Source of the DNA: Selaginella moellendorffii
Taxonomy: Eukaryota > Plantae > Lycopodiophyta
DNA length: 64,000 bases
Assembly: GCF_000143415.4 (NCBI RefSeq)
Contig: NW_003314269.1
Location: 3,601,969-3,665,968 of the forward strand
Reading direction: 5' to 3'
Positions 1 through 64,000 of this stretch are shown here, one piece after another. Numbering within the stretch: position 1 is the stretch's first letter; each line of letters opens with the position of its first letter. Both the position numbers and the translations under genes were made by a program. Below the pieces are notes generated by a model. That model saw only the letters and a list, made by a program, of their open reading frames with translations, did not search any database and had not been told where the DNA came from.

Positions 1-1
1 G

Positions 2-1016
2 ATGCTTGTTGCCAAAGGCATATTTGAAACGGTTACACTTGGCTTTCTCATGGTTGGGCACACTCATGAAAACGTCGATGCCATGTTCAGTCACCTGGCA
101 GAGTCCCTCCGGTGATCCAATGTCCTCACCCTCCCACAACTCTACGATGAATTCCAAAATTGCATCAAAGGCACTGTTGAAGCTGCACTTCTGACAGAGG
201 TTCCAGACTTTAAGGGGTTTGTAAGAGGCTACATCAGGGACGGATCCGAAACGCTGATTGGCCACTCCAAGCCTCTTCAATTTCATTTCAGCATGTGTGA
301 CGGTGCTCCAGTGATGAGGTACAAGATGAGAGAATGGGACACAGTGTGGCTGCCAGTGGACGGCATTGAACTCTTCAAGAGAGATCCCATAACTGGGGAA
401 CCTATGATTCCTCAGGGTTCCCCACGGCCGATGCACCCGGATGGACTCAAAGACCAGGAAAGTATAGTGGCCGAGATTAGACAGCATATTGCCTTCTGGA
501 AGAGGGGGTTGGTGTTTGGTGGAGAATCCTATTTTCAGAGGTGCAAGCCTTTGCTCGAATACTGGGAGAAGATTATATCTGGCCCTGAGTCCTTTTGGCC
601 AGAACCCAAAGCACCAGATAGTAGCGGAACAATGTCCTCTGGAAATGTAGTGACAGATAACAATGTTGAGGATCACTATTGTGGGCCGAGGAACAAGAAG
701 CCGGATTCAGCATTCAATCCAGTACAGGTCTGCAAAGGAATGGTCGTGTTTGCGCTGCATCACTGATGCAGAGGAGGACGTAGAAACTAACTCCTTCAAT
801 GTAACTGTGGAGTGGTTCAAGCCAAGTTCCGGATATACGAAGGATTGCCTAGAAAAGAGATGGGTGCTGAATCCAAGGGATCCCAGCATGAGCATATCGG
901 TGGATAATGTTGTGCATGGTTGGATGCAGAAGCAGAGTGCCACCATCACCTTGCCAGACCATGCAAGAGATGCAGCAAGAGCATTCATAACCCGGGTTCA
1001 AGGTGAGATTCATTAA
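2..1016 (+). pseudogene. Decayed DUF7869-like (putative transposase-related) coding sequence, truncated at the window edge
   Basis: The frame from nt 2 reads MLVAKGIFETVTLGFLMVGHTHENVDAMFSHLAESLR, then an in-frame TGA (113-115), and continues in the same frame into ORF 293-766. It then shifts into the 663-1016 frame. FLxVGHTHExVDxxFS is the motif I associate with DUF7869 proteins. Confidence 0.6.
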
Positions 1017-1049
1017 TATTCCTTTACTAAGTTTCTAATGTATTTTATT

Positions 1050-2460
1050 TCAAGGTGAACAATCCAAATTTGAATCAGAGGAGGCGTGATGGCATGTGGC
1101 CTTATGCCATTCCTAGGTGAGATGATACAAATAACAAGTATAAATTCTTAGTTGTTCTAGCAAATCTTACTTAAAGTTTAAGGTGAACAAGCCGAATATG
1201 AATTCATCGGATTGTTATAACAAATTGCGAGGTGATGGCATGAGGCGATACGCCATTTGAGAGTGGTAGCCATTCCTATATGAGGTGAGTGAAATATTTA
1301 TTAGAAATACCTCATTCAATTGTGCACTTCTAAGTCTTGGTCCACTCAGTACTGTTTGCATGTTTTTATTTTAATTCTTTCTCTAAAATGTTATTTAGCA
1401 TGTGGCTTCATGCCATTGCTCTCCACAATCATGCATTGAATTTTTCTATCCTTGCATAATACTTCTCCATATATATAGCATGTGCGCACATGTGATATGG
1501 TTCATTAGGCCTGATATAGTGTGTGAGGTAAAACAAAGATGATGTGACATATGCATTTACCAATCACACGTGCATAAATCTAATAATATGGCGTGTGGCC
1601 CATATTAATGGCACATAAACCCATATTGTGGGCTTACGTGCTTTATGTACCATCATTCCCTTGCAGCGTGTGTGTTGATTTCCTTTTATAACACAACGAA
1701 CTCCATATTTTAGGGTGAAGAGCGTTCTCATGGCAAGCACAAAATCTGTAAGTGAGGCAGAAAAGGAGACGGAGAAGGAGATAGATGAAGATGTAGAATA
1801 TATAAGTCTTCCAAACTCCCCGTATTATACTCCAGGTGATCATTTTTCTGAACAAACGGCAACATTAACAACTATCGAGAACGCCCCAGTAACGTCAGAG
1901 ACAACAATCCAAAGCAAAACAACTAACCCAGAGAAGGATGATAGTACCGCTAAGAGTACCAAAAAGGAGGTGTCCACTAGCGCTTAGGCTTATAATGGCG
2001 TGTGCCCTCATGCCATTTACTTGATCACCAAATACCTTTTTCCCTTTGCACTAGTATATCTTAATACCGGTCTGAGAAATAGAATGGCATGTGCCCTCAG
2101 GCCTTTTACTAAATCACCTTTGAAAGAAATGCAAGCCTCTATGTCGTAAAAAAAAGGTACTAGAGAAATTCCTTAATAATATGAATGTTATTTTGTTTCA
2201 TGAAAATACACTAAGGGTCAAATGAGTTAAATGACTTCTCCAGACTAGCAATGCCTCTTGCTACACCTTCACAATTAGATTCGTTAGAAAAAGATAACAT
2301 TAAATAATATCTAAATGTTCTCACCATTAAGTTATATGTCTGGCTAATAGGAATGACGTTCATCTTGGAAAGCTCACCACACGCTCAATGAACAAACAAA
2401 TAGTGTGTGCGCGCATGCCATCGCTCTTCTTTAGCTTCAGATTCGGCTTGTTCACCTTGA
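1050..2460. repeat. Dispersed imperfect palindromes (ATGGCRTG...ATGCCAT) and three copies of a ~60-bp unit
   Basis: Palindrome copies lie near 1089, 1235, 1398, 1588, 1995, 2084 and 2401. The unit AAGGTGAACAA-x-CC-x-AAT-x-TGAA...GATGGCATG occurs at ~1051 (+), ~1180 (+) and ~2410-2460 (inverted). Confidence 0.7.
1715..1987 (+). other. S/T/E/K-rich open reading segment, possibly an exon of a TE-associated gene
   Basis: 90-codon low-complexity ORF preceded by a ttttag acceptor-like site and embedded in the palindrome array. No recognisable domain. Confidence 0.25.
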
Positions 2461-2599
2461 CAATGAGATTTATTATACAACCAGATGGACTCAGTCTGGA
2501 CATAAAGTCACCGCGCTAGTCACCATGCCCCAGATATGTCTAGCCTCTGGACAAAAAACATATAATTTCACGTCATTTTCAAATACTTGAAAATTTGTA

Positions 2600-5090
2600 C
2601 CTAGTCCCATTTTACTGAATAAATCCCACTTTAACGAAATAGAGCTTCTATAAGGATTAAGTTCACTTTCTCGTAATGAGATTTTGAAGTTTAAACCGAA
2701 GACATACCTGGAGTATAAAAAAGCAACACAACAAGTTGCCTTTAGTCACTTGCTCATGGAACAATATCAGCAGCTGTATATTGGTACCTTGGACAAGAAT
2801 AAAAACTCTAGGAATAAACAAAGTGATCGAAAACAGAGGGTAGAAGGAAAGTTTTGCCCTAGAGGCTCATAAACAACAATTAACAAATGTGGCGGTTCAT
2901 GACCACTAGCAACTTCTTTTAATCCTAAGCCCTCTATTCCTCTTTCTAGTGGGTAGAAGTAGCAACAACTTGTGAAATTTACCCCTAGCAGAACAGGTAG
3001 TGTGGGTTATTGCTTCCATTATGGAGAGATAGGATATATGTCCTTGAAATGTCTAACCAAATATAAAAGAAGATCTCATGTTAATGTCATGAGGGAAGAT
3101 GGTGATGGTGAAGTTGAAGGGATTGATGAATTGGTCAATGTAGACTATAAGGAAGAGGAGGTGAGTTACTTTTGTTACTTTCCTCAAACTTTTCTTGTAA
3201 TCAATGCAAACACTAATCTATTAACCTATCTAGTAGGTTTTATTTGTGAACACCGAATTTGAGTGATGGTTGACACAAGAGCTAAGTATAGCATGATATC
3301 CAAAGACTTAGTTATATTGTTAAGATTGAATGTTAAGGACTTGCCCATACACTTTTGGTTTGTAGAAGGTGGGCAAGTAGATAGAAGATTTGTGAGTGAT
3401 GTTCCAATAAAAATATCCAAATGGAAAGAAAAAGTGAACTTGGTAGTGTTGAATATACTAAATTTTCAGATGGTGTTTGATATAAATTTTTTCAATAAAT
3501 ATATAAAAGGGATTTATGGTGCTACACAAAGTCACATTATAGGTCAAAAGGACATCTTGATGTGTCCTTCTAGTTACAAAAGCACTCTTCAAAATATTGA
3601 GATGCTAAGTTTTTGATTGCAAAAGCCACTCAAAAAGTAATTAAGAAGAGATGTCAAACCTTTTGGGGTCAAGTGATAGAAACTAAGGGTGATGGTGACT
3701 CTGTTCAAGCTAGTGACGGGGTTAATCTTGTACCAAAGGAAATATTGGAATTGTTAGTGTGAAATCAAGATATCGTTTTGATGGATTTGCTGCCAAAGTT
3801 ATTGCGTAGCTGTGAGGTTGATTATCAAATTAAGGTTATTCTAGGTCTCAAACCACCTACAAAAGCTCCATATTGTTTGCACATCAAAAAGATGGCTGAA
3901 CTCAAGAAGCAACTTATGGAGTTTTTTGACAAAAATCATATTCAACTAAATAAATGATCTTATGGAGCATTGGTCATTTTTGTTATAAAAAAGGATGGTA
4001 CCATGAGGATATGTATTAATTATTGAGTTCTCAACAAAATCATGGTCAAAAACAATTATCCTTTACCTCACATTAATAATTTGTTTGACCAACTCTTAAA
4101 GGCTAAGTATTTTATACGACTTGATTTGTGGTTTAAATATTATCAAATATGGGTAATAGATTAGGATGTGAAGAAGATAACCTTCAAGACTTGGTATAGA
4201 TTCTATGAATTCCTTGTCATGCCATTTGGATTATATAATGCTTTAGCAACATTCAACACAATGATAGAAAGAATATTTAAAGATTATTTGGACACATTTA
4301 TTGTCCTATATATCAATGATGTTTTAATCTTTAATAAAACATTAGAAGATTATTTGAAACACTTGGAGCTAATATTTTAGAAGTTGTATGAACACAAACT
4401 ATATGCTAAGGAAAGTAAATGTGCTTTTAGACAATTATGCGTGAACTTTCTTAAATATATAATTAGTGGTGGCATAATTGAGGTGGATCCAAAAAGGTAG
4501 AAGCAGTAAAGTCTTAGGAAGTCCCAACCACTATATCAAATATTCATTCCTTTCTTGGTTTAGTAGGATACTATCACAAGTTTATTCACAATTTTGTAAG
4601 TATTGCTCTTTCATTAACTAAATTAATGAAGGGTAATATTATATTCATTGGACACCAATTTGTTAATGTGCTTTTGTACGGTTGATAATTCTTATTCTCA
4701 AAATCCTAAATCTTCATAAACCCTTCGAACTCTATTGTGATGCATTTAGCTATGTGATAGATGCCATGTTACGGCAAGATTGTGACAATGCAATTGGTGT
4801 TACACTAAGGCAACACAATTGTCCCATTGCATTTTACTCCAACAAATTAGATAAAACCCAACAAAGATGGCTAGCACACGAAAGAAAAATATTTACTTTT
4901 GTGTCAATATTGGAACATTGAAGATATTATTTAAGTGGACATACCAAGGTTTATACGAATAGTAACAAATTGAGCTACTTTGCTACATAGCCAAAGTTTA
5001 TGCCAAAACAAATTCGTTGGCAAGAGAAACTTGCTAGATTTGATAATGAAATCATTTATAAATTTGGTAAAAACAATATTGGATACGTTG
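2600..5090 (+). mobile_element. Degenerate Ty3/gypsy LTR retrotransposon gag-pol remnant (zinc knuckle, protease, RT, RNase H; no integrase or LTR seen)
   Basis: Decayed knuckle CFHYGEIGYMSLKC (~3010), protease MVDTRAKYSMI (3263), RT YEFLVMPFGLYNALATF...YINDVLIF (4168-4380) and RNase H KPFELYCDAFSY...CPIAFYSNKL (4682-4921). Many stops and frameshifts. Domain order PR-RT-RH is the gypsy order. Confidence 0.9.
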
Positions 5091-5167
5091 AGTCAAAACT
5101 ACCACTTTATTAATTTACATTAATTTGTAATTGCTATTGAAAATGAATATACTTGCTTCTACTGAAT

Positions 5168-6406
5168 TTAGGGATCTTGTCGGCTAGAGATTCGACACAG
5201 CACACGGAATGCACGCGGGATGAGGCAGGCCTTGAGCATTTGTAGCTCTATCGCTCGGTCTTCCTTGAGCACAATCTCCTCCATCGTGTAGCGCGCCCAC
5301 CTTCTCGACCTCCTCCCTTCTGCCGCCTCTAGCAGCATTTCCAGCCACGAGGCGTTGTTCTTGAGCGGCACGAAGCTGAGGTACGTCTTGTAGGCCACCA
5401 CTTCCCCATTCATCTTGATCGGCAGCGACGGCCCTTGCTGCTTCCATCGCCATCCCTCCAGCGTCGTCCTCGATCGCGCCGGCCGGCAGAAGTAATATTT
5501 CGTCCTCGAGAAGAAATATCGCGTTCCAGCTACAAAGACGAACACATCCGTGGTAGAATTCTAGTAGAGTAGAGAGGAACGACAGGATGGAGAGAATTTT
5601 CTTCTCTGTCAGCTCTCCAGTGACTCACCTGGAGAATTTCGCAGGAGCAAAGCCGGATGCATCGCGTAAACATCGGCCTCGGGGATGTGGAAGTCGAGCC
5701 TGGTTCTTGCCTTTTTACGCCGAAGCGCGTCCACGAGGAAGCTATCATCCGACTGGGTCTTGCGAACTCTCTTGTTCCTAGACTCCACTCCTCCGGCTAC
5801 TTCTGGACTCCTCTGGAGTGGATCCATGGTTGGGTGATAGTCCCGGAGCCCCGGAAGTGTGAAGTCGTCGTCGTCATCCACAACTTCGCACTGGAGAAGA
5901 TCTCTAAGAAACCCGGTGAGAGATTTTTCTTTTTCCTCCAAGTTCTTGAAAGGAAGGTGGCTTCTTCACTTACCTTGACGTCCGTGGCGGCATCAACGTC
6001 GATGACCAAGTTGTCCCGGAGAGCCCGCTTAAACGCTGCACGGAACTCCCGGATCCTGGAAGAACAGGCACCGGAGATCGGATCATGAAAGAGAGCAGCG
6101 CTTCTCTTCGTACCTGGCGTTTTCCTGGCGGGCATGTTCTTGACAATTTCCATCGCCGCACTGAAACTTGGTTTCCTGGGCTCGGACATTCACTGGTGGT
6201 GTCGAGGCAGCAACTTTTCCCCACTGCTGCTTTTCTTCTTCCAGCAAGACTCTGGGATCGAGCAGGCTGTTCCAGCATTCGTCTGCGACGATGGCGTCGT
6301 CCATCGAAGCCAGGCAGCCGTCCGTGAAGCTGTAGAAGAAGGCAGCACGCTCGTCTTCCGCAGCAGCGTCAATAGGTGGTGGCGAGGAATCCGTGAAGTT
6401 CTCCAT
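5168..6406 (-). CDS. Atypical NAC-like protein with a divergent NAC domain at the C-terminus (4 predicted exons)
   Basis: Exons 6406-6114, 6055-5974, 5890-5629 and 5529-5168 join in frame through GT-AG introns. Motifs SFLVDALRRKK...IPEADVYAMHP, RYFFSR, WRWKQQG..PI, VVAYKTYLSF, RYTMEE and VLCRI parallel NAC subdomains A-E. The start codon is uncertain, since the ORF is open to 6712. Confidence 0.65.
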
Positions 6407-7329
6407 AGCAGCAGCAGCAGCAGCAGCGCACTGGCTGAGGAGAAAGAGCCCGCTACGATCGAGCTCCTCGCACTGTTGCTGCTCGAGAACCCACTGGACC
6501 TGGAAAGGAGCGGCTTTTTCACTCCAACACCATGGACACTGGCAGCAGCAAGCGCAAGAACAAGCAGCGCATGGCTCGAGCACGCAAACAACAGGAGAAA
6601 GGTGGATGAAGCCGCTGGGAGGAAGAGGAGGAGGAGAGTGATTGTACGAGGACGAGGCGCCGTCGACAACAGCTTGGAGCGAGTAAGAATCATCGGCTGT
6701 GTCGAGAATCATCGCTTCTTCCTGCGAGAATCAAGCGGCGAGAGGGAGAAAAGAGATGCAAGATCGAAGAACTCAAACTTCTTCCGCTACTTGGCGACGA
6801 ACGAGACGAAAACGAGCAAGAAGAACCAAAAGACAACGAGGTAAGCTCGCTTGCTCTTCCATCGTTTTGTGCTTATAGCGCGAAGCTTTGCCAGTCTGCT
6901 TGCGTCGACAGCGACACCGATTTGCCATCATCAACCGGATTTCCAAATGCAACGGACTGGGAAGAGACGCTATCGCAGCTAAAGTAAGAAGAAACAAACT
7001 ATCTTTTTTCCGAGAGCTTATCATTCCCGTACTAAAGTGGCAGGATACCTCCATCCAGCCATGGCTAACTTGGTGGTGGTACGTCCGCCACCCCGCGTAG
7101 GAAGTGGAACTATCGCTTCTCTTTTGTGGTGAGAAGCTTACGTGTGACACGTCGCTCACCGGGTTTCGTCCTTGTTCTCTTAACCGTAGGAGGAGGTTCT
7201 GTGCGCGAAGATTCTCCGAGTGTACGCTGTACCCCACCAAATGTGGCGACATCAATTTGAGGGGGATCTGGCAGTGGATACTTGGTAAAAATGTAACTTG
7301 GTAAGCTCCAGGCTTTCTTTTCTATCCGT

Positions 7330-10260
7330 ATTTGTTCATTACCTAGATGTTACGAGAGAGCACCTGGTTGCTCCAAAAGTCAGGATTCTACGACAAACAC
7401 CAATGCTGCGCACAAAACTTTTTTGCCACATCTGTTCTTTGTTCTTTTCTTAGACTCGTTTTTCATGGTTATTATATTTTTTTAAAAAAAAATCTTCTTG
7501 AAAATAACAAATCTAAACTCAAACTTGATTATAACTTAAAAATGTCTAAGCAAGTGCTTCACTAAAAACTATTTGGCCTCAACAAAATGAAGGAGTTACC
7601 ACCACTTCTGTGCACATTCTCATCATAAAGTAAGCCTTTATCATGCCAAAACAGAAGCAAAAACAAGAATAAAAATAGTAGCCAAGTTGGTGATATTCCC
7701 CTACATTCCTTCACTATATATTGCAACATATGAAATATTACAATATTGATAGGCTTTACGGTCTGTGGAACTCTTGATGATCTCCCATCCAGTATCTTGG
7801 TAGCAGCTGTCTTGTTTTCTTTCACCTTCTTTTGGAGGCTTAGCATTGGAACAAGGTGGCAACAACGGATGATTTTATGTGTGACTTGAGCTACTTCTAT
7901 ATCTGCTTCAAGAATCATTTCAAGAAATCACTAAAAACCAATTTAAACTTTTAAAAGTTTTTAAAAGAAATTATTTATATATATATGCTTATTAAAAATA
8001 CATATTAATATTTATAAACCACAAGTAACAAACTCATAAGCTTATATTATAATAACATAAATTCACAAGAGAATAGCATTATTCTAAAAGAGCCTTTAAA
8101 TGGTTTCAGCCATACACTTTTTGATTTTTGGTTTGTTTAAGCTGGTAAAGGGGCTAATGACTATATTTATAATATGCTTGGATATTTTAGGATATCTATA
8201 TGCTTGTTATCCATTTGGATTAATTTTGTATTTATAATTTATAAACATGTTTACAATTTATAAACTTTTCTAATCACTTTCTAATATATTATAAATTATT
8301 TTACCATTTAATGGTAATACGATTAATCTGATATTTATAAATTCAAGATTTAAAGACTAAAAAAGAAAAAATATAGTTAAAAAGGTAAGGTTAATCGGAC
8401 CCTAAACCAGTCTACTTAGAATTTATTTGCACAAAATAAATATATTAAAAGAATATATCAATTTTCATATCCACCAACATTATCATGTTGTAATATCATT
8501 CTACATATCTTATCTTCATTAGGAATGAAATCTCTTTCAACATTAAATAAGTCAAGATGTTAACTTATTATCTTTTTTTATCTATATTATAAAATGGTAA
8601 CTAATGTCCTTCATAAAAGGAAAAGAAAATATCAATATCTAGCATCAGTTTCTGCTTTATTTACACATCAATTTGTACATTAATTATATGATTACACTAG
8701 TTAACATTTTGTTTAATTAGACTCCATAAATTAACTGGATATTGGTATTCAAACTCTTACCTTATTGCCGTTCACAAAATGCGATAAAATATGAATACAA
8801 AAGCATGAAAAAAATGCAGTATATATGGATTGCCATAGTATTAATTTTATAGAAACCTCATAAATAATTCAGTTTTTTATACTAATACAAGTTTATCTTA
8901 ATAAAAACCTTAACAAATATATATTTTTATTAAAATATATCTAATATTATATTATATTTTTTACTCAACACTTGAATAGGAACAGACGGATTAACTTGTT
9001 CTTATGTGAGATTAACTTGTTCTTATCACCAATACTTTTGTGAAGAAATAAAATAGTCCAATGCTTCACACCAACATTTCTTGAGGCCAAAACTAAATTC
9101 CACAATTTGTGTTAAAGTAATGCTTTGTTTTCTTGTGTATAATAAATATTATTAAAACTTTAATAATATTAGCTAAACTTAAATAATTTACATTAGTAAT
9201 ATTTACAAAAATTTGAGAGAGTGATAGCACAACACAAAAGGTTCTAAATCATTCTGTTTGCTGAAGAGAAAGTTTGGTTTTCCTGCAATACTTGGTTTAA
9301 AACACTCAGAACTTAATAAATGAGCTTTATAGATTTTGGATTTCAACTCTACTATTGTCAATGGAAGGGCTATTTGACTACTTTTTATGTTGCTCTTTGC
9401 ACTTTATTACTAGTGATGGTAGTTACTCATGGATCAGGAAACTCATGGGTATAAAGGAAAAAATATGCAATAAAAAGTTTTAATTTTGTATTTGTTAGAG
9501 TTTCCATTTTTTAATTCTTTTCTTTATTATTTTATCAATAGTTTTATCATCTCAACTTCTCTCAATAATAAACTCTTGACATTTTGAACACTCTGCTTGA
9601 TGGCTTTGCAAATGTTTTTCTTTAACTCTACCAAATCTTGATGCTTTACGGAAGTCATACCAAGTCAATAAATCTTCAGCACCAACAAAGATTTTCTAAT
9701 TTTGAGCTGAAAATTGGTATGTTAACAAAGTTTGATAGTAAATATATGATAAAGTCAATAAACTTAGAAGGAAGAGCTGACTTGTTCTCAACACTGAAAG
9801 ATGTTAGATGAACAACTATGGTAAAAATAGAAAAAACATATCCTGATAACAAATATCTTGAAACTTAGCTAAAGATATATAAGAGATTGAAGAAGCATGA
9901 GATCTAAAATAAATCTAATATCATCAAATAATTATAACAAGATCAATGAAAATGATTTATACGTTGGGTTATAATTTGAATATTCTTAGTAAGTATAGAT
10001 ATTATTTTCAGGTAGCCAAATTATTATTGGTGTTAGGTAAATGGATTGATTCTGTTTTTTATATTTAAATATATATATTTGGGTACAGCACACTTGTATA
10101 TATATATATATATATAGTTTGGGTACAGCACACTTGTGCCCAACTATGAAGCATAAGACTTTACCTGGATGTAATGAGTGAAAATCAAAGAACAACAACG
10201 ACACCAAAGTTTAAGAAGGTTTTACCAAAAATTTTAGCTTAGCTAATTTTAAAACCAAAG
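7330..10260. mobile_element. AT-rich degenerate repeat region, possibly a decayed DNA transposon (hAT-like)
   Basis: Very AT-rich with no intact ORF. It contains a repeat shared with ~61.3 kb, short direct repeats (~8988-9026, ~10070-10137) and faint TTF-zinc-finger-like peptide traces on the minus strand near 9580-9700. Confidence 0.3.
8125..8345 (+). repeat. Dispersed AT-rich repeat, copy 1 (copy 2 at ~61265-61520)
   Basis: Collinear shared blocks: ttttggtttg.ttaagc, aatatgcttggat.ttttaggatat, gattaat.ttgtatttata.tttataaacat, cactttcta.tatatt. Confidence 0.75.
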
Positions 10261-10773
10261 ACTCTAATTATTGCAGTCACGTCCCGACACACTTAGATTC
10301 CAGCCACGTGTTTGCATTTTACCGTTTGCATGGCAGCGTCTCTGCCGTCGATGCCGGCATCGAACGACAATCTGTAGATATCGTCCTAATGGCGTGGCGC
10401 AGCCTGCCCCGTTAGATCCAGTTCCTATTTTATTCTGGTTTACGCTTTTTTTTTTTCTCGTCTAGGGTTCCAGGGATTCACCGCACATTTTTTTTGCCGC
10501 TGTGCCCCCAGGGATCGATCGATGCGGCGTGGCGATGGCGTCGCGCGCTGATCCGTCTTAGCGCTGGATTCGCCCATGTGAACTGCATGCATTCGCGATT
10601 CGAGGTCTTTTTCCACTGAATCCCTGCCTCTTTTTTCGGATCGATGAGAAGCTCCGGCGGCATCCAATCGCGGCTCTAGAAATCCAGCTGCCGGCTACTG
10701 CCACAGGGAAGAATCAATCGCAAATATTATGGGATCATCGTCACTGGCACGGGAATTCTAGGACATTGATGGG

Positions 10774-12260
10774 ATGAAGAAGCCAGCGTTCAATGTCATG
10801 GAAAGAAAGTGGCTTGTCCCATTGCTCGCCAGCTCCCTCGTCTCCATCACGCTCTTCCTGGCGGCCACTTTCAGCGTCGGCGCGAGCTCCTATGGCGCCA
10901 GATCGTCCGTGTTCCATTTGTTCCTCAAGGGCGAGGATCCGGCCGACATGTACGTCGAATCCAAATTGTCACAGGTTCCAGCCTCGGATCTTCCCACGGC
11001 CCCCCGGCTCGCCTACTTGATCTCGGGAACTCGTGGGGATGGGGATCGGATGAAGAGGGTGTTGCAAGCGATCTATCACCCCAGGAACCAGTACTTGCTC
11101 CATCTGGATTTGGAGGCACCTCCCAGGGAGAGAGTGGAGCTGGCCAGATACGTGAAGATGGATCCAACGTTTACGCTGGCCGGGAATGTACATGTTATAG
11201 GGAAGGCTAACTTGGTGACTTATAGAGGCTCGACTATGATCGCATGCACGCTCCACGCCGCCGCGATTCTTCTTCGGCAGAGCAAGGAGTGGGACTGGTT
11301 TATCAATCTCAGTGCTTCCGACTATCCCCTCGTTTCCCAAGATGGTACGTAATTCTCTTTTTTTCTTCTCGTTCCGCGTTCTCCTAGAAAAGTTTTGATT
11401 GCTCTTTTGTTTGGTCTTGCAGATCTTCTCAATGTGTTTTCGTATCTCCCGAGGGATTTAAATTTCTTGGAACATACGAGTGACATCGGCTGGAAAGAGT
11501 AAGGACATGTGCACTGTTGCTATTTTTTTTAGTTTCGGTTGCTCACTAAGATATGAATGAATGACGACTGGCACAGGTTCCAGAGAGCTAAACCAATAAT
11601 CATCGATCCGGGTCTATACATGAACAAAAAGACTGATATATTCTGGGTGACGCAGAGAAGATCAGTTCCGTCGGCGTTTAAACTTTTCACAGGTATGGCG
11701 TTTGTGCAAGTTTCTCTCATGGTATCCGGCATCTTGTCACAGGTTCGGCGTGGGTTGCTTTAACCAGGAATTTCATGGAGTTTTGCATCTGGGGCTGGGA
11801 CAACCTTCCAAGGACAGTGTTGATGTACTATACGAATTTCCTGTCCTCTCCAGAGGGGTATTTCCACACGGTGATCTGCAACAGTCGCGAGTTCCGGAAC
11901 ACGACGGTGAACCACGACCTCCACTACATCACCTGGGACAATCCTCCAAAGCAGCATCCACTCTCGTTAACCGTCAAGGACTTTGACAACATGAACGCGA
12001 GCGGCAGCCCGTTTGGGAGGAAGTTTGACAAGGACGATCCGGTGCTGGACATGATCGACAGCCGGCTGCTGGGGCGGGAGAAGGACCGATTCACTCCTGG
12101 TGGATGGTGCCTGGGCTCGTCGGAAAATGGGAATGATCCTTGCTCGGTTATGGGTGATGCTGACGTTCTGCGGCCTAGTGCAGGAGCAAAGAGACTCGAG
12201 AGCCTGGTTTTGAAGTTATTGGCCCCCGAGGACTTCCGGAAGAACCAATGCGTCCATTGA
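10774..12260 (+). CDS. GlcAT14: GT14 / core-2 I-branching family glycosyltransferase (beta-glucuronosyltransferase GlcAT14-like)
   Basis: Exons 10774-11344, 11423-11498, 11577-11692 and 11743-12260. N-terminal TM anchor, PRLAYLISG, HPRNQYLLHLD, WDWFINLSASDYPL, SSPEGYFHTVICN, WDNPPKQHP and FTPGGWC. Confidence 0.93.
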
Positions 12261-12449
12261 TGGATGTGATTGGCGAGCGACGATGACAACAACAGCATAT
12301 TTTCTCTATCAGCTGGGGTGGCTGTAATATACAGGTCTCAAGTAGGAGGTAGGCTCATATAATTTTTCAGGAGGAAATTTTTTTTTGTCGGAAAACTTCT
12401 TGGGGGGTAACAAGGCTGTTATTCTTTTCTTTGCTTTGCTCTTGTAGTT

Positions 12450-14628
12450 CTAAAAGCTCTTGCGTTTGATTCTCACTGCAGTCCTGTGCTTGGCCTTGTA
12501 GTCCAAGCTCAGCTTGTCTTTGGACGCCAGCCATTCTTCTTCGGCGGCAGGGGACCTCATGAACGAGCAAGTCTTTTTCTCCAGGAGAGCTTTCACGGAT
12601 GGCCGAAGCTGCTGGTGCTGTGAGCTCTCGGTAACGTCGTTGCTAGTACTCTTTGAGGTACTGACCGGCAGTGATGTTCCTGTAGTGACTTTGGCTCGTT
12701 GGTCGTCAGAATTATCACCTTTCTTCTTGATGTTTGGCACTAAACTTGCCGAACTATTGGATTCCTGTGGTTCGGCTCCTGCTATCGTTGACAAAGAGAA
12801 TGTCGCACCGCTGCCATCTCCAACCAGAGATTTCCACGAGCTAAACCGGACCCAGCTCTGATCTTTTTGTTTTTCCTGCTGCTGCTTTCTATCAACTTGG
12901 TCATCCTTTCTCTCAGGTCCATTTTCGCTTCCTTCGAGAGCTTCTTTAGAGCTTCCATCAGCTTTGTCCGACCGGCTCTTTTTGTTCGAGTGACGAGCAG
13001 CTCGGTCTCCAGATTTGTGCTTCTTTGCATCTGGAATTGTAACTTGCTCGTCTTCGAGAGCTTCGCTAACTCCGGTTCCAAATAAATTATCCCCTTTCGT
13101 AGCGTTGGCTTCGGTCTACAAACAAAAAGGAACTCACTCGATAGTCGTCAAAGAGATAAACGCAAACGTACCTTTCTTCTTTCTTTCAGCATGCCACCCT
13201 CTTCGTCAAGTCCTTCCTCGTCGCATTCTTCTCTCGTAAGAACTTTCTTGCTACTTGTAGCGCTCTTTGTGTCTCGAGACGACCACCTCACGCGGTTAAT
13301 TTTCTTTGTTTCGTGAGAGCTTCCATCAACCTTTCCCGAACTATTCTGATCAACCTGGATATGTTCCAATTCCTCTTCCACGTCCTGTTCTTCAAAGGAG
13401 TCCTCAGAGAGCTCTTCGTTCTCTCTCAGTCCAGCCGCGGCTTCAAACAAAGTATCCCACTTTGTATCGTTGGTTTCAACCTTGGCCTGCGAGAAAGACC
13501 AACGCGATGAGACTGACAGAAGAAAACATCGTACCTTTCTCTTTTTTATCAGCCCCGGGAGAACAACGCCATCCTCTTCGTCGAGTTCTTCCTCCTCGCT
13601 TTCATTTTCCATAAGAACTTTGTCATTGTCCTCCTTGTCACTTGTAATGTTCTTTTCCTCTTTGGAGTTTGATGCTTTCACGCCACTCGTCTTGTCCTCT
13701 TTCTTGTTCTTCTCTCTGAGTAAGTCATCTTCGTCTGGAACGAAAGCATTCACGTCGCCTTCCATTCTTTTTACCTCGATTTGCTTGCCTTTCTTAGTCT
13801 CACGGGGAAGTTTGCTGCTCGGATCCCCCTTTTGTTTCTCTTTTTTCTTTCTCTCGCTATTGCTCGTCTCGGCTATGGAGCTTGACCCCAAGTTGCTTCC
13901 AGCCGCCTCCACCTCTCGGCTCGATCCGTTCTCATCCAAACGCTTGGATTCCAATTTTTCCACAAGCCTCAAGTAGCCACTGTGCTCAAACTCGAAAGGA
14001 TCGGTGGCCTCTTGATCTTGGTGTTCTCCGCAGCTACACAGTCCGAGCAAAGCGAGAGGATGGCTGGCGCAGCGCTCAAAACTCCGTTTGTGTTTACCTC
14101 CACTCACAACTTTCACCTGGAAGATCACTGCTCAAACTAGAACTAAAGAAAAACCAGAAGCTCGTCACCTTTCGTGATCGCGGGAAAAAAATTTTAAGCG
14201 CCCGCGTCGCTGGAACAATCGGCATTTTCGGCCGCTCTTTCTGCTCGCCATCCTTCTTTTGGTCCTCCCTTCCGGCGGCCCATTCTCGTTCCAATCGCTG
14301 AAGATAGTGCTCTTTGGCCAATTCCACGCGAAGGCATCCTCCCTTCCACTTACAGCCTTTGTACTGCGGTACAAAAATTTCGTTTTTCATCGATCGGCAT
14401 CGCATCAATCAATACGATGAAAATACTTACAGTGCTGAAGACCTTACGGAGCGCCGCGGGCGACGAAGCCACGAAATCGATGTAGGCGAAATCGCGATCG
14501 CCGCTGCGGATCATCTCCACGGCGCGCACGGCGCCCAGTGATCCAAACGCGCGCTCCAGATCCTGCGCAGCCACGGACGCGCCCAGGCCGCCCACAAAGA
14601 GCCTCACTTCCTCTCCCATTTGCCCCAT
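12450..14628 (-). CDS. N-terminal RRM protein with a long charged low-complexity tail (nucleolar protein 8-like)
   Basis: RLFVGGLG...FAYIDF spliced to YKGCKWKGGCLRVELAKEHYLQRLEREW is a NOL8-type RRM. It is followed by E/K/S-rich exons. Downstream exon boundaries are approximate. Confidence 0.75.
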
Positions 14629-14702
14629 AAACCCTAAAATTGCTAAACCCTCTATTATTACCTTTTTGATTCCATAAACCCTAAACCAGAGAGATAGGGT
14701 TT
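14629..14702. promoter_or_regulatory. 74-bp bidirectional intergenic segment with telo-boxes (AAACCCTA)
   Basis: AAACCCTAA at 14629 and 14676, and TAGGGTTT at 14695, between divergent start codons. Confidence 0.65.
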
Positions 14703-15775
14703 ATGGACATGGCCTCACTCCAATGCGCGGGAGCGGGGGCTCTGGCCCTGTGGCAACGCCAGCATTCCTCCGGTAAGCGCTGCTCGATCGGGAGGCAATA
14801 TGGCAGGCGCTGCTCGATCGCGGTGTCGATTGCGCAGCGCGGATGGTGCCAAAGAGCCGGGAATCCCAGATCCGGGGCTTGGCGGGCAATGGCGTCGGAT
14901 TCGCAAGCGGAGGACGAAGAACAGGAAGACGCCTTGCTAAGCGACGAAGAAGAGGAGACTGAGGAGGAGGATGAGGAGGTAAAATTTTCTCTTTCGAGCT
15001 CGAAAAGAACTTGAGTTTCATTCTTGCAGGACAATGTTGACGTGGATGTTCTTAGCAACGAGGAAATCGATGCGTTGATGAAAGAGTATGGGAATGTTGT
15101 GCGATCGGATCCAGAGCCTCGAAAATCATCTGCCGAAGATGCTAATGCGGATGCCGAGGCTCTCTCCAGTAAGTTCCATTCTTTCTTTTCCTCGTTTCTA
15201 TGGTTTGGCCTGATATCTTGTGTTTTGCGTAGTGCAGTGGCTACTGCTCTAGCTACAGCTGCCAACGAAGTTAAAGCGGTGGATATCAAGCTCTTTCACG
15301 TCAAACCTCTGATATACTGGGCTCGCTACTTTTTAATCGCTTCAGCGTTTTCTATGCCTCAAGTCAATGCTATAGTGTAAGCCTGCCATCGTTTCTTTCT
15401 ATGATCTTACCAGGTACGGTTTCTAAAATCTGCAGTGGAAGAATAGAAGACATCGCCCAAGAACAGTACGGGAAAATTCCAAGACCAAGCGGAAAGCCCT
15501 CGGGCTGGACACTCATGGATTTCGGTGAGCGTCTTTTAATATTCTTCTCTGTGTGTGTGTGTGTTACTGCCAGATATTTACACTGCTGGTACTGATCGAA
15601 AAGTCTCTGCCCTTCGCAGGTGATGTCGTTGTGCACATCTTTCTACCATCGCAGCGAGAATTCTACAACTTGGAAGAGTTTTATGCGAACGCTCCTCTAG
15701 TGGAGCTGCCTTTTGTCTCGGAAAGCAGTAGCAGCAGCACAGCCAGGTCAGATGCCGAGGGAGAGAGCGAAGAGG
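14703..15775 (+). CDS. Iojap: Plastid Iojap / ribosomal silencing factor RsfS
   Basis: Transit-peptide-like N-terminus and an acidic region, then ANEVKAVDIKLFHVKPLIYWARYFLIASAFS, SGWTLMDFG|DVVVHIFLPSQREFYNLEEFY. About 5 exons. Confidence 0.9.
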
Positions 15776-16695
15776 AGATGATCTCTTTGAGCTAAGTAAG
15801 TTCTCTCAGTTTGTATCGAGGAGGAAGTTGAAAAGTTCTAACGCTGCTTTCCACAGATCAAGTCGAGTGCGAAGATGGCCCGCTTGTGTTTGACAAATTC
15901 AAGAGAGATGAGGGGAACAGTGAAGCGCTGATGATGGTGGTGATGATCTCTTTGAGCTAAATGACGTAAGTTTTTCTCCATAGTTTTGTTTTGGGTCCTT
16001 CGAAGGAGGTATTCAAGACTGATCGATGCGTCCTTCTCTTGGGTGGATTCTTTTTAAAGGATTCTTCCTTTTGGTCGCAGGGCCAGCGTCTAGAACAAAG
16101 AGACGAAGGAGAAAAGAAAGGCTTGTAACCATTTTTCTAATGTGTGAGTGCGTGCCGTCAGTCAAAAAAGAAGTGTTGGAACATTGACGCGGCTGGCCAG
16201 CCAGTCAAGCGCGCACACGTGGCAGAATATGGGGCTTCCATCTTGCCTCGGATCGACGGCCGATACGCTTGCGGTCCACCACACAATTCATTCCTTTCAT
16301 TCATTCTCGTAAAGTAATGTCCTCGCATTTTCTTCGCTAAAGCTGTTCTACATTTTCTAGGGCTGGGCAAGAGGCAGGGCGAGGCGCACGGGTCGATCGA
16401 GCTACGGGAGCTCTCTTCGCGGGCGCCGGGAGCTCTCCCGCGGGCAATGCAGTGTTCTTGAAATTGAGGTAGGGTTTTGCGGCAGCCGGGAGCTTCCGGG
16501 TGGGAAATTTCGGCTCGCGCGACGCTGGAAGTCCAGGATGAGGCGCTGGAGGGATTGCTAGGATGGACAGCTCCTCGGACTGGATAACGTGAGGTGAAAA
16601 TGCGGGGAAATTTGTGATGCTGCTCGAGGAGTAAGCGGGAAGATCCAGCAGGAGATAGCATGAGGTGCCTGGAGTAGTGGAAGGAGGGGGAAGAA

Positions 16696-19600
16696 ATGTT
16701 GAACAAGGGGCTGTTTGGATGGTCTCCACCTCACATCCAGCCACTGACGCCAGTGTCCGAGGTCTCGGAGCCGCCAGAGTCGCCTTCGCCTTACTTGGAT
16801 GCTGGGGGTGATGCTATACCCGTGGATGACGATGTTCTAGAGGATGAAGAGGACATAGATTTCTCCCCAGTGGCAGTCTCGTTTTTCAAGCTGTTCGTGT
16901 ATGCTGGAACTTGGGACTGGGTGCTTATGATCCTTGGGACACTCGCATCGGCTGTTCACGGTGCTGCGCTGCCGGTTTACCTCCACTTCTTTGGGAAAAT
17001 CCTCAATTGCTACCGGCACAGAACGAGTCAAGCGCGAGTATACGATGATCTCACGCAGGTTAGTACCAGTTCTTTGCGACTTTGCCTTTTTCTTTTCCTT
17101 CTTTCTATGCTCACGCAATTCTTTCTTTCTTATAGTATGTCCTGGATATTCTCTACATTGCGGGAGCTGTTTTGCTGGCTGGATGGATACGTAAGTGTCG
17201 TGCGTTGTTCTTTGAAATGATGGTGATCGCTTTTGTCATGTTTCTACCGCAGAGGTCTCTTGCTGGCTCTTGACTGCGGAGAGGCAATCTTCTGTAATGC
17301 GGTCAAAATATCTGCAAGTTTTGCTCAATCAAGACATGGGGTTTTTTGAGAGTTATGCAAGCAATGGAGATATTGTGAGCCAAGTTTCGAACGATGTTCT
17401 GTTTATCCAGTATACTATTGGGGAAAAGGTATGCATTATGAGTCTCCATCTCTAACAGCTAGGCTTATACTTTTTCTAACAGGTCAGCCATTATGTGCAT
17501 AACATGGCTACATTCGTCGGGGGTCTTGTAGTAGGATTTTTGAACTGCTGGCAGATAGCTCTCTTGACGCTAGCGACTGGACCTTTAATAGTTGTTGCTG
17601 GAGCCATCTCCAACATTTTCTTGCATAAGCTTGCTGAAAGCGTTCAAGATGCCTACTCTGAAGCTGCGAGTATCGCTGAACAGGTGTGTCATCAATCACG
17701 TTCTCTTTTAAACATAAAAGTGTTTTTCTTTTTTGTGCTCAGGCTATTGCATATGTCCGAACTATATATGCTTTTGCGAATGAAACTTTGGTGAAGCACT
17801 TGTATGCAAGCGCTCTTCAGACTACACTTGGATATGGCGTTCAAATCAGTCTTGTCCAAGGCGTTGGTCTTGGCTTTATCTACGGTCTAGCTATCTGTTC
17901 TTGCGCTCTTCAATTGTGGTTTGGTCGAATACTTGTTGGAAAAGGAGATGCCAACGGTGGTGAAGTTATCGTGGCAGCATTCGCAATCATTTTAAGCGGA
18001 CTGTAAGCTAAAAGATTCTCTCTTGCTTCTAGTATCCTACTTACGTGCCGATGCAGAGGGTTGAACCAGGCAGCAACAAATTTCCCGGCTTTTGAACAGA
18101 GCAAGATTGCAGCTTATAGACTCTATGACGTGATTGAAAGGACAATCGCTAACACTCAACAGGGAAATATTCTTGCTAACGTTCAAGGAAGTTTGGAGCT
18201 CAAGCATGTCTATTTCAGCTATCCTTCGCGCCCCGATGTACCCATATTGAGTGGCTTGTATCTCCAAGTAGCTCCAAAGAAAACCATGGCTTTGGTTGGA
18301 AGCAATGGTGCTGGGAAAAGTAGCATTCTATCACTAATTCTTCGCTTTTATGATCCAACTTTAGGTGAGGCTATCACATATTCTCCATGGTTCTGATCGT
18401 GATTGTGCAGGCGAGGTGCTTTTGGACGGTGAAAACGTACGAAACCTTCAAATGACGTGGCTTAGAAGTCAGATTGGGTTAGTGAGTCCCGAGCCTGCGC
18501 TGCTTGCGTCTAGCATCAAAGACAACATTCTTTACGGCCGATCAAACGCAAGCATGGATGACGTCGAGGAGGCTGCGAAGACTGCTCATGCTCATGCATT
18601 TATCAGCTCGCTACCTTTCGGATACAATACACTGGTGAGATTTTTAGTTGTGCCTGACTTTCTGGAAGTGAATAATATCTGCAGCTTGGCGATGGAGGGA
18701 TAACTTTGTCAGAAGAAATGAAGCTAAAGCTAGCCATCGCTAGAGCCGTCTTAAAGAATCCACCCATCCTACTACTTGACGAAGCTACCAGTAATCTTGA
18801 TCCACAGGCCGAACGGAACGTGCAAGAGGCCCTTGACATACTGATACTTGGTCGGACGACACTCGTAATCGCTCACCGCCTGGCTAATATCCGAAATGTG
18901 GATGTAATCGCTGTTATTGAAGAAGGCCAGCTTGTTGAGCTTGGTACTCACGATGAATTGATGGCTGCCGATGGAACGTACGCAGAACTAATTCGCCTTG
19001 AGGAGACGGCAAGAGTTGTTCCTTGGTAAGAATCTTGCTGCCATCATCTTCTAAGCTAACGTTTCATTTCCAGGAACAAGAAAAGCTTCAGAGAAACAGC
19101 TCATACCTCCTCTCCTCGATTGATACGCTCTTCTTCCGTCGCGGCGCAGAATGGACAACGCTACGCGGAGTTTAGTAGCGTTCACAGCTCACCGCCTCAA
19201 ATTCCAAGTCCATCATCTGAAGACAAAGACTCCGTAACGTTTGGCAGCGGAACGGCGGAAGGAGAAAAAAATCCGCAACACCCGCCACCGCTGGATATTC
19301 ACAACTTCCAACAAATACCTTTCAAGTCTGATCCGGAATCTCCCGTGTCGCCACTCCTGACATCTGACCCCAAGAACGAGAGATCTCACTCGAAGACATT
19401 CAGCAGATCCATCTCGCAGCTGGTAGAACTGGAATCGACGAGCATTATCCCCGAGACTCCTGGGAACAATGAGAAGCCAAGCTACTGGAGGCTCATACAA
19501 CTGAGTGGACCTGAATGGTGTTATGCCTTTGTCGGAAGCATCGGTGCGGCGTTTTTTGGCTCCTTCAATCCGTTAATGGCCCTTTTCGTCGTTCAAACTG

Positions 19601-21372
19601 CTCAGTACTACTATCACGCGCAGGACCACCGCAGTAAACGTGAGATAAACAAGTGGTGCTTGCTTGTGACTGGTATGGGATTAGCGACGGTTTTCGTCAA
19701 CTTCCTGCAACACTTTTACTTCGGCATCATGGGAGAAAAAATGACTGAACGAGTTCGAAGGCTAATGTTCTCAGGTACTTACCTCTCAACCATCCTAGAG
19801 CATTTGAGTAAACTTATTGTTGTGCATCTGTCGCAGCAATTTTACGCAACGAGATCGGGTGGTTTGATCAAGACGATAATAGTACCGAGGCCCTGTCGAT
19901 TCAGCTGGCGAATGATGCTACTTTTGTTCGGGCAGCCTTTAGCAACCGGCTCTCAATTATCATCCAAGACACCGCTGCTGTTGTCGTGACTGTTTTATTG
20001 ACGACCTTGCTCCAGTGGCGTTTGGGAACAGTTGCAATTGCTACCATTCCTCTGCTTATAGTCTCAGCTATTTTCCAGGTACGCCATCACTTTCTGTTTG
20101 TGAACGTTTCTTATTTACAGATTGCTGCAGAAAATGTGGGTGATGGGATTTTCTGGGAACATTAGAGAGTGGCATACGAAAGCTTCCGTAGTCATTGAGG
20201 ACGCAGTCAGGAATATATGCACCATCGCATCCTTCTCTGCTGGAGATAAAGTCGTTCAGCTGTACAAGAACCAACTCGCGAGACTCCAGGCCCGAAGTTT
20301 TATCCGTGGTCAGGTCACAGGGATCGCCTTCGGCATTTCTCAGTTCCTTTTGTTTGCATCCAACGCTTTCGTTCTCTGGTACGGGACCGAGATACTGAAA
20401 AGGCACGACGGGAGGCTCAGCGAAGTCTTGAAGGCATTCACCGTGTTCTCGTTCGCAACGTTTGCGCTGGTGGAGCCTTTCTGTCTGGCACCTTACATCC
20501 TCAAGAGACGGGAATCACTGAGGCCCGTGTTTCAGATAATTGACAGGAAACCAACAATCGAGTCCGACGATGGTGACGGCCTGAAGCTTCCAAACATCTT
20601 TGGTACCATAGAGTTTCGTGGCGTCGAGTTCAGATATCCGACGAGGCCAGACGCAGTTATACTCAACGATTTCAATCTCAAGGCAACGGGTGGACAGACG
20701 GTGGCAGTCGTGGGACTCTCAGGATCCGGCAAGAGCACAGTCATCTCTCTGATCGAGCGGTTTTACGACCCCGTAGCCGGCTCGGTGACACTGGACGGAA
20801 AGGACCTCAAGGCTTTCAACCTGCGGTGGCTTCGCAGCAACATGGGCCTGGTACAGCAAGAGCCGGTTCTATTCTCCACCACCATTCGAGAGAATATCAT
20901 CTACGCCAAGCGCAACGCAACCGAGGCCGAGATGAAGGAGGCTGCCCGAATAGCAAACGCTCACCAGTTTATCAGCGGGCTGCCTCACGGATACGACACG
21001 CACATCGGCATGCGAGGGGTGGAGCTCACCGCCGGACAGAAGCAACGAATCGCCATCGCGAGAGTTGTGCTCAAGAACGCTCCCATCTTGCTGCTGGACG
21101 AGGCAAGCTCCGCGGTGGAGAGTGAGTCGAGCCGGGTGGTACAGGAGGCGTTGGACACGCTCATTCTGGGGAACAAGACCACCATCGTTATAGCTCACAG
21201 GATTGCGATGCTCAAGCGGGTGGACAAAGTGGCGGTGCTTCACGACGGCCGGATTGTGGAAGAAGGAGCTCACAACGTTCTCATGGAAAGAGGCGGCCTC
21301 TACTCGCGGTTTATCATGTCACACATGTCCAAGCCGATGAGGCAGCACACGGTTTCCAGCTACGGTGGTTAA
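16696..21372 (+). CDS. ABCB20: Full-size ABC transporter B family P-glycoprotein, ABCB6/ABCB20 clade
   Basis: Clade-typical N-terminus GLFGWSPPHIQPLTPVSEVSEPPESPSPY and two TMD-NBD halves. Walker A motifs GSNGAGKS and GLSGSGKS, Walker B ILLLDEA twice, and linker SDPESPVSPLLTSDPKNERSHS. Multi-exon. Confidence 0.95.
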
Positions 21373-22676
21373 TCGATCGGTTCTTCCCGGGGGCGCGAGA
21401 GAAGTTTTCCAGGAACTCGGGAGGAAAAAGAAGAGGGGACGCGACGCTGTACATAAGGAAAGAAAGAAGAACGAACGAGACAACGAAGAACAACGAGAAC
21501 GAACGAGACAACGAGATTCCAGCGAAAGCTTTCAAGAAAAAAAAAAAGAACTGTAAGATACTCCAATTTTTTTGACTATACTGGTACTAGCTTTCACTTC
21601 TTAGAGCTGTGTTTTTTGGGCATTTACGAGCTGACCTTCCAGGGAAATAATAATCGATTGGCATTGTTTTTCACAGTGTGATCTTTAAGAAGAAAACAGG
21701 CCGAGACAATGAAGCTTTGATAAGATAGATACGAAGACAAAGCTTTGCGATCTCTTGATTATATAGACGAAGGCTGTGATAAGTTGTCACAGTAAGGAGA
21801 ACTTGTGATAGCTCCAAAAAAAGTTATTTGATCCGCGAAACGCTACAAAAGGTTATAAACGTCTGCCAACAAAACGCCGCTATCGCGCTTAATACGTAGC
21901 TTGTTGGTATGTACATACGTCTAGAGATAACAATTTATAGAGGTGTTGGGAGCTCCTATGCCAACCAGCAATTGCCAGATTTTGCTCTGGCGTTTGGGCC
22001 ACATGGGCCATAATCGTGGTGGTCAGTATGCACGAATCATACATACGCAATACAAACCCATGGGCCCATCACTGCCAGCCTGGACCTACGGCGCGATAAA
22101 TTCTCTCCCTCGTACGGTACCGCGCTGTGACGTGGCATGGCATTGTCCGTCGGATGAGGGCATGAACGGGTCCGATATGACGCCGCAAGTTTCACCGTGT
22201 GCATAAAACGTGGTTTTTTATCACTCTTTCACCGCGCGGTAAAAAGCGAGAGGGAGGGAAGAGAGGAGAGAGGCAATATTTCTTCGATTCGCGCGAGGGC
22301 GAGAGGGTAAATCAGGGTTCTTCCTCTGGCGCGCCCGATCTGCGCCGCGACGATAGCTGCGGATTTGTGGTAAGATCGAGCTACATTCTTGGCCGGGCGA
22401 TGCTTGCGAGTAGATCGAGCTGCGGCGCGTCGCGGCGGATTCGGCTGGAAGAATGCTGTAGCTTAAGCGCTAAATGTGGATTCTAGGTGAGGATACAAGG
22501 CAAAGGGATGGATCCTGAGCTTCGACGCTACTGCTGGGCTCGGGGGATTTATAGAACTGGATAGATTGTGGATAGAGGTTACCTACATTGTCTTCTCGGG
22601 GCATTTCCAGGCGCTCGAGAGGATGTCAGTATGATCTTTGATTGGTGGAAGCTGGGATTGGTCGATTGGAGGTGCA

Positions 22677-25600
22677 ATGGCGTCGCTGCTGTGGATTCTT
22701 TCGCTCTTGTCGGGATGTTTATGGGCTCAAGCTCAGGTTCCAGTGCTTACGAGAGCACCGGCGCTCGTGACTGCTCAAAGGAATGCCACCTTTGAGTTCA
22801 TGGTAAAGAATGCCTCGGGAGGAAACGATGCTTGCAGTGACTGTGCTATTCAATGCAAGGTACTGTATCGGATCCTTTGTTTTTCTTTGTGTTTGTTTTT
22901 TCTTTCTATCTCGTTTCTTAAAGTTTGCTGTTTGATGCGCAGCTGGATGGATCGCCATTTCACGATTGCGCTTCTCGCGGAGATTCTTACTCGAGTTTAA
23001 TAGATGGCGATCACGTTTTTGAAGTTTCGATACAGACGGTCAATTCTTCAGTATCCGTGAGCTACAATTGGACTGTCGGTCAGTTTTCCCCAGCTTTCTC
23101 GGTTTTTCATATCTAACGACCAATTTACAGATTCTATACCTCCAACCGGATCAATAACGGTTGATAGAGAATTTACCAATGCCTTGAATGCCACTTTGCA
23201 TATCATATTAAGTGAATCTTGCGCTGGAGATGGTGGATTTAAGTGTTCTGACATTGCAAATTGTCCTGTAAGTTTTTAAAAAAGGTAGAAAATGCTTTCT
23301 TGCAGACAATTTTCAACTTTTCTAGGTAGCTACCCACGGTCCTGGAAGTATTGTGCCATCAAGCTTGCGTGTTATCCGACCGAATTTGGAGTACAACCTT
23401 GTACTCAATTTATCAGCTGCAACTCAGTCGGGCCGAGTCATTGTTGCGTTAGGAAAAGAATTTTGCAGCGATTTGGCTGGGAACAAGTTCCGGAGGGGAG
23501 ACAACTCGAGTGTCATTGTGCGCTTTGGTATGCTCTTTCAGCTATAGTATGAATGTAATTGTGGTGTTTCATTTGCAGACAGAACTCCTGTTGATGTTAA
23601 CCTTTGGACCGGAATCACGGAAGTTCAAGTGGTAGTCAATAAGCAACCGCGATCCCTGCAGGTGACCAGAGATATCGGCGACCTTGGGATATTTTTGGAC
23701 TTTTCACGGCCTATAGTCAACACGACTGAAGAGATTCTTGGAGCCTTGAATGTTACTGATGGTGTTCTTCAACCAACAGAAAGAAAAAGTCACGGCAAGC
23801 GGAGATACGGCTTTCTGGTAACTAAACTGCATTCTTATATTTCGGCACTCAAAGTCTCTTTCCCCAGCTCACGAATATCTCGGACTCCGCCGTTGTGACA
23901 GTACAACTTCAGGGAGGCTTGCAAAGCCGTGATGGTACTTACGTATTGCAGTCAAACCATGTCAGCTTCTTATACGGTAATCCTTTCTTGTGAATGTAAA
24001 TGACCGTGAAGCTTGGCTCTAGATCGTAAGAGGCCGGAGGTACTACTATCCCCATCGTCGTCCGTGAAAACAAGGAAACGCACTACCGGAGTCTGGATTG
24101 AATTTTCTGAACCGGTTTTTTTATTTGATTCATCAGATTTCAACTTGTCTGCTGGCAAAGTTACGAGGTGAGCAAATTTATGTTGGGTTATCAGCTTTAA
24201 AGGTTTCCGTGTTGCAGGCTAAGCGAAATAACTAAGAGCAAATACTTCGCGGAGCTACTCATTCCCGCTGACCAAGTTGTCACGGTGTTTATATCTGAAA
24301 ACAAAACGACTGATATTGCCGGAAATCCAAATCTTGCATCCAGCCAGCTGCAAGTACGCCATTGTAAGTTTTTCAGTCTTTTCAGTAGAGAAAAAGTCTC
24401 TTGTTTCTGACGTGCTACTCTGTTTCTAGATTCACCACCTGCAATTGCAGTCGCTTCGTCTTGTTTTGTCACAGCGGGTATACTTGCTACATTCATAACT
24501 TCGGGGCTGGTCTCTATAGCCTCCACTAGTTTGGGGGGAGCTGGTGCGATTACTAGCAGGACTGTGAGCTCTATTGTGTCAAATCCATCAGGAAATCTTC
24601 TGGTATGTGAATCATGAGGATGCCACTCTGTACTGATGGAATGTATGCAGGGAATGGCCGGACATCTACAAGTATTTGCGTTATCATATTATGCCTCAAC
24701 GAATTTTCCCGTTGAGTATAGTGAAACTGTCCGGAGCATGAAATGGTTTATCCCTCACGTCAAGCTTCCATGGGAAAAGCAGCAATCTATTCTGAGCCAT
24801 AAGCTACATTACCAAGCCAACAGTCCTTATTCTTTGGATTACTTGGAAACACGCCGAAAGCTGGGGTCCAACACAACTCTTTATGGACCCGCGTTAAGCT
24901 CAGACGAATATAGGCTTTTCTTTCAGGTACAAATGACGCTTTTGTTGCTATCATTTACCTGGAGGCTTTCTCACAGATGCAACACGGAGAATCTGTCGTT
25001 CTTGAAGGGAAATATAACGGGTACGTAGAAGTTCACAAGGTCATGTATATAATTAACTTCTTCGATTCACGCTACAGATGGAACGACTTCGGGAAGAATA
25101 TGTTTTGGTTGGGAGTTTTCGGGGGTGGTTTCGTTCTTTTCCACCTGTTGCTACTCTATTTTCTACGATGGAGAACGGAGGCAACTCTCAGAGGCGCTCT
25201 TTGCGTTCCTCGCTTCGAGATTTTTCTCCTTTACGTTGCTTTACCGTGTATCTGTCAAGCAGCGGCCTTCATCATTCGGGGTAAGAAGTCTGCTGTTATT
25301 TTTGCTTGTGCGAGTCACGATTGCCTTGCTCAGGTGGTACAACGGGTGGGATCATTGTGGGAGTGTTGTTACTTGCAGTTCCAACTGGCTTCTTCCTCTC
25401 CGTGCTGATGTTTTTGCTGGTCGCGGTCATCTGGGGTGCATTGGTTCAGTACAAAGAGTACAGGAGTCAGGCAGGCGGTCACGTTTGCCGGGGAGTAGTG
25501 CGTTTGCTACTCGGCGAAAGTCACATTGGGAAGTGGGTCCGCAAGGAGGGTCTCTCGTCCAGTTTCATCCCCAAGTTTGGCTTGCTGTTTGAGAACCGGA

Positions 25601-26661
25601 AAGGTCCTCCCAGGGTGGTATATGTGGACGAGGACTATGGATCAAAATGGGTGGACAGTGAAGGCAAAGGCATCGGCAGGATGAAGCCCGTCAACTCCGA
25701 CGAAGACAGCGTCGACATGTCCGTCTCCAAAGCGCACAAGCTAATAGGTGCTGCCAGAGTTTTCTACATCATGGCCGATATCGCAAGGCGTGCCACCCTG
25801 GGAATAGTCTTTGGAGTGCATCCTGGAAGCGAAGTCTCGTGGAGGCAGCTCTCTCTGGCGCTGGCAGTCACTCTGATCCAGCTTCTTTACCTGGTACTTT
25901 TCAAGCCTTACATTCGGAGGGGCGTGCATTTGGTGGAGAGCGTGTCGCTGCTGTGCGAGCTTGCGGTTTTCAGCATCGGGATGGCCCTGTTACCCGACGA
26001 CCACTCGTCCGACAACCGGAGAAGCCTGGGCATCGCCATGGTGACGCTGCTGCTGTCGAGCTTCATGTGCCAGCTGATAAACGAGTGGTACGCGCTCATG
26101 GAGAAGCTGCTCAAGCTCTCGGCTCCCCAGGAGCCATCGTTCAAGGCGGGGATGAGGATGCTGGGGAAAGGACTGGTTTTTCCATTCATCCCGCAGAGAA
26201 AGTGGCCCAAGTTCATCACTCCTCCGCAGCAGCCGAGGATCGGACTGGTCCCCGTGGTGCATCTCAGCCCGTCCCCGGACTTCCAACAACGCAGCAAAGT
26301 TCTTCCCTCGAGCTCGCCGATCTCCTTCACCGAGACGGGCGGTCCGGCCTACGATCCAGGCTCCCCCTCGCTCGTCGATCCTCGCAGCCTGGGCCAGCAG
26401 TCGAGGGCTTCGTCCGGCTCCGGGAGGCTCCTCCAACCAGCGGGATCGTTCCACAAGGTTCCAGGCCATTGGTCGAGGTCGGTGTCGTTCGAAGGCAAGA
26501 AGACGAGGCCGTCGAGGTCGGACACGAACTCGAGCGAGCTGAAAACTCTGCGCGAGCTGGCCAGGGCCAGCTTTCCAGGCTCTAAGAGGGAGGAGCAGCA
26601 GCAGAGCAGCGCCATGGATTCAAGCCAGATAGGTGCCGAGGATCATCACGGCACGAGCTGA
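22677..26661 (+). CDS. Large signal-peptide protein with Ig-like beta-rich repeats and a multipass C-terminal membrane domain
   Basis: Signal peptide MASLLWILSLLSG. Ig-like segments GDHVFEV..YNWTVD, DLAGNKF, IEFSEPV and DIAGNPN, followed by many hydrophobic helices and a Ser/Pro-rich tail. About 12 exons with GT-AG borders. Resembles a conserved uncharacterised plant family (At3g48200-like, from memory). Confidence 0.8.
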
Positions 26662-26869
26662 GCGAGCTTACCAACACACAACTTTTTTGTAACTCTACAA
26701 AGGATTTATTGTAAAGTGTTATTAGTCATTCCGTTGGAAAATGGAGGACCAGCGCATGTTTCGATCCCGTGAAGAACTCGTTGTTTCTGGAATGGCAGAA
26801 AAGGGAGAAAACAGAAATAGATCCTGAGCTACCTCCATCAAACGCTGAATGCGGCCAAGTCGATCTAGA

Positions 26870-27390
26870 TGTGATCACGCACGATTTCCTGCGGCTTAGC
26901 ATTTCGCTTCTAACGCACTTCCAGCACTGGAGCGAGCCGAGTCTCCGTGGATCCACTCTCTCCTTGATCGCCTTGAGCCGCCGAGTACTTCTCCCCGAGG
27001 AATGCGTCCTGCCAGCCTCGTTCTTGTAGCATCCTCCGCCGGGTGTGATGTTGCGGAGATGAGGTAAGAAACTGGAAGATTTGCTGCCGCTCCTCTACAG
27101 TCGTGCTGTCGTTCCAGGTCCTGGAGAGGCTAACACGCCACAGAGCCTCCCTCCAAGGCAGCGCTGCATGGTGGTGACGCCCGAGTAGTGTCAAAACCCG
27201 GAGTTGTTCCGGGCTCTCAAAGGTGGCGGACTTTTGGCGCCATTGTTTCCGTGACATACTGGACTTTCCCTGGTCTTGAACTCAGCTTACGTGCAAACTC
27301 TGTTTGTTGCTGCGTCTGCCACTCGTTGGGATCTAGTTTGTGGAAGTCACACCTTCCTTGGGTTGCTGGCTACTTCTACCTCTACACGAA
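26870..27390. pseudogene. Rearranged pseudogene of the FAD-linked oxidase: minus-strand C-terminal fragment plus a plus-strand internal fragment
   Basis: About 26910-27155 (-) matches WREALWRVSLSRTWNDSTTVEERQQIFQFLT...LFQCWKCV. About 27190-27390 (+) matches NPELFxALKGGG..FGAIVSVTYxTFP..YVQTLFVAASATR..LAGYFYLYT. Both have deletions and frameshifts. Confidence 0.85.
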
Positions 27391-28235
27391 ATATCGGCAG
27401 CATGAAAGAGAGGATGGTGAACGAACATATTTGCTTCTTTTTATGTTTCCACAATCCCAAATTTACCTGGAAAATCAAAATGCTCCTCAGAGCTTTTATT
27501 TACTGACTCTATTATTCAAGCAAAGACAAAACACTACATGAAGACTTGTGGTGGGGATTCATGCCAAGACTTGCCTGCTCAACTTCTACAGGAAGACCTG
27601 GATCAAGTCTAGTGTATGTAAATACTTGCAAAGGCTCTTCTAAACATTGGAGCTATTGGAGCTAACAACAACCCAACAGAAGAGGGAAAAAAATAAAATA
27701 AAAATGGAGAACAAAAGTTGTAAAAAAGATGCAAATTTCCATGGAAAGATCCCATGCAAAGCAAACAGAAATATTGAAGATTTAATTGTGAAAAAATTTC
27801 TATTGGCCTGTGGCTTGATGCCTACAATAGAACACAATGATCTGGAACCACAATGCCTATAATTTTCATAAAAACCAAGCTTTATGAAATTTTCTGATGC
27901 AACCAAAAGGAAACAACTTGTATTCCTTGTAAGTAAGATGTAAGCTACAATCCACCACGCTTACAATCCATCATGCTTTATGTAAGTTTCCTTTAATATG
28001 GACTTTGGCTACTTATATACATTCCTTGTAGATATAAAATTTTAAATCCACCATGTTTCATGCAAGCACCACACTTATTTGCAAATTCACTCTTTAATTT
28101 TGACTGCCTGCAAAATTACCTATCCTCAAAAGACATGTAGCTTCTAACCCTAAACTTTCATAATTATATAGCTGTCATTGTTTTTCGTGCTCCGAAAACA
28201 AATGTATTACTTTTATTTAGGGCTCTAGTCGGGGT

Positions 28236-30002
28236 CTATGTGAGTGAGGTATGTTGCGATTTTCGATTTCCTGCGGCTTTGCAGTTGCCTTGGACCAGAT
28301 TTTCGCTTCCAACGCACTTCCAGCACAGGAACAAGCGGGTTGGATCCACGCTCTCCTTGATCGCCTTGAGCGCCGAGTACTTCTCCCCGAAGAACGCGTC
28401 CTGCCAGTATGGCTCGAAGTAGTCCGCCTCGTTCTTGTAGCACCCTCCGCCGGGCGTGATGTTGCGAAGAATGTCGTCGGTCGTGGTAAGATACTGGAAG
28501 ATTTGCTGCCGCTCTTTCACAGTCGTGCTGTCGTTCCAGGTCCGGGAGAGGCTGACATGCCACAGAGCGTCCCTCCAGACAGCGCTCAGGGAATTGTTCC
28601 TGCCCTGGACGCTCGCTGCCGCGCCTCCAAACACGAACAAGCCGAAGATGGGACTGAAGCTCCGCTCGAAGAGAATTCTCACGAGGGCGTTTGTCAGCAC
28701 CGCCGGTGAGTCCTGGATGATCGTCCTGGGCATGAACCGCGTTGCCAGAGCCCGAGGCGCGCCTGTTAGATCGGTGCACACTCCGGGATTGGTCGCGCAG
28801 AGGACTCCGTCGTGCCACTGGACGAAGTTTGGATACGAGGTGACGGTGTAGGTGATGACGAGGAGCTGGGGATGCCCCTCGACGTAGGAAACCAGGGGAG
28901 CAAACGCCGCCCGTGCCTCCGCGGCTGTTCCATTCGGCAGCACGAAAGAGAGGGTGATATAGTTCGTGTAGAGGAAGAAGTAGCCGGCAAGCCGAGCTTC
29001 GTCCATGGAAGGCGTGACTTCCACAAACTTGGCGATCAGATCTTCGTGGCTGGAGCGAGTGGCAGACGCAGCGATGAACAGAGTCTGGACGTAGCCGAGC
29101 TGGAGATCAGGGAAAGTCCGGTACGTCGCGGAAACAACGACGCCGAAAGTTCCTCCGCCGCCACCTTTGAGAGCCCAGAACAGGTCCGGGTTTCGGCACC
29201 GGTTGGCTACTCGGACTCGTCCATCAGCCGTCACCACCGTGAACTCGAGAGCATTGTCAGCAGCGTAGCCGAAAGTCCGCGACAAAGGCCCGTGGCCACC
29301 GCCTTGGACGAAGCCTCCGGCAGCACTCGGGGAGGATCCCATCGGCCCGACGGCAACCCGGTTCCTCTGGCGCAGAAAGTCGTAGAGGAAGTCCCAAGTA
29401 ACACCAGGCTGGGCAGTCACAGCAGGGACCGGATCACTTACTGGACAACTTTGCGGAACGAAAGAGTCGTTCGTGAAGATGTTTGTGAGATGGTGGAGCC
29501 AGATGCACAGCGAGCCAGGCGCAGTGCTCCGGCCAAGCCAGTCGTGCCCGCTCGATTTGATCACCAGCCGCAAGTTATACTTCTTGGCGAAGACGACTCC
29601 GGCCTGGATGTGAGACACACTGGAAACGTTGATGGCGTAGATGGAGACGTCGTCTTGGTAGCAGGGACTGGAAAGAGCGCCGGTTCCATTCAGCGGGCAG
29701 CCGAAACCGGTGATGCCGGACTCCCAGTTCGGATACTGCATAGCTCCGACAACCTCGCTCCTCGCGAACGGATTGTTTTGGAGCTGCCTAGCAGCGCTGC
29801 AAGCGACCGGATCGTATTGCGGAGTGTGGCACGGCCAGGCGTATGGCTTTGGTGCGAGGAGGCGGCCATCGATGGAGCGATTGAAAGCTGACCAGATTGT
29901 GGAGCTTGGCCAGCAGGAGCTCCGAGGCGTGCATTTGCAGCTGCTCTCTCCATAGCTGCTAAGCAGGAGAGAGAGAAGAATCAGATGAAAGGACAATTCC
30001 AT
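28236..30002 (-). CDS. Secreted FAD-linked oxidoreductase (VAO/BBE superfamily, fungal-type), copy 1, intronless
   Basis: 588-aa ORF. Signal peptide, CKCTPRSSCWPSSTIWSAFNRSIDGRLL, RLVIKSSGHDWLGRS (covalent-FAD His), GGFVQGGGHGPLS, DLFWALKGGGGGTFGVV, and BBE C-terminus YKNEAD..WQDAFFG..LKAIKESVDP..LFLCWKCVGS. Confidence 0.93.
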   Translation of the reverse strand: MELSFHLILLSLLLSSYGESSCKCTPRSSCWPSSTIWSAFNRSIDGRLLAPKPYAWPCHTPQYDPVACSAARQLQNNPFARSEVVGAMQYPNWESGITGFGCPLNGTGALSSPCYQDDVSIYAINVSSVSHIQAGVVFAKKYNLRLVIKSSGHDWLGRSTAPGSLCIWLHHLTNIFTNDSFVPQSCPVSDPVPAVTAQPGVTWDFLYDFLRQRNRVAVGPMGSSPSAAGGFVQGGGHGPLSRTFGYAADNALEFTVVTADGRVRVANRCRNPDLFWALKGGGGGTFGVVVSATYRTFPDLQLGYVQTLFIAASATRSSHEDLIAKFVEVTPSMDEARLAGYFFLYTNYITLSFVLPNGTAAEARAAFAPLVSYVEGHPQLLVITYTVTSYPNFVQWHDGVLCATNPGVCTDLTGAPRALATRFMPRTIIQDSPAVLTNALVRILFERSFSPIFGLFVFGGAAASVQGRNNSLSAVWRDALWHVSLSRTWNDSTTVKERQQIFQYLTTTDDILRNITPGGGCYKNEADYFEPYWQDAFFGEKYSALKAIKESVDPTRLFLCWKCVGSENLVQGNCKAAGNRKSQHTSLT

Positions 30003-30404
30003 GGCTTGCTGGACTTCTCTTCCTTGTGCCTACTTAAAGCGTGTGTGGACCACAACACGATCACTTCGGCGACGTAAGTGTCCTGCCTTTTCTTCTTTCG
30101 CTCCAAAGTCTTTCATAACGACGCTTGGATTTAATCAGGTCTTGGAGTATATTGTCAAATGTGAGTTTCTTTTATGATCTTGGCAGCAGCCAAACCCGGA
30201 AGATATATTCGACCCAAAAATTCCAAGTGAAAGGTTTGATGCAAGTTCCACGTTGTTTTCGCTGGATGGTAAGCTAACATTTTCCAGACGTTTCAGCAAC
30301 GCCAGCACTGTCCTGTTTCGCGTATCGGTTTTGGCTAGCATTTATACTCGACTTTCCCGCGATAGAAATGGTAAGTCTCTTTTACTCTTGCGTAAGAACA
30401 ATTT

Positions 30405-32153
30405 CTAAGAAGCTCCACCTTGAACCAGGCTTTCACTTCCAACGCACTTCCAACACAAGAACAGGCCAGTCGGATCCACGCTCTCCTTGATGGCCTTGAG
30501 CGTCGAGTACTTCTCACCAAAGAACGACTCCTCCCAGTATGGCTCGAAGTAATCTCCTTCGTTCTTGTAACACCCTCCGCCAGGCGTGATGCTTCGAAAC
30601 AGACCATTCGTGGAGGTGAGACTTCGAGAAAACTGATATCGCTCCTCCACACTCGTGCTCTCGTTCCAGGTCCTAACGATAAGTACATGCCACAGAGCCT
30701 CCCTCCAGACGGCACTCAGGGCATTGTTCCTGCCTTGGACGCTCGATGCTGCGCCTCCAAACACAAACAAGCCGAAGATGGGACTGAAGTTACGTTCAAA
30801 CAGAACTCGCATGAGGGTGTCGGTCAGCACAGCTGGTGATTCCTGGAAGATCTTCTTGGGCATGAACCGCGTCGCGAAAAGCCCGCTTGTGCCGGTTGCA
30901 TCGGTGCACAGTACTGGATTGACTGCGCAGAGAACTCCGTCATGCCACTGGACGAAAGTGTCGTGGGAAGTGACGGTGTTGTTGACGACCGAGAGCTCCG
31001 GGTTCTTATCGACGTAAGAAACCAGGGGAGCAAACGCAGCCTGTGCTTCCGCGACTGTTCCATTCGGCAGCACGAAAGAGATGATTACGAGGCTGGTGTA
31101 GATGTAGAAGTAGCCGGCAAGCCGAGCTTCGTCCATGGCAGGCGTGACTTCCACAAACTTGGCGACGAGATCCCTGTGGCTCGAGGGGCTGGAAGACGCA
31201 GCGATGAACAGTGTGTGAAGGTAGCCAAGCTTGAGCTCAGGAAAAGTCCGGTACGTCGCGGAAACCACGACACCGAAAGTCCCTCCGCCGCCACCTTTGA
31301 GAGCCCAGAACAACTCCGGGTTTTGACACTGGTTGGCTACTCGGACTCGTCCATCAGCCGTCACCACCTTGAGCTCGAGAGTATTGTCAACAGCGTAGCC
31401 GAAAGTTCTTGACAGAGGCCCGTGGCCACCGCCTTGGACGAAACCTCCGGCAGCACTCAGGGAGGATGCCATAGGCCCGACGGCGACTCGTCCTCTGGGG
31501 TCGAGGAAATCATAGAGAGACTTCCAAGTTACTCCAGGCTGGGCAGTCACAGCAGCGAGCGGATCACTCCCCGGACAACTCTCGGGAACGAAGGAATCGT
31601 CCGTGAAGATGTCCGTGAGGTGGTGGAGCCAGATACACAGGGAACCAGCGGCAGTGCTCCGGCCAAAGTAGTCATGCCCGGTGGACTTGATCACCAGCCG
31701 CAAGTTAAACTTTCGCGCGAAGAGAACTCCGGCCTGGACGTGAGAGACGCTGGAGACGTTGATGGCGTACGCGGAGACTTGGTCCTGGTAGCAGGGAGTG
31801 GAAAGAGCGCCGCTTCCATTCAGCGGACAGCCGAGACCAGCGATGCCCGACTCCCAGGTTGGAGTTTGCATGGCCCCGACCACGTCGCTTCGCGCGAAGG
31901 GATTGTTTTGGAGCTGCCTAGCAGCGCTGCAAGCGGCCGGATCGTATTGCGGAGTGTGGCACGGCCAGGCGTATGGCTTTGGTGCGAGGAGGCGGCCATC
32001 GATGGAGCGATTGAAAGCCGACCAGAGTGTGGAGCTTGGCCAGCAGGAACTCCAAGGCGTGCACTTGTGGCCTCCATCGCTGCTAAGCAGGGAGAGTGGA
32101 CTTAAGATCGAAAGGAGGAGGAGGAGGAGACGAGCAGGATGGAAGAACTCCAT
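30405..32153 (-). CDS. Secreted FAD-linked oxidoreductase (VAO/BBE superfamily, fungal-type), copy 2, intronless
   Basis: 582-aa ORF, tandem paralog of 28236-30002 with the same motifs (KSTGHDYFGRS, ELFWALKGGGGGTFGVV, YKNEGD). Confidence 0.93.
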   Translation of the reverse strand: MEFFHPARLLLLLLSILSPLSLLSSDGGHKCTPWSSCWPSSTLWSAFNRSIDGRLLAPKPYAWPCHTPQYDPAACSAARQLQNNPFARSDVVGAMQTPTWESGIAGLGCPLNGSGALSTPCYQDQVSAYAINVSSVSHVQAGVLFARKFNLRLVIKSTGHDYFGRSTAAGSLCIWLHHLTDIFTDDSFVPESCPGSDPLAAVTAQPGVTWKSLYDFLDPRGRVAVGPMASSLSAAGGFVQGGGHGPLSRTFGYAVDNTLELKVVTADGRVRVANQCQNPELFWALKGGGGGTFGVVVSATYRTFPELKLGYLHTLFIAASSSPSSHRDLVAKFVEVTPAMDEARLAGYFYIYTSLVIISFVLPNGTVAEAQAAFAPLVSYVDKNPELSVVNNTVTSHDTFVQWHDGVLCAVNPVLCTDATGTSGLFATRFMPKKIFQESPAVLTDTLMRVLFERNFSPIFGLFVFGGAASSVQGRNNALSAVWREALWHVLIVRTWNESTSVEERYQFSRSLTSTNGLFRSITPGGGCYKNEGDYFEPYWEESFFGEKYSTLKAIKESVDPTGLFLCWKCVGSESLVQGGAS

Positions 32154-32517
32154 GCTCGGTAAAAACTTCCTTTGCTTCCATTCGCTAAGTAATGAGCAGT
32201 GTCACCCATGCAAGCAAGCCTGACTTTGATTGCATGGTTAAAGTAGAACACTAACATATTTGATAAACTAGTACCAAAATGATTATAGTTTCAGAGTTTA
32301 ATCGAAGGACAATACTTCCATGAGCTTCAAAACTAGTGTTCTTGGCGAACTTTTTTTTTTTTCAGGAAGGCGAGGAGAATGGAAGGACTCCATGCTCGGT
32401 AAGAACTTCTTTCGCTTGTTTCTGACTTTGATCGCACGCATGGTTGTTCTAGAGCTTTAATCGAAGGACAATACTTCCATGAGCTTCTAAACGAGTGTTC
32501 TTCATCTTGGCGAAGAA
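32125..32517. repeat. Tandem partial duplication of the oxidase copy-2 start/promoter region
   Basis: atggaa..actccatgctcggtaa.aactt occurs at ~32139 and ~32378. tttaatcgaaggacaatacttccatgagcttc occurs at ~32297 and ~32456. Confidence 0.8.
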
Positions 32518-32534
32518 AAAAAGCTGTTTTTTTT

Positions 32535-34060
32535 TCATCCTTTCCACACGGTTTTTGTTGGTGGCGAGCTTGGCTTTCCAACTGGATTGTCACTGTTCGC
32601 AGTGGTGCGCTTCTTTTCGGACTCGAGCAGAGCTCTGATGTTTGCGTCGATGCTGGAGAGCATTTGCTTGATATCACCCCGGCCCTTGCCTTGGACTTCC
32701 GGATCCTCGCATAAGTTGTGCATCTCGAGGAGCGTGTTTGCTAGCGCGCTTGGCACGTCTCTGTCTCTTTCCTTCTCTTTCTCCTTCGCAAAGCTCACGG
32801 AAGTGGAAGGGACTGATCTTCTCGGAGACTTTGGAGTGGCCGGAGAGGCCGGAGAGGCCGGAGATCGAGGGGACATGACGAGGCCGATTCTGGCCCTGGC
32901 ACGAAAAGATAAAGAAAAAAGTGTGAGAGATCATATCGTGCATGAGTGTTTTGCAAGGCACGGCACTGCGACTGCTTAGCTTACATGCGTTCCGCAGTGG
33001 GAGACGTCGGCGCCTGAGAGCTTTCGTCCTTTTTACTGCTCTGAAAAAACAAAAAAATAAACATGATTTCATTCTGGACGTGATCTTGAACGATCAGTTT
33101 CAACAAGAAAACAAGACCAAACTTGAGAGTGGCTGAAAGGGAGATCTAGAAACGTATAAACAAGAACAAAAAAATTCTAAAAGAAAGCGAAGAAAGTGAT
33201 TGTACCTTAACTGGGACTCCAGATTTCTGAATGACCGCATGAACATTGTCCAGGAGAACTTGCACATCTTTGTCCAGAGCATCGGTGCTTCCACCCGTGA
33301 CGTTCCAGCTTTCGCGTTCCAGGTCCTTCTGTAGCTTCCTCAGCATTTTCACCATGGATATGGTTTCTCCAAGGTCGTCACCCTGGAGGCTCACTTCTGC
33401 GCAAACGAGGAGACACAAAGAACACTATTTTTCAATGAGGCAAGAGCTGGCTACGAATGGAGGAAAGAAAATAAAAGAGCAAAGACGGAAAAAGTGTTAC
33501 TCGCCCCATAGACTTCCAAGCATCCATCCAACCGTGGCTTTCTTGCGGAGAGCTTTCACCTCGGCCTCGAGCTTCAACTTCGCCCAGTCGTCTCTCTTTC
33601 TTCGGTAACCAGTCAGTTCTTCCTTTTTCTGGAGCTCCTGGTTTAATTCTCGAATCTTGCTTTCGAGTTCCTGCAACAAAGAAAACTCCACGTTCGTTAG
33701 TTTCGCGAAGAACAAAAGAACTCAAGAAAGAAAACTCTCTAAGAGGAAGGAGAAGAAGTTCCTATCTCCCAAGAACAACCGAGAGCGCGCCAAGAACTTT
33801 ACTTTGACTCGCCTGGGTTCTCCGTCGTGCAGCCCATCGTGCTTGGATTTTGGCCCGGGTCCGAGCGAAAAACCCATCTCTAGCCTTTTCTTGAGCTCTT
33901 TGTTCTCCGCCTCGAGCGAGGTTTGCTTCTTCTGGAAATCCTGCTTTTGCTTGTCATAGACACCTTCCATGGATCGCAAGCACTCGGCAAGCTTGGCATT
34001 CCTCTTCTCATACTCGTCCGCAATCTCCTGCCTTATCTGGGAGAAAAAACTCTCCTCCAT
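32535..34060 (-). CDS. Multi-exon coiled-coil protein of unknown function
   Basis: E/K/Q/L-rich heptad exons at ~34060-33810, ~33670-33500, ~33400-33205, ~33040-32985 and ~32895-32535, with GT-AG borders. SP-repeat segment SPRSPASPASPATPKSPRR. The start may lie in an upstream exon. Confidence 0.65.
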
Positions 34061-34275
34061 GGCGATCAGCCCATGGCGATCTCATCCCACGCTCAAGATC
34101 CCTGTCCCTGAAACGATCGATCAACGAAAGACGAGAATGCGGCAGTGGCGCCACTCACCAGATCGCCTCGCGCTTCCTTCCCGGCTGTTAACAGTGTTCT
34201 TCCGGGGCGCCATTTAATGCGCTAAACCCTAATTTCCCTGGCTAGGGCAAATATTCGCGACTCTGGGGAGAAGCT

Positions 34276-35365
34276 ATGACGGAGGTAAGATCGCTGCTTG
34301 GCTGCTCGATTCTCGACTAGATCTTGAATGGAAATCGTGTGGGCGCAGTACTGGGTGAGCCAGGGGAACAAATGGTGCGAGTTTTGCCGGATTTTCATTG
34401 CAAACAATGCCGTGAGCATCCGATCGCACGAGCTGGGGCTGCGGCACAAGGACAATGTCGCGAAGAAGGTTTCGAAGATCCACAAGGACAGCATTAACAA
34501 GGAGAAGGAGGAGCTACGATCGATTAAAGAGCTGGAACACATCGAATCTGTAAGTCAAGGAGTTTTTCCTTTTCTTTCTGGAGCAGTGCTTTTGTGTTCG
34601 TCCCACTACTTAAGTGGTTTTTCTTTGTTTCCTTTTAGAAAGCAGTGAGGAAGTACCAGAATGACATTGCCGATGGCAATAGTTCTCTGGCGACTCCAAC
34701 GCTGACGGCCTCCAAGATTTACGAGTGTACAACATCTGGAAGCCAACATACTTACAGTGGCAAGAGCACAGTAGCTCAACGTTCTCAGATCGAAGAAGCT
34801 AAGCAAGGTAGGCTTTTGATTCTCTCCTTTTTTTCCTCGTTTTTCGTGGTTTTCTTACTGTTAATGTTTCTCCTCCCTTGTGTAGAATGGTTCAGTGATT
34901 CTGCTACAGGCTACCAGTTCAATCCAGCTACTGGTCACTACTTCGACCCGAAGTCTGGTTTTTACTATAGCGATGTTCTAGGTGAGGATACGTTTTGTTC
35001 TTTCCTTTTCCAAGTCTGACTTCTTGAGTGTGCAAACAATAGGACAATGGACAACCGAAGCAGAAGCTCTTAAAGCAGCCAGGCTTTCCAAATCATCCGG
35101 TGCTACTGTTTCAAAGAAAAACCTTCCTCCTGTGCCTGGCAAACTGGGATCGTCCAAGCCTCAACCAGCAGCCGACGTGAAGGGGAGGCCCTCGGCATTC
35201 GCGGTCACAGCAGCAGCCGCCAACAACAACAACAACAAGAGAAAGAGAGACAACCGGAAGCAAAACTCGACCGAGGAGGCCAGAGCTCAAGCGGAGCGAG
35301 AGGCCGCCAGGAAAAGAGTCCAGGAACGTGAGAAATCTTCGCTGGGATTGTACCAAGCTTACTGA
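34276..35365 (+). CDS. ZOP1: U1-type zinc finger and OCRE-domain splicing factor ZOP1-like
   Basis: MTE micro-exon (34276-34284) spliced to YWVSQGNKWCEFCRIFI...HELGLRHKDNV. OCRE-like GYQFNPATGHYFDPKSGFYYSD and C-terminal REAARKRVQEREKSSLGLY. Confidence 0.88.
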
Positions 35366-35839
35366 AACGTCACGGGTTGCGGAAGTGAGAAAACAGAGGA
35401 TGAGTAAATCGACAGCCAGAAGCAAGCTATTGCTTCCAAATCGATTGGATCAAGCCAAGTGTATGTATTTTACTTTTTTTCTTCCAGGTTTACGGACTAA
35501 ACTCTCAAAAAATTTCTCAGTTGTTCCAGGTTGATGAAAAATAAGTTCTCGATTCGAGTTCGCTTGTGCTTATTTCGTGATACACAGCTTCCCAGAATTT
35601 GGGAGAACTCAGGTGGCGAGTGGTGGAATCTGGACGGTTACAATGCCGGCACGTTGCGGAATAGCCAACGGCTGGGATCGCCGCCTTGACTCGTACGTTT
35701 TTCCGTACGCTAAAGAGAAGCTCCCTGCTTTGATTCCGAGTGTTTCGCGTTGGCACGAACTTTGTGTTTGAATGGGGGAGCGACGAGGAGCTAGGGTTTG
35801 GTGCGCCTAAAGATCTCTCGCGGCGTCATCGCCAATCCC

Positions 35840-38637
35840 ATGGCGCAGCACGGCGAGGAGCTCGCTATGGCTTCCGAGGCCGCGATCGAGCAGCACCAGG
35901 TAGCCGGCCTCAGCTTGCTCTTGCAGATCGTGATGCTGGGATTCGCCTTCGTCCTCGGCCATGTCCTTCGCCGCCACAAATTCTACTATCTCCACGAAGC
36001 CAGCGCCTCGCTGCTCATAGGTTCGTGTGCCAGCATTCTCAGAATCTCTAGATATTTTCTCGATATTTTCTTCCCTCTCTCAATTCTTGTCCAATTAGGC
36101 ATCATCGTGGGAGGGATCGCCAACGTCTCAAACAAGGAGATGAGTTTCAAGTATGGACTGCTCTCTTGTTTGCAAAGTTTCATTGATCCTCGATCGCAGG
36201 AGATGGTTTAACTTCAACGAGGAGTTCTTTTTCTTGTTCCTTCTCCCGCCGATCATATTATATCCTTTTTGTCAGCATGTTCACAGTGAAATCTAGTGAT
36301 CCTTGACACACAGAATCACCCAGTCAGGCTTCAACCTTTATGCTGTAAGTAGCTTTCTTCTCTACGTCAGGGAAGAATAAATTCTATTGCGCTGACGACA
36401 CTCGGATGTACCAGAAACCGTTCTTTTCAAACTTTGGAGCGATTTGCGTATTTGCGATTGTGGGAACTTTCGTGGCCTCCATGGTGACAGGAATTTTGGT
36501 GTACGTACTATGCTTACCCGTGCTGCTTGAGTAATTTACATTGTGTGTTTTGCAGTTTCCTTGGAGGACTATTTTTTCTCATGTACAAACTCTCATTCCT
36601 TGAAAGCTTGCTGTTCGGTTCTTTAATTTCAGCTACCGATCCTGTGACCGTACTTGCAATCTTCCAAGTATGTCCATAGCTACTTTCTAGTTTGTCCAAA
36701 CTGACTCTCTTTTCAGGAGCTCGGGACTGATATGAACTTGTATGCTCTTGTCTTTGGAGAGTCTGTCTTGAATGATGCTGTAAGTTAGTCAGGCTTGGAC
36801 CCATTCTCTAATGTTTCTATCTTATTTCTGATTTTGCGCAGATGGCTATTGCGCTTTACAAGTAAGTCGTCTTCACAAAATTTCCGGGACTTTAGTTACA
36901 GTTGAATGCAGGACGTTAATGAAGTTTTGGCATGATCCTTCCGCAAACTACAGCTTCACGGTTGCTGTTTCGAGCTTTTTGCAGACGTTCGTAGGATCTA
37001 TGGGAACAGGTTAGTTTGCTTGATTCGTGTCTCTGCCTTATGCTGTTGATTTTACAGGTGTTGTTGTCGCATTATGCTGCGCTTTGATATCCTTGGAAAT
37101 CGTTTGTTTTCTTTCTTTTTATGTGTCAATTCCTTGACAGCAGAACACCTATTCAAGTACGCTGGGCTTTCTGTCAACAGGTAGTATACTTGTTGAACAG
37201 ATATACATTCTAAATATTGGGCTTTTGTGCTGCAGCCTTCATAATCTGGAATGCTGTCTGTTCGTCCTTTTCCCGTACTTTTCGTAAGTTTTTTTTCCAG
37301 CATTACACAAGATCCTATGCTTGTTTTCCAGGTTCATGCTAGCGGAAGGGCTTGGACTTTCGGGAATCATAGCCATTCTCTTTTGTGGCATTGTGAGTTT
37401 GTGGTCTTTAGGTTTCACCTCTAATGCCTTCTAGCAGCTCATGAAGCATTATGCGTTTCAAAACCTGTCTGAACCTGCTCAAGCTTTTACGCGAGGATTT
37501 TTCCAATTAATCTCGTCTTTGGCAGAAACATTTTTGTGAGTCCTCCTTATATTTCTCCGAGTTTTACCCTTAATTTCAGGTTCATCTACATGGGCCTGGA
37601 TATTGCGACCGAAAGTCATACCTGGTCTCACGTGGGATTCATCTTTTTCTCTATTGTATCCTTTCTCGTTTTGCTATTTATTCTTGGACGTGTTCCTTGA
37701 CTGAGAGGGCACCTGCAGGTGTTTATCCTGGCAGCAAGGTATTTCTCGTGGAAGATTTTACATTGCTAATGCTATTGTTTTTCCAGAGCAGCTAACGTGT
37801 TTCCTTGCGCATACTTGATCAACTTGATCCGGCCTGTTGCAAGGAAAATACCTCTCAAGCATCAGAAGGCCCTTTGGTTTAGCGGTACGGAGCTGTTAAG
37901 CACGGCAATTGTGATCTTAACTGATGGTTTTTATTGATAGGCTTGCGAGGCGCCATGGCGTTCGGGTTGGCTTTGCAGAGCAAGCGTGATTTACCAACAA
38001 AATCTAATGGTGAGACGATATTCACCACTACAACAGCTATTGTCGTTGTCACGGTATGTATATTTCGCGTTTTCCTACGAAATTCAGCAATCTTCATAGG
38101 TCCTCTTCATTGGAGGCTCAACATCAACAATGCTGGAAAAGCTGGAAGTCGTTGGGGATGATTATGCGGCTCTAAATGTAGAGGTGAGCTGCCTTTCACT
38201 ATTTAGATTGGAAGAAAGGGCCTCTTTTATGCGCAGATTGGAAACGACAATAATTTGGAGCTTCATAGCCCGACAAGCTCGAGATATCTAACGTAAGGAA
38301 AGACTGTTACTTCCCTATAGTTTGTGCTGACCATTTTCTTTCACAGCTCGCCTTTCACAGCCTTCGACAAAAACTTTCTCAAGCCAATTTTCACGAGCCA
38401 CGTTGATGATGAGGACTTTGGTCTTTTTGACGCTGGTAAGGCACAATCTCTGCTATCGCCGGTCACGCTAAGAAGAATTTACTCTTGTGGACAGTGGACC
38501 AGAATCACTCTTCCGACAATCAGGCGGTAGAAATTCAGAGATCTCTCATACGACGAACAGAGAACGAGGATCGCCATTCGGAGAACGGTAGAAGCACAAA
38601 AGCCATAAGAGACACTGGACGATTTAGAAGCTTTTAA
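35840..38637 (+). CDS. NHX6: Endosomal-class Na+(K+)/H+ exchanger NHX5/NHX6-like
   Basis: [76 protein letters not shown] and GLRGAMAF. About 20 short exons, including three U12 introns. Confidence 0.93.
36260..36319 (+). other. U12-type AT-AC intron in NHX
   Basis: 5' ATATCCTTTT, branch TCCTTGAC, 3' AC. Removing it restores LPPIIF-QSGF. Confidence 0.92.
37087..37148 (+). other. U12-type AT-AC intron in NHX
   Basis: 5' ATATCCTT, branch TTCCTTGAC, 3' AC. Removing it restores CAL-LFKYAGL. Confidence 0.92.
37656..37718 (+). other. U12-type GT-AG intron in NHX
   Basis: 5' GTATCCTTT, branch TTCCTTGAC, 3' CAG. Removing it restores FIFFSI-VFILAAR. Confidence 0.88.
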
Positions 38638-38749
38638 AGAACGTGTAATACCAAATACCTTGTAACCATTTCCTCTGTGAAGGGACGAAAAGTTGACGGA
38701 GATTGGTATGCTAGGGGTTTCCTTGATAAATACACACTTGAAGTGCCTT

Positions 38750-39490
38750 GTACATATACTTTGATGCTTTCCTTTATCTTACCGAGAGTATGCAAGCCGT
38801 TTAGTTTCGTCTAGGCTCTCATCCCGCGGGATCGTCTGACGTGCGAGCCGAGTCGGTTTCCAATCCATTGGCGTGAACATAAACTGTAGAGAACTTAATT
38901 CTGCCAGCATTTTCCTTGCTTTTTCTTTCTTCATACTTGTAAAAAGCCGAAGAAGAAGAAGTAGCAGCCTTGCCTTACAAAGGGCTTCAACATCTCGGCT
39001 CTACTGAGAAACGAGTGCAAAACTACGCCATCGGGGAAATCTCCCATCTCCCTGTTATCTCTCCCTTTTGACGTCAAATGGCGAGCGACAAAAGAAAACA
39101 TAGAATAGCAAGAGTTTCTTGAGAAGATGTTGCCAATGCCCGGACACAGCGCATAGACGCCGGCAGATGAAGCTCAAGTTGCTGCTTTAAGACTTAGAAA
39201 ACTCTTCGAAGGAAAGAGCGCACATAACTGGGTGCTTTCGTCACCCTGTCGCAAAAACGTTTTCTACAAGAAGAAACACTGTCATGAAGAACAAGTTACA
39301 CCTTTCCAACAGCAATCCACTTTAGGACAGCCGGTCCCATGATCGAGGCAAGAAAAGACTTTGTGCTTCTGACAGAAATTCTTCAACCTAGAGAAACTCT
39401 ACAAACTCTAGAGCAAGAAGTCAGCCAATCAAGGCAGGAAAGAAAGGAAAAAAACCGCTAGTAACGACTAGAAAAGCTGGATCCAAAGAG
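38750..39490 (-). pseudogene. Decayed partial duplicate of the neighbouring TatD gene
   Basis: 38889-39056 aligns with 41255-41423. Further collinear blocks match 41018-41050, 41487-41650 and 41700-41965, including intronic sequence. Deletions and frameshifts are present. Confidence 0.85.
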
Positions 39491-39799
39491 AACCAAGTCT
39501 GGTGATGGCTGCACGCGAAGCATACTCTGCTATAACTAAGCTTTCTTTTGCTAGATTGTGGAAGAAAATATCAATGCAATCAAGCCATTCATTGATGAGC
39601 AGGAAGGATCAAAAGATTTACCTGCTGTTGTTAAAGCTCCAAATCGTTGTATTTCCTCCTGGTAGATGACTCCGGAAATTTATTTGCCCACTCGACCATT
39701 TGTGGAGGTGCTCGAGTGGGAAGATAGAGATAGCTTGACTAGTACAAAAAAAAAGTAAGACTAGCAACGATTTAAACATTAGATTAAGCATAATTAGCA

Positions 39800-40760
39800 T
39801 ACTCAACCACTCCAAAGCAGATTTATAATTAATAATATATTTTATGCTATTAAATTTTTTAATATTATTCTACAATAAAGAAAAATTAAGAGTGACATAT
39901 TAAATATAAGTAATTTATAGGCAAGAAAGAAAATAATTGGTCAAATTTTCATATGTATATGTTTATCATTTTTATTTCCAACAACTATCATTAATATAGA
40001 CATCCGAATCTGATGCTAAATAATTTTTATTTTAATTTATAATGCCTTATCGTCATGATATTTCCATTACCATAATATTTTATAATTTTATTATAATTAA
40101 AAATATTTTTTGCTTAATTCCATAACCTACATTCTTCAAATAAAATATAATTCAAAATCACTTAAAAAACATTTCAACTCAGAAAAACTCTATTTTCATT
40201 CTTGGCCTATAACCTCTCAACTCCTTTATATATATATTTGAAGTAGCAATCAGTATAAATGTTAAAAGTAAATAAATTTTTTTGTCACTCATTATTATTA
40301 ATTCTTTTAGAAATTAGTGAAATTTTTTCATTATTTATAATATATTTATTCCAATTTATACAAATTAATTTTTTTTGTCCGGGTGCGGGTAGTCCGCATC
40401 TTCGCAGACATGTTTATTTCACCGTAGTTACTTCTTTAAATGCTAAATAAAACTATTAAAATATAAATAAATCATAATTTACACTAAATTTATTATACCA
40501 TCTTATTATATTTTAATTTAATTTATTTAATATAATTCAATAAGAAATATTCAAGAGCTAGGCTAAATTTATTTTGTTAGAGTAAATATTTTGAATTAAT
40601 GAAAACACTCTTGCAACTACAATTAGATTTAACTTTCCTTTTCTATTATTTATTTTATTGCATTATTTATAAATATATTAATAAAGTTTAATTTAATTTA
40701 ATTTAAACTAAAAATATTCAAATAATCAGAAACTAATCCCTTACAAGTAAAAAACATTGA
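39800..40760. other. Extremely AT-rich island between the TatD pseudogene and TatD
   Basis: Abrupt compositional shift to almost pure A/T with no credible ORF. Possibly a non-autonomous TE. Confidence 0.4.
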
Positions 40761-40876
40761 ATATATTAGAAATAATTGAATTGGTAGCTTCCAGATGCAA
40801 GTGTTGCTTGTTCTGCAATGTCAGTCCAACTTTACCTGTATTGGGCATTTCTTTTGGTTTTTTCTTTCTTTTTTCT

Positions 40877-42265
40877 TTAATTTACTTTGGAACCCTCGTA
40901 GCTAAATACACGTTTGGCATTCTTGAAGCTGGCAGCTGAGAGCTCGTCTTTCGAGAGGCCCTTGAGTTGAGACACCCATGAAAGCACCTGAAAACATATA
41001 TACATAGACATGGCCTGTGATGTTTTCCTTGCTCTTACCGAGAGTATGTTGGCAGGATGGTTTAGAGCTTTCGACTTTGCAAGCTCCTCCAGGCTCTCGT
41101 CGGCTGGAGATCCCGCAGGATCGTCTGGGATCCACGAGAGCATGCTGGAATCCACAACAGGGAGCGCGTCGGGAGCGTCTGTTTCCAGAAGAATTCGATC
41201 CATTGGCACCTGAGCTCGAGGTAAGCATAAACATGTAGAAGAACATGGCTTATAGAGAACTTACTTCTGCTAGCATTTTCCTTGCTTTTTGTTCCTTCAT
41301 GCTCGTTAGAAAGCCGGAGAAGGAAAAGTAGCAGCCGTGCCTTGCAAAGGGCTTCACCATCTCGGCTGTACCGAGAAACGAGTGCAAAATGACGCCGTCG
41401 GGGAAATCGCCCATCTCCCTGTTTTGACGTATGATAGCTCAACGTAGAGAAGCAAACGGCGAGGGAGAAAAGAAAAGAATTCTTACTTGAGAAGATGCTG
41501 AAGCTGTCCGAATGCCCGGACGCAGTGCACAGACACCGGCCGATGAATTTCTCGAGCTAGCTCAAGTTGCTGCTTTAAAACTTCAATCTGGTTTCACCAG
41601 ATTCTAAGAAACAAGAAAAGTCTTCGAAGGAAAGAGCGCACCTGAGTGCTTTCGTCAGTTTGCTTTCCACGGGTTCCCATGTCAAGCCCCACCTTGACAA
41701 GCCGGCAAACGTTTTCTACAAGGAAAAACATTGTCATCAAGAACAAGTTATACCTCCCCCACAGCAGCGGAAGGATCCGAAGAAAGCATCGACTTTAGAT
41801 TTGACAGCCAGTCCGATGATCGAGAGCTGACATACCTGCGAACGCCAAGCAAGAAATTTTTTTGATACCACTTCACGAAGAACAGTGTGCTTTTTTAGAA
41901 CTCGACAGAATTCTTCTAAAACTTTAGAGCAAGCAGTCAGCAAAGAATAAGGCAAGAAAGAAAGCTCAGCAGTGGCTAGAATTTTCGCTCCACAGAGAGA
42001 ATCTAAAGAAGAATACCATGGATGGAGGCCATAGTTTGGAACCACGGATGAGTGGCTCTCGCCCAGCGTCTTGACTGTCGTCCAATCCTCCTAGAAATGA
42101 ACAGGTTCTTATCCAACAAGGAGAAACTAGAGATGGATTTACCTCGGAGGTGCCATTCACCGCAAACCAGCGCACTCCGGCGTCCGCGGCAGATTGGATG
42201 AGCTGCGGCACACAGTGCGCCACTCGCGGATCATGCAAGTGGCAGTGCGCGTCAAAGAGCGGCAT
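40877..42265 (-). CDS. TatD: TatD-related metal-dependent DNase
   Basis: MPLFDAHCHLHD, GLHPW, AVGE-VGLD, VSVHCVRAFG, ILHSFLG and RILLETDAPD across about 8 exons. Confidence 0.92.
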
Positions 42266-42635
42266 TTTCTTCGCTCTAATAACCTAAACAAAAACTAGTT
42301 CTTGACGTGCTATCATCAGCTCATTCGGTGATTCACCTAAAGGTGGCAAAATTCTCAAAGAGATCCTCCTCACAAAATCTATACTACCGTAACAACACGC
42401 AGGGCAGCCAATTTCATGTCCCGAGCCTTTGCAAGTTCCGTTCGCGTCTTCCTCGCGCGGGGCGCACAGTCACGAAGGGATTTCGATACCTCGAAGGAAG
42501 ATTTCTTTCAAAGAATTTATCCGCTCTTTATTCTGCTGTCATCGGTCTGTTCTCTAACAAAAATGAAGCTTGCTGCGAGCAGCCGTGTGCTGTAGTGTGT
42601 GATCCTCCCCTCTCTTTCTTTCAGGTTCTTAGCGT

Positions 42636-44523
42636 TCAAGGCTTGAATGGAGCGAAGACAACGACGGAATTGTGTCCACCGAATCCAAACGAGTTCGAAA
42701 TAGCTGCACAAAATTTGAACGTGAGCACACTAGCTTCGAGAGAGAGAAACGCAAATTGCGACTCACCAACGTTTACTTCGTGCTGTTTCTTCACGTTTGC
42801 GACGCGATCAAATGGCACGGAGGGCTCTGGGTCCTAGACAAAGGAGAAAAACGAGGCAGTGTTTAACTTAAGTAGCAGCAAAAGCTTACGAATTGGTTGA
42901 TTGAAGGATGGAGCCAGCCAGTGGTAATGGCTTTGATCACGGCAATCGCCTCCAGTCCACCAGCGGCCCCGAGACAGTGGCCGATCATAGACTGCATCAA
43001 ATAGATTTTTGATAACGTATCTGCAAGAATACGATATGCTACTAACCTTTGTTGCATTTATCTTTATGTCGCTGGATTCGCTGAAGACCTTCTTGATGGC
43101 ATTGATCTCGGCCAAGTCGCCGACCACCGTTGAAGTAGCATGAGCGTTGATGTAATTTACCTGGACAAAGTCGCAGGCGACAAAAAAATGGCGAAATGTC
43201 TTTATAAGAAACAAAAAAGAAATGTCTTTTACCTCCTCGGGAGAAACTCCGGCATCTTCGAGGCTTTTCGAGATGCAAGTTGACACGCCCAGACCATCCG
43301 CCCGAGGATCTGTCATGTGGTGAGCGTCGCAAGTTACCGCACCACCAAGATACTCGCCATAGATTGGCGCTCCACGCTTCATGGCATGCTCTAGGCTCTC
43401 CATCACCTGCAAAGAGAGCTTATAATCGATCACCGAGTACAGAAAGCATCACGGAACTTACCAAAACTCCAGAGCCTTCACCCATGACAAATCCTTCTCG
43501 GCCTTTGTCCCACGGTCTCGACGCGGTCTGTGGATCGGAGTTGCGTTGCGACAACGCTCTGCATGCGACAAAGCCACCCAAGCCGACTGGAATGATCGCT
43601 GCTTCGGTGCCTCCGGCCACCATCACGTCAGCTTCACCTCTACGAATGGAGTTTGCTGCCGCATAGAAGCAGTAATTCGAGGTGGCACAGGCAGTAGAAA
43701 TCGAGTAGTTTGGCCCCATAAGTCCCAGCTCTATAGCCAGCAATGCCGATGCCATGTTGGTAATCGAGTAAGGAATGAAAAACGGAGTGATCCGTCTATA
43801 TCCCTTCTCGATCAGCGACTGGACTCCATCAGAGAAAACTGAGAGCCCTCCCATTCCGGAGCCAATGAGTACGCCCACTCTTTGCTTGTCAACCTGGTAA
43901 GAAAAATTGCTCCTTTAGAAAACAAGAACAAAAGAGAGAGGTTTGCTACCTTATCGAGCTTGTCTCCTCCAAGATCAGCGTGCTCCAGAGCTCTCTTTCC
44001 ACCAACAATTCCATACCTGAGGCAGTCATCCAGCCGGCGATCGTTCTTGCCATCAATGTAGCCTTTCGCCGAGAAGTCACGAATCTGTGCCGCAAACTTG
44101 GTAGGGAACTGGGAGGCATCGAAGCGATCGATCAGCCCGACTCCACTCTGCCCATCCAGGAGCTTGTCGTAGTACGTGTCCACATCGTTTCCAAACACCG
44201 AGACGAGTCCCATTCCCGTGATCACCACCCTCTTCTTGGGATCGGTCTCGCGCTTTGGAGCCGCGGCGGTGGCCGCCGACGCCATGGCACGGCATTTTCT
44301 AGCGCGGCCTGGCAGTGGGGATCGATCAAAAGCCCGAAATTTCCAGGGAAAAGCGCATGCATTGCATGAAGAACTCACCAATCTTGAGGCGACCCGCGGG
44401 CGGCAGCGGGGAATTCGAAGAAGCTCCTCCTCCTCCTCCAAGCGCGGCGAGATCGCGAGCTGGGACGAGCTCCGACTGGGCGAGGAATGCCGACGCCGCT
44501 GGTGCGTGGGGAGCCATCGCCAT
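42636..44523 (-). CDS. KASI: Plastid 3-ketoacyl-ACP synthase I
   Basis: Transit peptide, RETDPKKRVVITGMGLVSVFGNDVD, catalytic YSISTACATSN, YINAHATST, SMIGHCLGAAG and ISNSFGFGGHNSVVVFAPFKP. Confidence 0.95.
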
Positions 44524-44774
44524 GACCGCCTAGGGTATGAGCGCCTCGACGAGGAGAAAGAGTGGCGAGGCCCCGGGCTTTAGACGCAGCATGTAACAGC
44601 GGCCTCGATGGCCCGGCGTTATAGTCAAACCCCATCCGTCCACGTGTCCTTGGAAAGCTTGGAATGGCATCGTTTGATTCTATTTTATTTTATTTAAAAA
44701 AGCATTATAATTAGCAATTCTCACCAAATGCTTTTATTTTCTAGGAATTTTGGCTTGTAATTTCCACTTTTAAT

Positions 44775-45880
44775 CACTGGTGCTCCTCATCCTGGACAGT
44801 GCCGGCCAGCGTTGCAACCATGCTGTTGATCTCGTTCAAGCATATTGAGGCAGCAGTAATATCATAAGCTTGGGTAGTCTTCAGCGAATGTAGCAATGAT
44901 CTAAATGACAAGAACATACACTTGTATCATCGCTCCAAAGAAACGACTCAGCAACAAAGCAAAAGAAATAAATTGAGCATCAAGGAACTTGCTTCTCATC
45001 GTCTGGAAACGCATAGTTGTCCATGACACGCAAGGATGCCTTCAGCTGCCTCAATGATAGAGATGGTACCTTCTTGAGAAAAGAAGAAACTGAAAATGAA
45101 GCAAAAGAGAATAGACAAACTTACACTCGTCATTGTCGCTGGGATCCATAGGAGATTTGCACAATCGACTGGACAGAGTTTCTGGTGCTGAAGAGCTTCT
45201 AGGGACATGCGCCTTTGATGATCTTCACAGGACGCAGATGCCAAAGAAGACAGTCCTGGGAGACAAAGATTGAGGTAACAATAAAAACAAGAAAAATATC
45301 CTTGTAAGTAATAAACTTAAGCATTCCTTTGCAGTTAAAGCACCATACATCATGCCTGAGTTTGTAAGGGTAGTCAATAAGAAAATTAGTGAAGTACCTG
45401 ACTTATAGCTCCAGTGTGCTATGTGATTGACTACAGGTTTTTTTCCCCATGGAACGAGTGAGCGTCAAGGTAATTGGTGTCACTAGATGATAGGAATTCT
45501 GGTTTGCATCGCTTGCAAGAGAGAACCATTCTTTTCTCAAACCTTCTGTGTGCATTGATTTTTTAGACAAGGCGAGTGCAGACATTTTTGCTCCCACGTG
45601 CCTAACCTCCTCGTTACTACTCAAGCTTGTGAGAAGATCGAGCGTGTCTAGAAATGTGGTGGGAGCCTCAAACACCCTCACAACCTTCGTATCTATAGTG
45701 AATGGTTTAGCTGAGAATAAGAAAAAAAGCTCACCAATTGATTCGAATCCATGAGCCTCAAAGTTTGATCAATCCATTCTCCTGATGGAAAAAAAAACCT
45801 TCGATAGCCAAAGAAGCACATACAACCATATGTTTCAATCTAGAAGACGAAAAGGCTAGACATGGAAAATGTGTCCATCT
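44775..45880 (-). CDS. Putative multi-exon hypothetical gene
   Basis: Several open segments with GT/AG-like borders (~45690-45405, ~45260-45125, ~45075-44995, ~44900-44775 ending ...GTVQDEEHQ*). No recognised domain. Confidence 0.3.
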
Positions 45881-48464
45881 GCAGAAGCAGCATGAGTGTT
45901 TGGAGAGTTCAGCAATGTCGGATTTAGGGTTTTAAAGGGTATAATGGCATATTCATTTTTAAATCTCGCATTCGCCATCATCAAACTCCAGTTGTAAAAC
46001 TTGATTGAATCAGTGAAGCTGGAGGAAACTTGGCCATGACAAGCTCACCAGCCATTATGAAAACCCTAAATATACTCACCTACAGTATATAGGTAATTTA
46101 AAATTAGTTCATCTTTTACCTTTTTCTCCGAAAATGTTAGTATTTAAGATATTGTAATATTTACCTTCAAATAAACTTCAAATAAACTAAAGTAAGCTAT
46201 AAATCAAAGTACAACAACATCTCGAATAGTAATTTTTAATCCATTTGATTTCTCCTAATCTCCCCTTCCTCAAAATCCAAAGACCACTCTGGTAATGTAT
46301 CCACAAGATCTTCCTCTTTCTCCTCCCTCAATGCAGCATATGTGATTCTTGGTAAGACCCAGAACCAGCCTTCTCTTTTCATATATATATATATATACAT
46401 GTTCATGCTAATCTTATTGTGCCCAAATGAAGTCGTCTAATTGATTTTAACTCTCTTCACCTTGTCTTCTTGAGTTCTGATGTGTTCCATTTGGCATAAG
46501 AACCATGCCACAGTCTTCAGCAAAGCCATTGAGATGAGCACTATTGAGGTAGTTCTAGTATCTGAGCAATTACCAAAATGCTGTGCAGTGTAATTGCGTT
46601 CGTACATGTAACGAGATCAGGAAATTGCCCAAGGACGCGCATCCGCATAGCCAGGAAGAACAACCATCCAAAATAAGATTATGTAGAGGTCTTCTGTATG
46701 TATATTTTACCTGAGGAAAATTTGGTCACCATAGATTAATAATGAAAGAGAGGTAGATTTGGGTCCCATCCTTCACTTTGGCAATGAGACCTTATCCCTC
46801 TTGAAGGAAGGAAACAGAAGAGTTAGCTGCTACAAGTTTCACAAACTCTCATTGTTTCTTACGTTAAAACATGGCTCCACACTATGCCTAAAGTTGGCTT
46901 CTTTTGTTGATGGTTGTAGCTCATTGGTTTCAAGAACATCATTCAGCACATTACATTACAAATCCACGGATCAACCCACGGAAGGAAGCAAAGAATTTTT
47001 CAGGTTTGGTTTCTGTAAAAAGTTGCCTGGTAGCTACTTGGTCGTAAATCTGATCGTCCAATGTGAGCTGCCAGGAAATCTTGTTTAGAAGCTTCTCATT
47101 CCTGAAGGACTTTGTTAATAGGAAACTTGGAAGAAGCAGACACTCTGGAATGAAAAGCCTGTCCCAGCAAAGTGTGAAGGTTGAGACGACAGGTTCTGAT
47201 CGCTGCGATGGATTCGAACAGCCAAGTCTGGAAGAAAACTGACAGGCAAGCTTAGATTCCAGAGAAGTTTGTCTCTCTGCCACATTGACACCTTTTGTCC
47301 GGTGTTCACAACAAGAACAAGAAAATGGGAGAGAAGCAATCGGCGTGGCCTGCAAGAACAAGAACTACTAGTGCTTCCCGTGACCTTGATGAATCATCGT
47401 GTCTATTATAGAGATCGCACCGCAGCTTTTGGGGAAGTTACTGCTAATCCATTCGATCGATCTCTGGGAGTGCTGCTTTTGCACATGGCAAATGCACGCG
47501 AAGAGCTCGCTCGTCATCATCAGCATCGTCTAAGATCCGCACGGATTAAAAAAGAGCAACAGTACATTACAAAGGGGTCTATAATATATAGACATAGACA
47601 ATCTGATTGAAAACATGAGCTATAGAGCGATAAATATATGACACTTCCCAGGCCATGCGCAGGGCTTTGTCTCTTGCATGCCCAAAGCCTGCAAAGCAGT
47701 GGTGATACCTTTGGAAACATTAGCCAGCTTAAAGGAAGAAAACCTAATCTTTTATACAAAAGGTGGTGGAGGTTAAAAAGTAATGTGGGGTTTTTAGTTT
47801 TGGAGGCTGCCATCATCAAACCGTGTCAATCGACAAACTCCCACCGCATGACGCTGACCTCTGCCTCGAATTCAATCATACTACCACTTCAAGAAATTCT
47901 TTTTCATTCTTTTCTTTTCTCCTTCCTTTGCTGCTACCAGTTTTTGCCTTTCTTGGCCTACCACAGCGCTGTACCACACTGCAATTTACTAAATTTTTTC
48001 TAGATATATTTAAATCTATGAATAAAAAGTTAATAAATCTATGCTGTACCGCTCCTGGCTAAGTACCTTTACAAGTATCTCATGCTTCAAGGACGAATAT
48101 AAACTGACCATGATCAATTGCTGAATTAGTCATAAAAATATAATCACATATTGATAATAATAATAATATGGAAGTGATCCACAGCGCAGGACAGAAAACA
48201 GCGTTCGTTTCATTCACTTCCAGGCTCTCTCTGAAATCCAGGAAACCACCGAAGGAAGAGAAACGGAGAGGAGGGCGTAACAAAAGCCAGCAAACTGGAT
48301 GGGAAGGTACCTGTTTTGTCGAGAAAAGTATAATAAGTAACCACCAGCACGAAGTTCATCCATCTCTTCTGGGAAACCAAGAAAGAAACAAGCTCGATTC
48401 ATCGATCGACTGGATGAAGTGGGGAGAGAGAAAGTATCCAGGCCTGTGTGATGTCATCCGCGGG

Positions 48465-49727
48465 CTACCTGGTAAATCCCCAGAGATCAACATCATACGA
48501 GTAATCTGGCTGTTGCAGCTGCTGCCCCCTGTTCATGCGTTCCACCAGACTGTCCAAGTTGCCCAGCCGTGATTCTTTGGAGAACTCGTCCTCGTGAACT
48601 CCAGCCACTTGGGAGGAGAGCATTCTCTCGGGATCCTCCCAGGATGGCGGCACCATTTCGTCGCTGAAACCATGAAAGCTAGTCTCTGCCGGGGCCTGTG
48701 TTCCGCCGCCACTAAACGTCTTGTGGACCAGTTCTTCTAGCTCGTTGTCGATGTAGGAGGAAGCTTTGATCAAATCGTGGTGGTGCTCATGATCTTCCGG
48801 AGGAGGATTGTAGCTCATGGGGCTTGCTCTCTTGGGGCTCTCGAGGTGCGGCAGCGAGTGATCAAACGCAAATGGGAAGTAGATACCGGCGCTCTCCAAC
48901 TCTTGCTTGACAAAACTGCTGTTGCTGCTATACATCTTGTCCATATTTTCTTCCGGATCGTAGCAGCAGGCCCCGTCGAAGTCACTGCTCGGCTTCTTGA
49001 CAACGTTGCGTTTCCTGAAAACTCGGCAGACCACCCAGCCTTCTTCCTGCCATTGCAAAATAAGAGTGAGAGAAGCGATCACACAATTGACACAGTGAAT
49101 CATATCTAAAGTTTCTTCTTCTCTCTCTCTCTCTCATTTTTTTTAGCTTACGTTTGTTGCAGTGTTGTTGATATCATCCTCCAGGCGATACTCGTGCATT
49201 ATCCAGTCCGATTTCTGCCCGTTTGGAGCTCGACCTTTGTAGAAAACCAGCGTCTTCCTCATGCCGATCAATTTGGAGACGCGAGCAAAGATTGGCTTGT
49301 CTCGCCCAGTGGCCTTCCAAAATCCTGCACCGGTGGCTCTGTTGGTCCTCGTCCCGGTCGGGTATTTCTTGTCTTTGTGGCTGAAGAAGTACCACTCGTG
49401 CTGCTCCGCGGAGCCAATTCGGCACCGTTCTGTGTGTGGCAAACGCAATTCATCGATGGCAGTGAGAGAAGAGACATTTAGAACGCAAAGACTTCCAAAG
49501 AACGGTTTTTTTTTTCCGAAATGAGAAGCTTGAGGGATGACCGTCTTACCTTGAAGATCCCATGGCTCCAGCTTGTACAAGTCGATCTCGCGGATGACAT
49601 CCAAATCAATTTTGCTCGCGGCCACTTTCTTGGCCAAGTAGTAACCCACGAGTTCTTCGTCGGTGGGATGAAATCGAAAGCCAGGAGGAACAGAAGAAGT
49701 TCCACTGAGTTGGATGCTTGATGACAT
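48465..49727 (-). CDS. VNS: NAC transcription factor, VNS (VND/NST/SMB) subfamily
   Basis: Exons 49727-49550, 49429-49152 and 49046-48465. [52 protein letters not shown]-box LPHLESP, WQ-like box [11 protein letters not shown] and terminal VDLW. Confidence 0.93.
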
Positions 49728-52458
49728 ATCTGCAAGAGAAAAAAAGATGAAAACTTGGGTATATCCATGAGAAGTTCGAGGGAGACTAGCCTTTCTGGAC
49801 AGATTTGTTGCCCTCCATTTTAATTCCAATCAATGAAGCACAAGAAATCGATCGGTTGACCCAGCTTTCATGCAGTAGACGATTCCACAAAGTTTATAAA
49901 AATCGGCGAGAGCGAGAGATTGGATCCTAGAAGTCGAAGAAGGTAAGAATTCCGGGAGAGAAGAACTCGTCCTTGCGTGCGTTGTATAGCTTGTGAATTG
50001 GCCTTCGAGAGGGAAATGAGAGTGATCGCTTGATCCCAAAGATTGTGGCGCCACGCATGCGAAGAAAAACTAATGTGTGCTGAGCTGAGCACGACCCAAA
50101 GAATGAACGAGCTAAACTTGACGGTAGTTGCAACGCCAAGCACGGCGAGAAAAAGAAACACAAGGGGTCGCCACGCTCACTCGACGATCCAAGTTTAAAA
50201 TCCCAGAAAAAGGAACAAATCAAAAGAAAAAAATGGCCGAAATGAATGCTCGTCGATCAAAAGAGAAAGAACCACGAAGAACCAAGAACGAAACCAAACG
50301 AGAACGAAAGAAAAAATCAAAAGAACCTTGGGATGAAATGCGATTGATCGAGCGAGAGCCTGGACAAAAATCAACACGAAACGAGCGCGAAGAACATTAT
50401 AAGAAGGTATCGGCGATGGCGGAAAGGGGTGAACGGTGGACGGCGAAGCAATGAGTAGCGTAGGATCGTCCATCCGACGGCCACAGCCCCGCCACGCGTT
50501 CAAGTTGTGCGTCCTCGGCGAGTAAAGTGAGTGGTCGGTTTGGCGTGGGGCCCGAAGCACATACCCGAAGAGGAATTGCAAGACGGGGTCTTTAGCAAAG
50601 CGCGTGTGTAAAGAGACCCAGAACCCGGAGAGGGGGTGGACGGGTCATTTTCGATATCATGCTTTACAATGAGCGAATTGGCCACACAATTCCGCGGGTC
50701 CCCCGTTCTCCCAGCAAGCAACAAAGAAAGAATTGAGCCCTAGAATTTAGGCGAGGAATTTGAATTTAAATATTTGAATTCCGGCGCGAGTTTCATATTC
50801 AAAATTGTCCGTTTGCCCTAATTTCCCGTGAAGGGAATGTTTAGAGCTGACTTTTAAATCTCTTGGGCGAAGTCATCTGCCCCAAACACTTTGGTTTCAT
50901 CATTTGAGTGTGGGATCTCCCTAACAATCTCATTGGAAATAAAGAAATTACCTTACGCGATATGAAATGATCAGATCCATGGCACTCATTCACTGCCAAG
51001 TTGGCCCCCGTCAATATACAAGAAACAAGTCCTTCTATTAGTCAACAACAATATTCCGATTCATTCATCCAATGTTTCCATTCTATGCTTTTTCGGGCGC
51101 TAGATGGAAATCTTTTAAGAAAAAATAAAGGCAAAAAAAGGGGGGCAGCAACTTGACTGTTGGACAACGCGGCGGAGATCAAAAGAACATTATATTTTCC
51201 AACGCTGCTTTGTGCGCCCCTTTCTCCACAACCTTCTTATAAAGTCTGTGGATACCAACTTTTCTCCACAACTTCGATCTAGCTAGCTCCAAGAATGGGA
51301 AAGAGAGAGGGGAATCATGCCATAACATTTGGGCTCCACACGCCAAAAGAAAAGAAAAAAACAAGAAAAGATTCCCGTGCATATTCTCATATGTACCGTA
51401 CACGTAAAACTGGCCACCCCCGTTGAAACGTGGGTCCTGCAAACGCTGCGCGTGACGGAGAATGGGCCCCATGATATGTCAAGTGGCCTATCCATGAAAT
51501 ACCAACCAAACCAACCTTGTGAATTTTAACACTCCCAAACAAAAAGGAAGCATTTGATCAAAGGTTTTCCGTACCAACTGAAAAGCAACCAAAGCTTAGC
51601 CATAATGTGTCCATTCATATCAATTGGGTGGTGGGTTGGTTATAATGCACACATCAAAGAGGTCCATAAAATCCCGTGGCCCACAGGCGTCTCTCTCGCC
51701 GTATAAGTATTCCTTTGAGATTCTCAGGTGTATTCGTGTACGTATCTATCACCTTGGGGGGCTTTGCGTCTCCATGGGATTGAAGGAAGAAGCTTCTCAC
51801 AATCATCATAAAGATGGCAGATATTTCTAGTTTAGGGTTCATGCCACCCATGAATGATCCCCCGCTCCCAAAAACCGACAGCATGCCTTTACAACCGACA
51901 GTGTGAGTGATTTTTCTTGCTTAAACAAGACGTGTTATATTCCCAGGGAATCTTACGCTTTGAGACTCTAGGTGTATGGAAGTGACAAGAACGATCCATA
52001 GGCTAGGAGTCAATCCCATCCATCTCGAGAAACTTTTCAAGCATGGGGGAGAGAGAAATCAACTTTGGTAACAATGTTGGGGGGTTTTTTTTTCGATCTT
52101 GCTTGGTTGCATGATATCTATCGTTTTCTAGATTTGTAGAATCATAGCAAAGTGCATTAGAGAACCGCCCAGCCCTACATTTTTTTCTCCTCAAGCCAAG
52201 CGTCATTACATTAGATAACTTTAGCTGATTGCGAGCGGAGAAAGAAGATCAAAGCACAAGCGACAAGTTGTCTCAAACAGCAAAAGACAAAGACAGCATG
52301 ACACGTGGCATGCCGGCCCCAACCAGCACTCGATTGGCCGGCGACCGACCCACACTTCCTCGCACTGTCACGTGGTACGCATGGCACGTCACTCGCAGAC
52401 GTGTTTGCCACATCAGCAAGAAAAAATGCCACATCAGATACACTGCCCTTGAGATTCG

Positions 52459-52490
52459 AACCCTAAACCTTCCATCTAGGTTTTAGGGTT
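52459..52490. promoter_or_regulatory. Telo-box pair upstream of RPP2
   Basis: AACCCTAA (52459) and TTAGGGTT (52483) just upstream of a ribosomal protein ATG. Confidence 0.6.
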
Positions 52491-52521
52491 CCAAGAAGGA
52501 AGAAGGCGGCGTCCGGCAACA

Positions 52522-52969
52522 ATGAAGCTGATTGCGGCATATCTCCTCGCGGTGTTGGGCGGGAACGAGTGCCCCTCCTCGGACGACATCAAGGGGATCC
52601 TCTCATCAGGTAAGCCATCGATCGATAGGTAACACGAATCTTACGATCCAACGCAGTGGGAGCCGAGGCCGATGAGACCAAGCTCTCGCATCTGATGAGC
52701 GAGCTCGAGGGCAAGGACATTGTGGAGCTAATCGCCGAGGGAAGGGACAAGTTTGCGTCGGTTCCCAGCGGCGGCGCTGGCGGCGCCGTGGCGGCCGCTG
52801 CCCCCGCTGCCTCCTCCGCCGCCGCCGCCCCCGAGGCTGCCAAGGAAGCACCAAAGGAGGAAGAGAAAGAGGAATCCGATGACGTAAGTTGCTTCCTTCT
52901 TCTCTCTTGCGCGCTAACACAAAGAATTGCCTCGCCTTACAGGACATGGGATTTAGCTTGTTCGAATAG
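52522..52969 (+). CDS. RPP2: 60S acidic ribosomal protein P2
   Basis: [15 protein letters not shown]...ASVPSGG, Ala-rich hinge, EEKEESDD|DMGFSLFE*. Exons 52522-52609, 52657-52883 and 52943-52969. Confidence 0.96.
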
Positions 52970-53183
52970 CGTGGATCTCTTGTTTTGGAAGTTTTTACTA
53001 TAGATTGAAAATCAATCAATCCATTTTGTTTCTTGCAATTGTTGAATCAAGTTGGATCATCAAACATAGAGAAATCATCGAACTTAAACATAGATGCCGT
53101 CTACAAAAATTCGAGAAACTTCATGACTCTCCAAAACAAATGGAAATACCAAACTGCCTGTGAGTAGGATGACAACCGGTTTG

Positions 53184-54986
53184 TCACTGTTGCTTGCATT
53201 CTGGGGGCTGGTCGCCACTAGCCTGCTTCTTCACCGCAGCCTTTGTCCGAGGAGCCGCCGGCTACATTGACAAAGAATCTTAGCTATGGATGAATAAAGA
53301 AAACCAAAACTCTACCTTGCGTGCGCTTCCTTCGTCTTCCTCCTCTTCGTCCTCCTCATCCTCCTCCTCCTCATCGTCCTCCTCCTCGTCATCGCTTTCC
53401 GTGTCGTTCTCGTCATCCACGTCTTCATACTCGTCCCCTTGCAAGGCCTCGCCAGTGAACCACGAAACTGCGTGGGGAATAATCTTCTCCTTGATGGTCG
53501 ATCTGTAGTTGCATAGCACCAGAGCTTAGCGACGACCAGAAAACGGACTTTTCACTTTCACTCACCCAATCTCGTAGTCCTGTTCCATCAAGTCCTGCAG
53601 TTGTTCAGCCTGTCAAACCGAAGAAAGGAAACGAGAGGAAAGGAGAAATGTTATATCCGCATTATGTGCTGTACGTAGTCGAAAACTTACATCAGTCGCA
53701 TCGATGTCGTCATCGTCGTCTGGCACTAGAGGCGGACTGAAGAAGTTGAAGAAGCTGTCACACTGTTCTGTCTTTGTGACCGGCTTGGTATTCTTCGCTC
53801 CCTTCTTTGGCTTCTTCTTCAAAATCTTCTGAGTTAGATTCTTCCCGGCATGCCACTCGATTTCCGTCCTGTTGTAACATTGTTTCAGGGAAACAACAGG
53901 AAAAGCACGACATCCTACCCGATAGCACGCTCAAGGATAGGCTCGTCCTCGTCCACCATGTGGTACGTCTTGCTCAGCTGTTTCGCTTCATTTGTTAGCA
54001 TCAACCGACGGAGAACGAATTCCACAAAACAACTTACCACTGAATTCCTGAAGTAGGGATTCGTATCGAAGTAAAAATCAAGACGGAACCCTTTCGGGCT
54101 TTCCAAGTTGCACCACTTAATCTCCTTCAGGAACTTTAGTGCTCCCTCGTCTCGTTCAGTAATCTAAAAATCGAAATGTCAGTAAACCAGGTCTGGTGAA
54201 TCTAAAGAGATACCCACTTGCATGCCCAGAACTTCATTGGACTTCATAGCCGTGAGCCAGAATTCCGGGACCCCATTCTCTACAATAGATAAAGAAGAAA
54301 CAAGGTAAGAACACACCCGTGAAAGAAGGAACTTAGCCAAACCTTCTTCGGTCTTAGCTTCGGCTTCGGCCTCGCCCTTGTTGTCGTCAACATCCACAGC
54401 ACCGGTGACAATTTCAAATCGCTGTGACCAGGACAGAATAAGTCTCGTCGACAATTCCACTGAGAAAGTATACCTTCGCGTAGAAGGGAGCATAAAGCTT
54501 CTGATACTTTGCCTCCAAAATCGCCCTCTCCTCTCTAAACTTCATCTCAACCTCATCGTGTTGTTTCTGTGTGAAAGAGCCATTGTTAAAGAAAGCCCAT
54601 CGATGAAAACACAAACCTGCAAATCCTGCAGTGCTTGGACCCGCTTCTTCACTTTCGGGCTCAGCGATTCCACATAACCTGAAGACTGCCCAGCAAGATA
54701 TTGGAGTTTGTCCTGATAAAGAAATTTCATTCCCATTCTTAACCATAGAAATCCCGTGCCGGACAGCGTACCTTGAGCGCATTGACGAGCCCCGCGCGGT
54801 CCGCCGCGGTGAAAGCTGCCACAAACAGCAAAAATGAGCAAAATATTTCGAGGATTCCAGCCAAGAACACTCACTTCCAGTGCCGCCAGGCAACGCGCCG
54901 CCCAAATCCCCCACCGAGAAGGCCGAAATCTGCTGCTCCTTGCCACCGCCGTTGCCGCCGCCTCCAGCGCCCTGCTCGCTACTCAT
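53184..54986 (-). CDS. NAP1: Nucleosome assembly protein 1
   Basis: [67 protein letters not shown], an acidic tail and C-terminal CaaX motif CKQQ. Confidence 0.95.
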
Positions 54987-55380
54987 CCTTGAAACCCTAG
55001 CCGCCGCTAGCGAGCGCGAGGGGAACGAGTAGCACACAGGAGGCTTGCCGGTGGTGTCGCCGCCTACTTGCGCTCGCCCTGGCACTGACTGCCCTAAAAG
55101 AAGAATATATACGGGCCTAGGATCTTTTTCTTGTTTCGGCAAAACCCTAAAACAGAGCCCTAAAACTCCGTGCCCTAAATATCTTTCTCTCTCTCTCTCG
55201 GAACGAAAGGAATGTAACGTCACCTTTCGCGCAAGAATGTAGCTACTTGTCTTCGTTTGGTAGTTCTTGGTGCTAATCATTCTAACAATCATCACACGGA
55301 GAGTTTCGTTTTGGACATTTGAAATAACTACTTGAGAAAGAACCACGAAGAAGAAAAAAAACACACCCCAAGCTCTTTGT

Positions 55381-56406
55381 TTATTCTTCGTCGTCTTCCT
55401 CAAGCCTGGCAAGAGCTTGTCGGCGCTGCTTATAGCTCTGCTTGAAGCATGCCTGGCGAAGCCTCTTTGTGTCATCCGATAGATCAACCGCGGGGTTTGC
55501 TTGCATATTCCGTTTCTGCACCTCGAGCTCGCTCACCGCGTCCTCGAATTTCTTCTTCCCCGAGCTCGGGCTCTCTTTGGACAGCTCCTGTAGACACGAG
55601 AAACATATCAAAAGATGGAGACGATCCATGGAATCGAGAAACATACAGGGATGAAGAAAGGATAGATGGAATAAGAAACATGAAAGAGAAACATGGAGAG
55701 GATCCATGGAATCGAGAAACATACAGGGATGAAGATGGAATCGAGAAAAAATCAAAGAAACATGAAAGAAGGATCAATGGAATCGGGATGAAGAAATGAT
55801 CCTTTCTTCATCCATGTTTCCCATGGGTTGAAGAAAGGATCTCGCGATGGTTACCTGTATATTGTGAATGAGGCCATCCAGGCTCTTGAGCTTGCGATGC
55901 GGCCACCGCGGGATCCCAAACTCGCGGCACCGCTTCTTGAGGACCGTGAGCCCGACCTTGAGCTTCTTGGACGCCTCCGTGATGGGCATAGCATAGTAGC
56001 AAGCGAGCTCGTCCGGTGTGATTTCCAGCATCCTCTCCGTCGGGCCCGACTTGGGCGATCGCGCCGATCGCTGCCTGCGCTGGCGATTGACAGGAACGTT
56101 CTGGCCGTTCTCCTCGACGAGAGTAGTCTGGCTGCTACTGCTCTCATCGCTGAGGCTGAGAGGCGAAGAGAGAGTTTGCGGCTGCAGTGCAGGAGTGGGA
56201 GCGAGAAATGAAGCGAAGCTAGAATCGGTGTAGAAACCATCGATGAGCATCCCATCACCATCGAAAACAGATTCGACGAACGACGGGTCGAGGAGGAGCT
56301 GCCCATCGATGTCGCTAGCGTGCTCGTGAAATGCAGTTGCGAAGACGGAGCTCGGAATTGGCGAAAGAACCAAGTCGGACTCGGAAGAGGACTCAGAGAT
56401 TGCCAT
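55381..56406 (-). CDS. RKD: RWP-RK domain transcription factor, RKD type
   Basis: Exons 56406-55855 and 55587-55381. [40 protein letters not shown] and the RKD C-terminal motif [14 protein letters not shown]. Confidence 0.92.
55620..55800. repeat. Intronic tandem repeat in RKD
   Basis: gatccatggaatcgagaaacatacagggatgaaga occurs at ~55623 and ~55702, plus degenerate partial copies. Confidence 0.85.
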
Positions 56407-57104
56407 CGCTGGCTTGATGCAAGGGAAAGAATGACCTAGAAACTTTGAGAGAGCGTGTGTGTGGTCTCTACCTATAGACAGGAGGGTATTTCGGTAGCGG
56501 TGGTGCTTGGTGTTCCACTGCCGCCGTTATGCTACAACCTGCCAGCGTGGCATCTGGTTCAAAAAAAACAAGCTGGGTTTGACCTGTGGTTTTAGTAACA
56601 TTAGCCCTTAATAATCAAATACGGTCTAAGATGTATGTTTTGCTATGCGTAGATACTTTCTTTGAAATTCCCCTGCTGTTCATCCCTCCCTCTCCCGCCC
56701 CCTGGGCTTTGAAATTGCCCTGCTGACGACAATGGATCAAAGCGCTGCCCTCGCAAGAGATCTTCCCAGAGACGCTCAATTGCCTCACCGCGCAGCAAAC
56801 TCTCGAAACTCCACACCATTTGGCGCCTGGAAGAGCGCGAATCTCGAGATCCTTTGAGTCGATGGGCTCCGGATTCGAGATCCAGGACGAGGCGGACATG
56901 GATTACCAGGGAGTTTGCAGGGGAATCGTGGTCGCATACGCGAGCTTCGGTGCTCAAGCCGCCCAGCAGCACCATGGCCAGCACCAGGACGGTTTGCTTC
57001 GCAATGTTCGTGGCGGATCCCATCCAGCCGCTCCAGATCCAGGAGAGATTCCTGTGACACCATTTCGAGCACGCGGACCCCGCGTTCCAGGAGGCCGAGG
57101 TCAC

Positions 57105-57230
57105 CATCGGGTACCGGAGGACGTAACCACCGTGAAGCTCACCTGATCGCGCGGCGTGAATCTGTCGAGCTCGTTGAACCACATGACAAGAGGTTGCTGA
57201 GGGGCGTGTGCTCTCTCAGCACCGTGCTCA
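57105..57230 (-). pseudogene. Fragment of a DUF616 (TOD1/MUCI70-like) gene
   Basis: STVLREHTPLSNLLSC, then a frameshift, then WFNELDRFTPRDQVSF..GYVLR. This matches the DUF616 motif REHxPxSNLFSCLWFNEVDRFTxRDQLSF. Confidence 0.7.
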
Positions 57231-58649
57231 CCAGATCTTACGGAAGGAGCCCGTCGTGCTCTCGCAGACAAGATCATCGCGCAAGTTCCATGGCGGATCA
57301 ACATGTTCGAGGATTGTGAGAGGCGGAACTTCGTGTGGCCGATGCCACCAGACAATCAAAGATCACATGTTTTCTTCTCACACAATATTTCTTGACAGGA
57401 ACAGAAAGAATGCAAGCAGTGAATGCTCGATTGTTATTTAGAGCTTGCTGGATGGCGTTTGAACGCTTGATCAGGTTATTTGAGCGAGTGTTGGGCAACC
57501 AGCAATTGTCATGGTGCTTCTCAGCTCCTGCTTGAGCATGTCTAGCACTTTCACACGCCTTGTTCGCCATCGATGGCCGGGCCGAACAAGAGAGGCCTCC
57601 CAACCTGGTAGAATTCACAGCATCACTATTGCTCCCGAAAGGAAAAAAGTGAACGTGTTCATGAATCTTATAATGCGATTCGACGTAGACGAAATCCAAC
57701 GAGTCACCTTTAAGGTGATGGATTTGTCTGTGTACTCGGATGCGATGCAGGCACGATCTGTTGGCTGCAACAAGAAAAAACAAAAGGAAAGGCCTGGAAA
57801 TGCTGAAAAGTAAAATATACCATGTCATCCATGCTGATGGCAAAACTAGTCGGCTCCAACCCTGGATTCTAACGCTTGCTTTAAGTTACATCTTCTCTTT
57901 TGTCGAGAATTGCAGTGAGAACAATGGCGGTAGCCTCTCTGCACAAGCAGCATGCTCCATAGCTCTAACCTTGTTGAATATCTAAATAAGGAGAAAAGGA
58001 GCATTGTATGGCAAATATTCAGATTTAAATTGGCACAAACTTTTGTGTACTTCTGAGCGTTTCCTATGGTCACTAAAACGCTGTCAAATCTATCCACTGT
58101 AGAGGAAATCTTTGATATTGGAAAGTGTAATGGAGACGCCGGCCCTTGCAAAAATCCTCCTTGTTGGTTGTTTGGTGGCCCTGGAGCTGATAAACGATGG
58201 AGGCGCATCGCATTTCTCAGCAGCCGCCCAGTTTTTCGCCAGAATTTCACGAATTTGACGACACCATCCCTGCCAATCATTTCCAAATCCTCTCCCGCCC
58301 CTTGATGGCTTTGCCAATGTCCAGTGGATCAAGAGCTCCAGATGCGAGATCCAGGATGAGGGCGACATGAATTAACTCCTGCTTCGCAATGTTCACTGAT
58401 GATGAAGCACTGGAATCCCTCCAGAAGGAAGAATCATCGCCATAGGAAGAGGGAGACAACCGATCCGAGGGTGAAATTCCAAGGATGATGCACAGGCTTG
58501 TCCAAATGCATGCTTCTCCATCTGGATATTCTTTGAAAGAAACAATGCCAGTGACTTTTAGCTCCTAGGATGGTTGAATCTCCTGTAGTGTTCGATTGAT
58601 TTATATGAGTGAATGTTTGACAACCAGCAATTGTCATATATGGTGCATT

Positions 58650-61600
58650 GTTCCCTCTCTCTTTTGGCTAACCTGATTCATAGGGACTAAAAACATTACA
58701 AAACAATTTGTACTACTCATGGTCCTTATGGGTGACTCCTCTATGAAGCTAAAACCACCTATTATAAGGATCATGAGACTCTCCCTAGGATGCTACTCCA
58801 TTTGATCGCCAAGACCCTAATCTGTTTTCCAAGCCATATCTTAGGGCATGACCCTTCTCTAACTTAAACCACCAGAGCATGCATCCTGCTCGTGATGTGT
58901 TAAACCTTATTTGAAGCATCACGATCAAGAGATCCCAAAAATCCCCATTGCAAGGCTTTATGTCACTCTACCTAATTTGATCTATCCCCTGAAGGTATCA
59001 TAGAACCTACTGTAGATAATAGTCTAGCAGTTTATATGATGGCTATACACTATTAGCATCTGATGTGCCCCAAAGTGGTAGGCAGCCAAAGTCCATGGTG
59101 TGGCATGATATCCTAGAAATCCAGATTATTGCCTAATAAATGTTATATTTGATGGCCTAATTTGACATGTTAGTCATTGTTATAACACTTTGATACACCC
59201 ATATTGGATAATCATTAAGCAGGTCCAAAACAACAAATTCCTCAGTCCACTCTTTAAGTTCCTCTCATATATGAGGTTGATATTATTTTACATTATCTGA
59301 ATGGTTAGCTTGTGTAATGGTCTTCTTTGGGCACCACTTTCACCTAGTACAATATATTGAGGCTATGGAAGCAATCAAAACCACCAATCATATTGTTAGA
59401 TCTTAGAACAATATACCAAAGTCTCAAAAGGAAGAGGAAAGAGAAACTAGTCATAAAAGGAAGAGAGAGAAAGGAATATAAAAAGTAATATAACATATTC
59501 TCACCACCTTGCAACCCAATACTCACATCATTCACCTTATGAACTTGTTGGAAAAGGATAAGCAACTGATTCAACTCCACATCAGATATTCAAGTGTCAT
59601 AGGATAAATCAGCTTCATCCCATTAGTTATGGTGCTACTAGTATACATCCTACTCTACAATCCTTTATAGAAATAACAATATTCTATCTTTAAGAGCACA
59701 TTTGGTATAGGTATTGTAGAAAGTGGTAATGGTCCTTAATGTCCCTTCAACTCAGAAACATAAAATAAATAAAAATCTTTCTCATGAGGTTTTAAAATAA
59801 TGATGCTTTAAATTTATATATGAATTAAAAGCATACCAAAAAGCTCCTCTTGAGGCTGCCTCTTTTAATGGTGATAAATACTTAAATTTCCATAGGGCAT
59901 ATTTACATAAGAGGTAGTGTGTTTTTTGCTAGTATACACCTTAAGATGTTAAGTTTCTTCCAAGTCTATTATAATTTATAAAACACCAAAAACAATTAAC
60001 AAACAAGGTAAAAGAAATCATAATAAAAGAGTATTACATTTTTTTTAGGATGACAAACATAAAACTTATTCCTGGTTTTAAAGTACAGCTAGCACCTAGA
60101 CATCATCTTTCCTCACCTTCTTTTATACTTCTCAAAGCATTATCAATTGAATGGGAAGTACTTCTTGTGTAAGAATAATAACTTAAAGAATGTGCATTAG
60201 ATGCTATAGATCTTAAGGAAGAGTATAACTTTTATTTCACACTAGTGAACAATTGAGATTTGAAGTCCATGGGTGTGCTCTAGTTCTTTGTGTCAGCCAT
60301 AAGGCTATTATAAGGATGCCATAAATGACTACCAACAATAATGTAATGATTTATGACTTGGGGGATTGTATCTATAACTTATTAGCCAAGTATTCCCATA
60401 GATGCTTTAGAACTGTCATCTCAAGCTCTAAAACCTAATGCTTTTGTGTTTAGTTCTTCTTCTCTTGATGAACTTTACACTTGAAATTTAAACAAAGGTT
60501 TATATTGTTAATACACTAAAGAGAAAAGTTTAAAGGCAAAAAATCATGATTGAGGAATATCCTAGAGTATGCTTAGATATTTTACATATATCACAAATAA
60601 GAATCCCAATTCAGATTTATGATGATTATCATGGTAATAAGAGTGGCCTCTTACATAGCCTTCTTTGGTCTAGAAAAGAGAAAAAAGAGAGCCATGCCTA
60701 AAGGAGTACAATTCAATAGTCATTTATAGCTTTTGATGTTTCAAGTAGTTTGGTTGTTATAACCAATATAACTCAATATAATCATAACATCCAAAATAAT
60801 AATTTTTTGTGAGAAAAGGGAAGTATAATAAGCTTATGTGTGTCAAGGTGTTAATTAAGATGTTGATATTAAATATGCAGTGGTGGAGGTGGTGAGGAAT
60901 ATATCAAGTACATTCTTTAGTATATAAAGAGAGTATATTCTAGGGATTGATTCTATCACAACATTCCTTTCTTTTATTCATGAACTCTCCTCTTTATTTT
61001 TAACACACCAGAGAGTTTACTTGCCCTATGAATCTGTAAAAGGATTAAGAAGAATGGAGGTGGAAAGTTAGGGTTTTGGGTGATTTGATGCATAGATTGT
61101 GGAGCAATAATTCTTATGGGATATAGAATGGATTAAGGTGATTTTTGTTGTGGAGGAGGCATTGTATTATAATCTATCCAATGATCTAAAATGGCTAGGT
61201 TTGGTATAAAGAATCATAAGAGTTTAGGATTTTATTGTTAAGCTTAAAATACCTTATTTATTTATTTTTGGTTTGCTTAAGCAAACCTGGATGGTAGTGG
61301 ATATACCTAGAATATGCTTGGATCTTTTAGGATATTCTACCATTTAACAGTTATTATTCATTTAGATTAATCTTGTATTTATAGTTTATAAACATAATTT
61401 ATAAACTTTTTAAAACACTTTCTAGTATATTCTTTTTTATTCTACCATCTAAAGGTTGATAGGCAGTAAGATTAATCTTGTGTTTATAAATTATAAACAT
61501 GTTTATAATTATAAACTTTTATTTGATCAAATGGATTAAACAAGTAAGAATAACATTATTATTAAAAAAAACCAAGCATTGCGACATGCAATATATATCA

Positions 61601-64000
61601 AATTATTGTTTGTTTTTGTGATTTGTAAATGGGATATATGGGTGGAAGCACCTAGTCTTAAGTTGTGTAGAAAGTGTTTTTTTGATTGATTTAGTGAAGG
61701 AATGAACTGTATACAAATGATTGTTTGATTGTCAAAATATTTTAAAGTGATTTGAGGTATTTAGTGTTTAATTTGTTCAATCAGGGATTTAAAGTTCCGT
61801 GACATCCAAGATATTATCACTCCACAGTTATCTTGGAGGGCATTATGGGGTTTAGACGGGCAATCAATCTTTATAACATTATAATTTTATCAAAGTTCTT
61901 GAGTATAAGCAAGGAGGACATATAGACACATTTGGATTCAGTGAAGCTATTCCTAGAGATTTTAAATGTTATAAATGCTGTTTTGCAATGCCACTAGTTC
62001 ATCACCACAATATAAAAATTAAAACCATTGCATTGGGTGAACCCTCTTTCACCCTCAGATAAAAAAACTATTTCTCCAATAATTTGAGCCAATTCACATA
62101 TTTGATTTTGTCATGGTTGAGCTTGATACCTATAAGATCTAACTATAGGAGTTTATCTATGAGTATTATAGCCACTTCAAACAATATATTCATAAATGTG
62201 AGCAAGCGAACATACAATGTAATAGAGTTTTATATGGATATTTTGCATTCAGTTTTGGCTCACAAAGTTCAAGAGAAGTGCAAGAAGCTAGACGAAGATA
62301 TACAACATGCTATCACTCAAGAACTTAAAAAGTTGCTTGAGCCAAAGATGCTCTTTGAGATTATTGGTGCTTTCGAGGAAATCCAATAAAAAATGACTCA
62401 TAAAGATAATAATAAAGTGGTTGTGGCTATTGGACAGGTTGATGTTACTCAAAAATATAATGTAAACAACCAAAGAGAATGACTCGAAATACAATCCATA
62501 CAATTTAAATATAAAGACAAAAAATTTATGAACAAAAGTGCACCCCTTTTTCAATTGGTTAATGATCTTGGGATACTTGGGGTTAAACATCCTTGAGTTT
62601 AAGTGGTATTGAGTTATGTGACTTTCTAAAAAATTTAAATTCAAAAGCTTCTATAAAGTTATAACTAAATTCAATTTATTGATACAATACAAATACTAAC
62701 ATTGTGTATCCACCCTAATGTGAGTTTTTCTAGTGTTATAATCATGATGAGGAATGTTACAAAGCAAATCAAACATATCTAGCATAAAAAACTATGTTAT
62801 TTATTTCTATATTTAATCTTTGGCATCCACAATAGCAAATTTATCACATCTCCAAATCCATCACAATTTCTTGGTGGTGCAAGTTACTTTTGATGTTTCA
62901 TTTTTTGTTATGCAATGATGACCCAACCGCTGTAGCAATTTCTTTACAAGGATGCTCTTTTGAGTGGAGAATGGATGTAAATATTACCCTCAATGCCTTG
63001 AAAAAGGTTCTATTTGCAACTTTAGTACTCCAACTCTTAAATTTTATCTAATGATTCCATCTTTTCATTCAGCTCTTGGATACAATGTATTCAATTGATA
63101 TCTATCAACTAGTGATAAAAATGTGATACATAGTATTTATTTCTTCATAAATAACTTATCATCTCTTTTGGATTAATAAATAGAGCTGAATTGTTATACT
63201 ATAGTTATTGTCTACTATTGTTTTTTGCCGAAGAGGATAATAATTCATAATCTCTTGATGTATTTGTTGGACAAGCCCATATTACAAAGTTGTTATGCTC
63301 ATTGGATTCTCTAGCTATCTGAATTTGATTTCAAGATCAAGGTAGAGAAGTCTCAAATATTCAATCCCATTAGCTTTGGTTTTTCATTTTTAGATGACAA
63401 TAACACTCATGACTTTGATATGCCTTGGAAACACTTCCAGATGATCAACTCTATTATGCTGATATGGTTCACCTCTAGTATGCCAACATTTTCAAGGCCA
63501 ATCACTCTTTTATCTCTCTATGTATGAGAAATGCAAAGTTCTCCAAACAACAACAAAGTAGGTCATTTTAAGACTCACAACAAAATAGTTGATGCAAGTT
63601 GGCTTTGTCACAAATGCTACAAAATATGCCTACAATACCAATAATTTAAAAGCACATCATTTAAGGCCAAGGTCCTTTGCATATTAGTTTCTGAAATATA
63701 TAGGATCCATTGTTCCTACAGGAAATAAATACCTATACATCATTATAGTGTGCATAAAGTGGGTTGAGGTCATTTTTGTTGTCTCCACAAACTAGATGGC
63801 CACTATTAACTTCCTATATAATAACATATTGCAATATTAAAGTCCCTCGGCATTTCTCATCAGATTGCAAGTTTCATTTCATAAGGGAGGTCATACAAGA
63901 ACTCTTCAACTTGCATGTTCACCACACTCACTCCAGTATTTGTTATTCATAGGGAAATGGCCAAACTGAGTGAATAAATCAAATTCTTAAGAATATTATT
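58650..64000. mobile_element. AT-rich decayed TE region, with a possible Ty1/copia remnant in the last ~1.3 kb
   Basis: No intact ORFs, and it contains the repeat shared with ~8.1 kb. Faint LWH motif (~62820) and KFHFIREVIQE (~63870-63900), which resembles the copia RNase H end (RYHFIRE). Confidence 0.4.
61265..61520 (+). repeat. Dispersed AT-rich repeat, copy 2 (copy 1 at ~8125-8345)
   Basis: Same collinear blocks as 8125-8345. Confidence 0.75.

Follow-up and report, generated by a model that had tools for sequence, protein, structure and literature searches.

MtVAO713 (6f74), a 'clade II' VAO-type oxidase of Myceliophthora thermophila, is secreted, carries a monocovalent His-FAD and oxidizes the secondary alcohol of ricinoleic acid; the substrates of its relatives are bulky secondary alcohols, and a small gatekeeper residue accompanies O2 reactivity (Ferrari et al. 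2018, PMC6017366). Together with MtVAO615 (6f72), it is the closest solved relative (full-length E = 1e-62) of two tandem genes, A and B, that we analysed in a 64,000-nt window (the whole stretch of DNA considered) of Selaginella moellendorffii scaffold GL377573.1 (3.67 Mb). Taking the account as a whole, we consider it probable that A and B encode secreted MtVAO615/713-type oxidases with predicted His-FAD alcohol chemistry, acquired from a fungus long ago.

Both genes proved to be intact open reading frames close to the roughly 585 codons given in a preliminary description of the sequence (Table 1). The public annotation GCA_000143415.2 calls both with spans of exactly 3 × aa + 3 nt (1,767 nt for the single-exon call of A), while each of the five neighbours in the 20-kb locus has a span exceeding its coding sequence and therefore contains introns, the contrast that had first been pointed out. 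Genes for NAM, RWP-RK and ABC-transporter proteins lie in the same window. The two proteins share 79% identity (550 ungapped residues); the nucleotide similarity of the genes (84%; 28288-29973 versus 30418-32096) stops at the CDS borders. In the oxidase frame dN/dS was 0.27 (dS 0.45). Of the five other frames, four gave values of about 1 or above; the fifth (0.36) is the one antisense frame with third codon positions that fall on those of the oxidase frame. The low ratio relative to the other frames indicates that A and B are not chance ORFs, and they are under purifying selection.

Table 1 Features of the oxidase locus, in positions of the window.
Feature	Position	Strand	Description
Oxidase gene A	28236..30002	-	single-exon ORF/CDS, 588 aa
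Oxidase gene B	30405..32153	-	single-exon ORF/CDS, 582 aa
Spacer A-B, 402 nt	30003..30404	.	promoter and 5' UTR of A, 3' UTR of B, antisense RNA exons
Spliced antisense RNA overlapping both oxidase genes	28254..31135	+	joints in RNA-like runs X1, X2, X7
Antisense RNA introns	~28485-28538, 30074-30138, 30232-30294, 30370-30427, 30614-30667	+	
Predicted signal peptide of A, about aa 1-19	29946..30002	-	hydrophobic stretch LILLSLLLSS
Predicted signal peptide of B, about aa 1-26	32076..32153	-	hydrophobic stretch LLLLLLSILSPLSLL
His153 of A, predicted FAD attachment site	29544-29546	-	equivalent of B His160
His160 of B, predicted 8-alpha-N1-histidyl FAD attachment site	31674..31676	-	= MtVAO615 His157, MtVAO713 His159
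Gly222 of A, second FAD-link position	29337-29339	-	equivalent of B Ala229
Ala229 of B, second (6-S-cysteinyl) FAD-link position	31467..31469	-	= MtVAO615 Cys222, MtVAO713 Ser231
Pro225 of A, gatekeeper position	29328-29330	-	equivalent of B Leu232
Leu232 of B, oxygen 'gatekeeper' position	31458..31460	-	= MtVAO615 Val225, MtVAO713 Pro234
Glu525 of A, replaces usual catalytic Tyr	28428-28430	-	equivalent of B Glu532
Glu532 of B, replaces usual catalytic Tyr	30558..30560	-	= MtVAO713 Glu543, MtVAO615 Glu519

RNA-derived contigs were colinear with both ORFs and contained no minus-strand (CT..AC) joint inside either. The RNA check proposed in the preliminary description had a divided outcome: contigs cover both genes, but they are unstranded, and all strand-informative joints in the two ORFs and the spacer come from a spliced antisense RNA. 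Contigs spanning the spacer carry plus-strand splices, all five introns of this RNA are canonical (GT..AG) when read on the plus strand, and its joints are missing from the DNA run X13. We found no ORF of its own in the antisense RNA.

An intronless gene of fungal type in a lycophyte assembly, where endophyte sequence is a documented problem, might be an endophyte gene mis-joined to plant DNA. Here that explanation is effectively refuted. Intron-bearing plant genes lie on both sides of the pair within the 3.67-Mb scaffold, with NAM and RWP-RK genes in the window, and the pair is contiguous in independent data: a DNA contig from a separate run (29907-31135), colinear and with allelic SNPs, reaches from the 5' end of A across the spacer into the 3' part of B, and in one RNA contig spliced exons of the upstream plant gene are joined with the 5' end of B. 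GC3 of A and B (0.66-0.71) falls inside the range of their neighbours (0.52-0.73), and neither is more than 42% identical to any fungal protein. The amplification suggested earlier extends beyond the tandem pair to at least six further loci, at least eight in all, on different scaffolds, plus an additional allelic copy (98% identical); one paralogue, P0139, is flanked by GRAS and PPR genes. Homologues are also present in three fern genomes.

Both proteins carry the Cys-rich N-terminal module (KCTP(R/W)SSCWPSST(I/L)WSAFNRSIDGRLL) and the C-terminal LFLCWKCVGSE motif by which they were originally recognized, and the signal peptides predicted then agree with a hydrophobic N-terminal segment in each (Kyte-Doolittle maximum over 9 residues: A, 2.9; B, 3.4). 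The alignment of mature A begins where the MtVAO713 signal sequence ends; in an AF2 model of B, residues 1-27 have low pLDDT, with a lone helix at 7-16. Beyond the N-terminal segment, neither protein has a stretch of transmembrane grade, and neither ends in an ER-retention signal. A and B contain 8 and 7 N-glycosylation sequons and 16 and 14 cysteines, respectively. Pfam assigns FAD_binding_4 and BBE domains to both (aa 124-265 and 521-558 in A; aa 129-272 and 528-565 in B).

The same two Pfam domains occur in canonical plant BBE-likes, of which A and B could be ordinary fast-evolving members, a reading already refuted by the comparisons that follow. The matches of AtBBE15, PpBBE1, Phl p 4, THCA synthase and EcBBE to A and B are confined to the FAD domain, with E values of only 1e-11 to 1e-18, whereas the fungal subclass matches over the full length. 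The model of B (pTM 0.76) had 6f72 and 6f74 as its top fold matches, with Foldseek TM scores of 0.77-0.81, against about 0.6 for all others. A and B also have Glu at the catalytic Tyr position, and they carry the additional N-terminal Cys module. By sequence and modelled fold, A and B are thus assigned to the VAO/PCMH-superfamily flavoprotein oxidases, MtVAO615/713 subclass (the isoamyl-alcohol-oxidase / ecdysteroid-22-oxidase group), and not to the canonical plant BBE-likes.

Active-site positions fit this assignment. The FAD-linking His is invariant in 89 aligned sequences, and Glu for Tyr is kept in 88 of the 89; His244, the N-terminal Cys pair and the C-terminal CxxC are further conserved signatures of the subclass. 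At the second FAD-link position, all 18 bacterial sequences have Cys and plants mostly Ser, Ala or Gly; with this Cys missing from A and B, a monocovalent flavin is predicted. The gatekeeper is Val in 83 sequences and Ile in 4, with Leu in B alone and Pro in A alone.

From these features we propose that each nuclear gene yields a glycosylated, disulfide-rich flavoprotein that its signal peptide would commit to the secretory pathway, with the apoplast or vacuole as its destination. FAD would attach autocatalytically by a single 8-alpha-N1-histidyl bond, to His153 in A and His160 in B, as in MtVAO713. Beside the flavin would lie Glu525 and His237 (A) or Glu532 and His244 (B). By analogy, the substrate, fairly bulky and probably lipophilic, would lose a hydride from a carbon that bears a hydroxyl group and become a ketone or aldehyde. 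O2 would then reoxidize the reduced flavin, producing H2O2. Copy A has the same small Pro gatekeeper as the proven oxidase MtVAO713; the bulkier Leu of B may slow its reaction with oxygen and make it more dehydrogenase-like.

Profile searches, word-indexed and exhaustive over 1.84 billion representatives, gave the same result: with a plant-trained profile, the only plant members scoring above fungal matches were from Selaginella and ferns (Adiantum, Ceratopteris and three transcript-like contigs nesting among ferns). The named matches included no algae, bryophytes or seed plants and no member of any other eukaryotic supergroup; protein sets have yet to be deposited for many genomes of lycophytes, ferns, bryophytes and gymnosperms, which leaves absence from those genomes unproven. 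The family also occurs in bacteria, bdelloid rotifers and tardigrades, and the original label of fungal-type oxidases, apt for the full-length similarity and fold, does not hold as an exclusive one. An Adiantum gene and a Selaginella paralogue are single-exon, as are the family genes of Calcarisporiella and Mortierella.

Trees were rooted on 18 bacterial relatives and built by a 'quick' search with SH-aLRT support only. Bacteria and eukaryotes were split with support of 100, and the plant clade, with support of 88-95, nests within fungi. The placement outside the plant BBE clade and the lack of algal or bryophyte members among the matches agree with what the preliminary description had anticipated from a profile search and phylogeny. 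In every tree the neighbours of the plants were Mucoromycota/Mortierellomycota, and the chytrid and Dikarya clades diverged outside this grouping; support was 92 for plants with Mucoromycota and Mortierellomycota, 98 for plants with Calcarisporiella and rotifers, and 80 for plants as sister to Calcarisporiella. The fungal donor lineage is resolved weakly by the last of these values, and the sampling, not targeted at Glomeromycotina or Endogonales, contained no sequences of either. The backbone was unstable upon thinning of taxa.

Full-length relatives (28-38% identity) exist in soil bacteria, Massilia, Caballeronia and Acidobacteriota among them, and two bacterial homologues (L013 and L044) contain a CxPGQxCWP module, yet a bacterial donor is highly improbable. 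Plant proteins are closer to fungal ones (37-45% identity), and the bacteria fall into a clade of their own (support 100), which sits on a long branch. All 18 retain the second FAD-linking Cys, they have Phe where all plants and nearly all other eukaryotes have His244, and their signal peptides are mostly Tat, without the Cys pair. Plants share the eukaryotic/fungal characters and not the bacterial ones (the Cys31/Cys37 pair, His244 and loss of Cys222).

If instead the plant/opisthokont ancestor had the family and only fungi, a few invertebrates, lycophytes and ferns kept it, dozens of independent losses would be required. The topology placing plants outside all opisthokonts was disfavoured in each of three AU tests. 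One did not reject it (p = 0.108; 45 rows, site-heterogeneous model), and support on deep branches is modest; it was rejected in the two others (p = 0.032 and 0.015), giving moderate support against vertical descent. Given also the distribution of named matches and the constant adjacency of plants to Mucoromycota/Mortierellomycota, we judge such descent quite improbable.

Lycophytes and ferns might also have received the gene separately from related fungi, or passed it from plant to plant. Selaginella copies are paraphyletic to ferns, with A + B sister to the ferns (support 96) and monophyly of the Selaginella copies rejected (p = 0.015, in a test framed after the tree was seen); a lycophyte-to-fern transfer would account for this equally well as an ancient duplication. 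Support for plant monophyly was only 55-95, depending on data set. Still, plants formed one clade in three of four trees, the fourth did not reject plant monophyly (AU p = 0.30), the larger trees had no fungal sequence inside the plant clade, and plant members have site patterns and single-exon structure in common, so that several transfers seem unlikely.

Most likely, an early vascular plant captured the family from a fungus and seed plants later lost it. The donor would be a fungus probably of the Mucoromycota/Mortierellomycota grade, its gene already intronless, and acquisition would fall before or near the lycophyte/fern divergence. That the nearest fungal genes are intronless too and that codon GC matches the plant neighbours argues for an old transfer, which appears to predate the lycophyte-fern split. 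The proposal of acquisition by an early land-plant lineage thus draws support from the phyletic pattern, fungal nesting and AU tests, but the event is not Selaginella-specific. Repeated duplication, including that of the A/B pair, and purifying selection would have followed, the family being lost or never fixed in the seed-plant lineage.

Among described systems, MtVAO713 resembles A and B in full-length homology, fold (TM 0.77), secretion signal, N-terminal CxPxxxCWP module, C-terminal FxCxxCVGxE tail, FAD-linking His, lack of the second-link Cys, Glu for Tyr and His246, and shares its Pro gatekeeper with A. It differs in identity (about 24-30% only), in pocket residues (for example, Tyr100 aligns to Gln) and in the Leu gatekeeper of B; the host of A and B is a vascular plant, and ricinoleic acid is the one, weak, known substrate of MtVAO713. 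MtVAO615 (6f72/6f73) is the best fold match (TM 0.77/0.81; E = 1.1e-62) and shares the His and Glu of the active site, but has Cys222 where A and B have Gly or Ala and, in the alignment, lacks the Cys pair of the N-terminal module. Canonical plant BBE-likes (EcBBE, AtBBE-like 15, PpBBE1, THCA synthase and Phl p 4) are likewise secreted, glycosylated flavoproteins of the same superfamily with gatekeeper-tuned O2 reactivity; bicovalent FAD and a catalytic Tyr are typical of them, both the N-terminal Cys module and the C-terminal CxxC tail are missing, and they occur across land plants, whereas among plants the A/B family is restricted to Selaginella and ferns. Bdelloid rotifers and tardigrades, non-fungal eukaryotes known for foreign genes, have homologues of the same family; the rotifer clade groups with Calcarisporiella and plants, and the separate rotifer and tardigrade clades (support 100 each) point to independent acquisitions. 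MTPSL genes, microbial-type enzymes of specialized metabolism reportedly first seen in Selaginella and attributed to ancient HGT, are said to have multiplied in non-seed plants, whereas seed plants lack them. The oxidase family has the same evolutionary pattern, with an unrelated fold and chemistry; bryophytes have MTPSLs, but no oxidase family member was found there.

Two intact single-exon open reading frames, reported in the preliminary description as a tandem pair, occupied exactly the positions it had assigned, both on the minus strand (copies A and B; see table). They also carried the terminal motifs that it had named, an N-terminal CTPxSSCWPS...WSAFNRSIDGRLL module and an LFLCWKCVGSE tail. 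The two proteins were 79% identical over 550 ungapped residues, and their nucleotide similarity (84%) was confined to the coding sequences (28288-29973 versus 30418-32096). Because similarity between the units ended at the coding borders, the flanks have fully diverged. In the oxidase frame, dN/dS was 0.27 and dS 0.45, indicating purifying selection. Four of the five other frames gave dN/dS of about 1 or above, and the fifth (0.36) was the antisense frame that has its third positions in register with those of the oxidase frame. Taken with the dS value, these frame-wise ratios identify the oxidase frame as the selected one and the duplication as old. Short tandem repeats lay just upstream of B.

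Features of the oxidase locus and aligned signature residues (nucleotide positions are those of the window; residue numbers are those of the proteins)
Feature	Position	Strand	Remarks
Oxidase gene A	28236-30002	minus	ORF, 588 aa; public gene call is a single exon, 1767 nt
Oxidase gene B	30405-32153	minus	ORF, 582 aa; public gene call is a single exon, 1749 nt
362-aa coiled-coil-like protein gene	32535-34060	minus	Multi-exon, separate from B
Spliced antisense RNA	28254-31135	plus	Antisense to both oxidase genes and the spacer
Antisense RNA joints	28484>28539, 30073>30139, 30231>30295, 30369>30428, 30613>30668	plus	RNA-like runs, three studies
Antisense RNA introns	about 28485-28538, 30074-30138, 30232-30294, 30370-30427, 30614-30667	plus	GT..AG ends in 5/5
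Tandem repeats upstream of B	32125-32502
Repeat pair	32290-32343 and 32447-32502		93% match
Repeat pair	32125-32177 and 32364-32417		85% match; copies the region around the B start codon
Absent from one RNA form	32297-32455		159 nt; RNA-like sequencing run X1
FAD-linking His (predicted)	A His153, B His160		Aligned; invariant in 89/89
Glu replacing Tyr	A Glu525, B Glu532		Aligned; conserved in 88/89
His beside flavin	A His237, B His244		Aligned
Second-link position (MtVAO615 Cys222)	A Gly222, B Ala229		Aligned
Gatekeeper	A Pro225, B Leu232		Aligned

The locus maps to about 3.62-3.64 Mb of the 3.67-Mb scaffold GL377573.1 (S. moellendorffii GCA_000143415.2). Its five neighbours encode a Na+/H+ exchanger, a zf-U1/OCRE protein, a 362-aa protein, a 1106-aa protein and an ABC transporter. 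The gene span exceeded the coding length in all five, so each has introns, and the intronless state of A and B does set them apart from their surroundings, as first proposed. Exons for NAM/NAC and RWP-RK domains, both from plant-type transcription-factor families, also occurred in the window. GC3 of the oxidases (0.66-0.71) fell inside the range of the neighbouring exons (0.52-0.73); it is ameliorated, and comparison of A and B with these exons gave no compositional anomaly of the kind that signals horizontal transfer.

A chimeric assembly or a contaminant would also place fungal-type genes on a plant scaffold. We aligned contigs from four public runs to positions 27500-33400. A colinear contig from a DNA-type run (29907-31135) reached across the spacer from the 5' end of A into the 3' part of B, with differences at the allelic level, and one RNA contig carried the final, spliced exons of the upstream 362-aa gene together with the 5' end of B. 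With independent DNA and RNA contigs bridging the junctions on one scaffold that also carries plant genes, a contaminant or a chimeric join can effectively be excluded. Plant-like GC3 and multiple Selaginella loci further support host integration. RNA-type contigs over both reading frames had no minus-strand joint inside. CT..AC joints at 32894/32984 and 33040/33206, considered as 5' UTR introns of B, proved to be the last introns of the 362-aa gene, which ends only about 150-380 nt upstream of the B start codon and leaves very little space for a promoter.

Transcription at the locus included a spliced plus-strand RNA. Two of its introns, each of 54 nt, lay at homologous sites inside A and B, retained there despite a dS of 0.45; the other three were in the spacer. 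None of the five joints appeared in the DNA run. We found no open reading frame of its own in the spliced RNA: its only long frame mirrors the oxidase frame, and the frame-wise dN/dS favours the minus-strand oxidase frame, so a protein-coding plus-strand RNA was rejected. It may instead be a regulatory natural antisense transcript, and the homologous 54-nt intron in both copies hints at antisense regulation. RNA-derived contigs from three studies spanned both reading frames, and unspliced forms over both 54-nt sites also exist. Because these contigs are unstranded, the unspliced forms are compatible with sense mRNAs without proving them.

Both proteins had the Pfam FAD_binding_4 (PCMH-type) and C-terminal BBE domains above gathering cut-offs. 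Across all PDB sequences, the best matches were MtVAO713 (6f74) and MtVAO615 (6f72), the 'clade II' VAO-type oxidases of Myceliophthora thermophila (E 1e-62, residues 30-578). EncM and then plant berberine-bridge-enzyme-like (BBE-like) proteins followed, with E values of 1e-11 to 1e-20 and alignments limited for the most part to the FAD domain. AtBBE15, Phl p 4, THCA synthase, PpBBE1 and EcBBE gave partial-length matches at 1e-11 to 1e-18. The AlphaFold model (AF2; pTM 0.76) had the two-domain VAO fold, an FAD-binding domain and a substrate cap. At E <= 0.001 a fold search gave over 300 PDB matches, and the 50 listed were without exception VAO/BBE-type. Among the matches listed, 6f72 and 6f74 stood at least 12 orders of magnitude ahead of any other PDB fold, with TM scores of 0.77-0.81 versus about 0.6 for the others; the match to this subclass took in both the additional segment at the N-terminus and the C-terminal extension. 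Together with the Tyr-to-Glu replacement, these values bear out the proposal that the pair is of fungal type and not canonical plant BBE. Some fungal relatives bear the automatic name 'CAZyme family AA7' (the gluco-/chito-oligosaccharide oxidases), and GOOX and ChitO matched A and B only at E 1e-8 to 1e-10 in the PDB sequence search.

The fungal subclass is marked by a secretion signal, an 8-alpha-N1-histidyl FAD (His157/159), His237/246, an optional second FAD link (Cys222; Ser231 in monocovalent MtVAO713), Glu519/543 at the catalytic Tyr position of other VAO-type oxidases, and a small gatekeeper (Val225/Pro234) that gives O2 access to the flavin (Ferrari et al. 2018, PMC6017366). Pairwise alignments and an 89-sequence alignment placed the corresponding residues in A and B, and by their aligned FAD-linking His, Glu and flavin-side His both copies belong to the MtVAO615/713 subclass. 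Since Ala or Gly replaces the second-link Cys, their flavin is predicted to be monocovalent, as in MtVAO713. The gatekeeper was Val in 83/89 sequences and Ile in 4/89; the sole Pro was that of A (compare MtVAO713) and the sole Leu that of B. Both N-termini were strongly hydrophobic (a predicted secretion signal), and the alignment began just past the signal sequences (26 residues) of the fungal enzymes. Further along, neither protein contained a stretch of transmembrane grade, and no ER-retention tail was present in either. A carried eight N-glycosylation sequons and 16 Cys, and B seven and 14. One S. moellendorffii paralogue (P0139; L083 6001-7785, GL377619.1), unlike other plant members, keeps Cys at the second FAD-link position (GASCPWVG) and may, on this residue, retain bicovalent FAD binding.

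With B as query, a word-indexed search across 5.8 billion proteins matched Selaginella paralogues (37-45% identity), the ferns Adiantum capillus-veneris, A. nelumboides and Ceratopteris richardii (37-44%) and early-diverging fungi (Calcarisporiella, Mortierellomycota and chytrids; 35-42%). Many bdelloid rotifers, one tardigrade and Dikarya (32-37%) were also matched. A second round, using a profile built from the plant members, brought in no other plant lineage. Because the claim depends on absence, we also ran an exhaustive profile search of 1.84 billion representatives (1856 matches at E <= 1e-30) and looked up by name the ten new representatives with the highest scores. These were three S. 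moellendorffii paralogue clusters, six early-diverging fungi (Calcarisporiella, Umbelopsis, Entomortierella, Mortierella alpina, Gongronella and Sorochytrium) and one Mycena protein. The named matches of these searches included no seed plant, bryophyte or alga, and the plant distribution in them was patchy, with Selaginella and ferns only. The proposed amplification also held: counting the tandem pair, the family has at least eight loci in the Selaginella genome. The gene model of paralogue P0011 (717 aa) has an additional PF03083 (MtN3/SWEET) match, which probably reflects neighbouring genes joined in annotation, not a real domain fusion.

Full-length bacterial relatives (28-38% identity) came from Massilia, Caballeronia and metagenome-assembled Acidobacteriota and Proteobacteria; the carriers are soil and plant-associated (loci L003-L045, for example L003 1159-3198 and L013 1393-3168). 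Most had Tat signal peptides, and the second-link Cys, present in 18/18 sampled, predicts a bicovalent flavin. Two of these loci, L013 and L044, combined a eukaryote-like CxPGQxCWP module with lipoprotein-like leaders. Among animals, the family was expanded in bdelloid rotifers (P0008, P0022, P0023, P0033, P0046 and P0060) and in the tardigrade Paramacrobiotus (P0049, P0117 and P0133). Each formed its own clade with support 100, and these copies look like independent gains, by animals, of one and the same family of fungal genes.

An 83-row tree united all Selaginella and fern sequences and three transcript-like Logan contigs in one clade (SH-aLRT 95), sister to Calcarisporiella (support 80); the contigs, among them those from SRR2103735 and SRR7121612 (P0007 and P0015), nested within ferns. 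An 89-row tree, built under a site-heterogeneous model with 18 bacterial sequences as the outgroup, split bacteria from eukaryotes (100) and again recovered plants as one clade (88), grouped with Calcarisporiella and rotifers (98). This group sat among Mortierellomycota, other Mucoromycota and Agaricomycetes; chytrids, tardigrades and two Dikarya clades fell outside it.

Because the backbone was unstable after thinning to 45 rows, we ran AU tests on three data sets (45 rows under PMSF, 89 rows under LG+G4 and 55 rows under PMSF, the last with rotifers, tardigrades and long rows removed). Plant monophyly was not rejected (45 rows; delta lnL 6.7, p-AU 0.30). Vertical descent would place the plant clade outside all opisthokonts or outside all fungi. 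With opisthokonts constrained to one clade and plants outside, delta lnL was 21.3 (p-AU 0.108) on 45 rows and 50.9 (p-AU 0.032) on 89 rows; with fungi as one clade and plants outside, it was 12.6 (p-AU 0.015) on 55 rows. This topology was thus disfavoured in 3/3 tests and rejected in 2/3, which is moderate support against it. The 55-row tree joined plants, Mucoromycota and Mortierellomycota (92) and placed the A/B pair, on a long stem branch, as sister to the fern clade (96). A constraint uniting all Selaginella copies, framed post hoc with the tree already seen, was rejected on 55 rows (delta lnL 16.7, p-AU 0.015). Given this rejection and the sister relationship to ferns, the family either diversified before the lycophyte/fern split or moved between the two lineages. 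In the bacteria-rooted trees the plant clade is nested in fungi beside Mucoromycota and Mortierellomycota (support 92-98), a placement with moderate but not decisive support.

Discrete characters in the 89-sequence alignment agreed with the tree. In the Cys31/Cys37 pair, in His244 and in having lost the second-link Cys, plant members resembled the eukaryotic or fungal type; bacterial sequences had Phe at the His244 position in 18/18 and no Cys pair in 16/18. Single-exon genes encoded Selaginella P0139 (between GRAS and PPR genes) and Adiantum P0009, and likewise the fungal proteins of Calcarisporiella (P0006) and Mortierella (P0020). A donor gene that already lacked introns could therefore have passed this state on, and retroposition is not needed.

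The mechanism can be proposed by analogy. MtVAO713 oxidizes the secondary alcohol of ricinoleic acid, its relatives, a Hypomyces alcohol oxidase and ecdysteroid-22-oxidase, act on bulky secondary alcohols, and neither MtVAO713 nor MtVAO615 showed carbohydrate activity (PMC6017366). On this basis, A and B would be exported to the apoplast or vacuole and would attach FAD autocatalytically to the conserved His. A bulky, probably lipophilic substrate would then be oxidized at its hydroxyl-bearing carbon to the carbonyl, with hydride passing to the flavin, which O2 would reoxidize to yield H2O2. In Phl p 4, changing the gatekeeper from Ile to Val turns a dehydrogenase into an oxidase (PDB entry titles), and by this precedent the Leu gatekeeper may hypothetically lower the O2 reactivity of B. 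The unique Pro of A and Leu of B at a near-invariant Val position might point to an oxidase/dehydrogenase split, and with this gatekeeper difference the pair is a natural experiment on oxidase/dehydrogenase tuning in VAO-type flavoenzymes.

Patchy distribution, moderately supported nesting in fungi and host integration uphold the idea of a microbial gene acquired by an early plant lineage. Our data support A and B as secreted oxidases of the MtVAO615/713 subclass that entered an early vascular-plant genome horizontally and then expanded, and they support persistence of the family under selection in Selaginella and ferns. Mucoromycota-grade fungi include the earliest plant symbionts. A fuller history, which we consider possible but rather unlikely as a whole, is that a vascular-plant ancestor gained an intronless secreted oxidase from such a fungus, that several lineages existed before the lycophyte/fern split, that seed plants dropped the family and that A and B moved to new chemistry.

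The searchable literature contained no report of this family as a plant acquisition, although large catalogues of horizontal transfer may list it; the Lycopodium genome preprint mentions BBE and horizontal transfer in other contexts only. The enzyme subclass is almost uncharacterized even in fungi, with one weak substrate known for MtVAO713 and none for MtVAO615 (PMC6017366). With at least eight members under purifying selection, the plant family thus opens a new way of finding natural substrates for this subclass, and it is a possible source of apoplastic H2O2 or specialized-metabolite oxidation in lycophytes and ferns. Events of this kind and the enzyme superfamily are already known, and the family is a well-delimited addition to the short list of fungus-to-plant transfers kept and expanded in early vascular plants. 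Its presence in non-seed plants and absence from seed plants parallel the microbial-type terpene synthases.
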